The notes under the pieces are model-generated. The model saw nothing but the letters and a program-made list of their open reading frames with translations, searched no databases and was not told the origin of the DNA. Source: Vitrella brassicaformis CCMP3155 (lineage: Eukaryota > Protista > Chromerida). From it: a DNA stretch of 64,000 nucleotides. A program made the position numbers and the translations under genes. This document shows, one piece after another, positions 1-64,000 of the stretch. How positions within the stretch are numbered: position 1 is the stretch's first letter; each line of letters begins with the position of its first letter. The DNA is taken from NCBI GenBank assembly GCA_001179505.1, contig CDMY01000336.1, forward strand, positions 186,001 to 250,000, given 5' to 3'.

Positions 1-2488
1 TGTAGTCCACCACACCCTTGCCCTTCTTGACCACCGAATGGTGGCCCGTGTCGACATCATGCGACTGCGCCCTCACCGGCGCCCCCTGTGCGGAGGGGGC
101 CTCGTGCCGCTGCTGCTGCTGCTGGCCCTCTTCCCGCTCCCGCTCTTGCTGTTCTTCGAGATCTCCGTCGCTCACTGCTCGGCTGATGGCCCTGCAACAA
201 GCAAAGGGCGGGCGGCAGCTGCAGCTTAGGCGAGAGGCCCCTTGTTTGGCGTGATGGTGAGTAGATGGGGGTGGATGTTTGACATTATGGTGGGTGGGAG
301 TGGGGGTGGGAGTGGCCCTGCCCTGCTTCACTTGAGACCTTTTTTGGTTCTCCTCCTCCTCCAGGCAGATCTCGTCCGACTCCACCGGGGGCAGCAGGTG
401 GGCCAAGGGCAGGGGGCCGGAAAGGGACTGCCGGGTGGCTACAGGCAGACAGAGAGACGACGCACCAACAGTGAATGAATGGATGAATGGATCATGCGAG
501 CATGACACACACGGACCGTGGGGGCCGCCTGGGGTACCTACCTAGCGATGCGAAGGGTATAGAGGTGAGAGTGAAGGTCTCAAGCGATGAGTCCTTCCCC
601 TCCAGCGACTTCTGCGAAGAAAGATGCAACAAAACGCAGCCACACACATTAATACATTATTACGTGCCCGGGAACCCCCCTCTGTCTGTGAGTGCGTATT
701 TGCTGACTGACTTGGCAGAGGTCGATGTAGTCGACCAGCCGCTGGGTGAGGGCGTGCAGCTTGTCCTTGTCCGGCAGCTGACACACACACAACCAACCAC
801 CGTCCTCACAATAGGCGTGTGCATGATATCCTCTCCTCTCCCCTTCTCCTTCCCCTCTCACCCGAAACACAACATGGTGCGGCCCCCCCGGCCGCGGCGA
901 TGTGGTGGTCGATTTGTCTGGCGTCTTGGACCCCATCGACAGGGGCGACAGGAACGACCCCGTCGTGTGACTCAGCCGCACCTTGAAGCTACCACCCAGT
1001 ATCCGCCCCACGCCACTCAGCCCCAGCCCCCCCAACCCACCCTCTTGCGCCGGCTCCTCCACACCCGACACAGCCACCGATGTGCGCGCAGACGGTTGCT
1101 CTGGTGCGCCACGCGTCTCGACCCCGTCCTTGAAGCTGACGCCTTTGGCGGATTTCGCCAGGTCTGTGTGTGGTGAGAGGGAGTCGGTGGGCTGCTCGAC
1201 GGAGGGTGTGAGGTCGATGGGCGGTGGTGGGAGGGGAGGGTGTGGGGACCTGTCACGGTCCCCCATGGCAGAGGTGCGGGAACGGCTGGGGACGGGGGAC
1301 ACAGACGCCCGCTCGCCACGCTGCCGGCGACTCGAGCTGCGACTCCGGCTGCGAGCACTGAGACATAGAGAGAGAGGAATAAGGAAAGAGGCAGTTGAGA
1401 ACCTGAGCCATGTGTGTGGGGGTAGGTAGACATTCTGCTGACTGACCTGCCGTCGAGTGTGCGCACGACAACGTGTAGGTAGTAGACCCGCTCAGTGGAT
1501 GGAGCCAAACCTGCAGCGACCACCAGATGGACACACGGCCAGCCAGAAGATTCTCCTGCGGCTCAGGTGTGTAAGTGAGGCTGTGGTGCAGCGCTGACTG
1601 ACCTTCCACTGCTCGTGCTTCCGACCTCGGGACACTGACGGCCCCGCACTCCAGTATGTCCCTCATGTCAATGTACACCTGAAAGGTACCGATCCCGCGA
1701 CTGGCAACGTGACCCGAGCGGGGATCTGACACGACACACAACATAACCACACACATGCATGTGCTTACCGCATGGCTATGACCATGAGCCGGCCGATGTG
1801 GCTGGCTGCTGTTGTTGGCTCACTCGCTCACCGGGTTCGAAAGTGACAGCAACTTTTGACACGGTGAGTATGCCAGGCACCTCTAGATCAGGGGTGCAGT
1901 ACAGCGCGCTCTCTGAGGTCACACACGCATGGAACACACACAGAGATACACCGAATGCAGCACCGTGGCTGGTTCCCTCACCCTTGGCTGCTTCCATGGT
2001 CGGCGATTGTGATGGCGTGACGCCCATGACCTCCATGCTGCTGCTGCTGGCGGGTTGGTGCGCCAGCTTGCCGAAGGGGCCCGCCTTGGGACTCCGGCGG
2101 GGATACGCACCCGGCTGGATGCTGTTCCGCACATTCCCGCGCTGACCACACAAGGCACACAAGGCACATGAACACACACAACGAGCTGACTGAATGTCTG
2201 GCTGCTCTCTCTCCCCTCCCCCCTGATATGGCTTTCATTGGCTCACGAAGTAACCGTCGGCCGGTCTGTGTGCGAAGTGCGTGTGTCTTGCCCTCCGTGA
2301 GGGGTCTGCGGGGGCCGTCCCGGGGCTCGAGGGAGGGCCTGGCCCGCCGGGTGACAACACCATCTGCTCCTGACACACACACACACCAGGCAAGCCGAGA
2401 GTGATGCCTCGAGGACGGCACAGTACACGTGTTGGTTGTCCTGTGTGTGTGTGTGTATGGTATCACTCACCTGCGAAGGCGCCTCCAT
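1..2488 (-). CDS. Multi-exon OXR1/NCOA7/TLDc-family-like protein, N-terminal part with GRAM/PH-like domain; 3' end lies outside the window
   Basis: First exon MEAPSQ (ATG at 2488) is followed by a GTGAGT donor. Spliced exons at ~1830-1910 and ~1600-1728 give ESALYCTPDLEVPGILTVSKVAVTFEP|DPRSGHVASRGIGTFQVYIDMRDILECGAVSVP, which resembles the OXR1-type GRAM-like segment (G-x-L-x-V-T/S...F-x-P...G...M-x-D/E-I). Further coding exons at ~940-1300, 545-610, 330-440 and 1-200. The TLDc domain itself is not visible. Confidence 0.6.
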
Positions 2489-3281
2489 TTCCGGGGCCGA
2501 TTCAGTGCGGATGGTCTCATCTGCCCCCTCTTCTCGCGGACGATGCACCACACGGCCGCCGCCCGGCTCAGTCCTGCACACACACACACACACACCGCTT
2601 TGCTCGGCGCTGCAGTCATCTCAACTCCTCCTCAAGGAGATTGCGCGGACCTTGTTTCCCGCATTTCCATGGGTTGGCCGCTAACCGTCTGCTGCTCGTG
2701 CTGAGCCGCGTCCCGCACACGAATGTTCATCGCATCGGCTGCACACAACACACAAAGCACAGAGCGCATCAAAAGTCGTGGTTTCCGCGCTGGATGAGCA
2801 TGGTTTTCGGTCCATGCGGTGTGCTGACCAACTTCCGTCGCGAACCGCAGCCAGCTGCTGCTCTGAAACATCCCTACTCACTCACTCAGGCCGGCCTGCA
2901 CGCCCGCCGTGCTGTCGCGATCTTGAGACGCCTCTCAAGCCGCCGCTCTTGTCCCAATCGCTTGCTCGTTGACGCCTACAACCTCCCATTCATAACGAGC
3001 TCTCTCTCAACAGCGATCCATCTCTGCGAGCTTGGCTTTAGGCCGCCTCCTCTTTTCCTTCTCTCTCCCTCCTGAATGAAATGGATGACAGAGCCGTCTG
3101 CGTGCGGGGAGCGGTATGGTGCTGAGTGAGTTGAGGGCTGGTGTTTTTGACTGACTCATGCCGTCGCAGGCGCTCCCTTTGAGTAAGTGAGGTGAGGGTG
3201 GCTGAGGCGTGCAGAGGAGCGGCAGCGGACCGGGAGAAACCGAGTTTTTGGAGGGGCAGGGGAGCAACAGAGAGAGTCGCG

Positions 3282-6200
3282 ATGGGGACGGAGAGTGTGT
3301 GTTTCAGCGAGGTGGACGTAGATGACTTCATCGGCAAGCCTCAGGTGCGCCCGCACAAGACGCACAAACACTCACACACACGGGGTGGGACGGTCGCACC
3401 CTGCGCAGTGACTCACTCATTCCTGCCTGCTGGTGTGTTGCTTGTGTGTGCGTGTGTCAGTCTGGCAGAGGGAAGCGGCCAATGGAGATCTTCGAGCTTG
3501 TTGCAGAAGATCGTAAGCTCAAGTCGACACACCAAACCGACGCCCACACAGCGGCCGGCCCGTGACCACGGTGTGTCTCTGTCTCTGTCCTGTGTGCGCC
3601 TCAGGGCTGAATGAGGACGATGTGCAGGGTCTGATAGAGCAGACGGCATCGGGAGGGAAGCGGTCAGCGTGTGTTGTGTTGTCGAGCGGCGACTGGTTCC
3701 ACGTCAACTCCACACTCGAGACGCAGAAATCGCACCCGCTATTCGCCACACTCACTGCTTCGGTCAGCCAACCACACGCATGCAGACAGACAGACAGACA
3801 GACTTTGTTGCCTTCCCCCCGTGTGTCACGCAGCTATTCTTTGACGCCATAAGTGATGAGGACGACGGCACCATCCGGCTGCCAGACGGCTTGCGCAAGC
3901 TCCGCCTGCTCGTCAGCCCGCAGTCCTTCGCTGACCCGCCAGCGATGCCGGCACGCGGCTCGCCCCTCTACCAGGAGCTGCTGCGTCTGTGCTTCCGCTT
4001 CTACGGTGCGGAGAAGGGCCCGGTGGCCAGCCCCTCGACATGTGCCTCGGGCGGTCAGGGCGGCGGCGGACGTGCGACGCCCCTGGTACTGGAGAAGGTG
4101 CGGCTGCTCAACCGGGTCAACATCGTGTTCCATCGCCTGCAGGTGGCGACGCACTCAAGAGCATATCCATTTTGTGCGTGTGTGTCTTGTGGATGGATGG
4201 ATGGATGGATGTGTGTGTGGCGCGCAGGCTCTTGGTGTGACGTCACGGAACGACTTCTACAACTTGGCTGAGTACCTGTTGAAGCGCCACGAGGAGGAGA
4301 GCTCATTCGACCTCGACGGCTTTGCAGAGATCGTGGCCGACGTCATGCCCGACCTGCTCACCGCATTCGGCCTCTTCACCTGCATCGCTGGACAGGTGGG
4401 CAGACAGACCCGCACACACGTCGACACACACGAACCAGTGGATGGTGATGTGTTGTGGTTCAGATGAAGTGTCTTGACGCGATATCGTCGCTCAAGACCA
4501 GCTGTCACATCCAACCCAAACCAGGTAGGTTAGGTGATTGACACGCGCAATGAGCAATGGGCAATCAACACACACCACATACATAACTGTCCATCCCCTC
4601 TCTCTGCCTCTCTGTCTTTCTCTCTCTCAGAGCCCATAGTGTCCGACATGTCGACGGCGCCCCCAGCAACGGAGGCGGACAACCAGTTCAGCAACTCTGA
4701 CCTGGGCGACTACCAGTCACCCTCACCGCCCAACCACATTGACAACGACCCGCCCTTCTCAAACCCTCAGGACACGTTCGGCGCGCCAGACAACTCCCGC
4801 AACGACCACACATCCTTCAACACGTCGTGCATCCCGCCACCGGGCAGCCCCCACCTCTCCCCGCCGCTGTTTGACCTCAACGCGTCTTGTTCCCACAACG
4901 AGGAGGCCTGCGACTGGGGCAATGGGGGCGGTATGTGGGGGTCGCAGACACAGGAGGGGCTGCTGCGGCGGGACAAGCGGCACTACAGCCTGCCGTGGGG
5001 GTCGCAGATCGGCGTCAAGCGGCCGCACGACGGTGGCAGCATGATCGACGACGACGGGCCGCCCACCAAGGCCACCAAGCTGCAGTCCATCATGGAGGAC
5101 CAGGAGGTGGCATTCGGACCGCCCGGCTACGGCCATGGGGACACCACACAGCCGCCGTCGCTCGACTCGCCGCCATTTGGGTACACGGGCCGCGGCGGCG
5201 GGCACGGCGAGGGCGCCGTCAACCTGGAGACCGACAGCGGACGGAACAAGGGGCCGACACAACCCATCAGGGTGAGTGAGTGCACGATGGATGACAGACA
5301 GGGAGGAAAGTCCGCCTCACATTCGTCTGTGTCTCTGCAGAGCTCTCGTCGGCGCCACACCATCCGTGGCGGGCAGGGGCTCTCCTCTCTCGGCAGCGGC
5401 AGGTCGTCAGAGTGTCCGTCGTCGTCGCAGCCCCCCGACTGCCCCTCGTCCTTCCTCCCCCACTTGGCCACTCACACCGACGGCAACGGCAATGGCGGCA
5501 ACAGTGACGGGGACGCGTCGACGCCCACAGAGGGCGCTGGCGAGAGAGAGAGGCGGGGGGAGGGCAAGGGCGGGGAGGACGACAGGGATGGGGACTGCCT
5601 GTGCGCCACATGTGTCAGGTGAGCAGAGCTGGTTGGGGATATGGGTGGACGGATGATGGCATGATGTCTGTCATGTGGTTTGTGTGTCAGGTGGCGTCGA
5701 GCCGTCAAGTCGGAGGCTCTTGAGGTGGTGGAGCCGCTCAAGGAACAACTCGAACAGAGAAACAGCACCATAGGGTCAGTCAGTCAGTCAGTCCAGCCAG
5801 CTCATGAGAGGCCACCGCAATCCAACACCCACCAGCCAGCCAGCACGCTCCGTCTTTTTGTGTCTGTCGTGGCGGCCGTCAGGTTGCTGAAGAAAGAGGT
5901 CTCAGAGCTGCAGAGTGCCGTGTCGCGGCTGCAGAACCTCACCCAGTTGCTCCGCCTATGGACACACCCCGCATTCGCCAGCAAGGCCGACATGCTCATC
6001 GCGTCCGCTCAGCCTGAAGACACAAACACCCCCAGTGCCGCCACCAACACCAAGACCAGCAGCCAACGGGCCGACAGCCAGAACACCGTGCCCTTCGCCA
6101 CACAGAGCGCCCAGAGTGGTGGTGCTGGTGCTGGTGCTGGTGGTGCTGGTTCGGCGTTCGGTGGTGCGGGTGGTGCTCAGGGGTTTGGCGGCATGGCCAA

Positions 6201-6826
6201 CCGGTACATGGGGCCGGCGGGCAACCCCTTCATGCGTGGCACAGCGGCCGGCATGTCGCAGTCCCAAATGGTGGGTGGGTGTGCCGACAAGGAGGACACA
6301 CAACTGGATGCAACGCAATGCCTGTGTGTGTCGTCCTTCCTCTCTTGTCTGTCTGTCTCCGTGGTAGGGCATTGGACTGGCTGCCAATCCGTCTGGGTCG
6401 ATGGGCCAGCTGTCGTCGCTCCTCTCCAACACCGTCCCCCTCACATCATACTCAGGCCCCCACAACCTCGGCACACTCGGGGCATACGGCGCCCTATCCG
6501 GGCTCTGCGGCGGCCTCGGCCTCCCCGCCCTCCCACCCAAGCCCTCCCCCATGATGGGCCTCGGCCTCACACCCGCCACGCTCATGCAGGCAGGCATCAA
6601 TGTGGGCGACGCGGCCGCCAGTGCTGCTGCGGCGCCCCAGGCCTATTCCCGGAGCAACAAGCGGTTCAACACGCTGCCGGCCAAGTGGGGCGGTGTGGCG
6701 GGCATGGCCGCACCCACCACTGCCAACGGCGTGGCCAAGGGGTCGCTGCTGGACATTCAGGCGGGGCTGACCAACGCACGGCAGATGACGTCGACCAACG
6801 CGGCGGCGTGCGATGGACACGGGTGA
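3282..6826 (+). CDS. Multi-exon hypothetical protein (helical N-terminal region, low-complexity middle, coiled coil, Gly/Ala-rich C-terminus)
   Basis: ATG at 3282 (MGTESVCFSEVDVDDFIGKPQ|gt). Consecutive GT-AG-bounded exons stay in frame with ORFs 3669..4271, 4534..5622, 5680..6921 and 6401..6826; stop at 6826. Confidence 0.7.
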
Positions 6827-6829
6827 TGG

Positions 6830-9800
6830 GGGAGAGAGGGGGGGCTGGTTGCGTGCGGGGGGCTGCGTCTGGCTCACCCTTTCATGTGCGTGTGTGTGTG
6901 TGTGAGCGAGTGAGTGTTTGAGAGTGTGAGGGCGATTTTTGTCTATGGATGGGGTGGTGGTGCGCTATACGGGGAGGGGAGGGGAGTGGTGTTTTCCATG
7001 CATACAAAAATACCTACGTAGGGGCGGGAGGGACAATGAATGCAATGCAACGAGAGGTATGAGAATGAAGCGAGACGGACGGTAGGGTGTGCAGACAGAC
7101 AGACAGACAGACAGAGGGGAGGGACTGATCAGCGCAGCAAAGGGAGGGGACGGATGATTTTTTGGGAGAGGAGGGTAGGGGAGGGAGGGGGGGGGACTTG
7201 GGCTTGTTGGTTGCATCCATGTGTGTGCGTGTGCGTGAAAGTGCCGTGTTTCCTGGATGTGTGTGTGCGTGTGTGTGCGTGTGTGTATGCGACCGTGACT
7301 AATGCTCAGAAGTGGCTTGGCTCACTCGCTCTCGTCTGCCTGTCCGTGTCCGTGTTTGTTGTGTGTCGTGTTGGTGGTGGTGGTTTAGTGCTGGTGGAAG
7401 AGATGACCAATGGATGCAATGTGATGCGATGCGATGCGTGACGGTCTGTCTGTTGTGTGTGGCGTTTGTTTGTGGTGAATGAAATGAATGATTGTTGTAG
7501 CGTGTTGTGGACCTACCTGACTTGCACACGCGAGGGCCCTTTTCCGCCCCCGCGACGAGTGTGGATGCCTGCCTGCCTGCAGATCTATGGCCTTGCATCT
7601 CGAGAAGCAAGGATTTCTGTCTGTGAGTGAGTGGATGGATCGATCGATGGATGCATCCAAAGTGGAGTCGTCTGCTTGTTGTGCTCACCAGACACAGACA
7701 ATGGGGAGAATGGAGGCACACGGACGGCAGAGGAACGAAGGACATAAGGATTGATGATTTCACCGGCGTCGTCCGTTTTGCGCTCGTCTGTGGTGCATGG
7801 ATGTGTTGATTGCTCCTCGATGAACGGGTTCCTGCGACTCCCTTCTTTGTCCAGAGAGGGGACGTCGGATTGGCCCGCGCGTCGGGAGTGATTAACACAT
7901 GCATACAACACACACACACACAGACAGACAGACAGACCGACCGCCCTACACCACCAGAGAGACGAGGGAGGAGACGGCTTCGTTCCTTTGTGCCGGACGG
8001 ACTCCACATCCACACACTTCGTTTTGTCGCCGGTATGTGAGGGGTCGTCATGTATGCGTCAGTCAGCTGTGCTGTGCGGTGCGTGAAAATGTGATGTGAT
8101 GTGGCGTATGGTGCTCATTCCTTGATGCATTCATACACACCCTGTCTGTGGCTGCGATCTGCAGATTTTGACACAACAGCACAGCAAGAAGGATCTATCA
8201 CGCAATGCTGGTGTGTTGGTGGCGGGGTGCCGATATTCCGATGCGAATGGGACCCACACACACACAGTCGGCGCCATGCCGGCCTTCATGGCGGGGGGGC
8301 GGGAGAAGAAAGGACGGGCTGGTACTTGCCTACCTGCTTGCCAACTTCCTTGTGTGCGTGCGTGTCATGTCTGCGGGGCGAGGTATGGTGCTTAACGCTG
8401 CCTGGTAGGTTTGCAGGGTGCGGTGCTTTCGTAGCTAACCATTCATCATCCATCCATGTATGTATAAGCTGTCTTAGCGAGCGAACGAGTGCGGGGGAAA
8501 CAAAGAGAGAAAGAGAGATGAGATGGTGGATGAGGAGCAACGAGTGACTTGGAGACAAGAGGTGGGTGGTGTAGCCAGCTAGCCTAGCGCTCCCTGTGTG
8601 TTTTTCCGGCCTGGCTGCACGACTGACTGACTGATGGATGGATGGATGTACCAATGTGTGTACGTTGTGCGTGCGATGGTGAGTGGACCTCGCTCATCAA
8701 ATCAGACGACCGGTTCACTCACTCACTGGGGAGAGGGGATGATGTGCTTGTGTCTGTGTGGTTGTGTGTCTGCGGGAGTGGAGAGGGGCAGTGGGGGCCT
8801 ACACACACTGCTGGCTGCTGCCTGTAGGTGGGGATGGATGGATGTGAGGTGCGGTGGGTGAGGGATTGATGATTCCATCCATCCATGGTGTATGTGGTAT
8901 TTTTCCTGCCTCTCAATCAGGCTGCTACTTGCCTCCTCTCTCTGTTTCTGTCACGGAGCTGGCCTACCTTCCACCCTCCCCCCCCCCGTCTGCCTGCCTG
9001 CCTGTGCGTCAGTCTGCATCTCTCTCTCTGCCTGTCTGTCACACCTCTCTCGTGTAGCCCTCCCTCCTTCAGCTCACACAGCATGGTTTTCCGCCCCATT
9101 GTGTTGTGTTGTGTTGTGTCTGTATCTCTCTCCAACGGACCAACCGGACCAACCGGAGAGGGAGGGCTCGCTCCTTCTGCCTGCCTGCCTGCCTCCTGCC
9201 TTTCTCCCTCTCTGCGTTTTTCCCCATGACACTCGCACAGTGGATAGATAGATCAGGTGGACGGCTGCTGTGCGAGAAAGGAATGGTCGTAGGGGAGGAA
9301 TCAGAAAGCAGCCGAGTATTTTTTTCGCCCACAGAGGGGCGGACAATGCATGTGTACACTCATCCACCATCCACACGTCCACCCATGGCCACTGTAGCGC
9401 TCTAGTTGGCCGCTGTCGGCCTGTCTGCCTGCCTGTGTGTGCCATTTCGCAAGTGCCCTTGACTCCATGGTTGTGTGTGCATTTTTTGATGGCGCCACCG
9501 TGCTCACATCAAGCCAGACACACACGGCGGGCGGGGGACAGATAGACAGACAGACAGACGGACAGACAGACAGGCAGTAAGCAGGCAGGCAGGCATGGCG
9601 AGACGGGCGAGCCCTAACATGTGCTGACTTCCATTCCCTGGTGGGATGGACAGATAATTCATGTCGTGGGTAGCCTCATTCATGTGCGGCTGCAAGCATT
9701 CGACGTGCGCGACCCACTCATAGCGAAATGCGCCAGCAACAGTCATTGAAGTCATCAAGCATCATGTCGAACACACACACACACACACAGCCGGTCTGTC
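6830..9800. repeat. Microsatellite-rich, mostly non-coding interval ((GT)n, (CAGA)n, (GGAT)n, (CCTG)n)
   Basis: Dense short tandem repeats are directly visible. Predicted ORFs here are mostly repeat translations (CVCV, RQTD, WMDG, LSVC). Confidence 0.6.
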
Positions 9801-9974
9801 GTGCGTACTAACACAGCCGTCTGTTCGTCCGTCTATGCACAGCCCGCCCACCAAAACAGCCATGTACCTCGCCTCTCTCCGTCCATCATCCATCCATCCA
9901 TCCATCCACCTCTATGCATCTGCAATCCGTCCTCCCCTTGCTGCTATCTATCGGTGCTCAGCCGCACAAACATC

Positions 9975-11556
9975 TCAGCTGATCTGCAGTGCCTCGAACT
10001 GCCCCCGCCTGTTGATGTGCCCCAGCTCCTGCCACTGGAACTGGCAGTCGCTATCGCCGAGGTGGGTGTTGAAGCCCTTGACCACCCCCTCCACACCGTG
10101 CTGGGCCGCCACGTCCAGCCGGGCCTTGTGGATCACCTCACGCACACCCAGCCGCCGATGCCGCCCGCCCCCCTGCTGCCCCCCATTGACGGCAAAGCAC
10201 TGCAGGGGCGGGACCGTCACTTTGGTCCGCTTCGCCCCTCCGTCCTGCTGCACGTGCCGGCTCCCCCCGACCACCTCCCGGTTGCTGGTCGTCCGTGTGG
10301 CCGCCCGCGTCACGAAATGCGCCACGGCCGCACTCACACGGCGCCTCAGCAGCGACTCGCCCATCAGGTACCCATCGATGGTCGCCATGGCGGTGTGTGG
10401 CTGGTGCAGGAAGGAGCCGATCTTCCAGCCGACGGCCTCTGCCTCCTGGGGGCCGAATGAGAGGCTGGAGGGCGATGGGTGGGTGGGGTGGCCGTCGTGG
10501 TGGGGCGCCAGGGGCAGCAGACGGGCGAGCAGCATCGAGTGGTCGCGTTGGGGGGCGAGGGCGGCGTTGATTGCCGCCATGGCCACATCGCCCAGCTCGT
10601 TGAGTACCGTCCTGTACTCGGGCAGCACCAGCTGCCGAATTCGGCGTTCCCGCTCTGTGGCCGTGGGCAGCCGGGCGATGCCCGCCCCCGCCTGCAGCAG
10701 CACACGGATGGTGCTCTTGAGATGGGGAATCTCGCTGGTGGCTTCGTCCTTGTCTGCCGCCTCCGCAGTGTCGTCGTCCAGCAGCTGAGTGTCCTCATCG
10801 AGCGGGCAGGCAGCAGACCAGAGGGGCGTGCGGTTGGAGTCATTGGGGGTCCCTCTGTTGATGTCGGCAGCCGTGAGGCGGCGGCACAGGGAGGCAGCCA
10901 CACGGTGGGACCCCCACATTGCCGCGTAGTGCAATGGCGTCAAGCCATCGTTGTCGTCCACTGCCGTCATGTCCGCCCCATTGGCCACCAACAGGTCGAT
11001 GTAGCTGTCGATGAAAGACTGGGACCATACGGGAGGGGTGGTGGCCACCCAATGCGCCGCCTTGCCGCCATCACCTCTATCAGTCTCGGTTGCGAGGGTG
11101 GGGTCGCGATCGAGGAGCTGCTGGTAGAAGGACAGCAGGGTGGCCTCGTTGTCCCTGGTGGGCCGGTCCGTCGGCAATAGGCATGGCACCCGCATCACCC
11201 TCCTGCAGACCGCGGGTGCGCCACAGCGGCAGAGCGACGGGAGAGTCCCCATCATTGCCGTCTGCTGCGAAGATGGACGGCACGCTGTTGTCAGTGAGGT
11301 CGTCAATGCACATCGACAGCAGGGGAAAGGGTATGAAGCGTCCCGTGATGCCTTATACCCGCAGCTGGGGCTGCGCATTGGGGCTGGCTCCCTGCTGTCG
11401 AATGAGCTCCGTCGCCTGCTGGACGTGGGTGAAGGTGCGCGAGCTGATGCCCTCTGACAGCTGTCTGGTCTCATCGCTGGTGTCGTCAGGGAAGCCGGTG
11501 TCGAGCCCGCTGCGCCCAACGCAGCCAGTCGGCAGAGCTGCGCCCGCTGCGGCCAT
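9975..11556 (-). pseudogene. Intronless lineage-specific ankyrin-repeat family gene, copy 1, disrupted
   Basis: Paralog of intact 33135..34859. Carries an in-frame TAA at 11353-11355 where copy 2 has GAG, and a 173-nt internal deletion (49 nt versus 222 nt between W and TDRPT) causing a frameshift near 11195-11210. Ankyrin motifs NGADMTAVDDNDGLTPLHYAAMWG and DINRGTPNDSNRTPL are retained. Confidence 0.85.
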
Positions 11557-11893
11557 GACCTACTGCTTCCTACTACAACTACTCGCACCGCGAAGACGGA
11601 CACGTCTGCATACAGAACACAGAGCACACCCAGCGTCGGTGTCTGCCTTGCGCTGCTCGGTGTAGCTGCCTTGCCTCCCCCGCCGCTCACTTACCGCATA
11701 GCGCTGCTCACGGTTCGATGCAGCTAAGCCGCCATGACAACGGCGCTCTCACACGCAGAGGGGATCGCCTGCCATCGATACACAGTGAATGCCACAACAT
11801 GAGATGATCCATGCTGTGCACTTATATGATCTCCTGTGCTGTTGCTCACCAGCCACAAACAGATCTGGAGCAGACGCACGTGCCGTTCGAATA
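11557..11893 (-). promoter_or_regulatory. 5' flank/5'UTR (with probable UTR introns) shared with ankyrin copy 2
   Basis: Aligns by eye to 34860-35216. Shared blocks include ccatgacaacggcgctctcac, gatctcctgtgctg(t/c)tgctcaccag, aaacagatctggagca and gtgccgttcgaat. An AG acceptor lies 3 nt before the ATG. Confidence 0.6.
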
Positions 11894-11904
11894 GCAGTTG
11901 CCAA

Positions 11905-12095
11905 GCCGGTCAACTCGCGTGAAGGCTGAAATGAAGGCCATAGCGACGTTCATCCATGGCACGGTAGGGTATATCCGGTCCAGGGTATGGCCACGTTGCT
12001 CGACCCTTCCCGGCGTTTATGACGTCACGATCTTCGTCATTGGATCACAGCGGCGGACGGCAGAGACGTCGGAAGTGATGGAGATGCCGGTGCAT
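11905..12095 (-). mobile_element. Possible degenerate Ty3/gypsy integrase remnant
   Basis: Minus-strand translation ITSDVSAVRRCDPMTKIVTS*TPGRVEQRGHTLDRIYPTVPWMNVAMAFISAFTRVD resembles the gypsy integrase Zn-finger/core junction (DV..YVRSCD.CQ...P..PWE.VSMDFI..LP.VD). It contains an internal stop and the catalytic D appears replaced. Confidence 0.3.
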
Positions 12096-12185
12096 CAGCA
12101 TTTGCATTGCACGTGATCCTTGATGCGTGGTGGTGCAGGTTGGGCCACAGGGGTGGACGAAGGCTGAGGGCTGGCGCAGATGATC

Positions 12186-12264
12186 TGCCGATCGAGTGGC
12201 TGGGTTGGACGGAGCGGGCTCGACACCGGCTTCCCTGACGACAACAGCGATGAGACCAGACAGC
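12186..12264 (+). repeat. Inverted 5' fragment of the ankyrin family gene (GWVGRSGLDTGFPDDNSDETRQ)
   Basis: About 78 bp nearly identical to the reverse complement of ~11458-11535 (gcgggctcgacaccggcttccctgacgaca(a/c)cagcgatgagaccagacagc). No further homology downstream. Confidence 0.85.
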
Positions 12265-12592
12265 GGTTCTGGAGAGGGCAGAATCTCGCGCACCTTAACC
12301 CTACTCTACCTGCTGACGTGCCGATGGCTATTCGAGATGGAGACGAGGCCGGGAGGGAGACGGCATCACGGCATCCATTCATCCATCAGCCGGCATCACT
12401 TAAGCTGTGTCTGTGCAGGCAGTCTTAGTACGCGGGAGTGTTGCAAGAGGTGATTTGCATCGGTCAGGCCCCGACGTTTTATCGCTGCCTACATTTTATA
12501 TCATGATGAGACGCGTTTGTTTCTTTGCATGAATGAACCGAGTTGAATAGTTGGTCAAACAGCTCTCTCCAGTAAAGTCGATATTTATTCGT

Positions 12593-13521
12593 TCATCTGG
12601 CCATGGCCTTCAGCAGTCGGCCGCGCATGAGTGGGCTCTGTTTCATCATGGCGTAGGCCGCAGCAGCGTCCACTGAGTTGATTGCGTCTTTGGCAAAGGA
12701 GAACTCTTTTCGGGGCTGTGAACCAACCACACACACAGACAGGACACACATGGATAGATTTGGATGCATGTGATTGACTGACCCACCGGCATGACGTTGA
12801 GTGAATAGTCACTCGGACCTGTCGCGGGCGGCCAAAAGTGACACACCTACACACACACACACGAGAACAGACCTCCGTTGAGACACGCCACTGTGTTGCT
12901 TGTGTCGGTCACACACCCAGATGTTGCTTTGTGTGTCCTGGCATGTCTCTCGTGCACATCCGACGTGCGTCGTGCTCTTCCAGATGACCTGCATGACACA
13001 AAGAAATGAACGGGAGAAAGAGACACAGGCAAGGAGCGAGTCAAAGGGAGACACGACTGCTGGTCACTTGCGGGAAACCGTCGAAGTCTGGCTGCAGAGA
13101 CGTGAACTGGTTGGTGCGGAAATTCCACGACTCGAACCCTTTGTCATACCAGCTGTCGATCACCAGCTCCTCCGTCGGTCCTTTCGTCGTCAGCACCAGC
13201 TCGCCATACCGCCCTCGCTTGACGGCGCGGCACTCTTTCTCTTGCGCGAGGAAAGCCGCGTACTCGTCCGCCTCTCTGGCCAGGAAGTCGCTCCAGAACA
13301 CCTCAGACACGCCGTGCTTGAGCCTGCATTCACCATATGACGAGACACGACAAGTCATAATTCTCGTGTGTTTTGTTTGTTTTTGTCTGTCACCGCTTTG
13401 CATTGATTTCGAGCAGGAGTGCGCCTTTGCGGACGGATGTGGCCTCGTGATGGTCGGAGGTGCCGTGCACATCAGCCAGCGACACCGCCAGCAGAGCAAT
13501 GACAGCCACAGCACGGATCAT
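12593..13521 (-). CDS. Secreted CAP-superfamily (SCP/PR-1/Ag5) protein
   Basis: Spliced translation: signal peptide MIRAVAVIALLAVSLADVHG, then LLEINAKR|LKHGVSEVFWSDFLAREADEYA...YGELV...VIDSWYDKG...DGFPQ|VIWKSTTHVGCARETC...NIW|VCHFWPP...NVMP|PRKEF...AMAR*. These follow CAP1/CAP2 signature spacing. Confidence 0.85.
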
Positions 13522-14966
13522 CGCGTGCGAGTCGGTTGCCTGACGTCGTGTTTGTGTTGTGTGTGTGGCTTGGCCGCCGATCGATCACTTTTGCTTGCGT
13601 GTGATGGATTCATTCATTGAGTGATGCGTATGCACTAGGTGATTAAGCTAGGTAGGTGTGTACGTGTGTGTGTTTGGACGTTCGTACGTCTGCACGGATG
13701 CGCATCGGCCATGCAGAAAAGACTCACTCACTCACTCGCAGCAAGGAAGGCATCAACCAACCCACGTGGCAGCCAAATAACAGTCATGAAAAGAGCACGC
13801 ACCACGCACCGGTACCACGCACACCCGTGCACACGAACGAATGAATGAAAATGACACGGTAGGTACCCCAGTCAGTCAGTGGTCACATCGGCTCTCGCAT
13901 TATGTATGGATCAAGGAAGGGAGTCAGGCACGCACATGTACGTGTGGATGTATGGATGTGAGAATAAATAGCCTCATGCACCGGTGCATCGGTCATGGAA
14001 GGATCGAATCGAAGGAGGGGAGTGATCATGGTTGGTCGGGGCCGGTATTCACAGGCAGGTATTCAGGGGCTGGCGTGAAAGTGAGTTAGTCAGTAGTTAT
14101 GCTGGCCAGCCAACTCCAGACGGACGAGAAGTAAGTGTACGGGCGCAGGACAGCATCACCACGCAGAGTGGACAGCAGGGAAGGCATGAAGGGAAGGAGA
14201 GACAGACGAGTCAGCAAGTGTGTCAAAACCGCGTCATGGCCTTTTGGGTCAGCTGAGGTAGCTGAGCCGCACCATGGTAAGTAATTATACTGGGCTGCTC
14301 CATCGGGGCTCACTTAAAACAGCAGACAGCCAAGCCACGAAGACAGACAGACAGCCAGGCGGCTTAACTGAGACAGAAAGGCTTGCACGAAAGAAGCGTC
14401 CATGGATCACATCACATCACAACTACCCAAAAGCGTCTCGAAAAGAGTGAGAGGCAAAGAGGGAGGAAGGCAGTATCGACAGACACCGTGGCAGGCCGCC
14501 AGTCACGCTGTAGGTACCGACGTGTAGATAAAAGCAACCAGAAATGTACACACACCAACCAACCAACAAAACAGACCGACCGACCGACCGACCGACAGAC
14601 AGACATGTACGCATGCATGTACGCATGTATGTATCTGTGTACCCTATGAAATGTCCATCCCTCCATCCCTCCATCCATCCAGGAAGGAAGGAAGGCACCC
14701 CCACCCAGCAGCGGATCTCTACACCATGCTCAACACCGCACCATACAACACAACATAACACATTACATACCATCAATCTATCCCCTGTACTACTTCAATC
14801 AACCACCCAACCAACCAGCCAACCAGGTGCCGGCGTGTGCACGTGTATGGGAATGTGCATCAATCGAGCGGCTAGTCAGCCAGCGCTCCAACCATCCAAA
14901 AGCAACAACTGATGCACTCACTGGCCCGCTGGACTTGCATCTGTAGGTAGCTGGTCGGTCGGCAGC

Positions 14967-15054
14967 TCACAGCAGGGTGATGCCACCTGAGGTACCATAG
15001 GCACACATTCGAAGATGGTGGGTGGGCGACACACACATGCACTGCATGTATGTA

Positions 15055-15090
<36 letters not shown>

Positions 15091-16472
15091 GATGACTTAC
15101 CAACCATCCAGTTCATGAACTCGCGCTCAGACAGAGCGTCCTTCCTGCAGACAAACGGGGAACACCGCGCAATTGTTCTTCTGGTTTGGTGTGGGTGTGT
15201 GTGGATGTTTGCCTACTGCTCGTCCTCCAGTGCGTTGTAGATGACGGCCAAATCCTGATGGACACACACAAACAGCGCAACACGGAAATATCAGTCCATT
15301 TGCCTCAGTATACTTCGTGTGTGGCTGCCTGACCGATAGCGGGTATTGCGTGCGGCCCTGGGTGTGGTCGGCGCACATGCGGTTAAACTCATCTGCACAA
15401 CGCAGGCACACACAGACGAGCCAGCCGTATGGGCATGGTATGGTCGCATGTACGCGCCTTCCTTGGGTGTGCTGGTCCCTTACCCATCCTCATGCCGATG
15501 TGTGGGGTGGCGATGGCGTACTTGCGGAACGTCTCGGGGAAGTTACCTGTGCGGCAAGAAAGAGCAACAACAGCATTGCTGTAGACCTCTTTCAGCCGCT
15601 GTCTGTGTGCGTGTGCGTGTTACCTTTGGACACGGCCTGAATGGCCCTCTGCACATCTCGCAAACGCATACTCTTGGCAACGCTCTGACAGGATGGCATA
15701 CCCACCACACACATACATCAGGGTCATGATACATGTGGTCGCCTGCCGAGTGATGTGTGTGCCTACAATCATGAATCCGATGATGGCTGCGGCGACGACC
15801 ACAAACGACACGACAATGGCGATGAACAGCAGCAGATCCTCAGTGGAGATCTTGCTCGACGTCGGCCACAGAGAGCACGCCGTCATCGTACCTGCAGTCA
15901 GAGAAAGCACACACACATCCACACAACACACCACACACCTCGATCTTGTGGTTGTGTTGTGGCACAGGTGGTTGGCTGTCTGTGTACCGACCGTACCGAG
16001 GAAGAGCAGCCAGGCGGACGTGCCCGAGATGCGTGTGAGTATTCGGATGTACTTGCGGATCCACTGGCGGTACTTGAGGGTCCAGCGGGGGTTGCCGGGG
16101 ATGTCCAACACGAAGATGATCAAACCAAAGATACTGACACCATGACCAATATACGGTGGCACACACAACACACACAACACACACACACAGAGAGGGCGCC
16201 AACCATGAGCCTCCCGTCACCCATCCCCGCGTGAGTGTGTCGGCTTACAACAGGAAGATCTCATCGACGAGTGCGGCCAGTTCGAAGGTGCCGAAAGCTC
16301 CGAGTGCGCCGACGATGGCCCCGAACATGACGCCCAGCGACGAGACGAAGAAGAGGATCTGCCAGCTCAGCCCCACCCTCTCCAGCGCGCCCTCCACCTT
16401 CACACCACCCGCCGCCACGTTCATCCAAGCGGCGTTCGTGCCGCCACGACCTGATCGGCCCGTCGACGCCAT
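14967..16472 (-). CDS. COPI-associated/TVP15-like multi-pass Golgi membrane protein
   Basis: Spliced exons give WQILFFVSSLGVMFGAIVGALGAFG...IFGLIIFVLDIP...WIRKYIRILTRISGTSAWLLFLG...LLLFIAIVVSFVVVAAAIIGFMI|SVAKSMRL...DALSEREFMNWMVG|GITLL*. About four TM helices with the FGL..F.LD/E and I.KY...L pattern of the COPI_assoc family. An upstream exon is possible. Confidence 0.7.
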
Positions 16473-17134
16473 CGTCTGGTTCAGCAGCCCCTGCTGCTCT
16501 GCACACGCACACGCATCACCGCCACACACACAGGATGAGAGATGCGTGCTTGCGTGTGGCGTGCAGGGCATGAGACGCCCTTCTGGCGGCCTCTCTGGCC
16601 TGTACTGCATCGCTCCTTGCGCACCCTGCATCCCTCCTCGCTCAGCTACCCTCTCTCGTGTCTGCATCTTTCTGCCCAGCGCCTGCCTGCCCTCTGGCGT
16701 GTTGTGTGTTGTTACCGGGCGGCGGCAGGCCGCCAGGGGAGCCCTGTGTGACGGGCGTGCCGCCCATGGGCGACTGTTGGTAGGTGGGCTGCATCGATGG
16801 ATCGATTTCAGAGCCGACCGACCCAGCACTGTCACGTATCAGCTACACCACACTCGCGCGAGGAGGGAAAATCGTTTCTTTGGTCAGATCTCTGGCAACT
16901 GTTTCACTCCTTGCCCGAACTCGGCAATCGATGGCGGCCAGGACAGAGGCAGGTGGAGAATTTTTGTGGATGGTGCACGGCTGTTCGCCTCCACACAATC
17001 GGTCTGGTCTCAGAGATCTGCCATCAGATGGAGCGAAATGAGCTGACAGACCACTCGGCGTGAGTTTCCGGCCTCTCACGAAAACCGGCAGTTGCAGCGG
17101 GCCCCTGCGCTGACCTGATAGGACCGCTTCCGTC

Positions 17135-19596
17135 ATGAGTGCAGCCTTGTTGACGATTCGCCAGCTGGCGAACCAGAAGGACTTAGAATGGGACATCACG
17201 GTCACCCCCGAGATGATAGAGGAGCTGGACGCCTGCAACGACTTCAGGGAACTGGCCAGCGTGTGAGCGTGGGTGGCTCTAATGGGTGGATGGAAAGAGC
17301 CGACGGATGGACGACGAGTGTTGTGCCGTGTGTGTCACGTATGTCAGAGTGGAGATGCGCTGTGGCATTTTCGTGCGCAAGGTGGACGATTTGGTTCGTG
17401 CGGTGACGACCGGTGCGTCCTTGGTGGAGAAGAAGCGGCGGGCGCCGGGGCAGAAGGGCAAGCAGCGGGAGGACTGGCTGGATGAGGACGTCATCTTTGC
17501 TGCAGACAGCAAATCGGTCAGCACGCACCACGCAGAAATACCATCAATGCCTGGATGCATATGGTGGCTGGTGTGCGTGGGCATGTGTCAGGTGATCGCA
17601 AAGAACATCGGGGCGACGCTTGACCAGAGCAAACGGTTGGGCGACAAGGCCCCCCTGCAGCGCCGCACGCCGCTCGCCCTCCTGCCAAAGGAAGACATCA
17701 GCAAAAAGGACGACAACCGGGTTTGTGAGCCAGTGGGGGGGAGGGGAGTGGGGTGGGTTAGAAAGGGTGGATGTGCATCCATCCTCTCTGTGTGTGTGTG
17801 GTCAGACTGCGTATCCGTTGCATTCGTCTGGGATGGCGTTGCTGGATGAGCACGATGCCGTCATCTTCAGCGACATCTTCGCACAGCACCTGCCCAAGCA
17901 GGGAGACGACCAGCAACCACCGATCCCCATCCCACCAGGGTAAAAAAGAGAGAAGGGACGAAAATGCAATGCATACGACCAGTCTCGGAAGCCTTTTGTC
18001 CATTTCTCCTCCTTGTGTCATTTCCTGCCCTCTGCTGTCCGCTGGCTCTCAGAGCTGCCCGCCCAGCTGTCATGGTGCTGCAATAAAAGGAGGAGAAACA
18101 CCTATCCAGCACACACAGAATTATGGGCAAAGTGTAGTTGGCTGTGTGCGGTTGATATCTGTCAGGATGGAGACGGTGTTGCGCGTGACGCCGAGGGCGA
18201 CGTGGAGATGGGCGGCGGCGACGACGATGACGACATAGAGGACGCTGACATGGGTACACACACAAACAGTGCACACACGCGGAAGCCATCCATCCATCTT
18301 TCCCTCGTAGGCCTGCCCGCACGCCCCACCGTAGCTGACGGTGACGGTGCCGTAGTGGCTGTGGGTGGCGAGAGGGGACCGGCCGCAACAGCAGGTGCTG
18401 CAGGGGACTCCTTCACGGTCGACCCGAGCCAGTCCGACTCGCATAGTGAAGGCCGTGGCGAAAGAGTGCCGGTGCGTCAGGCCGGCGCGTCGGGTGGGCC
18501 GAGGAGGCGCGGCAAGGACCCATGGGCGAAGCTAGACCTGCACGAGAAACTAGGTGGAGAGGGAGGGAGATGGGATGGAAGGGGTGGGTGGATGGACGCA
18601 TCGATGAGCGCGTGTGTGACATGTCGTTATATATATATGTGTGTGTGTGTGTGTCTGTGTGTGTTGCAGGTCGTGACAAGCCTCTGAAGCTGCCGAAGAG
18701 GAGCTACGCCAACAAGTACACCCCCAAACACATGCACACACACACACACACACATACATCCGTACCTTCATGCCTCATCAGGGCGCCGTCGGAGTTGTTC
18801 TGCTGCGGGTACGAGAAGCTCGATCCCGTGATCTTCGACTACTTCAGCACCAGCCCCCCACTCAAGTGCCTCTACCGCGACGAATGGCTCAAGGCACACG
18901 CTGCAGACCCCTCACAGCAGCAGCCTTCCCCCTCCCCCTCCTCATCCCTCGACAAGCTGGCCCCCGTCCGTCTGCCGGGTCTGCCTGAGCTCAAGCGCCC
19001 GCTGCTGCTGTGCGAAAAGTGGCGGATGGGTCTCAAGTGGGCGGCCTTTGAGGACCTCTTCCAAAAGGCACACAAGGACAGAAAACGACAGGGAGGCGGT
19101 AGACAGGTCAGTCAGTAGGAAGGAGGAGGGAGGACAAATATATGGCCGGCCACACGACCGGCAAATGGCTCTCCATGGGTCTGTGTGTGTCTCAGCCGCG
19201 TGCTCGCGCTCGTCGTCCGGTGGATGGCGCGGCTGGTGATGGGCGTGCGGACGGCGGGGGCTATGGCAATGATGAGGATGACGATGACGACGACGACGGT
19301 GGGTTCGAGTTCAACCTGCGGGGCGAGGGCGGGCAGGAGGAGCAGAACAACCGGGAGGGCGACGCGGCGGGGCAGTACGACAGGAACCGAGACGAACGTG
19401 AGAACTCTCTCCACACATGCATTTATGCGCCATCTGCTTTCATGTGTGTGTGCGCGTGTGTGTCTCCTTGATGCAGCTGAGTTTGAGACAGAGTTCGGTA
19501 TCGATTTCCAGCAGCAGGTGCAGGCCCTGCAGGGCAGACGGCTGCATGAGATGGGCAGCACTGACGACGATGACGACCACTGCTTCAGAAGGTACG

Positions 19597-19632
<36 letters not shown>

Positions 19633-21641
19633 CACACACACACACGAATGCATCTGTGTGTCGGCCGGCCAGGGTCAAGTTGTTCCATGATTTCGTCCGT
19701 CGCCGCATCCACCGCAGCTCCAAGCGCGCCCCGTTCGACATCCACGTGTACATCAAGCGACTCGCAAACAAGATCAACCAAAAGGTGGCCGGCCACCCGA
19801 TACGTTGCTGGATGGATGGATCGATGTCCGACAGCCAGACAGCTCATTCATTTCGTCTTTGTGAGTGTGTTGGCTGGCTGTGTGTCTGTCAGGGTGGCAA
19901 GGCCGACTTCGAGGAGCTGATGCGGGACGAGCGCGCAGAAGAGGTCTACCGATACTTCGCTGCGTTCCTGCAGGTCGATCACATCACCACACACACCGCC
20001 CCGCCCACAACGGACACACACCGCGATCACTGCTCTGCTCTCACTGCCCTTACGTGCATCAATCAGATGGGCAACTCTGGGTTCGTTGACTTCGAGCACG
20101 TCATCGACGTCGACGCTGACGACGCATCGGTCATGCCGCCCCCGCCACAGCAGCCCAGACACCCACGCATCAAGAAGGAACCCGAGCCCACACAGCCAGA
20201 CCAAAACCAAGACCAAGAAAACCAAGAGCCTCCTGCCGCCGCCGCCGCCGCCGCAGCAGCAGCAGCAGCAGAGGTTCAAGACGAGCCGATGGAAGATGTG
20301 AATGGCGCAGGTGCGGCGGCGGCAGCAGCAGCACCAGCTGGTGATGGTCGTGAGGCGGGCGAGGGCGAGGGTGAGGGTGGGGAGTGTGAGGATGGCGACG
20401 AGGGGCTGGTGGGGCTGCCCATACAAGTAGCGGGTGCAGCGGGCCAGGCAGGGGACGGTGAGGGGGAGGGGGCCATGGATGAGGCCATGCTGCAGAAGGC
20501 AGACGAGGACGACGAAATCGCAAGACTGAAGGAGAAACAACGTACATGAGGGAAGGGAAACGGACACGTGGCGTCTCGTCTCTCCACGGCATCAAATGGT
20601 TGCTGGTGTCTCTGTCTGTGCATTGCATTCGTCTCTCCTTCGCCCGGTGAGGTGCAGAGTTGTTGCTGTGTGAGCCCAAGTTGCTGCGGCACCACTTCGC
20701 CCTCCAGCTGCTCAAGGACCCTGCAGAGGCCAGGTAACGATCCATCCCATGACTCACACAAAATGAGACACACACATGACACACACCTACACATTTCTCT
20801 CCGGGTCAGTCGCATTATCATCGACGAGGAGCCCGCCCCGTCGCCCCCGCCACCCCCTCCAGCTCGAGACGACGCAGACGATGACGGCGACGACGAGGCG
20901 TACGAGGACAGACCGAAGCGGCGGAAGAAGGGTGGCGGTGCCAAGGCCAAACCCAAGCAGGACAGACGCAAGAAGAAACACAAGAAACAGCACAGCAGTG
21001 ACGACGAAGAGGGAGAGGGAGAGGGGGAAGACGGTGAGTGACAGATAAATATCACACATGACCACCACAGCCAGTGTGGGTGCCAAGCAGCATGTCCTTC
21101 GCAATCCCCTTCCTCTCTCTCTTTCTGTCCGTGTGTGTGTGCGTGCCCGTGTGTGTGGTCAGGTGTCGCCATGGAGCTGGAGGGTGGAGAGGCGGATGAG
21201 GCCATGCCCAAGGCGCCCAAGCCCAGGAAGCGGCGCGACAAGAACAAGAAGAAAGACAAACCCCCAACGCCTCACCAGCAGCAGCAGCAGCAGCAAGAGC
21301 CCGACGAGCAGGATGACGAACAAGACAACGACCACCAGCAGCAGCAGGATCAGCAAGATCAGCAGCAGGAAGAGGATGGGTATGAGCCCATGGAGGAGGA
21401 GGAAGAAGAGCAAGAGGAGGCCCGCCCCAAGCCCAAGAAGGGGCCAAAGAACAAAAAGAACAAGAAGCGACGTGAGGTCGAAGATGACGAGAACCACGAG
21501 GAGGGGGACGGGCAGGGTGGCGATGGTGGCGAGGTGCCGGAGACGCCTCCCAAGGCGGCCCCCCGTCGCGCCTTCCCTGGCCGCACACCCCCGCCCGACG
21601 AGTATGACGGCAGAGGCGTCCTGGGGCTGCTTGGCGACTGA
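17135..21641 (+). CDS. NCAPH2: Condensin II kleisin subunit CAP-H2 with long acidic/basic C-terminal extension
   Basis: N-terminal LLTIRQLANQKDLEWDI...CGIFVRKVDDL, RRTPLALLP, HSSGMALLD and DPWAKLDLHE...KPLK motifs. C-terminal winged-helix-like FDIHVYIKRL...DFEELMRDERAEEVYRYFAAFLQ|MGNSG. All are in the order expected for CAP-H2, and exons remain in frame to the stop at 21641. Confidence 0.8.
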
Positions 21642-22106
21642 CTGAGTGACTTAGGGGAGGGAGCGGAGCGGTGGGGTGGATAGTCCATGTCCGTGACAGT
21701 GACTCAGTTCATGATGGACTTCTTCCTGTCGTGTGGTGCATTCATTGCAGGCGAGGCAATGTCCAATTATTCCAACGCACCGCTCATCAATCAATCACTG
21801 AACATGAAGAGTGCTTAGACAGATAGATCCATATACGTGTCGGTCTGTACACACACGGCGAGACGATCGGATCGACCACTCATTTCCCTCCTTTGCATGG
21901 CATGCAGCCGGCCGGCATTCCTCATCGCCTTGTCCCGTTCATCGCCGCATCACTAATGATGAGGATCGCCAGAGCTGGCGATTCTCCTGGTTAGCGGCGC
22001 GGACCTGCGCGAGACAAGCCCGAAGAGACGGACAGCGCCCCAGAAACCACCCACGCACACCCGTCGAAAAACAAAGCGTCGCTCATCTGTCGGGCCGGCC
22101 CGCCGG

Positions 22107-24418
22107 CTATTCCTCCTCTTCCTCTCCTTGTTTGCCCAAGACGACCGTGTCGCCGCTCCACAGCGGCCCCTCCCGACTCTCCAACTCGTCACTCACAAAC
22201 ACAGACGGCTTGTGGCCCTGAACACACACACGCACCCCGACACAATAAACACACATCGATGCCCATTTAGGTCTGTCTGTCCGTGTGCTGACATTGATGG
22301 TGCTGACGGCCACGTCGATCCGCAGGTCGTCGGTATGGAAGGCGTACTTGGACCACACCTCAAACCCACCCATCGCCGACAGCTTGAACTTGCCCCTGGC
22401 ACGAGACAGACCACCCGCTTTCTTATGCTCGTCGCCGGGAGAAGTGATCGGCGCGCTGAGCGCCCGCAGCGTGTCCATCGAGCAGCCCCGCAACACGCAC
22501 AACGCCCGTCTGCTCGGGGGCTTCAGCGTGAGATCAAGGAATGAGGGCGAGTAGTTGACGGCGGTGCACCGCTGCTGCTTGCCGCAGGCCGTGAGGCACT
22601 CGTCGAGGTCGGCCACGTCGAATATGTTGCGGAGGTTTGGGCATAGATGGTCGGGGATGACCTCGTCGGAGGCTACCAACGTCCAGCGGTCAGCCGGCGA
22701 GGCATACCGATCCATAGCCAACGCTGCAGGCACGTGAGGAGAAGGAGATGACGGCAGAGAGTGCGTATGGTTCATTTGGTGGTGGGCGCCCCGCCGTCCA
22801 TGTGGTGCCTTACCGCTCTTGAAGTCGAATTTGTACACGAATGGTCCGCTCTGAGGGGAGAACTTCAGCTGGACAGCCGGCAGCAAGCCGATATGGATGT
22901 CGAGGCCGACACGGTTGATGGTGACTGGCCGTGATGCGTAACCTGAAGGGCTCCCCGACGACCGCACCCCGCCCGGCTGCACCTGTGATGGCACGCTGAC
23001 ACGCAGAACGAACAAACCATATCGGTGTGCGTGTGTCAGAGGTTTCAGTGATAGGTCGGTCGGTCACACTCACTCACTCGATGATGAGCATGGCGGATCG
23101 GCGGTCCTCGTCGGTCTCCTCGCCGTATTTGGGGTAGACCGAGAGGGTGAAGGGGTCCAGGCCGCTCAGGGAAGTCGTCTGCTCGAGGGCTGAGCCCGCA
23201 GGCAGCCCACGCAACGACTGACAAGAGAAGGAAAGGACACAGAAAGTGAAGACACTTGCCGGCCTTGTGTGTCTGTTGTGGGCATGATTTGGGCGCGGCG
23301 CATATCAGACTGACCTTCTCGAAGTCCGCTATGTCCCACCGCACCTTGGCTGCCCTTCGGTGGTACAGTGCCGACACCTCGCGCTTCAGGGCATCATTCT
23401 CGCGCTGCAGAGGCGACAGCTCACCACGGCTCACACCATCCTGGACCAACACACGACACACGACACACATCACAACCACCCGGAAGCGCCTCTCCCCTCC
23501 CCCTAAAGACCTACCACAGACGGTGATCTCGCGCTGGTTGCGTGGTCAGATGGCGGGACATTCACGTGTGTCTTCGCTGCTGGTGGCTGGTGGGCGGGCT
23601 CGGGCTGGGCGGGACGGGGAGAGATGGCCGTGATGACCATCACGAGCAGGTTGGGGAAGAAGGAATATCCCAGAGCCACCCTCGTGACGCCCATGAAGAA
23701 GACGACACAGGCGAGGAAGGCCAGCCTCGAGCCACACTCCTGAAGATTCGGCCGCAGCCACATCCATAGCTCATCCGCCCACTCACGCGCACGCTCACGG
23801 GCAGAGCTCCTCTCTCCAGCCACCACAGCCGCCTCCGCACGGCTGTTTCCATCATCGCCACGCATCATGCTGAGAGAGTGGATTGGTCCCAGGATGGGTG
23901 GTGGCGGTGTGGTGTGCCAGTGCCACACCGGCGGCCGCGTGTGTGTGGCGGGGGAGGGGGTGGGCACGACGACAAAGTGCAGGTGGGGGATGGAGTTGGT
24001 CGTCAGGGTGAGCAGCGTCACGTTGGCAGGGACCGGTGGGAGGGAGGCCAGGTGCGACTGGGCCGCGACAAGGAATGAGTGGAGGTCCTTCTCCGTCGAT
24101 ATGGGAACATAGCTCTTGTCTGGGAGGCTGCCTGCACGCCACGCAACACACATGCACAGAAGTGAATAACACCGCGCTGCACTTTGCCTCAGCAGTGCAT
24201 GTGTGCTTGTCACCTGCCATGATGCAGTCATCTCCACACACAGCTATGGCACTCTCGTTTGGTGCCCACCCGGACTGCGTGTCTGCAGATGACGCCAGCA
24301 CTTCGCTCGCCGTCAGCCGCACCTTAACCATGCTCATTCTCTCTGTCACCACCAGTGTGCTGATCTGATCTTTCTTGCCAGCGGCACTGACGACAACAGG
24401 CAGCCCAAACTCAGACAT
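22107..24418 (-). CDS. Hypothetical membrane protein: PB1-like N-terminus, TM segment(s), coiled coil, MATH-like segment, PAN/Apple-like domain
   Basis: Exons in ORFs 23852..24418, 23503..24237, 23045..23479 and 22107..23015. Motifs: SYVPISTEKDLHSFL (PB1-like); hydrophobic LAFLACVVFFMGVTRVALGYSFFPNLLVMVITAI; KVRWDIADFEK...FTLSVYPKYG (MATH-like); LDECLTACGKQQRCTAVNY...CVLRGC (PAN/Apple-like). Confidence 0.6.
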
Positions 24419-24651
24419 TGCGCACCGTCCAGCGTTTTAAGTGGTCATTCCTCTTTTCTGGGGATACAGCATCGTGCACCATGATGACTCCACCCTGCGT
24501 GTTTCATGCCAGTGGGTGGGTTTCATGCGAGCTACACAGCGATCGCCTTTCGGGGAGGACAACACAGCAGCAGCAGCAGAAGGCCGCGGGGATGCAGCAC
24601 AGGACAGAGCAGAAGCCACAATGAGCGATATGTCGTGATCTAGCTGCGTCG
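24419..24651. promoter_or_regulatory. Short divergent (bidirectional) promoter region with uORF MSDMS* (24621-24638)
   Basis: 233 bp separate head-to-head start codons at 24418 (-) and 24652 (+). ATGAGCGATATGTCGTGA lies just upstream of the + strand ATG. Confidence 0.45.
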
Positions 24652-27600
24652 ATGGACGACTCCTCCAAGAACCTGCGGAAATGCCTGGCTGGCGGCAAGA
24701 AGGCAGTCGACGATGACAGGAACACCCAAGATGGAGGCCACGATCCGCCAGCAGACTCCCTCGGCCGCGGCAGCGCGACGAAAGAGCAGATAGGCGTCCC
24801 CTCTACTTGCTTGCCCATCGCCCCTCACACAGCGCAGCATGCCAGCAGTGCGTCCTCGGCTGGGAAGGCCAGCCATGGCGGCAAGGGAGGCAACGAGAGG
24901 AGGGACGCACCGTCTGCAGACAGTGATGTCATCCAGAGGCCACATGCAGCTCCTGTCAAGGTGCGTACACACACACACACACACACACACCACACACGAG
25001 AACGCTCGTGTTTGGTTTGTGTGTGTGTGTGTGGATACCCAAGCTCTCTCTGCGTCAGGAGCCTCTCGTAGATGCTGGCGGCGTCAGCAAGGGGCAGTGC
25101 AATCGCAAGCCCGTTCGTGATGAGCATTTCAACATCGTCCCTCCCATCCACCCCGACGAGGCAGCACGGATGGTGTCAGAGGTCGCCGAGCAGTCGCGTG
25201 CATCGCTTTCTCGGCCTGGTGGCGACTGGATGGGGGAGGTTGGTGCCGGCCTCAAGCAGCGCATGCCCCATCACCGGTTCTTCTGCGTGCGCTTTCGGAG
25301 CGATACATACGCAGTATCCGCTGCCTCATGTTCGGCGTACACACACGAGGTAAGGAAGCACACAAATCATTCGCACACACTTGGTCATGGCTTCTCTGCA
25401 TGTACCGCCGTGCAGCCCCTCTGTGTGTGTTTGGCCGACGGGCGTGAGGCCGGCGACCCCTCCGCACCGACATCGGTGTCCCCAGAGGAGAATGGGCACT
25501 TCGTGACGGCGGTCCGCATGACGTTGAAGCAGGCGCGCGAGAAGGGGCGGAGCCACGAAAAGGACGAGCGTCTCGTCGCCATTGACATGAAAGGACTCGC
25601 GGAGAAGGTGCTGAACCAGCTGATCGATCGCAGAGTGGTGGTCGGCGGTCACCCCAAGACCATCGTCCTGCTGTCAGCCGAGCAGCCACTGCCCTCGGAC
25701 TGGCCTCATGACGGATCTGCCAGCGCGGTGTCGGCCAAGTGGACTCGGGGAGCGGACACTCCCCCCCTGTGGTTCTACTTGATCAGATGGAACCCCCTCA
25801 GCAGCACCACCGACAGCAGCGCGTCTTTTGTGACGGCGGACGTGCAGGCAGCCAACACCATAGCCCTTCCCCCGCCCCGAGTCGCTGGTCAGGTGCCTGC
25901 TGTTGACGGCGCCAAGAACCGTAGACGCGTAGACATCAGCCCTGCTGCTGCTGGTGGTGGTGGTGCTGCTGGTGGTGGTGGACATAGCGGAGGTACGCAA
26001 ACCATCGGCTGCTGTTGGTGGACTGCGTATCCTCATGAGCGTCTTGTGCTGTGTGTACCTGCAGGTGGGTCGATTGGTGCGGCAGCGATACAGCAGCAGC
26101 ATCAGGGTGGCGGCAGCTCACAGTCGGCAGAACTGACGGCCCCCACCGTCATGCAACACACCCATCAGCAACAGCAGCAGCAGCATCTCAAGCGGGTGAA
26201 CCCGAACAGCCAGGAGATGAAGGCCATGGTTCGGGCGATGCGGGAGATGTACGCGCACGATCAGCTGGTGGCAGAAGATCAGCGCAGGGCCGTGCATCTC
26301 AAAGAGGACCACCAGCTCCTTTCCCAGCTGCCGACTCCGTGCTTCCCCGACCCCTCCCTCCTGGGCGGTGTGCTCTTCCGCCACGCCCTGCAGGCGTGTG
26401 TGGTGCACGGTGCGGCCGGGTCGCTCGAGGCGCTGCTGAGGGAGACGCTCGTCAAGCCGACCGAGAAGGACAAGGGGAGGCTGGCTGTGGGTGAGGTGCG
26501 GACCAAGAAGGACAGGAAGGTGCTCCGGTGGAGTGACCTGTCGTTGGGTACTCTCGATCTCGTCACTGAAGGTCCGCAGACAGACAGACAGACAGGCAGA
26601 CAGATGGACGGCTCGGCACTTTGTGCACGTTGGTGCTGTTCATGCCTGTGTGTTCAGATTATGTGCCGTCCCCTCTAGTCGTACAGGCGGCCGTGGCCAA
26701 CGCACCCATACAGATCATGCGGGTACGCCCTGAGCCCGTCGTGCTGCTTACGTGTAAGGATACCTCCGTGTGTCTGTGTGCTATGCAGACGTTGCTGGCG
26801 TTCAATGCCGATGTGAATGTGCGAGGGTATGCCGGCCACAGAAAGGAGATTGACGGCAAGCTCAGCTACAACACATCCGCCATCGGTAAGCGGCCAGGGA
26901 AGATACTGCTGAAACACAGCCTCATTGCATTGCCTTCCGTGTGTGTGTGCAGGTGCGGCTGCATTCTGGCACCGTCCTGATCTCCTTCGTTTCCTCCTTT
27001 GTGAGGCAAGAGCCGACCCCAAGGTCCCGTTAGACGTGACGTTTGAGGACCCTCTACGACACGGTATGTACCACAGACCCCACCTGTCGATGCGTGACGT
27101 TCCGCCTTTCCTTTCCTCTCCCCTCCATCCTTGTCAGGCCCCCCCATCATTACTTCTCATGACTTGCTTGAGCTGGTGTGCATTGGCCAGCCGGAGGCGC
27201 AACAGCAGGCGCAACAGCGGCAGGCCCTGGCCACCATCGAGGTGCTCGATGCGGAGGGGCTGATCAAGCACGGCGAAAGCGGCAGCGGCATCTTCGACAT
27301 CAACTGCAGGAACTCATATGTCGCCATATATGGCGACACGTCTCTGCACCTTGCTGCCATCCACGGCTGGTCCAGCCTGGTCGAGTGGCTGCTCGAGAAT
27401 GGGGCGGTCCCTGGCGCTGTCAACGAGTTCAACGAAACGCCTCTCGACGCCGCACGAAGACGCGGCCGGAAGGTCAGCTGAAGGAATGGCATCCAATGAG
27501 CCGTCACAGTGAGTGATTCCGCCCTGTTGTGTTTCGCAGGAGTGCGAGGCCGTGCTGCTGAAGCATCTCACGGCCCAATCGGTGCAGACGGCCACCAGCA

Positions 27601-30600
27601 CTGCTGCAAGAGCTAGCACGGGAGCGCCTTGCATCCCCACGGCAAGCGAAGACACCTGCCCACACGCATATGCCATGGGCACCCAGACACACACACCACA
27701 CCGTTATCTGTGGATGGATGGATGGATGCAGGCAGCTGCTGCTGGTGCGATGGAGGAGGGCGGCAGTTTCGACTCGCCACCAGCGGCCGCGGCACACGAG
27801 AAGAAGAGGCAGGAGCTGCGCGAGGGCATAATGCGGATGAGGGCCACGGCGAGAGCGATCCGGGAGGCGTGCTTTTACGACCTGCTGACGCCAGAGGGGC
27901 GGCGCAAGCCCGTCGATCTCAAGGAGGACCTCTCGCTTCTGTCGTCGCTGCCCACTCCCATGGTCTCGTACAAGAACGGCTTCGTGCTGAAGCAGGCCCT
28001 GCAGTCATGCGTCTGGTACGGCTCGGCTGGGTCGCTCGACACACTGCTGCAGGGCAACTTCATCAAGCCGACGGAGGAGAGAGGCGACGGGGGGCTGTCG
28101 GTGGGGCAGGTGCGGGCGAAGGACGGGGAGGTTTTCAACTGGCGAGACCTCTCGCCTGCCAGCATCGAGCCCTCAGAGGGCGAGATGGACGAGCCTGAAG
28201 ATGTCAACGGTAAGTGAGCAAGCAGACCAAGATCGGGTGATATATCATCTGACTATGCCTGGATGGCATCAGGTCATGTGCGGAAGCCGTTGTTGATCCA
28301 GGCCATGACGCCTAGCTTCTCGGATGACGCCACCGTGCTACGGATCGTCAAGGTACGCCAGTCGAGAGGCCACATGAGATCACCTAGCCGCCTCTCATGC
28401 GTCCGTCTGTGTGCCTGTCTGCCTCTGTGCAGTCGCTGGTCGAGTACAATGCCGACGTCAACGAAATCGGCCCGGTGGCTGTGAACACCGTGACCAAAGA
28501 AGCACGGATGACTTCATCGGCTAGCGGTGAGTGTCGAGAGGCAGGACAGGGCAGGATGAGAAATGCCGGATAGAAACAAGTTTGACTTGGTGTCTTCAGG
28601 TGCTGCTTCCATGTACCACTTGCCTGAGGTCCTCGACTACCTTCTCCGCCTACCGCATGCCGACCCGTCAGTCCTCTCTGGGGGGGACGTCCTTCCGGGC
28701 TTGAACCTACTTCAGCTAGCCTGCCTTGGGCCTCCACTTTTGTTGGTGCCAGGGAGCCAAGATACCGACGGTGAGTGGGTAACTAATCAAGAGCTTGCAC
28801 CCAACTCCTTCGCGCTGACGCTCTTGTGTGTTGTGACAGCTTCCCGGTCCCCTCCTGAGCCCATGGTGCACAGCAAGAGCCACAAGAAGGCCGCCAGCAA
28901 GGGCAGACGGGCCGGCAACGTTGGCCTTGCAGAAGAGGCGAGACAACAGGCGGCCGGCGGCACGGCGGCGGAGGAGGCAGAGCAGAAGAAGAAGGCCCGG
29001 CAGTCGCGTGCAGTGGCCACCCTGGAGGTGATCGAACGCCACGGCCTGACGCGCAGCACACAGGCCGAGGCCAAAGGAGGGCGTTGCAAGAGTCCCGTCC
29101 TCAGTCTGCACTGCCGTCGCCAACTGCAATGCCCGTCCTCAGGGGGCTGGTCTCTGCTGCATTTGGCGGCTGCCAATGAGCGGTCCGAAATTGTCAAGTG
29201 GCTGCTGGAGAGGGAAGTGCACGCTGAGGCCGTCGACAGGAAGAACCAGACACCCCTCGACCTCGCGCGCCGATTGGGCCGGAAGGTCAGCGGAGATGAG
29301 GAAGGCGGACCAACGTCAGCCGCTTCATTTGTTTGGTGTGTTCAGTCGTGCGTGGATGTGCTGATGGCTCATGTGGAGGCCCGTCGGAAGGCGGCGGCTG
29401 ATGACCGGCTGCGAGAGGAGGAGATGGCCCGCAAGAAGGACGAGAAGGCTGCCAGAAAGCGCGAGCAGAAGCGTCTCAAGGTGCCCTTCCCATGCACCGC
29501 TGCACACATGGATACTGCATCTGTGTGTCATTTTGCCTTCAGCGTTTGGCGGCAGCGGCTCAGCAGGCCGAGGCAGCGGCAGATGGCGAGAGGGAGGAGG
29601 CAGACGACACACAGCACGAGACTGAAGAAGTAGATCATGTGACGGATGAGCCCGCTGCGCCGAGCTGCCCGCCAGACACACACAATGACAGGTGCAGACA
29701 GCCACCGACACTTTCACCCAGTAGCCCCCATCTGTTGTCCTTCTGTGTGTGGTGCACAGTGTCGAGCCGGCCTTCTCTGACGCCCCGAGTGGCCGCCACC
29801 AGCGGCAACATGTCCTCAGCCAGGAGCCTCCAGCTGATGTCGGCCCTTCGCCATTCGCTTCTCTCCCTCTCTCTCCTGCTCAGAGCGCACCGGCAAGCCA
29901 CTTGTTTGCTGCCCAGCGTCCGTCCAGCTCATCGTGAGGCTCACACAAAGACCGCTCACAGCACACCGAGTGACTCAGTTGATGGGGCCCTGTCTGTTGT
30001 GTGTCATCCATCCATCGATCCATCCATCAGGTCCTCACTGTTCGACCCGCCGGCATCATCGACGGCCAGCACTACACCCGCCGACCGGCCATCCACTTCA
30101 CAGTCGTCAAGCCGACAGGACCAGTAGGGCAACGTAGAGCCGGTACTGTGTGGCCTGAATTGACAATGTGGCTGGTGTTTGTGTAGGTTCCAACCGGCAA
30201 ACGTGATGGCTCAGCTGCGGGCGGGCCTGACCGACGGCATAGCCAAGAAGGAGAGGTCAGAAAACACAGCAACACGGCTGTCGATCGCTTGATACCCGCC
30301 CCGGCCTCTGTGTGTCATGGTGTGTGTGCAGCCAGTTGGGCGGAGCCAAGAAGGGGAGGAAGAAAAAGAGAGGTGCCGTCGCGGGGAGCTTGTAAGTACA
30401 TGCCAGGATGCACATAGGTGACAGACACACACCCGTCTGTGTCTTGGCTTCCCTGCAGGTCTGGCTTTGGTCCTGAGATGGGCCCTTGCCCTGACACGTA
30501 AGTAGCGATCGATGCTTGCTTGCGCCACGTCACGTAAATCAGCAGCGACTGTGTTTCCCTTATCTGCAGCCTTGAGGATGAGATCGATGCCATGCCGTCA

Positions 30601-32270
30601 TCTTCGTCTAGCGCTCTTCCACCGCCTGCACGGAGGTCGGCACACACACGGACACAGATATGGAAGAGGCCGCATCGCCATGCGTCTCCTTGTCTGATGT
30701 GTGTGGGTGCAGTGTTGCTGCGGATGACGAGGACCGTGACCAGCAGGAGGCGATTGCCGCGTCGCTGCAGTCGGCTGCGGAGGCCATCAAGAGGGACGCC
30801 ATCTCAGCTCACAAGCAGAAGAAAGAGTAAGCACAGACGATGACCACACGAATACTCGCGAAAGGCATAAACGCCTGTTTGGCTGTGTGTATGCGGCAGG
30901 TTGAAAGTGAGGTTGCGGGCTGAGACGAACATGGCCGAGGCGTCAAAATCCCACGAGCAGCGCCTGACTGAAGAAAACGACAGACTCAAGATGGCCAACC
31001 CCACGTTCGCCCTGGGGTTGCCCGCTCATCCATCCATTGTCACCCTTCCATGTGTGTGTCCATCCTGCTGCAGGCTGACCGACGACGAGCTGTCCCGCAG
31101 GGCCTCTGCCGATGACGTGAAGCACTTCCAGGAGACCATCGACGGCCGCTACAACGAGCTGCATGCGCTCGTCCTCTCGAGTACCGACCGGCTGCTGCAT
31201 CTCGCCAATAACACTGCTGATGCGTCATCATCATCGGAGGAGCCGGCCCCCGACACACATGACGGGTCTTGCTTGCCCCAGGAGGCCCCCTCGCCGACCA
31301 GCCCTCCATCTGCTGCGGCAGGCGAGTCCATAGAGTGGCTGGAGGAGCTGGAGGGCAGCGACCTCGAGATCCCCCAGATGTGTGTGGTGGCGTCCAAGCA
31401 GCTGGAGGAAATCGACCAGGACATCGCCAAGTGAGAAAACACAGAGAGAGAAGACAACCAGAGGTGGATTGCGTGACGCATCTGTTGCCGCCTGCCGCTG
31501 CTGCAGCTTGGTGGATGAGGTCGGCCAGGCTGCCACCTGCCGCGAGGCGTCCGACGCCCGTGTGCAGGGCCTCATCGAGCAGAACGAGGAGCTCAAACGA
31601 CGCGACAAGGAGCGGTAAGGCACACCACACCCACAGCCATCCTTGCCACCTCATCTCTCCATCTGTCTGCCCTGTTCTGTCTGTCAGGCTGACCCGAGAG
31701 AAGCTGGGCACCCTCAAGTCGGTCGAGGACGTCAGGAGCTTCCATGATGCGGCCCTGCAGGAGAGCCAGCGTCTCAAGGCGCTGCTTAGCCGCTCATACG
31801 ACCACCAGAGGCGGCTCGAGAGTGAGGACTTCCAGCGTGACGTGGGGCGGCGCATTGCGGCCGAGCGCGAGGCGCGCGAGAAGGAGGCGGCTGAGCAGCT
31901 GAAGCGGCAGGAGGAGGCGACGGCCAAGAAGATCGCTGAGATGCAGCAGCAGCTCGATGAGGAGAGGGGCAAGCCCAAGCAGAGCATCACATCCTGCGTG
32001 GTGTGTCATGAGGAGCCCAATGTCGTGGTTATGATGCCCTGTCGACATCAGTGCCTCTGCACAGGTGGCTGGGTGGGTGGGCTAGTGAGCGTCCCACCAG
32101 CCGCTGTGTATCACGGATTGGTGGTCGCGTGTGGGCATTCAGGTTGTTTCGAGAATCTCAAGACGCAGCACCACAGGCGCAAGAAGGTGCCGTGTCCCAT
32201 CTGTCGCGCTCAGTGCGATAAGGAGCGATCGGGGCGCGTGTATGACACGGGCCACTGTGACGACGACTGA
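24652..32270 (+). CDS. Large ankyrin-repeat + UIM + coiled-coil + C3HC4 RING protein (probable E3 ubiquitin ligase) with internal module duplication
   Basis: Ankyrin motifs GDTSLHLAAIHGWSSLVEWLLENGA...NETPLDAA and GWSLLHLAAANERSEIVKWLLE...NQTPLDLA; UIM-like DEDRDQQEAIAASLQ; terminal RING CVVCHEEPNVVVMMPCRHQCLCT|GCFENL...CPICR. Exons can be joined in frame across 29600-31000. Confidence 0.8.
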
Positions 32271-33134
32271 ATGACGTAGTGGCGTAGACGGTCAGACAGC
32301 CCGACCGTGGATCGGATCAGTAGCTCTCATGCGCCGATGGCGCCAACCACTCATGTGCTCATGGATTGATTGTGTGTATACGTATCTATCTATTTGTATG
32401 TATTCATATGGGATTTATCGCGGGGACTTGAGTCATGAGATGGTCGTGTCTGCCTCGATGGCAGGCAGCCATGGACGTCTTCATGCATCCTCTGCGTTGT
32501 GCACCAGCGCAGCCAGTGGCATGCATCGAAATCGCCACGACATGCAATTATGTATTTGTGTCCGTCCATGTGTTGCCGTCGGTCGGTGTGTGACTAGTGA
32601 ACTTTTATACAGCCACTACGGGGGTCGTCATGGATTCGAAAATATGTACGCAAGATTAATCCAAATGAATTCGAAGCGCATGCATGCGACGACGGGCGAG
32701 TGTGCGGATGGCTCTGTCCTTTGCGGCGAGTGTGTTGCCTTGTCGTTCATTCATGCGTCCGTATACTCAAATGCAAATGGCTGATTCCACCCAACCACCC
32801 TGCTGGCTCCACCCACCCGTCAGACGGAGACATGCATGTATGCATCCCATTCATGAGCCATCCATTTATGTTGGGTGAACGGTTTTTTGTGTGCCATGTG
32901 TGAGACATCCATGGCGTTCCATGAGACTTTATCGGGGTGCCTGAAGTGATGGACTGGTACAAGATCTCATGTAAAGTCCATCCATCCATCCATTCAAAAA
33001 CCTACCACCCGCATCACAACCGCCACTCACTCAGCCAGACCTCCTTGCGTCCATGTGCCTCTCTGCATCTGAAATCTGTCTGCTATCAGCTATCGGGTCA
33101 CGGCCGTCAGTTGCTGCTCAGCCGCACAAACATC

Positions 33135-34859
33135 TCAGCTGATCTGCAGTGCCTCGAACTGCCCCCGCCTGTTGATGTACCCCAGCTGCTGCCATTGGAA
33201 CTGGCAGTCGCTATCGCCGAGGTGGGTGTTGAAGCCCTTGACCACCCCCTCCACGCCGTGCTGGGCCGCCTCGTGCAGGCGGGCCTTGTGCACCACCTCA
33301 CGCACACCCAGCCGTCGATGCCGCCCGCCCCCCTGCTGCCCCCCCTTGACGGCGAAGCACTGCAGGGGCGGCACCGTCACTTTGGTCCGCTTCGCCCCTC
33401 CGTCCTGCTGCACGTGCCGGCTCCCCCCGACCACCTCCCGGTTGCTGGTCGTCCGTGTGGCCGCCTGCGTCACGAAATGCGCCACGGCCGCGCTCACACG
33501 GCGCTTCAGCAGCGACTCGCCCATCAGGTACCCATCGATGGTCGCCATGGCGGTGTGTGGCTCGTGCAGGAAGGAGCCGATCTTCCAGCCGACGGCCTCT
33601 GCCTCCTGTGGGCCGAATGAGAGGCTGGAGGGCGATGGGTGGGTGGGGTGGCCGTCGTGGTCGGGCGCCAGGGGCAGCAGACGGGCGAGCAGCATCGAGT
33701 GGTCGCGCTGAGGTCGCAGGGCGGCGTTGATGGCCGCCATGTGGTCGGCGTACTCGGGCAGCACCAGCTGCCGCTCACGGCGGTCCCGCTCTGTGGCCGT
33801 GGGCAGCCGGGCGATGTCCGCCCCCGCCTGCAGCAGCACCCGGATGGTGGGCTTGAGATAGAGAATCTCGTTGGTGGCTCGGTCCCTGGATGCCTCCTCC
33901 GCAGTGTCGTCCTGCTCCAGCTGAGTCTTCTGATCGAGCGCCTCAGCAGCAAAAGCGAGGGGTGTGTAGTTGGGGTGGTTGGGTTTCCCCACGTTGATCT
34001 CAGCAGCCGTGAGGCGACGGCACAGAGAGACAGCCACACGGTGCGACCCCCACATTGCCGCGCAGTGCAGTGGCGTGTCGCCACGGTTGTCCACTGCCGT
34101 GATGTCCGCCCCCTTGGCCACCAACAGGTCGAGGTAGCGGTCGATGAAGGACTGGGACCACACAGGACGGGAGGAGGCCACCCAATGCACCGGATTGCCG
34201 CCATGCCGTCCATCAGTCTCGGTTGCGAGGGTGGGGTCGCGATCGATGAGCTGCTGGTAGAAGGACAGCAGGGTGGCCTCGTTATCCCTGGTGGGCCGGT
34301 CCGTCTCCAACGTGTCTGGCAGGTCCATCACCTCTCGCCCATGCAGCTGCAGCCCAATCTCTGCCATGAGCAGACGGAAGGCCGTCTCGTTGCAGGATGC
34401 GATGGCCACGCGGACGGGCCTGGCACCCGGGCAGTCCTCCCCGTCCTCGTCGGTCGGGATGGCGTTTATGTCCGCACCTCCATCGATGAGTGCCTTCATG
34501 ATGGCCTCCTGCTGGTCGGGTGACGACCACCGCGGCAGAGCGATGGGACAGTCATCATCGCCGTCTGCTGCGAAGATGGACGGGATGCGGTTGTCGGTGA
34601 GGTTGTCGATGCACAGGGACAGCAGCGGATAGGGTACGAAATCTCCCGTGGTGCCCTCGACCCCCAGCTGGGGCTGCGCATTGGGGCTGGCTCCCTGCTG
34701 TCGAATGAGCTCCGTCACCTGCTGGACGTGGGTGAAGCCGCGCGAGATGATGCCCTCTGACAGCTGTCTGGTCTCATCGCGGGTGTCATCAGGGAAGCCC
34801 GTGTCGAGCCGGCTGCGGCCAACCCAGCCACTCGGCAGAGCTGCGCCCGCTGCGGCCAT
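33135..34859 (-). CDS. Intronless lineage-specific ankyrin-repeat family protein, copy 2 (intact, 574 aa)
   Basis: Single uninterrupted ORF with ankyrin motifs (ALIDGGADINA, AKGADITAVDNRGDTPLHCAAMWG, VLLQAGADIA) and a C-terminal domain nearly identical to copy 1 (TTSNREVVGG...KGFNTHLGDSDCQFQWQ). Confidence 0.9.
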   Translation of the reverse strand: MAAAGAALPSGWVGRSRLDTGFPDDTRDETRQLSEGIISRGFTHVQQVTELIRQQGASPNAQPQLGVEGTTGDFVPYPLLSLCIDNLTDNRIPSIFAADGDDDCPIALPRWSSPDQQEAIMKALIDGGADINAIPTDEDGEDCPGARPVRVAIASCNETAFRLLMAEIGLQLHGREVMDLPDTLETDRPTRDNEATLLSFYQQLIDRDPTLATETDGRHGGNPVHWVASSRPVWSQSFIDRYLDLLVAKGADITAVDNRGDTPLHCAAMWGSHRVAVSLCRRLTAAEINVGKPNHPNYTPLAFAAEALDQKTQLEQDDTAEEASRDRATNEILYLKPTIRVLLQAGADIARLPTATERDRRERQLVLPEYADHMAAINAALRPQRDHSMLLARLLPLAPDHDGHPTHPSPSSLSFGPQEAEAVGWKIGSFLHEPHTAMATIDGYLMGESLLKRRVSAAVAHFVTQAATRTTSNREVVGGSRHVQQDGGAKRTKVTVPPLQCFAVKGGQQGGGRHRRLGVREVVHKARLHEAAQHGVEGVVKGFNTHLGDSDCQFQWQQLGYINRRGQFEALQIS

Positions 34860-35300
34860 GACCTAGTGCCTCCTACAACTGCTGGCACCACAAACATGGA
34901 CACGTCTGCACACAGAGCACGCCCAGTGTCGGTGTCTGAGTTGCGCTCCTCGGTGCATGTGCGTTGCCTTGCCCGCTGCCCACTCACCGCATTGCTCTGC
35001 TGCTGATGCTCACTCTTCGCTGCAGCTGAGCCACCATGACAACGGCGCTCTCACGCAGGAAGGAAATCGTCTGCCATCGATGCAACACAGTGGATGCCGC
35101 GACATGAGGTGAAGCATTGTATACACTGTAGGTGATCTCCTGTGCTGCTGCTCACCAGGCACGAAACAGATCTGGAGCATCATCTGCTTTGCTGGGAGGA
35201 GGGGTGCCGTTCGAATCCTGCGAGCTAAGCCTGCAGCTGCATCCCCTGAAAGCAGCGGAATGTAAGACGACCACCAACTAGACCAGGCGACTCATCAAAG

Positions 35301-37312
35301 ATGCATTCTGTGGACGAAGGCGACAGCCAGCTGTCTGAGGACCTAAGGGCCTCTGACAGCCGGGCACACATTACCGTCCCGGTGGCATTCGAGCGGTCGA
35401 GGAGAGTCTTCCACCAGAGGGCCACTTTCCAAGCCTTCGCTGCTGGTATTTCATCGCTGGAGGAGATAGCCCCGCTGCTGACGAGCCTCCGGGACGACGA
35501 GCGATTGGCCGATGTGCGGGGGTACTTTCTCGCCTTCCGGGTGAGGGCAAAGCTGTTGCACGATGAGGGAAACAACGCTCGAGACACCCCAGGTATTGCT
35601 CACGGGATGAAATGTACACTGAACAGTGACACAATGCTTTATTGACTTTTCCTTGTGCAGAGTGTGACGCGCTGGGGCCTGAGGGTGGGGAGGAGACAGA
35701 GGTGCTAGAGGGGCAAGAGGATGTCAGCGATGACGATGAGTACTGTGTCAGCGAGCATCTCCTCGACCTCCTTCGCTCGGAATCCCTCGAGGGCATCTTG
35801 CTCGTCGTGGCTCTCACAGACTGGGGCGGCATCGGCAGACTCGGCAACGAAGCGCGTATCATGGCAGTCCAGACGAGCAGGCTGCTGTTACAGGACCTTG
35901 GGCTTGTTGCGCCTCCCCGAGAGCTTCAGCCGCGTCGGCAAGAAGGAGCGATTGTGCCATGGACGGTTCCTTCAGTGTCAAGCGAATTTAAGATGGAACT
36001 GCCCAACAAAGAGTCAATGAGAATGCCGTCTCGTCTCGCGTCTGCCCGGCCGGCGCCTATTAGGCACTTCCCTTTCGACGACATAGAGCGGCCCGCCGAG
36101 GTGCCGCCTGCTAGGGGCAGGGGGGCACAGATGGTCGGACCAAACCATTTTCTCGCCAGCGCCCCCCTGCACGCGCAGCAGGGGCGGAGGACGGCCACGA
36201 TCAACGAGGAGGAGCTTCTCCATCAGCAGCTATTCAGCCGTTTCACCCCGTCTGACGCGCAGGTGTGCCAGAGGGTGTGGGAGGTGAACGAGAAGATCCT
36301 CACCAACCTGTCTCGCGCGGATATTCTCGAGCTGAGGGCCTCTCAGCGGCCTCACCGGTCTGTGCAGAAGGTCCTCTTTGCCGTCGGCATCCTGCAGGGC
36401 GCCTGGCCGCTACAGTGCCCCCCCAACTGGTCTCTCTGTCGGACCACAGTGCTCGCATCGCCCACCCTCCGGATGGAGCTTCTCTTGTTCAACGTGAGCA
36501 AGACCAAGACCGCCCGCGTCGTCAAGGCCCACCGACTGACCAAAGATTTGACCCTCGAGGAAGTGCGACGGATCAGTCCTCCTGTCGGCGTGCTGCTCGA
36601 GTGGGTGCGGGCGATCGTCACGGCACACGCGGGGCTTACGGGCAGCAACAGGAGTGAAAGCCGACGGGAGACGACGGCAGACAAGCGGCAGTTCCTGCAG
36701 CCCAAGCACGCCGTTCTGCGCAGCGAGGGGGCGCGAATGCTTAAAGTGGCTCCCAAGACCCTCGAGCTCAATGTGGAGGAGCCGCCATCGCCCCGCTCGC
36801 CTCCCCGCCTCCCCGTACCGCCTGCGAGCGATGCTGACAGCGTCTCTGTGACAGCGTCCTCCCTCCCATCCCCTATGAGGTCCACAGGGAGCGACAGGGT
36901 ACCGCAGACACAGAGAGGCCGACAGTTCCCTTCGCGAGACAGAAGGCCATCCATCGTGCCTCCTATCGCGTCGTTCCAAGGCCGCGACCCAAGACGGCCT
37001 TTCCCTAGTGTGGCGGCGTCGATTCTCGCTGTCGACCCGCCATACGTGTACAGGCAAACGGGCGGTGCTCTGTACAGGCAAACGGGCGGTGCTCTGAAAG
37101 ACGCAGAAGACGCGGGGGACAAAGAGGGCGGTGACAGGTCGCCCTCGGGTGGGGAGGTGGTTGGCGAGGAGAAGGATGATACCGCCACGACAAGGATGCT
37201 GCGGTCGATCGTGCAGCATTTTAGTGAACGGCGGCTGCATCTCGAGGCCACCATGGAGGGGATCAAAAACGATATGCGCGAGATGACATCGGAAGATAGA
37301 CATGCCGACTGA
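35301..37312 (+). CDS. IMPACT/UPF0029(YigZ)-like domain fused to a dynein heavy-chain stalk/microtubule-binding-like domain
   Basis: Exon 1: RATFQAFAAGISSLEEIAPLLTSL...GYFLAFRV. Exon 2: EDVSDDDEYCVSEHLLDLLRSESLEGILLVVALTDWGGIGRLG (UPF0029 pattern). Later: LTNLSRADILELRASQRPHRSVQKVLFAVGILQG...W...DLTLEEVRRISPPVGVLLEWVRAI (dynein MT stalk pattern). One intron at ~35593-35660. Confidence 0.7.
37047..37094 (+). repeat. Perfect 24-bp tandem duplication in coding sequence (YRQTGGAL x2)
   Basis: tgtacaggcaaacgggcggtgctc occurs twice in tandem, in frame. Confidence 0.95.
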
Positions 37313-37617
37313 AAGACGCCTAGATGTCGTTCGGTGCAGCAGCATGTATGTGTCATGAGACAGTGCCGTGAGGGGGGGAGGAGGGGGGTGAATGTGTGCT
37401 GGCTTGCATTGCTTTGTAGCAGATTTGTGGCCAATTGGTGGACGGCAAATCATTGCTTACGATTGTCCATGTACACATCAACAAGTGTGTTGTCTCTCGA
37501 CCCGACCGAGTTGAATGAATGCCTCCACGCATCAACCAGCACCCAAATCAGACCATGGCTCTCATGACCGCCAACAAGAGACACGTCAACACCCATTGCA
37601 ACTACCCGTCATCCCTA

Positions 37618-40291
37618 TCACCTCCCCTGCACGGCCATGCCCATCCGGAGGGCCTCGATCTTCTGGTTCAGCTGTTTCTGCATCTCCACGAACCTCGACA
37701 AATCAGGGTCCTCACCCATTTCCCCCGTAGGCGCCGAGCTTCCCTGCACAACCACGTCTGAGTCGCTGGTGCCCCTTCTCAGCCCCACATTATTGTTGAC
37801 ACTCATGCGCAACCGCGGCCGCACGACATCTACCGGGGCCTCACTCGCGGGCGGCACGGACGATGCAGTGGTGGATGTGCGGGCTGCCGGAACCGACGTG
37901 GGAATATCGGCCTTGCATTCCACCGGCCGCTCCACACTCGCCTGGCCTTGCTCCAGCTCGTCGGCACGAGACACCGCCACTGCCTTGGCTCCCCCGTCAG
38001 CGCCACCCCAGCTCTCGTAAAGCGGTACTTGCTCGAAGGATACAGAGAGGTCAAATCCCACGTCATGTGCAGCCTTTGGTTGAGGCGCCGACAACAGTCT
38101 GGGCGGCATGTCCTGCCACTGGCGGGCCGGTGGCGGAGGCGGTGGTGGTGGTGGTGGGGGTGGCGAGGGAGAAGGAGAGGGCCATGGGGAGGGCGAGGGG
38201 CTCCTTTCTTGCTGGCAGGATGACCGCAGCTGCACCAGGTGGTTCTTCAACGCTGCATTAAACGATACAAAGAGGAATAGGTGTCTGTCATGAGGAAAGC
38301 ACGGTCTCCCATGTGTGGTCTGGTATGTTCCCGCCACTCACCTTTGTTTGATGCGCAATAACGACGGAGGACGTGTTGCCTACAGATCGACCCCACGGCA
38401 AGCCAGTCACATGATAGCACTGAGAGCACGCGTCTTCTCGCCTACGTGTTTCGCTCCTCACGCATAAGCCGTGTCGTGAGAGACTCAATCGTGGCACCAA
38501 TCAGTTCACGCTGGCAGGAACAGAAAGAAACGCCAAATACGCTCGATGGCTGCAAAAGAAATGCAGCCTTCGCCTTGACTGCCTCCCTCACCTGCCGATA
38601 GATGTGCTGCAGAAGGCTGGGCGCGCCGACGTGGAGGCCATCTCCCACCCCCTGCAGCACGCAGTGGCCACACGGATGACACATCGAGACACCCATCGAT
38701 GGCTGCCTGTCGTCTGATGGTGCGTGCATACGTCAGCAGGATTGCCAGCCGTGTGCTCAATCAAATCCATCAACACATCCAGCTGCAGCGAACTGACCGA
38801 CACACACACACACACACACACACGAGGAAAGCAGCACTCTTCATTCTGCCGTCGCATCTCGTTCGTGTCTGCTCACAGCGAGTCGAGATCTACGAGCATA
38901 CTGGGCTGCGGCACACCGATCTCAACCGCCTCTTCCCCGCGCCCGTCACACTCCACCGACCCCCTCAAGTCACGTTCTCCCGTCAGCCGCAGGAAGTGTC
39001 TCCTCCTCTCGTGATAGATCTTCTGCTCCTCCTCAGTCAGCCGCAGGTGGTGGCTGGTGGCCGGAGATGAGAGGAACGACGCACCGCGCCGGGCAGGGAT
39101 AAACGACGACGACGCGCGAGACTCGACGTCTGAGCGATCGATGGTATGTGGGGGATGGGGTTGCTGGATGTCGGAGCGATAAGTGGAGGTGGGGGGATGT
39201 TGGGGCTGGAACGGTCGGCGCTTGGCTGCTTGTTGCGGCCTGAACGCATGACAACAAACATCCCAACGGACTCTGGGGCCACTCGCCGCACCCCACTGAC
39301 CGTACCGTCTCTGTCTGAAGTTGTTCCACCATCTTTTAGAGTAGTAGGTGGACCCTCCCCGCCTCTCCACAGCCCTCCCGTCCTTCTCACCCCCCCTCTT
39401 GAAGTGAGGGTCCCACGCAGGCGTCGCTGCCCCCTCAACTGAATCGCCGGCGTCAACCCCGTTCTTAGTTGACGTATTGTGACCGTTGTCAGCCCATCTC
39501 GACCGCTCCAGTGGTGCGTGTGCCGCCGACATGTCCATGTGTGGCACAGGTGGGGGAGACGGGTGATCGGACGGTGGTGAGCGATCGGCTGGCGGCGGCA
39601 GGGCTTCTGGGGGGGAGTGGCTGTGGATAGATGGGGGAGGGACGGGACGAGACACAGAGGCAGCTGCAGCGCTGAATGATTAATCACAAAAAGAACACAC
39701 CGCGTTTCATGTCTCACGTCATAGCTGATGGATGGTGTGCACCTACTTGCGATTCTGATGCTGCTGTGAAGGCTGTGAGACCGTCAAGAAAGCCCCAGGT
39801 GGGTAGAGGTTTGGTGCCGATGGCGTCGGCAGCGCTTCAGTGTTCTTGCCGCCCCTCACCCTCACCACACGTCTCTCGTCCTTGCCAGCAGGACTCATAT
39901 GCAGTGGCGATGCCACCCCAGCGCCGCCCCTCTGCCGCCTCCACACATTCTCCTGCGGCACTTTGTCGTCCTGTCTGCCCCAGGCCCTCCTCCGACACGC
40001 CACAGTGGGGTCAGCCGACGACGGCCTCACCAGATTGCTGGCCGGTGATGTTTGAGCTGAGACGCCCACACATGTGCTGGGAGGCCGGAGGGCGTCGAGA
40101 GAAGCCACCGATGCCGTCATTTCGGCAGGCGCATTCATCGCTGATTCAGTCGCAGGCTGCCCGGGGTGGACGAGCCGTCGGGCTGAGACGGGGGAGGGGC
40201 TGTCCTGGTCGGTGACATCGATGCACAGGCGGAGAGCTGAGGCGCCTCGGCTCATTTGCAGTGTCAGCAAGCAGCTACGGGCAAGCAGCAA
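37618..40291 (-). CDS. Multi-exon hypothetical protein, Pro/Ser-rich
   Basis: Long minus-strand ORFs 39743..40291, 38873..39655 and 37618..38337 are linked by GT-AG introns and small exons (LQLDVLMDLIEHTAGNPAD; LLQHIYRQVREAVKAKAAFLL). No recognisable family. Confidence 0.55.
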
Positions 40292-40606
40292 GAAAGCCTA
40301 GGCGCCCTCAGGGAAGACGCTTGTTCAGCGAAGACCGCTGATGGTTCTTCACGTCTTCGCACAGAACCAGCGAAAGAAAACCTTAATTCAGAGATAGGCT
40401 CAGCCCTCTCAGCCCTCTTCGCGCCTTTTCCTCCTTCCGGTTTGCGAGCTTTTCAAGTCCGCGATCCAACCAAAGGCCTCGGGGACAGATCCGTCGCCAC
40501 GCGCGGACATACAAGACGCCAGCTCCAGTCCCGTTGGCGTGGTTTTTCTTCCATCTATCCTGTTTGCAAGCCCTGGTCCGCTGAGGCCTCTGTGGGAGAA
40601 GCCGGG

Positions 40607-43600
40607 ATGAGCGACGTCCGTTCCACCCTGCCAGCACCCCTGCAGGCCCAGCTCAACGTCGAGATAGCCCTGTTCGAAACGGTGAGCGCACGGGCCACAC
40701 ATAGAGAGGCCAGCCACCTGCAGGGAGAGGCAGAGAGAGAGAGGCACCGAGTGACTCATGGCTGGATGCGCCGACACGCGTCACACGACGGGGTCAGTAC
40801 AGATGGATGCACTCGTGGCTCTTTGTGTTGTGTGTCCGGGGCTGGGATGGGTGTGGGTGCGTGAGTCAGAATGGCGGCAAGACTCTGCCTCACCGGCTGT
40901 GGGCCAAGTGCTTGGACTTCCTGGAGTTTGAGGACCTCGTCAGAGCGGTGGGCAGGGCAGGGCAGGCGGGATGCACTCGACCAGAGAATGGGCAGCGTCA
41001 TGTGATGTGGATGAATGAACTGATTGGTTCATGTGTGAACACAGGCAAGATCTAGCCTCCTGCTGACGTATGCCGGTAGGTGTGTTTGTGAAACGACAGA
41101 CAAATGGCTGGCTGGCTGGCTGGCTGGCTGGTGCGGTTTGTCCGTCCATGGCATGATTGACCTTCCTGTTTGTTGTGTTTGTGTGTCAATGCAGTGTGGG
41201 ACGCCAAGGGCGGTGCCTACTCATCTGCCGTCCTGTGGCTCAACAAACTCAAAGACAATCCGTCAAGGCTGCCATTCACCACACTCGCCATCGCCGTAAG
41301 ATATACAACGCGCGTATTGTACACATGAGTGCCTTCTCTCGTACCTGGCCTCCGTGTGTGCAGCGTCCCTTGGGTGACGCGACCAGTCCCTCGTCGGCTC
41401 TGGCCGTGCCCTCGATTGCTGTCAAGAGGCCGCCGGAGGAGATGGGCGGGGCGGTGGACGACGAGACGGCCGCCAAGAAGGCCAAAGGTGGAGAGGCACC
41501 CATGGACATCGATATAGGTACACACACATCATCATTTCACCTGAGTCATGGATACCACCCACTTCTCAATCTGTCCGTGGGTGTGAAGACCGACCTGATT
41601 CGATGCCCCCACCGCCCTCCATCCCCGCGGCTGCAGCTGCAGCAGCTGCAGCGGCCGCCGCCTCATCCATCCCTTCGCTGTACGGCCCCACGTCCAAGGT
41701 GGGTCTGTCGCAGCCCGCCACCCCCCTGGTGCAGCTGCCGGGCGAGGCGCCTTGGTCGCGGGACAACGGTGTGGTGCGGGAGCGGGAGATACCGTCGCCG
41801 CTGACGTCGTTTCGCGTCAACCACATGGACAACGAGGGGCGGCCCGTCACCGCACTGGGCATGCGGGACCATCCTGGGCTTCTCCTCGCAGCAACCAACA
41901 CAGGTTAGCTCGGTGCTGATGGAAAGAGAGCAGAGCAGAGCAGAGCCGAGCCGAGCAGCGGTGTGTTGGTGTTATGGCAGGTGACGTCGTGGCGTTGACG
42001 ACCCGCAGTGCTCCCAAGGCCAAGGGCGGCCCGACCAAGGGCGGCTCCAAGAAGAAGGCTAGCAACGACGTGGCCAAGTGCCCGCCAGCGATCAACCTGC
42101 GGGTCGAGGGCTACTGGCCCCAGCTGCACCAAGGTCAGCCTGCCAGTCGCAGATTTGCTGCTTACTGCACTCACTGCCTCTTTCTTTGTATGGATATCTG
42201 TCTTTTGTGTTTGATGCGATCGATGCCTATGTAATGTCTAGGCCGTGTGAGGAGTCTGCAGGTGCAGTGGGGCATGGCGGTGACGGGCGGAGACGACGGA
42301 CGGATTCGGTGCGTGCGGCATATACAGACAGACACACTTATGGATGTCCGTTCATCCGTCCGTCCATCAATGGGTTTTTTCTTTCCATTCCTCCCTCAGG
42401 ATATGGGAGCTGCCCAGCAACGATGATGAGTGGTCGTCACTCAAGTGCGTCCCTGCCGAGCATCCCACCACCAATGGCGTCATGGCCTCATCTCAGGGCG
42501 GCGGCAGCACTGGGGTGGGCGGCGACCTCGCTCCACCCATGCTCAGCAAGCCGCAGCGGTCGCGCACTCTCATGGTGGCTCACAACAAGAGCGTCTCACA
42601 GGCATACCTGTCAAGGTCAGTCAGTCAATGTGACTGACACGATGATTGACGCACTTGTTCGCCACGCCACAGCGCTGATGCACTCATATCTGGTGTCTGT
42701 CTGTCTGTCTGTGTGTGTGTCTCTTCCAGCAGCTCGCGTGTGTATCTGACGTGGAGTTGGCAGCACGTCCCCAGGAGGGGCATTTTCGACCTGCACGACC
42801 CGCTGCTCGCCGGACACCTGGCCGCTCTCGACGTGCCGACCAGGAAACTGCTGTTCAACACACAGGTGAACAAACAGGATAATGCCCCTGCCCAACCCAA
42901 ACCAGCCGCTATCGTGCTGTGTCCCGCGTGCAGGCGCACAAGGGTGAGGCGACGTCGATGGTGGTGTGCGATGGGCTGGAGGGCGGACCCACCGCGTGGA
43001 CCGGAGGAATGGTCAGGAACCGACACACTCTGTGGATGGATGGATGGCTGCACATGTATGTGTCTTCCTGCTTGCTTACCCGTGGTGCTTCGTCTATCGC
43101 TGGCTACAGGATGGTTTGGTCAAGGCCTGGGACGTCCGCGCCGGCACGGAGCCTCAACTCATCGCCGAAGTCCCTGCTGGTTTGTCTGCTCATCCACACC
43201 ACACGCAAGATACATCGCGCCGGCCTTCCTGCAATGTCTGTCTGTCTGTCTGCCTGTCTGACTGTCTGCCTGTCTGCCTGTCTGCCTGTCTGCCTGTCTG
43301 CCTGTCTGCCTGTCTGCCTGTCTGCCTGTCTGTTGATGCAGGTCCCCGTTGGGCGTGTGGCGTGTTGAGCTTCTGCCGTGGGTCTGAGCGGCTCCCATGG
43401 CGGGTCTTCGCATCCACCGACGACGGCAAAATACACTGCTTCGATACCAGAAGAAGTAAGGCCCTTGACACACCGACCACACACACACTGACATGAACGG
43501 CAGCTTCCATGGAGTGTGAGTGTTCGTGTGTTGTGCCTGGGGCGTCAGGTGGTCGGTGTGAGTTCACTCTCGAGGCGCCCAAGACGGCCCGCAGACGCGT

Positions 43601-44220
43601 CACGAGGTTCATTGACTGACACATTGGTACCAACACACATGGAACCGTGTGTGTGTATGCTATGTCCGACCGGCAGACACATCCAGGTGCCGAGCATCCG
43701 CATGAACGGCCCCTTCATCGCCGCATCCTCATACCAGGGGGGACCCCCCTCCAGACCTGTCGCGCCACAGGTCAGCCAGCCACCGGATCCATCCATATCG
43801 TCCTTCGAGTCAACATGTGTGTGTGGGTCGATCGATGTCTCTGGTAAGTTGGATTTCTGGAACGTGGCCGAGTACGGCAGCCCGAAGCACGTGTGCAGCC
43901 AGTCGCTGGGCGAGGGGCGGCCGGGGCCCATCGAATGGAGGGGACGATTCCTGGTCAGCCAACATGCACACACAACACACAGACGGCTTCAACTGTGTAC
44001 GCGATGCGCGTGTTCTTGATGTGATGTGGTGTGTGTGTGTGTGCAGTCCATGTCGATGCTGAGCCCGCCTCGATTTGGTGGCGGCCACCTGGTCAGCCAC
44101 CCCACACATGACACATGTGCTCTGCTCGTGCGTGTGTGTCCACGTGTGTGTGTTTGTGTGAATGTGTGTGTTCAGATGTTCATGGATTTGTCCCAGGGCC
44201 CCTCCCCGGCCATACAGTGA
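40607..44220 (+). CDS. F-box-like + WD40-repeat protein
   Basis: N-terminal LPHRLWAKCLDFLEFEDLVRA (F-box-like). WD-type exons DGLVKAWDVRAG, VFASTDDGKIHCFDTRR and SGKLDFWNVAE. Many small exons; the C-terminal end is approximate. Confidence 0.6.
43235..43332 (+). repeat. Intronic (CTGT/CTGC) 8-mer microsatellite array
   Basis: ctgtctgc-type units repeated about 12 times inside an intron of the WD40 gene. Confidence 0.9.
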
Positions 44221-45208
44221 CTCAAGAGACATGCAGAATTCATCGAGATGGTATGGTAGCAGGCCTGCTAGCTTGTCCCACGGTTGCTTGGTGCTCTTGG
44301 CTCGATGTCTGAGTTCTGCTTATGCTTAAGGGAGGGAGGGAGGGAGGGAGGGGTGGTGGGGTACCGACTCGTAATCTTCTCTACCAGTGGGTGAAATGAG
44401 TTGGTTTGAATGAATGCGCGTATGTCTGTCGGCCGGTACTGCTGTACATTCATTAGTCAATCAGTCAGTCAGGGTTCCGCATACACACCATCCATCCATC
44501 CATCGACTCAGTCAGCCACATCCACGTCGGCGAGTCACTTAATTCACAGACACACACACATAAGCAGTCAGCCACACCGCACCGCACCGCTCACACCATG
44601 CATCGCATCGCATCCGATCCCATCCATGTGATGTGATGCGTCCATGCTACACCTACACCCACCTAAGTCCTCACAATCCCTGGCTGGCAGAACGTAGCGC
44701 ACACGGGGCCACTACGGACCGCCACACCAACACAACCGACCGGCCAAATGCCAATGCACAACAGCCAGAGAGAGTCAGGCACTCAGTCAGACAGCGAGGG
44801 AGCCATTCAGTGAGAGAGTCGGTAGTGCCTGTGTGTGTGTGTGTGTCTGTGTGTGTGTGTGAGCATTCAGAAGAACGGCCCGCTGCTGCAGTGGGGCTTG
44901 GTGCTTCCAGGCTGCAGGAAGGCGCAGCCAGACCTGAACAACAACCCACGCCATACACGCACACAAAGGCAAGGGCCGGCCGATTTGTCCCATATCCACA
45001 CACACACACACGTCCATCAATAGCACCACCAGTACCTATTGGCATATTCGTTTCTGTTGGGCGGTGCCTGTGAGAAGGGAATGGGGCGGCCGGCGTGAAA
45101 CGACCCCATGGGCTGCAGAGGGGAAACCACTCGGCAACCTACACAGCACACACCACATCACACACAACACACACGCCACTCTATCTATCCGTCCGTGCGG
45201 CAGATACG

Positions 45209-46357
45209 CTATTTACCAGCGGGTCTGAGTCCGCGGCCGACAGCCTTTCTAAAGTGCCCCCACTCCTGCCCCTTCACCCCCGTCCCCGTAGCCTCTCCAT
45301 ACATGCCCGCGTGATACGGCTCCACACCCACACCACCTGCACATGCACCTGCACCGCCCGCAGATGGCAATGTACCTGTACCGCCACCACCACGGGCTGC
45401 AGCAGCCCCCGCCATGCGCACACCAGCCGATCCGACGACGGCCTGCGCTCTCGTCATGACCCCCTGCCCCTCCCCCTCGCCCTTCTCCTGCATGGCCCTG
45501 GCCAACACCGCCAGAATATCGTCAGCGCGGCGCGGTGCAGGCCTCACAGACGCACCCGCACCCGTCTGTGCCGCACCCTTGGACGCGCTCAGGGAGTCGT
45601 TCCGGATGATGGTAGTGATGGGGGTAGGGGGCGTGTGTGTGCCGGTGGTCGTGTTGTTCTTGCTCAGCTGTGAGAAGGCGTGCCGGAAGAGGCCGCCGCC
45701 GCCGCGAGTGGGCGAGGTGGCGGGGAAACCGCCATCCACGCGCTTCTTGGCTGTGCTGATGGGTGTGTTGGTCTTGGGGATATTGGTGTTGGGGATATTG
45801 GTGATGGTGGTCTTGGGTATCGTGCAGCCACCCTCGGCTGGCTTGGGCCAGCCCTCCGTGTCATGGTGACGGTGCCAGATGCTGGCGCGGTTGAAGGGGT
45901 GCTTGGGCAGCATCTCAAACACCAACAGCACACCGTCCTCAGCCACATCACTGCCATCATCGCTATCGCCATCGCCCTTGCCCTTGCCGCTCACCCCACC
46001 CCCTCCCTCCTTCAGCTGCACCGCACCCACTCCACCTCCACCTCCACCCTTGCCCGTCAGGCCGTCACGCCCCACCCCCAGCGGATCCGCGAACGACGCA
46101 GAGAAGAGGGTCACGGTCGGAGCGATGCCGCGCTGCTTGAGGTCTGGTGTGCTGGTCTTGTCTGTAGTGGTGCTGGACGGTCCGACAGCTGCTACTGAAC
46201 TGCAGGGGCTCTTGGGCGGCGATGCGGTGGACGAGTCGGAGTGGGTGCTCGAAGGGTGGTGGGGCAGGGGGAGGGCGGAAGTGCTCGTGAGAGACGCAAC
46301 AGACTCTATAGAGGCCTTGTCGTCGTCGAAAGCCGTGCATGCCGCCATGGCTACCAA
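45209..46357 (-). CDS. Low-complexity Ser/Pro/Gly-rich hypothetical protein
   Basis: 382-aa ORF without microsatellite-derived translation, arranged head-to-head with the next gene. No family motif is recognised and the 3' end may be spliced further. Confidence 0.45.
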   Translation of the reverse strand: MVAMAACTAFDDDKASIESVASLTSTSALPLPHHPSSTHSDSSTASPPKSPCSSVAAVGPSSTTTDKTSTPDLKQRGIAPTVTLFSASFADPLGVGRDGLTGKGGGGGGVGAVQLKEGGGGVSGKGKGDGDSDDGSDVAEDGVLLVFEMLPKHPFNRASIWHRHHDTEGWPKPAEGGCTIPKTTITNIPNTNIPKTNTPISTAKKRVDGGFPATSPTRGGGGLFRHAFSQLSKNNTTTGTHTPPTPITTIIRNDSLSASKGAAQTGAGASVRPAPRRADDILAVLARAMQEKGEGEGQGVMTRAQAVVGSAGVRMAGAAAARGGGGTGTLPSAGGAGACAGGVGVEPYHAGMYGEATGTGVKGQEWGHFRKAVGRGLRPAGK

Positions 46358-46745
46358 CGATAAGTCTTCAGGTCAATGTGATGGAGGCCGATGCGGTCAG
46401 GACTCAACGATTAGAGGTGATCTCCTTCAGTCTTGGACACAACGAACAACGTGCCGGGCCTCGAAGCGTCGGTCTGCAGAAGGAAGGCCCAACAACTGAC
46501 ACAGACAACGCTGATGGTCCTTCCTCGAACCGATGCGAAATCTATATTTCTGTATCCCTCGTCACTGCAGAGGGGATAGGCGCCTAGAGCTATACCGCTG
46601 CGAGACCCCCTTTTCTCCGTTTGCCTTTCCCTTTTTTGGCGGATCGGGGTTTTTGGCTTAGAGCTCGCGTCCGAGCTCGAGCCGTGAAACTAACAGAAGC
46701 AGTGGTGGGGAAAGACGAACGCGGGATTGTCCTGCGTGTCTGTCT

Positions 46746-48278
46746 ATGAGACGAGCGATTCCACCATGTGATGACCCTGGGCGTCGTTTCGTTTCGGGGA
46801 GGCGCAGACGGCGGTTTTTCTTTTCTTTTTGGTCTTCACCCTCATTCATGGGCATCGCCACTGTCCTGCTGGCGGGATTGTTTGCGCGCAAGGTCATGGC
46901 CGTCACACCAAGGGACACGCCACACAGGGGTAGGCAAAGCAGCGCTCACACTCACTCAGAGGCACCTGGCTGGCTGAGTGTGGTGAAGTGAAGTGAATGG
47001 TTGAGTCTGTGTGTCTGCTGTTTGTTCTGTTCTGTTGGTGCAGGGGAGGGGCGAAGCGTCTCAGCGCCTCCACGCCGGACCAGCGATGTGTTCTCTGCTC
47101 GTTCATCGTCGTCTCGGCGGCGGACGGCGCAGATGCAGTCGCTAGACGCACCTGCCGAGAGCCGAACACACGTGGCCGGAAGACACACTCACGCCAAACC
47201 GGACTTCAGCGGCAAGGTCGGTGCCTGGCCTTCGGGATGCGTTGGTCGTGCTGCGTCAGTGTGTGTGTGTGTGTGTGTTGGTTGCAGTGGCGTCTGGTTC
47301 GCAACGAGGGGCTGGAGGACTTCCTGCGTGCGCAGGGCTACAGCTCGCTCAAGATCCGCCTGGCCCGCGCCATCACTCCGGTGCAGGTGATCCGCCAGGA
47401 CGGCTCGCGGATCCTGATAGAGCACCACACGACCTACGGTCGGCAGCTGGAGGCCATGAGCATCGGGGGCCCGCCCTCGACCAACAAGGGACACGACGGC
47501 AAAGTCACATTCGACACGGCCAGATGGGACGGACACAAGTAAATTAACAGATCCCATTCTGATTCGTTCGTCGAAATAGCCATCCGTTGTGAATGCCTTG
47601 TGTGGTGCTCTGCTCGGTTGTCTGTCTGTCTGTACGTGGGTGTAGGTTGTTCATGGAGCGTCGCTATGGGCATCACGGTGCCCCGACGGCCCTCACAGCT
47701 CTCCGGCAGCTCTCACACGACGGCAGACACATGACAGTGGTAAGTAAGAAGCAAACAAGACACAGTTCACTTGATGGCCAGCCATCCACCCACACGTCAT
47801 ACGTGTCGCTGCTGGCTGTCTGTCTGCCCGTCTGCCTCAGCGTCTGACCACGGCAAGTGGCGCAGAGATGCGGCGCGTCTTCCAGCGTGACGTCCGCTTG
47901 CCACACCCCCCCTCCCCCTCCCCCCACCACCAGCACCCCTCCCTCCTCACCAACGTCAGCTCGTCATGCGGCGTCGCCCCGCCGCAAACGTACGGGCGCT
48001 TCTTCCCCCAGGACCTCCCGCTGCCCCGATTCCCCTTCGAGCACACGCACAATTCGCGGCAGCCTTCGGCGGCAACAGCCTGCTCGTCATCGCAACAGGC
48101 AGATAGCAGCAGCAGCAGCAGCCCCTCTATTACAGCCGTCTGGGACAGACTCGTGAGAGGGTTCACCGGCGGGTCACCCCAGCTGGCCGCAAACGGCCCA
48201 TTCTCGGCGTTCCAGCAGTGGCGGCGAGATGGCGGGCAGTTTGCTCACATGTGGGGGCAGGCGAGGGCGGCCAGCTAA
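46746..48278 (+). CDS. Fatty-acid-binding protein (FABP/calycin)-like protein with N-terminal hydrophobic + Ser/Arg-rich leader and C-terminal extension
   Basis: Spliced core KPDFSGK|WRLVRNEGLEDFLRAQGYSSLKIRLARAITPVQVIRQDG...ARWDGHK|LFMER...RQLSHDGRHMTV|RLTTASGAEMRRVFQR matches the FABP pattern (FSGxW.L..SE.F..FL...G...P...I.QDG...R.F.R). Alternative start at 46848. Confidence 0.75.
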
Positions 48279-49117
48279 CAGACAGTGATTTGTCTGTCGA
48301 TCAGTGTGGGGGGTGGGAAATGAGGTGGGGAGAGGCCTGCCAGCGGCGGGCGGGACGTTTTTGGTGCGTGTAATTATTGCATGGGATGAATGAGTGAGTG
48401 ATGTTTGCTTTGTGTGTAGAGGAGGGCTGGGTGGCGTGCAGTGCCTCGTATTGATGACGTTGGTTGATGGGGTGATTTGTATAGGGCGATGGATGGATGG
48501 ATGTGTCTGTGGGCGGAGTGGCCAACGAAGTGATAGGCTGACTCGTCATGGTTCAGCACTACTCGACAACGTGACTGACACCATCATCAATCAATCGCGT
48601 CATCGAGACAGGCGAGAAGGGGAGTGGCATGACACCAACTCAGATACCACACACGCGCACACACACACACACACACACACAGCAGACACCGGTAGGCAGG
48701 CATTCAGGAGGGCATCCACGATCCATCCATGAAGTTGCAGGCATACCGAGGCCAAAATGAGTTATCTATAGCAGTGGACAAATACGAACAAGGGCAGCTC
48801 ATCCATCAGACTAACGCGCCAAACAAACGAACAAAGGCCTCTGCCTACAGATCAGGAGAGTCAGTGAGAAGAGCTTGCACACACAGCACACAACTAACTA
48901 TATGAAAACTAATACCAACACAAATGCAAATACTATATCGCCCGCTCAGAGAGAGAGAGAGAGAGAGAGGCGCCACCACGCACAGCAGCACGCGCGCACA
49001 GCAACCGACAATCGACAGGCAGGTAAAGGTGTGGTATGGATGGGTTAAATAGGCTGTGAAAAACACGCCACACGCACTGCACCGCACTGCACACGCCTCA
49101 CTCACTCACTCGACTGA

Positions 49118-50854
49118 CTATGTCGGCAGTGTGCTGTCGGGCAGGAAGCACTGTTCTTTCTTCTCGTCGTAGCAGCACCCCCGCTTCCGGCACTGGTCGC
49201 CGCCCAGCCCCCTCCCGCACGCCAGCCGCCTTTTGCCAACGACACTGCACGTGTCCCCAGCGTGGAAGCACAAGGGCTGCCCCTGAGGGCCCTGCGGGTC
49301 CCAGCAGCAGCCACGCGCCTGAAGACAGACAGAACACACACGGACAGAGAGAGGAGAGGAGGAGTGCAACGGGCGTGTGGGGCCGCGCTTCCTTCCTCAC
49401 CTCGCAGGCCTGCTTGTTGGTGCCGGGCGTCCCACAGGCGGCCCTGGTCTCCTTGCCCCACGCTGCACACACATTCCCCTGCTGCTGCCCGTCCTTGCCT
49501 GATGCCCCACCATGAAGTGGCCTGAAGCACCAGGGCTGTCCCTCCCTCTTCCCCCCGGCAATGCCAGGCGGCCGATAACAACACCCCCGCTGCTCGCACT
49601 GTTCCTGTGTGATGAACCCCTGCCCCTCCGTGCAGTCGTGTCTCTCCTTTTCTGCCGCCACGCACATGGCGCCCCTGGACACGCACCATGGCGAGTCGAC
49701 GACGTTGGACCGGCCGATGGATGTGCCGCCCTTGTCGAGTGCGACGGCCTTGTAGCGGACACAGCTGTTGACGGGCGAGTGGGTGTTGTGGTGGGGCAGG
49801 GTGACGATGGTCTCAAAGTGCTCGCGGGGGACGGATGTGACGAGCTGAAGCGGGCTGCCCAGCTGGCCGGCCTTGACCTTCCATGTGGCCACCTCTGTCG
49901 CGCCATTCCTGTGCACAGGAGGGAGGGAGGGAGACACAGATGCCATTCATCAATGGGATGTATCAGTGTCTGCTGACGCGGCCCACCAGCTGAAGTGCAG
50001 TCTCGGTGGGTCGGTGTCTGCGTTGAGGACTAGTGTGGGTTTGCCCTCCCCCCTGCTGGCCCAGGGGCTCTTGAGTGCCCTGTAGGCCATGCCGTTGGCG
50101 AACCGGAACTCCAGCAGCTTGCTGCCGTCACGGCTCACCTCGGTGTAGAAGGGCTCGCTCTGCGGCTCCACACCCGCCCAACTGATCACCTTGTTGCCGT
50201 TGCTCAACGTCTGTGGTATACATATACCAGACAGCGCATGTGGTGATGAAGGTGTCGGAGCTAGAGTGCCCTCTCACCTGCACAGACCCCATTGCGTAGC
50301 CGTAACGAGGCTGCAGCATTAAACCAAAGAAGAGCCGTCCTCTGCTTTAAGCGTGCCATGGTTGGCTCAGGTCAGCTCAGCTCACACACCGACCGGGTCG
50401 TGTTTATACTCCCACACGAGTTTGGCCTTCATGCTCTTCTCGTCGAGGTGGAACTCCAGTGCCCGCGACTCCTCCGGCGGGTGCTCGTTGTGGTTATCGT
50501 ACACCGTCAACACACCGGGCTCTGTCATACGGGCGGAGTGCTGCCTGTAATGAAGGCAACACACACACCCACACACAGACAGAGAGACACACACACACGC
50601 ACAGGTGGGGTGGCTGAGCTGCGTGGGTGACGTGAGGTGACGTACCAGTAGAAGGGGTTGTCAAGGTCGAATGAGTTGGACGTCTCTTTGGTGCCGCCGA
50701 ACCGCCAGATGACTTTGCCTGTCTTGCGGTCGACTTTGATCACCTGCGACAGGTGACGAAACGACACCAAAATGTGACCGTCGGGCGTCCAATCCTGAAT
50801 GCACACACACACACACACACAAACACGCCCGCAGACATGAATCTCCCTCATCCG

Positions 50855-50888
<34 letters not shown>

Positions 50889-52787
50889 TGTGTGTGTTTG
50901 GCTGACCACAGAGTTGGCGTGGAGGTGGTCGACGGACTCCTGGCCCCTGTCGAATTTCTGCTCGGTGATCTTGAACTGGTCGTAGAGGTGGTCCCAAGAG
51001 GACCACTGAAACACCGTCCGTCCGTTGGGTTCTAGCTCCTGGATGATGACGCCCAGCGCCTGGCCAGCGGGGCTGCCCCCGAATGCCGCCATGTTCTTGT
51101 GCCGCTTGTCGTTGGCAAGGATCAGACGGTGACCCTTCTTGTCGATCTGGATGCCGTGACCATTCGACGCATAACCTGGGTGGGTCAACAAATGCATGCC
51201 ACACGCACACACGGTGGGTGCGTGTGGAAGCGTCTCATTGCATTCATTGTGTCGGCCGTCCCGCTCCGCTCACCGACCGTACGTACCGTATTTGGGTGTG
51301 ATGAAGTCGACCTCCTTGTACCTCGAGTTGAGCACCACCCACCCATTCCTCGCCCGGTCGTGGTACGTCACCTGTCCGTTGTCGTGCAGCTTGAGGTCCC
51401 TCACGCTCCAGCCGTGCCACCCCTGGTTGGAGTAGTCGAAACGGTGCCACCACACGGCGTCGCCGCTCTGTCCGTCGAGGATGAGGAGGAAGTCGTGGGA
51501 AACGTGCTCCGGGTGCCGTATGTGGGCCGTGAAAATGTGGCCGGCCGCCGTGCCGGGCTGACGGGGCTGCGTCACTATCACCTAGGGAGAGGGAAGACAG
51601 ATAGCATGCAGGGGGAGGGCTGGTTGTTCTGGGGGTGTGGTGTGGTGTGGGTGTACCTGTGGGTGGTCTGGTGGCAGCGTGAGGTACTCTGATAGCGGCA
51701 GCCGAGCCTCGCCCTTCCCCGTCTTGTTGTCCCCCTTTCCATCGGTCTCGGCCTCGGCCCATGCGCCCATGGCCGCCTCCCACTCATCCCATGGATCGTA
51801 CACAGGGTACGTTTCAGTGTCAGCAGCGTCGGCAGCCTTTGGAGTCTCCTCTGCTTCCGCGTCAAGATCGCTCTCCTGTTCCTCTTCCTCCAGTCCTTTC
51901 TCGTGGTCCCTTTCTTCTTTCTGTGCTGCCTCCTCCGTTGGCGTGCTCTCATCATGCCATGTGTCGTGGCCGTCGTCCTCCTGCGGCTGACCGGTCATTG
52001 TGGTGTCGTTGAATTCCCCTATTGTCGGCTCATAATCATAACCCACATCTGTGTCGGGCTGTGGCTCCTCTGCTGCTGTGTCGGTCTCTTCTATCGGGTA
52101 GTCATCATCCTCGCCGTCATCGCCCTCATCGCCCTCATCCTCATCCGTATAGTTGGCGACACTTCTCCACTCTCCTCCTCCTCCCTCCTCCCGCTGATTC
52201 TTTAGAAGGATGTCGAAGACGGTCTCCCACAGGCTGTTGAGGGGGGCGCTGTGCCGTGAGGAGGAGCTGTCATTCTGGGCGAGCCGCTGCGGCAGCGATA
52301 CGTCGGCGCCGTCCTCGCTCAGCGCCTGACCAAATATCGTCTCGTTGATGCGGAACGTTTCCTTGCTCGCATCGAACATGTCCCCACTGGCCGTCTTGAA
52401 GCTCCACTGGAACGATTGCCCGTTGTCCGTTTGCCTGGCGGTCACGGTCACTATCTCGTTAGTGTCGAAGGGCTCGTCGGGGGTGAAGATGAGGGTCTCG
52501 CCGTCGTCGCTTTGGTCAAGCGTCCCTTCCTTGAAGCCGCTCCGGGCGCCCTCTGCCGTGATGTCCACATCCCTTTTGCCAAGCCCGCTGTCCTTTGCCC
52601 GCAGGAGGATGTTGGTCAGCGGCGACGCGCCCTTGCTGCCGGCGAGGGGGAACACATACGCCGCGAAGCCCTGTGAGGCGCTTGATGGCGGCTTCTTGTC
52701 GGGTCGCAGGTGAAGTTCTTTCTTCTTTCCTGCGAGAGCCGTCGCTAGAAGCCCCAGGATTAAGGTCAGGTGGCCCCATAGCCACAT
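49118..52787 (-). CDS. Secreted arylsulfate sulfotransferase (ASST)-family protein: signal peptide, Ig-like domain, acidic linker, ASST propeller, three C-terminal trefoil (P-type) domains
   Basis: Signal MWLWGHLTLILGLLATALAG; Ig-like AYVFPLAGS...DDGETLIFTPDEPF...VTV; ASST motifs NGHGI, DHLHANSV, VSFRHLSQVIKVDRKTGKVIWRFGG, W|QHSAR, YDN, GSVQ|TLSNGNKVISW and YRA; three six-Cys repeats C-x9-10-C-x8-11-C-x4-CC-x6-15-CF. Confidence 0.88.
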
Positions 52788-52981
52788 GTTTGGAACCCCC
52801 CTTTACTGCTGCCTCGTGCACGGGACCCTCTCCCACCTGTTCATCTCCCGTCCCATTATTTCAGCCGCCGTTGCGCTGGGGGCGTCTCCAGGCCCCCGTC
52901 CTTCCCCTTCAGGCTCACTTGTGATCTACCTTCCGCCGTGACGTCCTAGGAGACGTCTTTCGTCGGAGATACTTACTGGCA
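52788..52981. promoter_or_regulatory. Short divergent promoter region
   Basis: 194 bp between head-to-head ATGs at 52787 (-) and 52982 (+). Confidence 0.4.
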
Positions 52982-55341
52982 ATGATCACGCGGAGGCCAC
53001 CGCAGCAGGGTAGACCTGTCCTGGCGGTGGTTGTGAGGGCGGCGGAGCTCTTTACCAAAGCTGTCGCCTTCGCCGCGTGGCTGGGCTGGTACCAATACTT
53101 GAAGGCCAAGCTCCGGAGGGACTTTGACGAATGCGACAAGGGGTGCACGGCCACCTATGTCGCTGCTGCTGTGGCCACAGTGCTGAGTGTGCTCGTGGTC
53201 TATTCCCTTGTATACGCCCACAAGGCAATGCCATGGACATACCACAGACGCCTCCATTGATTGAGATTTCAGTGTGCTGCACTGATGTGTTCTGCTTCGA
53301 TCGTCAGGTGCTTCTCGAGGCGCTCCAGCGGCGGACGAGAGACTCTGAGGTCCGGACGGTGAGTCCGTCCGACAAGTCGCCGCTGCTGACAGTGCGGGTG
53401 TTCTCAAAGACCGTTGACCTGATATCTGACACCCTGCCCTTCCTCTTTGTCGAATTCTGGTCGGGCACGAGAAGAAAGAAATGATGCGATGGATAAATTG
53501 CATGTATTGCATGTATTGCATGTCCCCTTGTTGGTTGGGTTGGTTCTAGGTACGACGTCATAAACGACAACAGACCCGACTACGATCACCAAACAGACGA
53601 CAATCAACTCTACTGGGCATGGTAATTCGAGCTGCTTTCGGCATCCACGAGCGAAGATATGAAAACCTCAGCCTCTCTGTCTGCGTATCTGGGGGCTTTG
53701 CAGGCATTGGATTTTCTTCATCGTTTTCAGCGCTGTGGCGGCCTTCACTCTCGGCATCCTCGGCACACTCACGCCAAACGAGCCCACCATTAAACAGGCC
53801 GCCTTCAAGAAGGCGGGCAAGTCCGTCACGGCGGCGTTTGCGTGGTTCTGTGCTATGGCCCTTTACGCGGCCTTCTTGTCCCTGCTGGAGAAGGTGCATA
53901 CGGAGGGCGATGGAGACTTGAAGCTATCAGAGTAGGTGATCAGCGTGTGTTGACGTACGTATCTGTCTTTGTTTCTTTGCATCCGTTGATCCTTGTTTTG
54001 CCGCGTCCCTCCCTCCCTCCCTTGCAGACTCAACTGGATTGTGTTTGCTGCTGGGACGGCTCTGGCTCTCTCCTTGTTGGCCCCCGCCCCATCTGAGAAG
54101 AGGATAGATATCCTGCAGCATCCAGAGAACGAGGGGGAAGCCGAGACGTCCGAGGCGGCAGAGCAGTCCGTCATAGAAGCTATCGGAGGTGAGACAGTGA
54201 CCCCAGGGACCCCCCCCCCCCCCCCCCCNNNNNNNNNNNNNNNNNNNNNNNNNNNNNNNNNNNNNNNNNNNNNNNNNNNNNNNNNNNNNNNNNNNNNNNN
54301 NNNNNNNNNNNNNNNNNNNNNNNNNNNNNNNNNNNNNNNNNNNNNNNNNNNNNNNNNNNNNNNNNNNNNNNNNNNNNNNNNNNNNNNNNNNNNNNNNNNN
54401 NNNNNNNNNNNNNNNNNNNNNNNNNNNNNNNNNNNNNNNNNNNNNNNNNNNNNNNNNNNNNNNNNNNNNNNNNNNNNNNNNNNNNNNNNNNNNNNNNNNN
54501 NNNNNNNNNNNNNNNNNNNNNNNNNNNNCCCCCCCCCCCCTCCCCATGTGTCTCCGTCCGTGTCTGTCTCCTTAATTGCAAGGCTTCGTCATGAGTGCTG
54601 GGCGGGACGTCCTGGGTCTGCATTTCCAGCTCGTCGCCAAGGCGGCCGTCTACACCGCGGCCCTTGCATTCTCATCTGCAGTCACCCTCTCCATCTTCGA
54701 AGGCAGCGACTATGGCGGCCTTGACGACATTCGACGGAAGCTCATCGTCCGGGCAGTGCTGTCGACCATCTTCGGGGCTATCTTTATCGTTCTCCTGCAG
54801 TTCATTCTGGGCACCACAAAGAGACCCCCGCAAGCTGCTGCTGCTGGAGGGGTCACTGTTGACACGGAGGGGGCGGTGGCTGAGGTGCAGCGTATCAGAA
54901 GGGCAATCCTGGGGGAAATCCTGACCATCATAACGACGGGAATCGGCTTTATTACTGGCGACGTACGTGAGCAAGAGACAGACCGCCTTGGTCACTCTGT
55001 GTTTTTGACGACCCTGTGTCGTTCAGGCTTGGGTGGAGGCCTTTCGGTTTCGCAAGGAGATGGAGGATGAAGACGAGTGGCTGGTGTTTGCCGTTGTTAT
55101 GACTATTGCGGCTGTTGTTTCGGAGTTTCTGTGGGCGCAATATGTGCTGGGGGCGGTGCAGGGGCTCTTTCGTGAGATGCGGTCGAGGTGGGACGGCTAT
55201 GCTCATGGCCGAAGGGAACAGACAGAAATGGCCGAGACGGCGCCTCAAGTGATTGGAAGCGGCGACGATGTGAAGCCGCCATCCTATGGCGACGACCCCA
55301 ACCAGCCGCCCACGTACACATCGGACCCTGTGCTGCTCTGA
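52982..55341 (+). CDS. Multi-pass membrane protein of unknown family (about 8-10 TM)
   Basis: In-frame spliced exons with hydrophobic segments (TYVAAAVATVLSVLVVYSL; WIFFIVFSAVAAFTLGILG; FAWFCAMALYAAFLSLL; WIVFAAGTALALSLL; VLSTIFGAIFIVLLQFILG; WLVFAVVMTIAAVVSEFLW). The N gap lies in an intron. Confidence 0.7.
54229..54528. other. Assembly gap (300 N) flanked by poly-C tracts
   Basis: N run directly visible, with C-runs of about 19 and 12 nt on the two sides. Confidence 0.98.
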
Positions 55342-56072
55342 CTGAGCACTTGCCTATTTGACTTACGTGACACATGTGTTTATATCTATTTGTCTGTCTG
55401 TCTGTTTGTTCGTGTGTGTGTCTATGGGTGGGTGTGGTGTTGACGGCAAAGAAGATCATTGACTCGATGACTGACTTGACTGACTTGTGTCTCATCCATC
55501 CATCCATCAGATCACATCACAGTGAGTGAGAACCTTCATGACATCGCTGCCGGCAGCTGCTGTACAAGAATGAAATGAACGGATGAATGAAGATGGCTCG
55601 CTCATGGCTCGCCAGTGGCTGGCCGTAGAGAGAGAGAGATAGAGAGATAGACGGACGGTGGTCTTGCTGACTGACTGACTGACTGACAGACGCAGATGGG
55701 GACAATGGCCATATGTATCGATGCCCAGCTACGTCCGTGTGGCTGGTAAGCCGTGTCTGGCACACACACGGACGTACCTGTGCATCGATCGATATGGCCA
55801 TCCGTTGTCCCCATCTGACTGACTGACTGACTTGCTCGCTCGCCCACTCACCCCCACACGATGGTACGTACCAATCACTCACTCATTATGGACAGACTAT
55901 ACACACAGCACTATCAGGGAGGGAACACAACACACCCCACACACTCTGATGAATGAATGAATGATACATACGCAGACAACTGACAAAACCGACTAACATC
56001 AATCCGCCTTCCCTCTGGCTGGCTGGCTGCCCGCCCAGCCACCCACAAATCCTTGCCCCACTTTTCTCTCCC

Positions 56073-56372
56073 NNNNNNNNNNNNNNNNNNNNNNNNNNNN
56101 NNNNNNNNNNNNNNNNNNNNNNNNNNNNNNNNNNNNNNNNNNNNNNNNNNNNNNNNNNNNNNNNNNNNNNNNNNNNNNNNNNNNNNNNNNNNNNNNNNNN
56201 NNNNNNNNNNNNNNNNNNNNNNNNNNNNNNNNNNNNNNNNNNNNNNNNNNNNNNNNNNNNNNNNNNNNNNNNNNNNNNNNNNNNNNNNNNNNNNNNNNNN
56301 NNNNNNNNNNNNNNNNNNNNNNNNNNNNNNNNNNNNNNNNNNNNNNNNNNNNNNNNNNNNNNNNNNNNNNNN
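56073..56372. other. Assembly gap (300 N)
   Basis: N run directly visible, followed by a C-run. Confidence 0.98.
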
Positions 56373-56575
56373 CCCCCCCTGTCTGTCTGTCTGTCTGTCG
56401 GCCAACTCAACTCCGCCCTGCAGGGGTCGCATTCACGGCGAGAATGCCTTCTCATCGAAGCTTGACCGATCCATCTGAAATGACACAAAGCACGACACAA
56501 CACAACACACCAAATGACCTCCTCACACGAAATGACCTACACACACCACTCTTCCTGTCTGTCTGTCTGTCTGCC

Positions 56576-59005
56576 TCAGTCGGTGATGCGGACATAGTGA
56601 GGCTCCGGCAGTGCGGCCGTCGGGGAGGATGATGACCGGTCGTAGGCCTCTCGCGCCAGCTCCTGCAGTGGCGGCTGCGGCCTGGTGGTCACCAGGGTGA
56701 CCCCCCCTTGCCCCTCGGCCGTCGGCCGCATCTCCACGCCCAGCAGGTTGACGTCCCACGCACGGGAAAACGGCTCGTGCAGCTGACGGTCCACCCTGTC
56801 AGTCAGTCACACGTGTGAACACACCAACACATACACAGGCCCATCGATGAGCACATCAGTGCCATCCATCCATCCATCCTGTCTGGCGGTGGTGTGTGTG
56901 TGTGTGTGTACCAGTAGAAGACGTATAGAACGGCCCAGTGCGGCACGAGCAGGCCGAAGAGCCTCGTGACGATGTACACGAACACCTCTAATGGAGGGAT
57001 GTGCTGCAACAAGAGCCGAAATAGACAAACAAGACACCCTTGCAGTGTGTGACAGGCGACGCCACTTGGTCGTGTGTGTGGGCCTTGTGTGTGTGTGTGT
57101 GTGTGTGTGTGCATGGCTACATACATTTAGGAAGTGTTCGCAGTGGCTCTCCTTCTCGTACCGCATCTGCGTCAGCAACACGACGTCCCACACAACCGTT
57201 ATCTGCAGCAGACACACACGAACAGACAGCCAGCCGATTGTTTATGCATCTGTCTGTGTACCTGCCTGCCTGTCTGCCTCATACATACAATACATGCATA
57301 CCAGTGCTGACAGCGCCTCGATTGTCACGAGTATCAACAGCTGGTTTCGCTTCTGACCTGACCGATACGATAGATACACCGCACACAACACACACACTCG
57401 GATAAGCCAGCCAGCCAGCCAGCCTTGGTATCTATCCACTACCAATCGACCGACCGACCGAGGAATCGCTCTTCGCTCGTCCTGGGCCCGACACTCCTCC
57501 TGCGACCGCGGTGACCACCCCAGTCCATCGACCCGTCGCTCTCTGACCTCGCCGGGCGAGGCGCACCGATGGTCGGCAGATGCCGAGACGGAAGCGCCGA
57601 CATTCCCTCAGGCCCTCCCCGAGCGTCGGATGGCCGCTTGAGTCCCCACTCCACCTCCACATCCACATGATTCCGGTGGTCATCGAGCGGCTCGTCGTCG
57701 TCTGCAGCCAGTGGACCTTGACAGCTGTCAGACGACCCCCACCGGGCGAGCCAGTCGACGACGGGACCGCCACCAGCGACCTTGGCTGTCTTGTCGCTGC
57801 CGCTGGGGCTGGGGCTGGGGCTGGGGATGTGGTTGTGGCTATTCATCACGGCTGCTGCTCCTGTGTGGTCGGCTATTGTGTCGTCGTGGCTGTTGTTTAT
57901 TGTGTGGGTGGCGCTGGCTGTGGGGATGGTATCGTGTGTGGGAGGGGGGGAGGGGGGCGGGTTGGCGCCCAAGCCTCTTCCTTGCTGCTGCTGCTGTATG
58001 GGGTTGGTGTTTTCGAATTCCATGCTGCCGCTGCGCGAAGACGTGGATGCCTGGATGTAGTCATGGTGGGGATAGTAGTGGGTGGTGTCCGAGTCGTCGG
58101 TGCCGTCGGCCGTCACCTCCATCGCCGCCTCCTGGAAGGTCGGCGCCAAAGGGAAGATGTTCTGAAGGTGAAGAAAACGTCTGCAGTACAGGGAGACAAA
58201 CAGGCTGACGGCATGCGGAAAGCTTTCTCTGCAGGCCATGGGTCAGTGGCTTGCCTGAATGCTCGCAGGCCGAGCACAAGGACGAGGGAGGCAATGATGA
58301 GCCAGCTGGCCGACAGCAGGAGCCAATTGCTGTCTGCAGACCAAGGTCAAATCAGCGAGTGAGGTTCCACAGCGCTCTCTGTGTCCCTCCCTCCCTCCCT
58401 CCCTCCCTCACCCACCTCTGCACACCGCGTCGTCGGGCTCGCGAAACTGAACCAAACAAAAGGCGAGCACACAAAACATGCAGCCACAAGTGGATCGAGA
58501 GCAACAAGAGTGTCGTGGCGCATAGCATACATCAGCGTACCACGACGATGTAGAGGTAGAGGAGGAGCGTGTAGACACACACGCACACAAACACCGTGTG
58601 GATGTACCTGACACAATGGACACACGGCACGCCACACAGACACACACAATCCATGAGCATATCATTCAACTGAGGACAGTCCCACTTGTGGACTCTTGGG
58701 TTGGTGGTGCATCCGGCGACGAAGAGCCAAGAGATGAGTGTTGCCTGGAAGATCTTGAGGGCCCTTTGCAGCAGCACGATCTCCACCAGCTCCCGCACGC
58801 CGTAGTAGACGAACCCCAGCAGCGTCTGAGCCGCCGACAGGTACAGCACACACAGGTCCGGCGTCCCCACTGGATGGAACGACTTCCACAGCTTCCACAG
58901 CACCACGCAAAAGACCGCGAACGTCGCCAGGCACACCACTCCCAACGCGTACGCCCGCGTGCACTCCCAGAACCCCGCGCACGTCTCGCCGAACATTCTT
59001 GACAA
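56576..59005 (-). CDS. Seven-TM (GPCR-like topology; GPR137/TOM1-like) membrane protein with very long loop between TM5 and TM6
   Basis: Spliced exons give five N-terminal hydrophobic helices (LGVVCLATFAVFCVVLW; LCVLYLSAAQTLLGFVYYGV; IFQATLISWLFV; VFVCVCVYTLLLYLYIVVV; WLLLSASWLIIASLVLVLGL), a ~240-aa low-complexity exon, then ITVVWDVVLL and VFVYIVTRLFGLLVPHWAVLYVFYW. Confidence 0.6.
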
Positions 59006-59328
59006 GACAGATAGGATGTGATGTGGCTAGTCTACCGGGCTGGTGTCTGAAACCGCATCCTCTTCGCTGTTCGCATCCTCGCGCTCTCTTTCCCAGATCT
59101 GCAATCCAAGCTCGCAAATGGGTTGGAAGGAGGAAGCGACTTTTTTTGGGAAGCCGAACAACAGCGGGGAGAGGCACTCAGGCGCCAGGTGTCAGCTTGA
59201 ATCAAGCCAGCCGCAATACTCGACCCCCGCACCCACGAGATGTGGATCTTCCTCCCGCTTCCCGTGATCTGACACACCGCACGCCAGGACCGACTTGACC
59301 AAGACACCCAGACTGCCAGGAGACGGTC

Positions 59329-62300
59329 ATGGCCGAGACCGCAGCGGACAGCGAGCCAATGCCAGTCACTAGCGTGTCCGAGACCACAGACCAACAACCA
59401 CCCACCACGGACCAACAAGGAGCCGCCGCTATGGACCTGCAGTCACAACAGGCGGAGGAGGGCGGCAAGGAGGCCGAGAGCGAGCCGGCGGCCGCTGCTG
59501 CCAACGAGGATGAGACGGGCGGTCCACTCGTACCAGCATCTTCTGCCTCTCAGCCAGACGACAGTGGACAGCCTGAGGGTCAAGAGGCAGCCGCCGGTGG
59601 CGATGGCGGCACGGTCACGTCGCTCGATGAGGCCCAGCCCGAGACACAGGAGGGTGACGGGGTGTCTCCTGAGGCGAGCGGCCCTTCCGTCCCATCGGTG
59701 GAGCTCATCGACATTGACAAGAAGGCCGACGCCAGCGACATGAGCACCGGCGCATCGCCGCCGGCAGCCATCAGTGCCAGCGGTGAGAGCGATGTGGTCG
59801 CCAGCGCCAGCGCAGAGCCCAACACGGCCGATGTGACCGCCACCGAGGCGAGCAAACAGGAGCAGGAGCAGGAGCAGCAACAAGGGCAAGAGAGAGAACC
59901 AGGGCCGGAGGAGGGCAACAATGGCGCGGAGGAGGAGGCCAGCGCACCACCACCGGCTGCAGAAGAAAGCAAGACGGAGGAAGCAGCTGAAGCTGAAGCT
60001 GGCGTGACAGCCGATGCCAATGGACAAGAGAACAAGACCCAGCCAGAGGAGGAGGGCAACCAGCAGCAGCAGCAGCCATCGGAGGCTTTACAAGAGGCCG
60101 GCGAAGAGACCAAGCCAGACAACGAGACAGCCGAGGCCTCATCAGCGGCACCACCAGCCCCGGTCCCTGCCAGTGATCAGAGCATCACCATCGAGGCTCC
60201 GACGAAGAACGAGCGGTCATCGTCGGCCGACCTGACGTCGACGGGCGAGGCGGCCAAGGCAGCCGACGAGAGCTCCCCTGGCCACCTGGCCAAGCCTGAG
60301 GAGCCGCCCGAGAAGGGCAGCTCCTCCACCCCGCTGCCGGCCTCGTCGGGCCCGTCTGACAAGAGTCCCAGCCACCCTCCCCCGATCACCCTCACACCCA
60401 CCCCGCCCAACGGCATCACGACCCCCAAGAAGGGCGAGAGGAGCGGCCGCACCACCGGCATACGACCCCTCTCCGTCAAGGGCGGCAACTCGGGCGCCGC
60501 TCTACTCAGCCTCCTGCGCAACAAACCCACATCGCCACAGGCACAGACGTCTTCGCCCGGCGAGGGAGGCGGCGGCCCGCAAGCCACGGAGATCAACGGG
60601 TCGATGCCCAAGGAGGCGGAGGACGCTCCCGCTGCTGCTGCTGCTTCTGGTGGTGCGTCGCAAAACGAGCAGGGTGGTGCAGGTGGCGGGGCGGGCAGAC
60701 AGCGGCCCCTTGTGTATCGCTACACGATCGAGGAGCTCAAGAAGATCGGCCAGCTGCCGCAATGCAAGATCAAACCCGCCAACCTCCACCAATACGTCGA
60801 CAAGTAAGCTCAGCTCCCTCCCGAACCACAGGCACACGACACCATTCCACTCATCAATCAACTGTGCCCTTGTGTGTGCGTGTGTGTGTCTGTCCCAGGG
60901 ATTGCGAGCCGGTTAGCCGCGTGCAGGGCCAGCGTCAGGGTCGGAGCGACCACCACGTGCCCAAGATGGCGCCGCCCCACGGACACCGAATGAGGCGCGA
61001 GAGCGACGCGGCTGGGGATGAGGAGGGCGAGGGTCCGCCCCACGGCGGCCGCATGGACCGACAGCGAGGCGACAGGGACAGGGACAACCGCGACCGCAAC
61101 CGAGACCAACACGACCGCGACAATAGAGACAGGGGCGACAGAGGAGACCGAGAACGATTCAGAGGTAGGAAGGAATCCTCACACCTCACTCAACGCACAC
61201 AAGGCCAAGGCTCTCTCCCTCCCTCCCTCCCTCCCTCACTCGTGTGCACCGCATGTGTGTCTATGGCGTATAGGTGAGGGCATAGTCGGCCCAGCGCCGG
61301 GCATCTATCGCGAGGGTGACCGTGACCGCGAGTACCGACCACGGCGGTCGCCGAGGGACGGATACAGGGAGGGAGACGAGGACGGCAGGCGCGGCGGCAG
61401 ACAGTAAGCAGAGCAGACGACACACCGCCACAAACAGATAGATACAACCAACACGGAGGAGTGGATGGGATGCACTGCACCTTCTGTCTCGCTCAGTGAC
61501 GATCGGTATCGCGACCGTGACGAGGACAACGGTGTTCGCCAGCCGCGGGACGGCAGAGGGGGCCCCGGCAGGGGAGACTACCGCGGAAGGAGAGATACAT
61601 ACGGTGGGCGGGCGGACGACACATCTAGATCTGCCACACAGCGATCCATCTCATCTCATTGTCCCTCTCTCGGTCTGCCTTGTGTGGGTGGACTCAGATC
61701 ACGATGAGGAGGATGACCAGCGGGACCGCCGCTCACGCCAGTCGCGCAGCCAGCAGCAGCAACAGCAGCAGCAGCAGCAGCAGCATGACGACTACTGGGA
61801 CGCCCCGCCCGAAGGCCGCCGTGATCGCGGGCTGATGCCGCCACCGCCACCGCCCCGTGAGCATGACGACCGTGGGCTGCTGGGCGCGGCGCCCGGGGCA
61901 CTCATCACAGCGGGGGATGAGGAGGGCAAAGAGGGCAGGTGCGCATGTCATGTGCATACGCAGGCACAAAGGGGAGCGACTGAGATAGCGACTGTCTGTC
62001 TGTTCAGGGGTGACCGTGACGGCGGGCGTCAGAACGAGGGCAGCAGGACTATGTGGAAGAAAGTCGATCCCGACAAGTGAGTGCGACAACACACACATGC
62101 CATGACCGCTCCCCCCCATGCATGCATCCGATGGATGATATATGTTGGTATTCTTCCTTCCACCTTTCAGGAAGGGTGGCTCTGAGGGTTCGGTGCCCGA
62201 GAAGGCCCCCGAGCCGCAGACGGCCGCCGGCCGCCAGGCGGGGCCCAGCGAGAAGCGACGAGTCGTCAACCGCGAGAAGCCCATCCAACCCAGACAACAA

Positions 62301-64000
62301 CCGGACAAAGACAAGTACCCGAATGCGTCCACTCAGACACCGATGACAGCTGCATGTGGCTATCTATGTTTGCGTGTGTTGTGTCATGTGACCCAGGGAG
62401 GAGGTGCCTGAGAAGACCGACCGTGGCCCGGCTGCGGGTGCAGGTGGTGGTCGGCGTGACGAGCGTCAGGGGCGGGAGGCCGAGAGGGAGAGGGAGGGCC
62501 GCCGCCAACAGGACGGCAGACGACAGGTCTACGCCGAGAAAGAAGGAGAAAGGTGCGCCCGTCCGTCCGCTGCATCGCATCTGGCACATCACATCACATC
62601 CCACACGCATCTCATCTACCGAATTAATGCTTCCTCTCTCTCTCTGTCCGCGCCGCATCACGCGCAGGCGGCCGTCGATAGGTGGTGTGGTTGATGGAGG
62701 TGCTGGTTTGCTGCCGACCCCTCCCGAGTTGGCGCAGCAGCAGCGGGACCGCCAGGAGGCCGACAGGAGGAACCAAAACAGAAGGGGAAACGAGCCTATG
62801 AAGAAATACGTCCCCAGGGTGAGTGAGCCAGCTAGTCGGCGCACACACTGAGGCAGATCGACACGAAACCTCCTCTCTGTGTGTAAGTCTCAGGTGGACA
62901 AGGACGGTATGATGCAGCACGAGGACGGCTACCTGCACCATGGCAGCCGGGGCGAGGGTCGGCGCGACAGGTACGGCCACGGCCACCACAGGAGGGGCGA
63001 TGACGACGGCGGCGGAGGGGACATGTGGGACCTACCCGAACCCGGACAAGGGTACCCACCCACAACACACACCACACCCACAATACGATACGATGTGGTC
63101 TTAACTTATGAACATTGCTCGTGAATGCATTGTGGTTGCAGTCCGATGGATGTGAGTGGGATTTTTCACCTGGGCGACATCCGCCAGGCTGAGGCGGCCA
63201 TGAAGGAGAAGGGCCTCTCCATCAACAAGTACGCCGAGGCGGTGCAGAAGGGCGAGATCATGATGCCCTCGCCGCCCCAGCCACCCTCCCAGCCGCCCCC
63301 ACCACGACCCCTCAACCACATGGGCATCTACTCGCCCGTCGCGGCGCCCCCCAGCGGCCCGCCGCCACCATTGCCGCCAATGGAAGAACCCATCTTCGTC
63401 GAGGAAGACTCAGACGAGGTGTGTGTGTGTGTGTGTGTGTCAACGGGTGTGCCTCATGCTTGTCGGTGTCTGTTTGGTGTGTGCTTTCTCGTCAGGTGGT
63501 TGCTGGGTCGAGGCTCTTCTCGCAATGGGTAAGTGAGCAGGGGAGCGAGCGACAAAGCAGAGAGAGGCACAGACATGGCTGGCGCAGCAATCACCCTGTG
63601 TGTGTGTGTGTGGATGTCTGTCTGGTGTGTGCAGAAGGCCGGTGGCGGAGGCCACCACGACGCCGGCGGGCGGCACATAATGGAAATGGTTATGGGAGGC
63701 GGCCAGCAGGACGCACAGAAGCAACACGAAGGCTCACCCAGAGGTGAGACGGCACACCGCCACACACTTGTTGGCTTGTTGCCTCAAATCAATCAATCAA
63801 TCCATCCACCCGTTGGGTGTCTGTCATCCATCCATATATCAGGTGAGATGGACATTCCCCGTCGTCAGCAGAGCGAGTTGTTCCGCAAGCAGATCGCCAT
63901 GGTGGCAAAGCAGCACGACCAAATGGACAACAAAGTCAGGACACAACAGCTCCCAGGCAACATCGCCGCACTCATGCAGGTAGGTAGGCGGCAAACCAAA
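59329..64000 (+). CDS. Large low-complexity protein with a 4E-T/GIGYF-type eIF4E-binding-like motif and RD/RG-rich region; continues beyond the window
   Basis: 492-aa acidic first exon ending VYRYTIEELKKIGQLPQCKIKPANL. Downstream GT-AG exons are RD/RGG-rich, followed by GGDMWDLPE and IFHLGDIRQAE. No stop is reached in the window. Confidence 0.7.

Follow-up and report, generated by a model that had tools for sequence, protein, structure and literature searches.

A gene at positions 35301-37312 of the window (the whole stretch of DNA that was analysed, 64,000 nucleotides of contig CDMY01000336.1 from Vitrella brassicaformis CCMP3155) is, judged by architecture and homology, almost certainly the Vitrella member of a conserved non-motor protein family, in which an IMPACT/UPF0029-like N-terminal domain is joined to a dynein-type microtubule-binding head. 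The features of the gene are given below in window coordinates.

35301-37312, + strand: gene with two exons, product of 647 aa (647 codons)
35301..35592, + strand: exon 1, with the start codon, 97 codons and the first base of the junction codon (read from open reading frame and splice site)
~35403-35592, + strand: first half of the IMPACT-like domain, in exon 1
35593..35660, + strand: intron of 68 nt, GT..AG, phase 1
35661..37312, + strand: exon 2, a single open frame with a TGA stop at 37310-37312
35711..35902, + strand: second half of the IMPACT/UPF0029-like domain, with a degenerate DDGE-type loop and a W-G-G-I-G-R-L-G loop (alignment A2)
36059..36151, + strand: linker motifs, from F-x-F (HFPF here) through V-G-P-N-H-F, placed by motif positions
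36242..36685, + strand: dynein-type microtubule-binding domain (MTBD) with short CC1/CC2 stalk stubs, H1-H6 core at ~36314-36640 (AF2 model, Foldseek and profile)
36686..37186, + strand: Pro/Ser/Arg-rich, probably disordered region (P 15%, S 12%, R 11%)
37187..37285, + strand: conserved C-terminal amphipathic helix (…HFSERRLHLEA…; alignment A5)

The first-pass annotation, made from the DNA letters alone, had proposed a two-exon gene with both domains on one transcript, and assembled reads support this. Exactly the intron 35593-35660 is missing from contigs of runs X1 and X6, which come from two studies (joint 35589>35658, cut +3), and the intron is retained in contigs of the DNA runs X2 and X3. 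The X6 contigs tile 35658-37308, with no further joints there. The intron interrupts the IMPACT-like domain itself, and the remainder of the gene is one open exon. Of the span first proposed, 35301-36640, the start stands and the end does not, the gene continuing to 37312; the two segments lie where they had been placed, the IMPACT-like one at ~35403-35902 and the dynein-like head at ~36242-36685. The gene is single-copy: a search of this genome with the family profile returned its own locus and otherwise dynein heavy-chain loci only, and no paralogue was found in this way.

Profile matches and predicted fold both identify the second segment as a dynein heavy-chain stalk head, as had been proposed. 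Searched directly with phmmer, the PDB yielded 15 matches to the window segment, 14 of which were dynein heavy chains at the MTBD (best E 0.0088), and with the family head profile (alignment A1) all 60 matches listed were dynein-type heavy chains at the MTBD (best E 3.7e-17). In the AF2 model of the segment the core (residues 71-190) has a pLDDT above 94, and dynein MTBD or stalk structures make up 48 of the 50 Foldseek matches listed, including the top 48. The model superposes on 6l4p_B (Z 16.4, rmsd 2.3 Å over 125 residues; VIA), on the stalk structure 5ayh_A (Z 16.0; VIA) and on microtubule-bound 6rzb_C (TM 0.70, rmsd 2.9 Å); the AlphaFold/Foldseek comparison suggested in the first-pass annotation was therefore positive. 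The stalk is present as stubs, with ~18 residues from CC1 and 25-35 from CC2. The HMMER comparison with PF12777, suggested at the same time, failed for the window protein, which has no match at E <= 10 (gathering score 24 bits), and a six-frame scan of the genome with this model gave no match at this locus; the relative P0003 does pass (36.1 bits). Pfam scans found no AAA+ or dynein-motor match anywhere in the 647-aa product, in agreement with the claim that the protein has no AAA+ motor.

The known counterpart of this segment is the dynein heavy-chain MTBD (PF12777), as seen in mouse DYNC1H1 (3ERR, 6RZB), Chlamydomonas outer-arm gamma (6L4P) and DNAH1 (8I3J). Like it, the window protein has a six-helix head and the first turns of CC1/CC2 (TM 0.70-0.74, normalised by the target), and the family and dynein heads have in common the signature positions D/E-h-x-E-L-[KR], P, V..V..AV...G, W..[AC][KR], L..[FL]D and S.AA..L..W, the PP of dynein H1/H2 reading +P in the family. 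Basic positions are also shared with the dynein heads of this genome, namely in H1 (L-R..R.P versus h-K..KPP), in H3 (W..C+ versus W..AK) and before H6 (RR.S versus.K.S). The window head carries a net charge of +9 over 110 residues, and across the family the heads span -2 to +10, several of them being near-neutral. Unlike dynein heavy chains, which exceed 4000 aa, the family proteins have only 100-641 aa and lack the AAA+ ring, the linker and the long antiparallel stalk, and in their head ATP cannot drive the register.

The N-terminal domain was scored against a family N-domain profile that excluded the window rows. Exon 1 matched profile positions 15-62 (28.3 bits) and the start of exon 2 positions 64-131 (33.5 bits), the two matches being contiguous across the splice site. 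The family N-domain profile (alignment A2) in turn retrieves the ancient domain of Yih1/IMPACT (6bqi, residues 142-249, E 2.6e-12), to which exon 1 on its own has a weak direct match (E 1.3). The fold, computed for the relative P0003 and not for the window's own intron-spanning domain, is of YigZ type, and the P0003 model superposes on TT1547 (2cve_A, Z 15.8) and YigZ (1vi7_A, Z 15.3), with rmsd ~2 Å, and on Yih1 (6bqi, Z 10.0). As shown on this model, the family has the beta-alpha-beta-beta-alpha-beta fold of IMPACT/Yih1/YigZ proteins (PF01205; 6BQI, E. coli 1VI7, Thermus TT1547 2CVE). Unlike eukaryotic IMPACT it lacks an RWD domain, none being found by Pfam scans of the window protein and ten relatives, and unlike YigZ it lacks a DUF1949-type C-domain. 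The suggested HMMER comparison with PF01205 was negative for the window exons at E <= 10 (gathering score 27 bits), although relatives do pass (P0001, P0003, P0009, P0012 and P0014 are above the cut-off). The six-frame scan of the genome with PF01205 gave no match at this locus and located separate canonical UPF0029 genes.

The description of this domain as a degenerate UPF0029/IMPACT-type domain is confirmed by alignment A2. Throughout the family, the loops DG.DEG.GE and RW.D.G replace the canonical DDGE..GTAG and RYFGG..LG, and no member has the canonical A-T-H motif. The alteration is strongest in Vitrella, whose IMPACT loops are the most degenerate of the family: DDDEYCVSE stands where the family has DG-DEG-GE, so that the G-x-G of the DDGE loop is gone, QAF replaces QAH with loss of the His position, and LTDWGGIGRLG lies where the family has RW.D.G and canonical proteins RYFGG..LG. 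The UPF0029-like domain begins within ~35 residues of the N-terminus. Judging from these loops, the IMPACT-like end may be structural only in Vitrella.

In addition to the two domains, the product contains three further parts. The linker motifs follow the family consensus F.F..LP....KYGPNHF (full-length alignment A4) and are modelled beside the head at moderate confidence (residues 1-20, pLDDT ~76). In the Pro/Ser/Arg-rich region, where a Pfam scan found no family matches, 24 nt are duplicated in tandem at 37049-37096 and encode YRQTGGAL twice; the family has a basic, disordered Pro/Ser-rich stretch between head and C-terminal helix, and the counterpart of the region in P0003 has a pLDDT below 50. 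The C-terminal helix has an invariant Arg in alignment A5 and is closely matched by the C-terminus of P0004, and residues 480-516 of the P0003 model are helical. It is a possible dimerisation or partner-binding element. The sole Pfam trace in the exons and their sub-pieces, MIP-T3_C at this helix (E 0.13), was put down to coiled-coil-like composition.

An exhaustive search identified 34 relatives at E <= 1e-3, all of them short (100-641 aa), and the core common to them is residues 204-325 of exon 2, exactly the proposed head. The best relative, P0001, reaches E 3e-24, and in the head the window protein shows 24-38% identity to family members. The family, which comprises P0001-P0017 and others, and the window protein have the same domain order, namely IMPACT-like domain, F.F..LP/YGPNHF linker, MTBD-like head and C-terminal helix (alignments A1-A5), and between the window protein and the database family the linker motifs and the C-terminal helix are likewise alike. 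The Vitrella protein differs in its length (647 aa versus ~400-520), with an extra insertion near the N-terminus and the long Pro/Ser/Arg-rich insert. The family is conserved across alveolates, here Vitrella and dinoflagellates, and oomycetes. In the ESM Atlas, a cluster with 58 members, Oomycota being commonest, bears PF01205 and PF12777, and the window model fits its representative over residues 5-209. Further members were found in Oxyrrhis marina (UniRef100_A0A7S4GPQ5), among EukProt and MMETSP transcripts and among Hematodinium GEMP01 transcripts. Precomputed Pfam annotation places both domains on P0003 and P0041. A word-index protein search with exon 2 returned no match, a blank that says little, and with the family alignment as a query it returned only P0003, its near-twin P0041 and P0042.

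The first-pass annotation knew of no described protein with this pairing. This holds for the literature searched, in which queries on IMPACT with dynein MTBD, MTBD-like and YigZ/UPF0029 found no description of the fusion and no functional study of the family (some searches were swamped by common words), but the pairing itself is a conserved family in public databases, where its only name is "Impact N-terminal domain-containing protein". Ciliates, dinoflagellates and apicomplexans had been proposed as places to look for the same architecture; the relatives and the Atlas cluster revealed it in dinoflagellates and also in oomycetes. Heads also occur in other settings: P0020, P0030 and P0033 carry two or three heads in tandem, P0019 has a ubiquitin-linked head, and P0034 is a short annelid protein with one head. 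A sequence search with P0034, run to name the structural-match chains 9fqr_Xl and 9e5c_2e, returned only dyneins.

The explanation we favour overall, and consider reasonably probable, is that the protein is a static microtubule tether. Like the head of dynein, the MTBD-like head would sit at the tubulin intradimer groove on the outside of the microtubule, and as no motor is present to move the coiled-coil register, the attachment would be static. Two copies of the protein may be joined through the C-terminal helix, and the IMPACT-like domain, with its conserved loops partly lost in Vitrella, would form the cargo or effector end. As to whether the family protein binds microtubules at all, comparison with dynein inclines us slightly to the affirmative. 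Binding fits because the basic positions in H1, in H3 and adjacent to H6 are kept, the head charge is +9 and the H2-H6 face is competent in dynein. In dynein this face is binding-competent in any motor state, and the affinity is decided by the position of H1, which the stalk register sets (bioRxiv 590786). By the same analogy, a head with stubs only could be locked in a low-affinity state, and the charge variation from -2 to +10 within the family speaks against microtubule binding. Tethering to microtubules is plausible, and the results favour neither a flagellar nor a cortical site.

Among the alternatives, the head might have taken on a role in protein-protein interaction and make no microtubule contact; its partner could be, for example, an LRR light-chain-like protein or the linker of the same protein. 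In the best structural match, 6l4p_B, the light chain LC1 is bound to an outer-arm dynein head, and therefore the fold can carry protein partners; the linker motifs modelled beside the head and the near-neutral heads of several members point in the same direction. However, the basic H1, H3 and pre-H6 positions are kept as in dynein heads, the 60 PDB matches listed for the head profile are without exception dynein-type heavy chains at the MTBD, and the non-dynein fold matches include the microtubule-bound Toxoplasma chain 9ya2_L. We regard this alternative as unlikely. The head could also compete with dynein or with other binders of the same groove, as a static roadblock or a local regulator of transport or axonemal dyneins. 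This would be a special case of the tether explanation, and the fold and conserved basic positions equal those of dynein heads, but the present data do not separate a competitor from a plain tether, and we hold this more specific role to be quite improbable.

The first-pass annotation had suggested an IMPACT-type GCN1/GCN2 regulator, or an actin-linked module, tethered to flagellar or cortical microtubules. In its favour, the N-domain and the ancient domain of Yih1/IMPACT are truly homologous, and fragments of Yih1 bind to actin, to ribosomes and to Cdc28 (PMC4503747). However, GCN1 binding of Yih1/IMPACT depends on the RWD domain, where substitutions in helix H3 lower it, and the parts of Yih1 that suffice to bind actin and ribosomes overlap the flexible linker (PMC4503747). 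The GCN1/GCN2 idea is without support because the RWD domain is absent from the window protein and the ten relatives and the IMPACT loops are degenerate, the family lacking A-T-H and Vitrella also the G-x-G of the DDGE loop; the separate canonical UPF0029 genes moreover remain in the genome. A role of this kind is therefore very improbable. Finally, although the window protein fails both Pfam models, a chance similarity or gene-model artefact, in which two unrelated pieces or a non-coding stretch were combined, is refuted by the splice seen in two runs, the 34 relatives with E down to 3e-24, the N-domain halves contiguous across the intron, the high-confidence head model and the conserved C-terminal helix.

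A similar shape was found outside dynein in the globular domain of Toxoplasma gondii ICMAP2 (9YA2 chain L), which is compact and helical. The assignment of the chain to ICMAP2 rests on its residue numbering, 1207-1457, which fits no other protein of the 9YA2 paper. It matches the window model with Z 7.8 and P0003 with Z 9.3, values that helical arrangement alone can reach. According to the 9YA2 paper, the domain sits outside intraconoidal microtubule 1, between protofilaments 3 and 4; the paper draws no dynein parallel. ICMAP2, a protein of 1678 aa, lacks an IMPACT domain, and the resemblance is one of shape, a lead and not homology.

The dynein head is usually regarded as part of dynein alone. 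If the tether explanation is true, a conserved carrier without a motor would mean that the head works as an independent microtubule-docking module, and chromerids, dinoflagellates and oomycetes would have a microtubule-associated protein of a new type; among these groups are relatives of apicomplexan parasites as well as plant pathogens whose zoospores swim. The recurrent fusion to a microtubule binder would also be a clue to where the IMPACT ancient domain acts. The function of this domain was called elusive in 2015 (PMC4503747), and our search found no later literature that clarifies it. A broader reading, which we put forward tentatively and with slightly more doubt than conviction, is that the dynein head is a mobile module taken up by several non-motor families, the IMPACT-MTBD proteins being an unrecognised class of static microtubule-associated proteins and their fusion the first positional clue to the target of the IMPACT ancient domain; the ICMAP2 globular domain and some axonemal chains may also be members. 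The head, with ~130 residues, should be easy to express. The tubulin genes of this genome are intron-split, with open frames of 120-335 aa.

The protein encoded from 35301 of the window belongs, as a divergent member, to a conserved, uncharacterised non-motor family that combines an IMPACT-type domain with a dynein microtubule-binding head. The first-pass annotation had read this architecture from the flagged stretch and was right, as borne out by one spliced gene, by family profiles and by predicted folds. The surrounding genome is GC-rich and eukaryotic, and the gene is single-copy in Vitrella. By sequence reading, its two exons (292 nt in exon 1 and 1649 coding nt in exon 2) give 647 codons in total, with a GAG codon spanning the junction.

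Features of the IMPACT-head gene
35301, + strand: start codon ATG (sequence reading)
35593 to 35660, + strand: intron of 68 nt, GT at 35593 and AG ending at 35660 (sequence reading and run contigs)
35661 to 37312, + strand: exon 2, a single open frame to TGA at 37310-37312 (sequence reading)
36059-36076, + strand: linker motif HFPF, equivalent to F.F..LP (motif positions)
ending at 36151, + strand: linker motif VGPNHF, equivalent to YGPNHF (motif positions)
36686-37186, + strand: Pro/Ser/Arg-rich stretch (composition)

Contigs of public sequencing runs were compared with the window over 34600-38599. A joint skipping exactly the 68-nt GT..AG intron was present in contigs of runs X1 and X6 (two studies), and the intron was retained in one long contig in runs X2 and X3, which are evidently DNA. 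The divergent intergenic stretch at about 35136-35269 was uncovered in X1 and X6, which fits RNA; the RNA status of X1 is a guess in the run record, and X6 has no status. No further joint was seen in these contigs inside 35661-37312, so that 36640, where the first-pass annotation ended the feature, marks the end of the second domain only and the gene continues to 37312. One X1 contig has an extra C in a seven-C run at 36417-36424, in the head-coding region (depth 7 of 12.5); it would shift the frame, and at that depth a homopolymer error is more likely than a real variant.

The exons were searched separately. Neither PF01205 (UPF0029) nor PF12777 (MT) matched the window exons at E <= 10 in Pfam, the lone trace being MIP-T3_C near the C-terminus (E 0.13). 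A six-frame scan of the assembly (72,700,666 bases, 1064 contigs) with both profiles recovered roughly a dozen loci of dynein heavy chains, and canonical UPF0029 genes at other sites; the locus 35301-37312 was recovered with neither. The proposed head (window 36182-36661) gave 15 matches when compared with all PDB sequences by phmmer (best E 0.0088), 14 of which were dynein heavy chains aligned at the microtubule-binding domain, several across the whole head. Its top non-self match in the genome was a dynein head locus (24% identity over 118 residues in pairwise alignment); the E, 1.37, does not reach significance by itself. Exon 1 alone faintly matched the Yih1 ancient domain (6bqi, E 1.3).

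A word-index protein search with exon 2 found nothing. With exon 2 as the query, an exhaustive HMMER search across 1.84 billion representatives gave 34 proteins at E <= 1e-3 (9 at E <= 1e-10), all short (100-641 aa) and none a dynein heavy chain. Their common core, exon-2 residues 204-325 (window 36272-36637), coincides with the second segment proposed in the first-pass annotation (about 36290-36630), and many relatives also have an N-terminal domain aligning with window exon 1 and the start of exon 2. The two Pfam profiles, negative for the window protein, were positive for some of its relatives: UPF0029 was above the Pfam cut-off in 5 of the 10 relatives scanned, one of these, the full-length relative P0003, also matched MT (36.1 bits) at profile positions 94-211, corresponding to the head, and precomputed Pfam gave both domains in P0003 and P0041. 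A head alignment of the window plus 24 IMPACT-linked relatives matched 84 PDB sequences (best E 3.7e-17), the best 60 of which were all dynein-type heavy chains aligned at the head; the alignment of the IMPACT-like N-domain matched residues 142-249 of Yih1, its ancient domain (E 2.6e-12). After the N-domain profile was rebuilt without the window rows, exon 1 scored 28.3 bits (profile positions 15-62) and the start of exon 2 scored 33.5 bits (profile positions 64-131). Because the exons match successive profile positions, the intron splits one domain, which the spliced message alone encodes whole.

The window segment 36053-36742 was folded with an alignment of 41 non-dynein relatives. The model had a mean pLDDT of 83 (>94 for residues 71-190), with helices at segment residues 66-83, 88-96, 102-115, 126-133, 139-144, 153-163 and 168-174 and a long helix at 176-211. 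Structural comparison agreed with the proposed dynein head, since each of the top 48 Foldseek PDB matches was a dynein head or stalk (isolated heads: TM 0.70-0.74 by target, rmsd 2.7-2.9 Å). In an exhaustive VIA search, in which unrelated chains begin at about Z 6, the model matched 6l4p_B (Z 16.4, rmsd 2.3 Å, 125 residues), and its residues 65-210 matched the full stalk structure 5ayh_A (Z 16.0), so the flanking helices correspond to the last turns of the stalk strands CC1 and CC2. The full-length P0003 model comprised two confident domains and disordered linkers; the N-domain matched TT1547 (Z 15.8), E. coli YigZ (Z 15.3) and Yih1 (Z 10.0), and the head matched mouse dynein 3err_B (Z 17.1, rmsd 2.4 Å). 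Motifs F.F..LP and (K)YGPNHF between the two domains are common to the family, as is a conserved C-terminal helix with an invariant Arg (HFSERRLHLEA in the window, HFAARRLHLEA in relative P0004). The Pro/Ser/Arg-rich stretch 36686-37186 is probably disordered; a perfect 24-nt tandem duplication in this coding part (37049-37096) gives YRQTGGAL twice.

In the N-domain alignment, the canonical A-T-H motif is absent throughout the family, where DDGE..GTAG reads DG.DEG.GE and RYFGG reads RW.D.G. The Vitrella protein diverges further, with QAF against QAH of the family and a loop, DDDEYCVSE, from which both glycines are gone; the earlier remark that DDDE replaces DDGE and the His is missing was correct. 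Elsewhere in the genome there is a canonical, bacterial-looking YigZ-type UPF0029 gene (G000:C396:11662-11976; locus L005 1222-1836, - strand; 204 aa; PF01205 E 3.4e-32) with DDGEPSGTAG and RYYGGIKLG intact, and contig G000:C578 has two partial UPF0029 matches.

Family members were identified in Oxyrrhis marina (a UniRef entry named 'Impact N-terminal domain-containing protein'), in Hematodinium (GEMP01 transcripts, which belong to Hematodinium; PMC6642578) and in an MMETSP transcriptome. The best match both by features (P0003) and by shape (window model) was the same ESM Atlas cluster of 58 members, most commonly from Oomycota, of whose members 33% carry PF01205 and 14% carry PF12777. Databases thus already contain this pairing, across both alveolates and stramenopiles. 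Its uniqueness had been overstated, though a keyword-based search of limited literature found no publication describing or testing it, an absence that is provisional. Family member P0016 lies on a 49.9-kb gene-dense SRR32481641 contig (L010) beside kinesin, DnaJ and weak KLRAQ genes.

The same exon-2 search also gave other non-motor proteins with a dynein-type head. P0020, 462 aa long, contains three heads (154.8 bits to PF12777) and P0030 contains two; in P0019 a head comes after a ubiquitin-like domain; and P0034, from the annelid Ridgeia piscesae (283 aa), has one head missed by Pfam. Heads are arrayed in tandem, in twos or threes, in P0020, P0021, P0024, P0029, P0030, P0031 and P0033. Among axoneme and conoid structures, the head matched 9fqr_Xl (bovine sperm axoneme, Z 11.2), 9e5c_2e (T. 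brucei flagellum, Z 8.5) and 9ya2_L (Z 7.8-9.3), values in a range where helical domains can match by arrangement alone, so that these are leads. Together with 7jrj_I they span Z 6-11, and all four chains were judged not to be dynein heavy chains from their modelled lengths (162-1096 residues). The residue numbers of 9ya2_L fit Toxoplasma ICMAP2 alone; this protein was seen bound to the outer surface of an intraconoidal microtubule, and its paper does not mention dynein likeness.

When the family was aligned with five dynein heads of the Vitrella genome, core positions were found to be common to both, as were basic residues of H1, of H3 and immediately ahead of H6; net charge in the window head is +9 over 110 residues. 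The tubulin genes of this genome are interrupted by introns. In dynein, the face formed by H2, H3, H4 and H6 is ready to bind in every motor state, and affinity is set by whether H1, under stalk control, clashes with beta-tubulin (bioRxiv 590786). A head with stubs only has no stalk control of affinity, from which we infer that the protein may be a static microtubule tether. Its affinity would be fixed by packing of the stalk stubs, two copies might be paired through the C-terminal helix, and the tethered protein would present the IMPACT-like domain. The GCN1/GCN2 link suggested in the first-pass annotation is unsupported and this reading is weak, because GCN1 binding depends on an RWD domain, absent from the window protein, and the ancient domain has no known partner (PMC4503747).

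Upstream lies a divergent gene (33135-35071, - strand; 574-aa ORF) with ankyrin repeats (Ank_4 E 4e-11), whose transcript is separated by about 230 nt from that of the IMPACT-head gene. X6 contigs skip 34906-34987 (CT..AC, GT..AG on the minus strand), so the ankyrin gene has a 5' intron. At 34781-34831, contigs of all four runs have seven base differences in 51 nt, at about half depth in the DNA runs, suggesting two alleles, or else a second and nearly identical copy, at the 5' end of the ankyrin gene. At 38141-38154, contigs break in all three DNA-containing runs, leaving loose ends to either side, and depth is slightly raised; the break falls within a minus-strand ORF (37618-38337), in the part that codes for proline repeats, and a short repeat is therefore likely.

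What the first reader, a model, noticed from the sequence alone, without database searches (positions are those of the whole stretch)
49118..52787. Secreted bacterial-type arylsulfate sulfotransferase fused to three trefoil (P-type) domains
The ASST propeller retains equivalents of the PAPS-independent active site known from E. coli AssT: His in NGH, H-x-N in DHLHANS, Arg in SFR and the catalytic His in QH. It is preceded by a signal peptide and an Ig-like domain as in bacterial ASST-like proteins, yet it has about eight spliceosomal introns. It ends in three six-Cys trefoil repeats, a glycan/mucin-binding module type mostly known from animals. The fusion suggests an extracellular enzyme that docks on glycans and transfers sulfate to or from wall, mucus or phenolic substrates, which fits a coral-associated or thick-walled alga (inference). 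I know of no description of this architecture.
Basis: partly seen in the sequence, partly recalled or inferred. Interest (0 to 1): 0.78.

Follow-up and report, generated by a model that had tools for sequence, protein, structure and literature searches.

The report
Algal sulfotransferase with trefoil tail
A transcribed, eight-intron gene of the coral-associated alga Vitrella brassicaformis encodes a probably secreted bacterial-type (Cpz4-like, PAPS-independent) aryl-sulfotransferase with three trefoil modules at its end; I found this fusion only in Vitrella, where it recurs in several sister genes, and its chemistry is untested.

Summary
Window 52787-49118 (minus strand) is one gene of nine exons and eight GT-AG introns. 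A single spliced RNA contig covers all of it. A second, independent study confirms six of the junctions, including those joining the enzyme to the trefoil exons.

The 986-aa product equals the public protein CEM03206.1 / A0A0G4EX16, auto-named "P-type domain-containing protein". Its order is: signal-like N-terminus, Big_5 Ig-like domain, 224-aa acidic linker, six-bladed ASST propeller, beta-sandwich, three six-Cys trefoils.

- **Active site:** E. coli AssT residues His252, His356, Asn358, Arg374 and catalytic His436 align to invariant H482, H561, N563, R578 and H617.
- **Closest structure:** Streptomyces Cpz4 (TM 0.82), not AssT (TM 0.59).
- **Origin:** Vitrella copies form one clade, sister to Chloroflexota enzymes and nested among bacterial ones. 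This fits an old bacterial transfer followed by intron gain and expansion.
- **Trefoils:** only the first keeps the Asp and Trp that contact sugar in human TFFs.
- **Distribution:** no ASST-trefoil protein turned up outside Vitrella. Three public Vitrella proteins and about six loci share the architecture.

A 2015 genome paper noted the family's amplification in one sentence. This scan flagged paralogues on other DNA. Function remains inferred. I rate it a new variant of a known kind, of moderate interest.

The parts
49118..52787 (-). Whole coding region: 9 exons, 8 GT-AG introns, 986 aa, equal to CEM03206.1 / A0A0G4EX16. Exons: 52787-51657, 51581-51287, 51175-50907, 50794-50646, 50544-50394, 50310-50278, 50210-49987, 49908-49401, 49318-49118.
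52728..52787 (-). N-terminal hydrophobic signal-like peptide (residues 1-20, ...ALA|GKKK). It is the only strongly hydrophobic stretch in the protein.
   Evidence: Kyte-Doolittle maximum 2.5 at residues 9-19. No dedicated signal-peptide predictor was available.
52329..52661 (-). Big_5-type bacterial Ig-like domain (residues ~43-153).
   Evidence: The Pfam PF13205 hit is weak (E 0.072). hhalign to the N-termini of bacterial homologues gives probability 97%, E 1e-10.
51657..52328 (-). Acidic low-complexity linker (residues 154-377): 68 D+E against 13 K+R, with 4 of the protein's 5 N-x-S/T sequons (the fifth, N148, lies just upstream in the Ig-like domain). Bacterial relatives lack a linker of this length.
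   Evidence: alignment consensus
49995..51581 (-). ASST six-bladed beta-propeller (residues 378-748, exons 2-7). Active-site equivalents are H482 (51158-51156), H561 (50921-50919), N563 (50915-50913), R578 (50758-50756) and H617 (50540-50538).
49665..49994 (-). C-terminal beta-sandwich that starts at the invariant SWNGATEV motif (residues 749-832) and carries conserved Cys800 and Cys826. It is shared with Cpz4 and the bacterial relatives. It lies in the same exon (exon 8) as trefoil 1.
49527..49664 (-). Trefoil 1 (residues 833-878). It keeps Asp before Cys2 and Trp before Cys6, the TFF sugar-contact residues.
49268..49469 (-). Trefoil 2 (residues 898-937), split by intron 8 (49319-49400). Both sugar-contact positions are replaced (Ala, Leu).
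49148..49249 (-). Trefoil 3 (residues 944-977), with a shortened third loop. Both sugar-contact positions are replaced.

Best explanation
This is an expressed nuclear gene of Vitrella brassicaformis. It encodes a soluble secretory-pathway enzyme of the PAPS-independent aryl-sulfotransferase (ASST) family, Cpz4-like subfamily.

The core is a Big_5 Ig-like domain, a six-bladed propeller and a C-terminal beta-sandwich. That is the architecture of Chloroflexota and Actinomycetota enzymes. The Vitrella lineage most likely acquired it once from a bacterium, then gained introns and expanded it to dozens of loci.

In one sub-lineage, three trefoil (P-type) modules were added to the C-terminus. They probably came from the trefoil pool already present in myzozoan alveolates.

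The inferred mechanism is ping-pong sulfuryl transfer through a sulfo-histidine on H617. H482, H561, N563 and R578 would hold the sulfuryl group. The sulfate would move from a small aryl-sulfate donor to a hydroxyl of a phenolic or sugar acceptor. Trefoil 1, and perhaps trefoils 2 and 3 in a structural role, would tether the enzyme to a glycan or glycoprotein matrix such as the cell or sporangium wall.

Shown here: the gene structure, transcription and splicing, the domain identities, conservation of the catalytic residues, and the phylogenetic position. Inferred: secretion, enzymatic activity, donor, acceptor and trefoil ligand.
For: - **One transcript:** a single spliced RNA contig covers all nine exons, and a second study confirms six junctions. 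The frame is open across all exons. The reading is identical to public protein P0001.
- **Domains:** Pfam finds ASST and three trefoils above their cut-offs.
- **Active site:** a profile of 36 homologues aligns EcAST His252, His356, Asn358, Arg374 and His436 to columns invariant in the family. These are H482, H561, N563, R578 and H617 in this protein. Their roles are taken from PMC13426309.
- **Fold:** the AlphaFold model has pLDDT 88.5. It matches Cpz4 (9KF4/9KF6) at TM 0.82 and E. coli AssT at TM 0.59. phmmer to Cpz4 gives 9e-33.
- **Ig-like domain:** hhalign to bacterial N-termini gives probability 97%.
- **Bacterial relatives:** the nearest non-Vitrella relatives are bacterial at 33-39% identity, and many are Big_5+ASST.
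- **Trees:** Vitrella copies form one clade, sister to a Chloroflexota clade, inside wider bacterial diversity.
- **Recurrent fusion:** the junction of the C-terminal sandwich and trefoil 1 lies inside one exon here and in three paralogues, at C395, C729 and C272.
- **Cysteines:** all 20 lie in residues 800-977 and the count is even. There is one N-terminal hydrophobic stretch.
- **Literature:** the 2015 genome paper calls the amplified Vitrella family a predicted secreted protein.
Against: - No enzymatic, localisation or proteomic data exist for this protein.
- No signal-peptide predictor was available. A signal anchor or further sorting (vacuole, plastid periphery) is not excluded.
- EcAST Thr501 has no clear equivalent. 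It aligns near M/S in AMGSVQ.
- No extracellular aryl-sulfate donor is known in chromerids. The only chromerid wall analysis I found (Chromera, PMC9293442) does not mention sulfate, and the Vitrella wall has not been analysed.
- Trefoils 2 and 3 lack the TFF sugar-contact residues.
- The direction of transfer depends on rooting with one fungal sequence. Vitrella is sister to a bacterial clade, not nested within it.
Confidence: 0.7

Rival explanations
1. The propeller is a pseudo-enzyme or has another activity, such as binding aryl sulfates or sulfated glycans, or acting as a hydrolase. On this reading the protein is mainly a structural or adhesive wall or matrix component in which propeller and trefoils are both binding modules.
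For: The family has expanded to matches on about 35 contigs, which is typical of surface or adhesive families. An earlier scan note, not checked here, reports that an Apple-fused paralogue lost two active-site residues. No donor is known outside the cell.
Against: This copy keeps all five aligned active-site residues, and these are invariant across 36 homologues. Its closest solved relative is an active sulfotransferase.
Confidence: 0.15
2. The enzyme acts inside the endomembrane system (Golgi, alveolar sacs or a vacuole) on small phenolic or glycosidic metabolites, for example in natural-product tailoring as Cpz4 does. The trefoils would serve folding, oligomerisation or retention and would not dock the enzyme on wall glycans.
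For: Cpz4 is a biosynthetic tailoring enzyme that uses dedicated aryl-sulfate donors. Two of the three trefoils lack lectin residues. Intracellular donors are easier to imagine.
Against: The protein has no retention signal, no transmembrane segment and no hydrophobic C-terminal tail. Other scan notes, which are leads only, report trefoils on wall-active enzymes of the same genome. The genome paper predicts secretion for the family.
Confidence: 0.12
3. The ASST-trefoil join is an assembly or annotation artefact, and two neighbouring genes are read as one.
For: A contig spanning two genes does not by itself prove a single mRNA (caveat printed).
Against: Exon 8 is one open exon that holds both the ASST C-terminal sandwich and trefoil 1. 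The frame is continuous with no stop. Two independent RNA data sets show the flanking junctions. The same in-exon junction occurs in three paralogues.
Confidence: 0.02

Closest known systems
Cpz4, ASST-type sulfotransferase of caprazamycin biosynthesis, Streptomyces sp. MK730-62F2 (PDB 9KF4/9KF6)
   Same: It shares the propeller plus the C-terminal SWNGATEV beta-sandwich. phmmer gives 9e-33, Foldseek gives TM 0.82 and sequence identity is 27%. The same His/His-x-Asn/Arg/His set is present.
   Different: Cpz4 is a 472-aa bacterial enzyme without a Big_5 domain, acidic linker or trefoils. It is encoded in an antibiotic gene cluster and has a known sugar-hydroxyl acceptor.
E. coli CFT073 AssT / EcAST (PDB 3ELQ, 3ETS, 3ETT)
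   Same: It has the same fold class, and His252, His356, Asn358, Arg374 and catalytic His436 align to invariant residues here. An N-terminal beta-sandwich precedes the propeller.
   Different: It is only about 16% identical with TM 0.59, and single-sequence similarity is barely detectable (E 0.0045). The Thr501 equivalent is unclear. It is a periplasmic bacterial enzyme with no trefoils.
Big_5 + ASST proteins of Chloroflexota (Anaerolineae, Caldilineaceae, Herpetosiphon) and ASSTs of Actinomycetota (Rubrobacter, Gaiellales)
   Same: They share the Big_5 - propeller - C-terminal sandwich architecture at 33-39% identity, and a Chloroflexota clade is the sister group in the trees.
   Different: They have no introns, no long acidic linker and no trefoil. 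None of the listed homologues outside Vitrella carries PF00088.
Vitrella paralogues CEM09679.1 (P0003, contig C395) and CEM31604.1 (P0048, contig C729); also loci on C272, C534 and C791
   Same: They have the same ASST + trefoil architecture at 41-49% identity. Trefoil 1 keeps Asp and Trp in P0003 and P0002/P0048.
   Different: Linkers and intron positions differ; for example, intron 8 is absent in the C395 copy. The C534 and C791 loci rest only on same-strand adjacency.
Animal trefoil proteins: TFF1-3 and the trefoil domain of GH31 alpha-glucosidases (GAA, MGAM, SI)
   Same: They share the six-Cys P-type domain (Pfam 3.6e-26). The model's best fold matches are TFF2, the GAA trefoil, TFF3 and TFF1. 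One trefoil is 48-53% identical to vertebrate GAA. GAA is a precedent for a trefoil attached to an enzyme.
   Different: The partner enzyme differs, and the trefoils sit at the C-terminus as a triple array. Only trefoil 1 keeps the Asp/Asn and Trp that bind GlcNAc-alpha-1,4-Gal in TFFs. The nearest trefoil-only relatives by sequence are dinoflagellate proteins.

Membership tests
PAPS-independent aryl-sulfate sulfotransferase (ASST; Pfam PF05935 / PF14269) | Sequence match to the family models above the curated cut-off | tested here: met
   PF05935 scores 96.6 bits (cut-off 24.2) and PF14269 scores 93 bits (cut-off 27) on P0001.
PAPS-independent aryl-sulfate sulfotransferase (ASST; Pfam PF05935 / PF14269) | Six-bladed beta-propeller fold like solved ASSTs | tested here: met
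   The model has pLDDT 88.5. Foldseek gives Cpz4 at TM 0.82 and EcAST at TM 0.59, both with probability 1.00.
PAPS-independent aryl-sulfate sulfotransferase (ASST; Pfam PF05935 / PF14269) | Catalytic histidine that is transiently sulfated (EcAST His436) | tested here: met
   The profile alignment places His436 on the invariant WQH histidine, H617.
PAPS-independent aryl-sulfate sulfotransferase (ASST; Pfam PF05935 / PF14269) | Sulfuryl-coordinating residues His252, His356, Asn358 and Arg374 | tested here: met
   They align to invariant H482, H561, N563 and R578. Their roles are taken from PMC13426309.
PAPS-independent aryl-sulfate sulfotransferase (ASST; Pfam PF05935 / PF14269) | Equivalent of EcAST Thr501 | tested here: inconclusive
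   It aligns near Met/Ser in AMGSVQ. The alignment is uncertain by 1-2 residues.
PAPS-independent aryl-sulfate sulfotransferase (ASST; Pfam PF05935 / PF14269) | Sulfuryl transfer from aryl sulfates without PAPS | not testable with these tools
   This needs a recombinant enzyme assay.
Trefoil (P-type) domain, PF00088 | Match above the cut-off, in three separate units | tested here: met
   The score is 91.2 bits (cut-off 21) over 3 stretches.
Trefoil (P-type) domain, PF00088 | Six cysteines per unit with C..C..C-x4-CC..C spacing | tested here: met
   The units lie at residues 833-878, 898-937 and 944-977.
Trefoil (P-type) domain, PF00088 | Trefoil fold | tested here: inconclusive
   The model has pLDDT 74.7. 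The top Foldseek hits are all trefoil structures (1POS, GAA, 6V1C, 6V1D; rmsd 2-4 A over about 42 residues), but the E-values are weak (0.007-1) because the domain is so small.
Trefoil (P-type) domain, PF00088 | TFF lectin residues: Asp/Asn before Cys2 and Trp before Cys6 | tested here: inconclusive
   Both are present in trefoil 1 (HDC, PWC). Both are absent in trefoils 2 and 3. Pfam membership does not require them.
Big_5 bacterial Ig-like domain, PF13205 | Match to the family model or to the homologous domain of relatives | tested here: inconclusive
   The Pfam score of 14.3 bits is below the 23.6 cut-off. hhalign to the Big_5-bearing N-termini of bacterial relatives gives probability 97%, E 1e-10.
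Secreted protein | Cleavable N-terminal signal peptide and no membrane anchor | tested here: inconclusive
   There is a hydrophobic N-terminus with A-L-A|G and no other hydrophobic stretch. No predictor and no proteome were available.

The most novel reading that the evidence does not exclude
Vitrella may run an extracellular, PAPS-independent sulfation relay. A small aryl-sulfate carrier would be made inside the cell and exported. A large family of secreted Cpz4-like ASSTs would then pass its sulfate onto wall or matrix glycans. Each enzyme would be aimed by its own binding module (trefoil here, Apple or none in paralogues). If so, this would be a way of sulfating extracellular polysaccharides that, to my knowledge, has not been reported in a eukaryote.
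Probability: 0.1. Interest if true: 0.85.

Novelty: new variant of a known kind. Interest (0 to 1): 0.45.

Why it matters
The review read here (PMC13426309) treats PAPS-independent aryl-sulfotransferases as bacterial enzymes, valued as biocatalysts, whose natural substrates are mostly unknown. Here a eukaryote carries an expressed, intron-bearing and much-expanded set of them. Some are fused to a lectin-type module.

That offers a natural experiment on what such enzymes do outside bacteria. It also gives a clean example of bacterial gene transfer followed by eukaryotic domain shuffling. Finally, it provides a handle on the almost unstudied wall and surface chemistry of a coral-associated relative of apicomplexan parasites.

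The value is tempered in three ways. The gene model is already public, the family was mentioned in 2015, and nothing yet shows activity or a ligand.

Tried and rejected
- **Single exons against the PDB:** exon 3 alone found only a chance chitin deacetylase hit. A profile was needed.
- Exons were searched by reference. The full-length analyses used stored protein P0001, which the exhaustive search returned and which equals the exon-by-exon reading.
- **Genome scan with the 36-sequence alignment:** The search for related loci failed because no conserved stretch was found. It worked with a 9-sequence alignment.
- **NCBIfam:** no match.
- **Literature:** searches for ASST + trefoil, Vitrella + arylsulfotransferase and 9KF4 found nothing. 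Vitrella + trefoil found only an unrelated paper. The 2024 fungal aryl-sulfotransferase paper that mentions Vitrella concerns PAPS-dependent PF00685 enzymes, not this family.
- **Artefactual gene merger:** rejected (see rivals).
- **Recent animal origin of the trefoils:** I judge this unlikely. The best trefoil-only hits are dinoflagellate proteins, and intron 8 cuts through trefoil 2. It was not formally tested.
- **Poor tree row:** the Streptomyces row L118 in the second tree came from a poor ORF extraction (branch length 6.4) and should be ignored.
- **Not run:** Complex prediction, the protein atlas and VIA-align. None would have changed the verdict.
Full report
**Gene structure and transcription**

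The finding's coordinates are the exact coding span of a minus-strand gene. The ORF listing and Pfam scans of single open frames showed ASST-type pieces between 51.6 and 50.0 kb and trefoil pieces between 49.9 and 49.1 kb.

I laid four public runs on window 48700-53100. Run X4 holds one 3138-nt contig that covers 48980-52794 and skips eight segments. Run X5, from a different study and year, shows six of the same joints. These include 49907/49986, which links the end of the propeller to the exon carrying trefoil 1, and 49317/49400, which lies inside trefoil 2. Runs X1 and X2 hold only the unspliced sequence.

After the tool's stated boundary shifts, all eight introns are GT..AG and 67-112 nt long. 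The nine exons sum to 2961 nt with no stop codon, and the three split codons read G, W and W. Intron 3 (50795-50906) lies in a CA/GA repeat that the tool skipped, so I inferred it from the contig's length arithmetic and the GT/AG ends. An in-frame TAA lies six codons upstream of the ATG.

Exons were searched by reference.

**Identity of the protein and the organism**

An exhaustive phmmer search with exon 8 returned a stored 986-aa protein, P0001. Every exon peptide is found in P0001 in order, separated only by the split-codon residues.

P0001 is CEM03206.1 / UniProt A0A0G4EX16 of Vitrella brassicaformis CCMP3155. NCBI lists it as an unnamed protein product and UniProt as "P-type domain-containing protein". 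The genome has 72.7 Mb in 1064 contigs, and the window is C336:186001-250000.

**Domain architecture**

Pfam on P0001 gives PF05935 (residues 404-707, 2.1e-27), PF14269 (2.9e-26) and three Trefoil stretches (3.6e-26).

- **Ig-like domain.** The N-terminal 43-153 region aligns to the Big_5-bearing N-termini of bacterial relatives (hhalign probability 97%, E 1e-10). Pfam's own Big_5 hit is below its cut-off.
- **Acidic linker.** Residues 154-377 form an acidic linker with 68 D+E and four of the protein's five N-glycosylation sequons (the fifth, N148, lies in the Ig-like region just upstream). It has no counterpart of that length in the bacterial consensus.
- **N-terminus.** Residues 1-20 are the only strongly hydrophobic stretch and end in A-L-A|G. 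There is no C-terminal hydrophobic tail.
- **Cysteines.** All 20 lie in residues 800-977. Two are in the C-terminal sandwich, at positions also conserved in bacteria. Eighteen are in the three trefoils.

**The enzyme core**

I aligned 36 homologues (A1). The invariant columns include H482, H561, N563, R578 and H617.

The profile built from A1, searched against the PDB, aligns E. coli AssT His252, His356, Asn358, Arg374 and His436 onto exactly those columns. I checked this by counting residues in the printed alignment. A 2026 review describes these as the sulfuryl-coordinating residues and the transiently sulfated catalytic histidine (PMC13426309). Thr501 has no clear equivalent.

The closest solved structure is not AssT. 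It is Cpz4, the Streptomyces ASST of caprazamycin biosynthesis (9KF4/9KF6). phmmer gives 9e-33 over residues 457-760, including the SWNGATEVA motif. The profile gives 6e-149. The AlphaFold model of residues 378-840 (pLDDT 88.5) matches Cpz4 at TM 0.82 and AssT at TM 0.59. According to the review, Cpz4 prefers a sugar hydroxyl of a glycoside over phenolic hydroxyls.

**Relatives and origin**

Word-index searches with the ASST region list Vitrella paralogues first. Then come metagenomic and bacterial proteins at 33-39% identity. Many of these are Big_5+ASST, and some carry T9SS tails or MFS fusions. One Aspergillus protein appears at 3e-13. No other eukaryote appears among the listed hits.

The best non-Vitrella hit, P0052, sits in a dense intron-free contig and carries two ASST domains.

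A scan of one genome per prokaryotic species found at least 584 loci with the SWNGAT subfamily. The best are in Anaerolineae, Caldilineaceae and Herpetosiphon, then Rubrobacter and Gaiellales.

I built two quick maximum-likelihood trees.
- Six Vitrella proteins form one clade (SH-aLRT 98 and 85).
- That clade is sister to a Chloroflexota-dominated clade (96-98).
- The pair (support 100) is nested among Actinomycetota and Thermomicrobiota sequences when rooted on the fungal protein.

This fits a single old bacterial-to-Vitrella-lineage transfer followed by intron gain and expansion. The root rests on one distant sequence, and Vitrella is sister to a bacterial clade, not inside it. The direction of transfer is therefore likely but not proven.

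**The fusion is recurrent, and I found it only in Vitrella**

In the genome, PF05935 and PF14269 match on about 35 contigs and PF00088 on 11. On six of those contigs (C336, C395, C729, C272, C534, C791) ASST and trefoil matches lie within 1-2 kb on the same strand.

In C395, C729 and C272 the junction between the C-terminal sandwich and trefoil 1 lies within a single tblastn segment, meaning one exon, as it does here. Public proteins P0003 (988 aa) and P0048 (830 aa) have the same Pfam architecture.

The three trefoil-bearing proteins group together with weak support (80-90). This hints at one fusion event followed by duplication.

Outside Vitrella I found none.
- Of the 47 proteins that the exhaustive search of 1.84 billion representatives found with exon 8, only the three Vitrella representatives combine ASST and trefoil.
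- None of the 65 and 120 listed ASST homologues outside Vitrella carries PF00088.
- A trefoil-side search in the 542-1725 aa range found only the protein itself and vertebrate lysosomal alpha-glucosidases.

**The trefoils**

The three units have the six-Cys pattern. Trefoil 1 has a longer third loop and trefoil 3 a shorter one.

In human TFFs only two side chains touch GlcNAc-alpha-1,4-Gal. One is an Asp/Asn just before Cys2. The other is the Trp before Cys6 (PMC7221086). By cysteine register, trefoil 1 has both (HDC and PWC). Trefoils 2 and 3 have neither. Trefoil 1 of paralogues P0003 and P0002 also keeps both, read.

The trefoil model is moderate (pLDDT 74.7). Its best fold matches are all trefoil structures, but with weak E-values.

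The nearest trefoil-only sequences with a named source are from the dinoflagellates Alexandrium minutum and Crypthecodinium cohnii. The module therefore belongs to the alveolate repertoire and need not have come from animals.

**Literature and earlier notes**

I found no paper combining ASST and trefoil, or Vitrella and arylsulfotransferase.

The 2015 genome paper says in Appendix 5 that lineage-specific amplifications include a predicted secreted Vitrella protein with an "arenylsulfonase domain". I take this to mean this family. One of that paper's supplementary tables lists TREFOIL domains in five chromerid proteins. Neither describes the fusion.

The only chromerid wall analysis I found concerns Chromera. 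It does not mention sulfate and states that the Vitrella wall is unstudied.

This scan's own notes show that first readers flagged the same architecture on two other pieces of this genome (s1-226951, s1-239478; these are paralogues and were not followed up). A follow-up agent described an ASST-Apple fusion and cited the 2015 mention (s1-221646). Other notes report trefoils fused to expansin, AA12 dehydrogenase, GH13 and GH16 enzymes. I did not check those. I did see a PAN-domain frame next to a trefoil on C414.

**Verdict**

The function remains inferred: a secreted, glycan-tethered, PAPS-independent sulfotransferase. I rate it a new variant of a known kind, with moderate interest.

Noticed in passing
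G000 contigs C395:191178-192609(+), C729:2821-4277(+), C272:5802-4414(-), C534:4063-5516(+), C791:~162700-160860(-): Five further loci in the same genome carry ASST matches followed on the same strand by trefoil matches. Three of them (C395, C729, C272) have the sandwich-trefoil junction inside one exon. The C534 and C791 loci rest on adjacency only.
   Followed up: partly
L031 (G000:C395:186500-194500) 5571-6113: The C395 paralogue lacks the intron that splits trefoil 2 in this gene. P0003 residues 807-988 align to one continuous stretch. Intron positions therefore changed after duplication.
   Followed up: partly
L036 (G000:C414:56500-64500) 3853-4584(-) and ~3933-4037(-): A PAN/Apple-domain open frame (PAN_4 at 7e-10) lies directly beside the genome's best trefoil match. 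This is probably another secreted multi-module protein.
   Followed up: partly
L038 (G000:C249:52000-60000) 3453-5132(-) and 2850-3305(-): Trefoil repeats sit in a 560-aa open frame and a neighbouring frame with no other Pfam domain. They are 30 kb from an ASST gene (P0129, Big_5+ASST, no trefoil) on the same contig.
   Followed up: partly
L039 (ENA metagenome contig k141_259408) 6001-10362: The best non-Vitrella homologue is a 1453-aa bacterial-type protein with Big_5 and two tandem ASST domains. It is flanked by two aminotransferase genes and a TauE sulfite-exporter-family gene.
   Followed up: no
window ~54000-54500 and ~56000-56500: Runs of N (assembly gaps) appear as X-runs in ORF translations and as G+C dips to 0.29 and 0.24.
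   Followed up: no
window 50795-50906, 50545-50645, 48938-48979: Introns 3 and 4 and the 3' flank carry CA/TG and GA microsatellites. The reads tool skipped these stretches, and the RNA contig breaks at the 3' one, so the true 3' UTR end is not defined.
   Followed up: no
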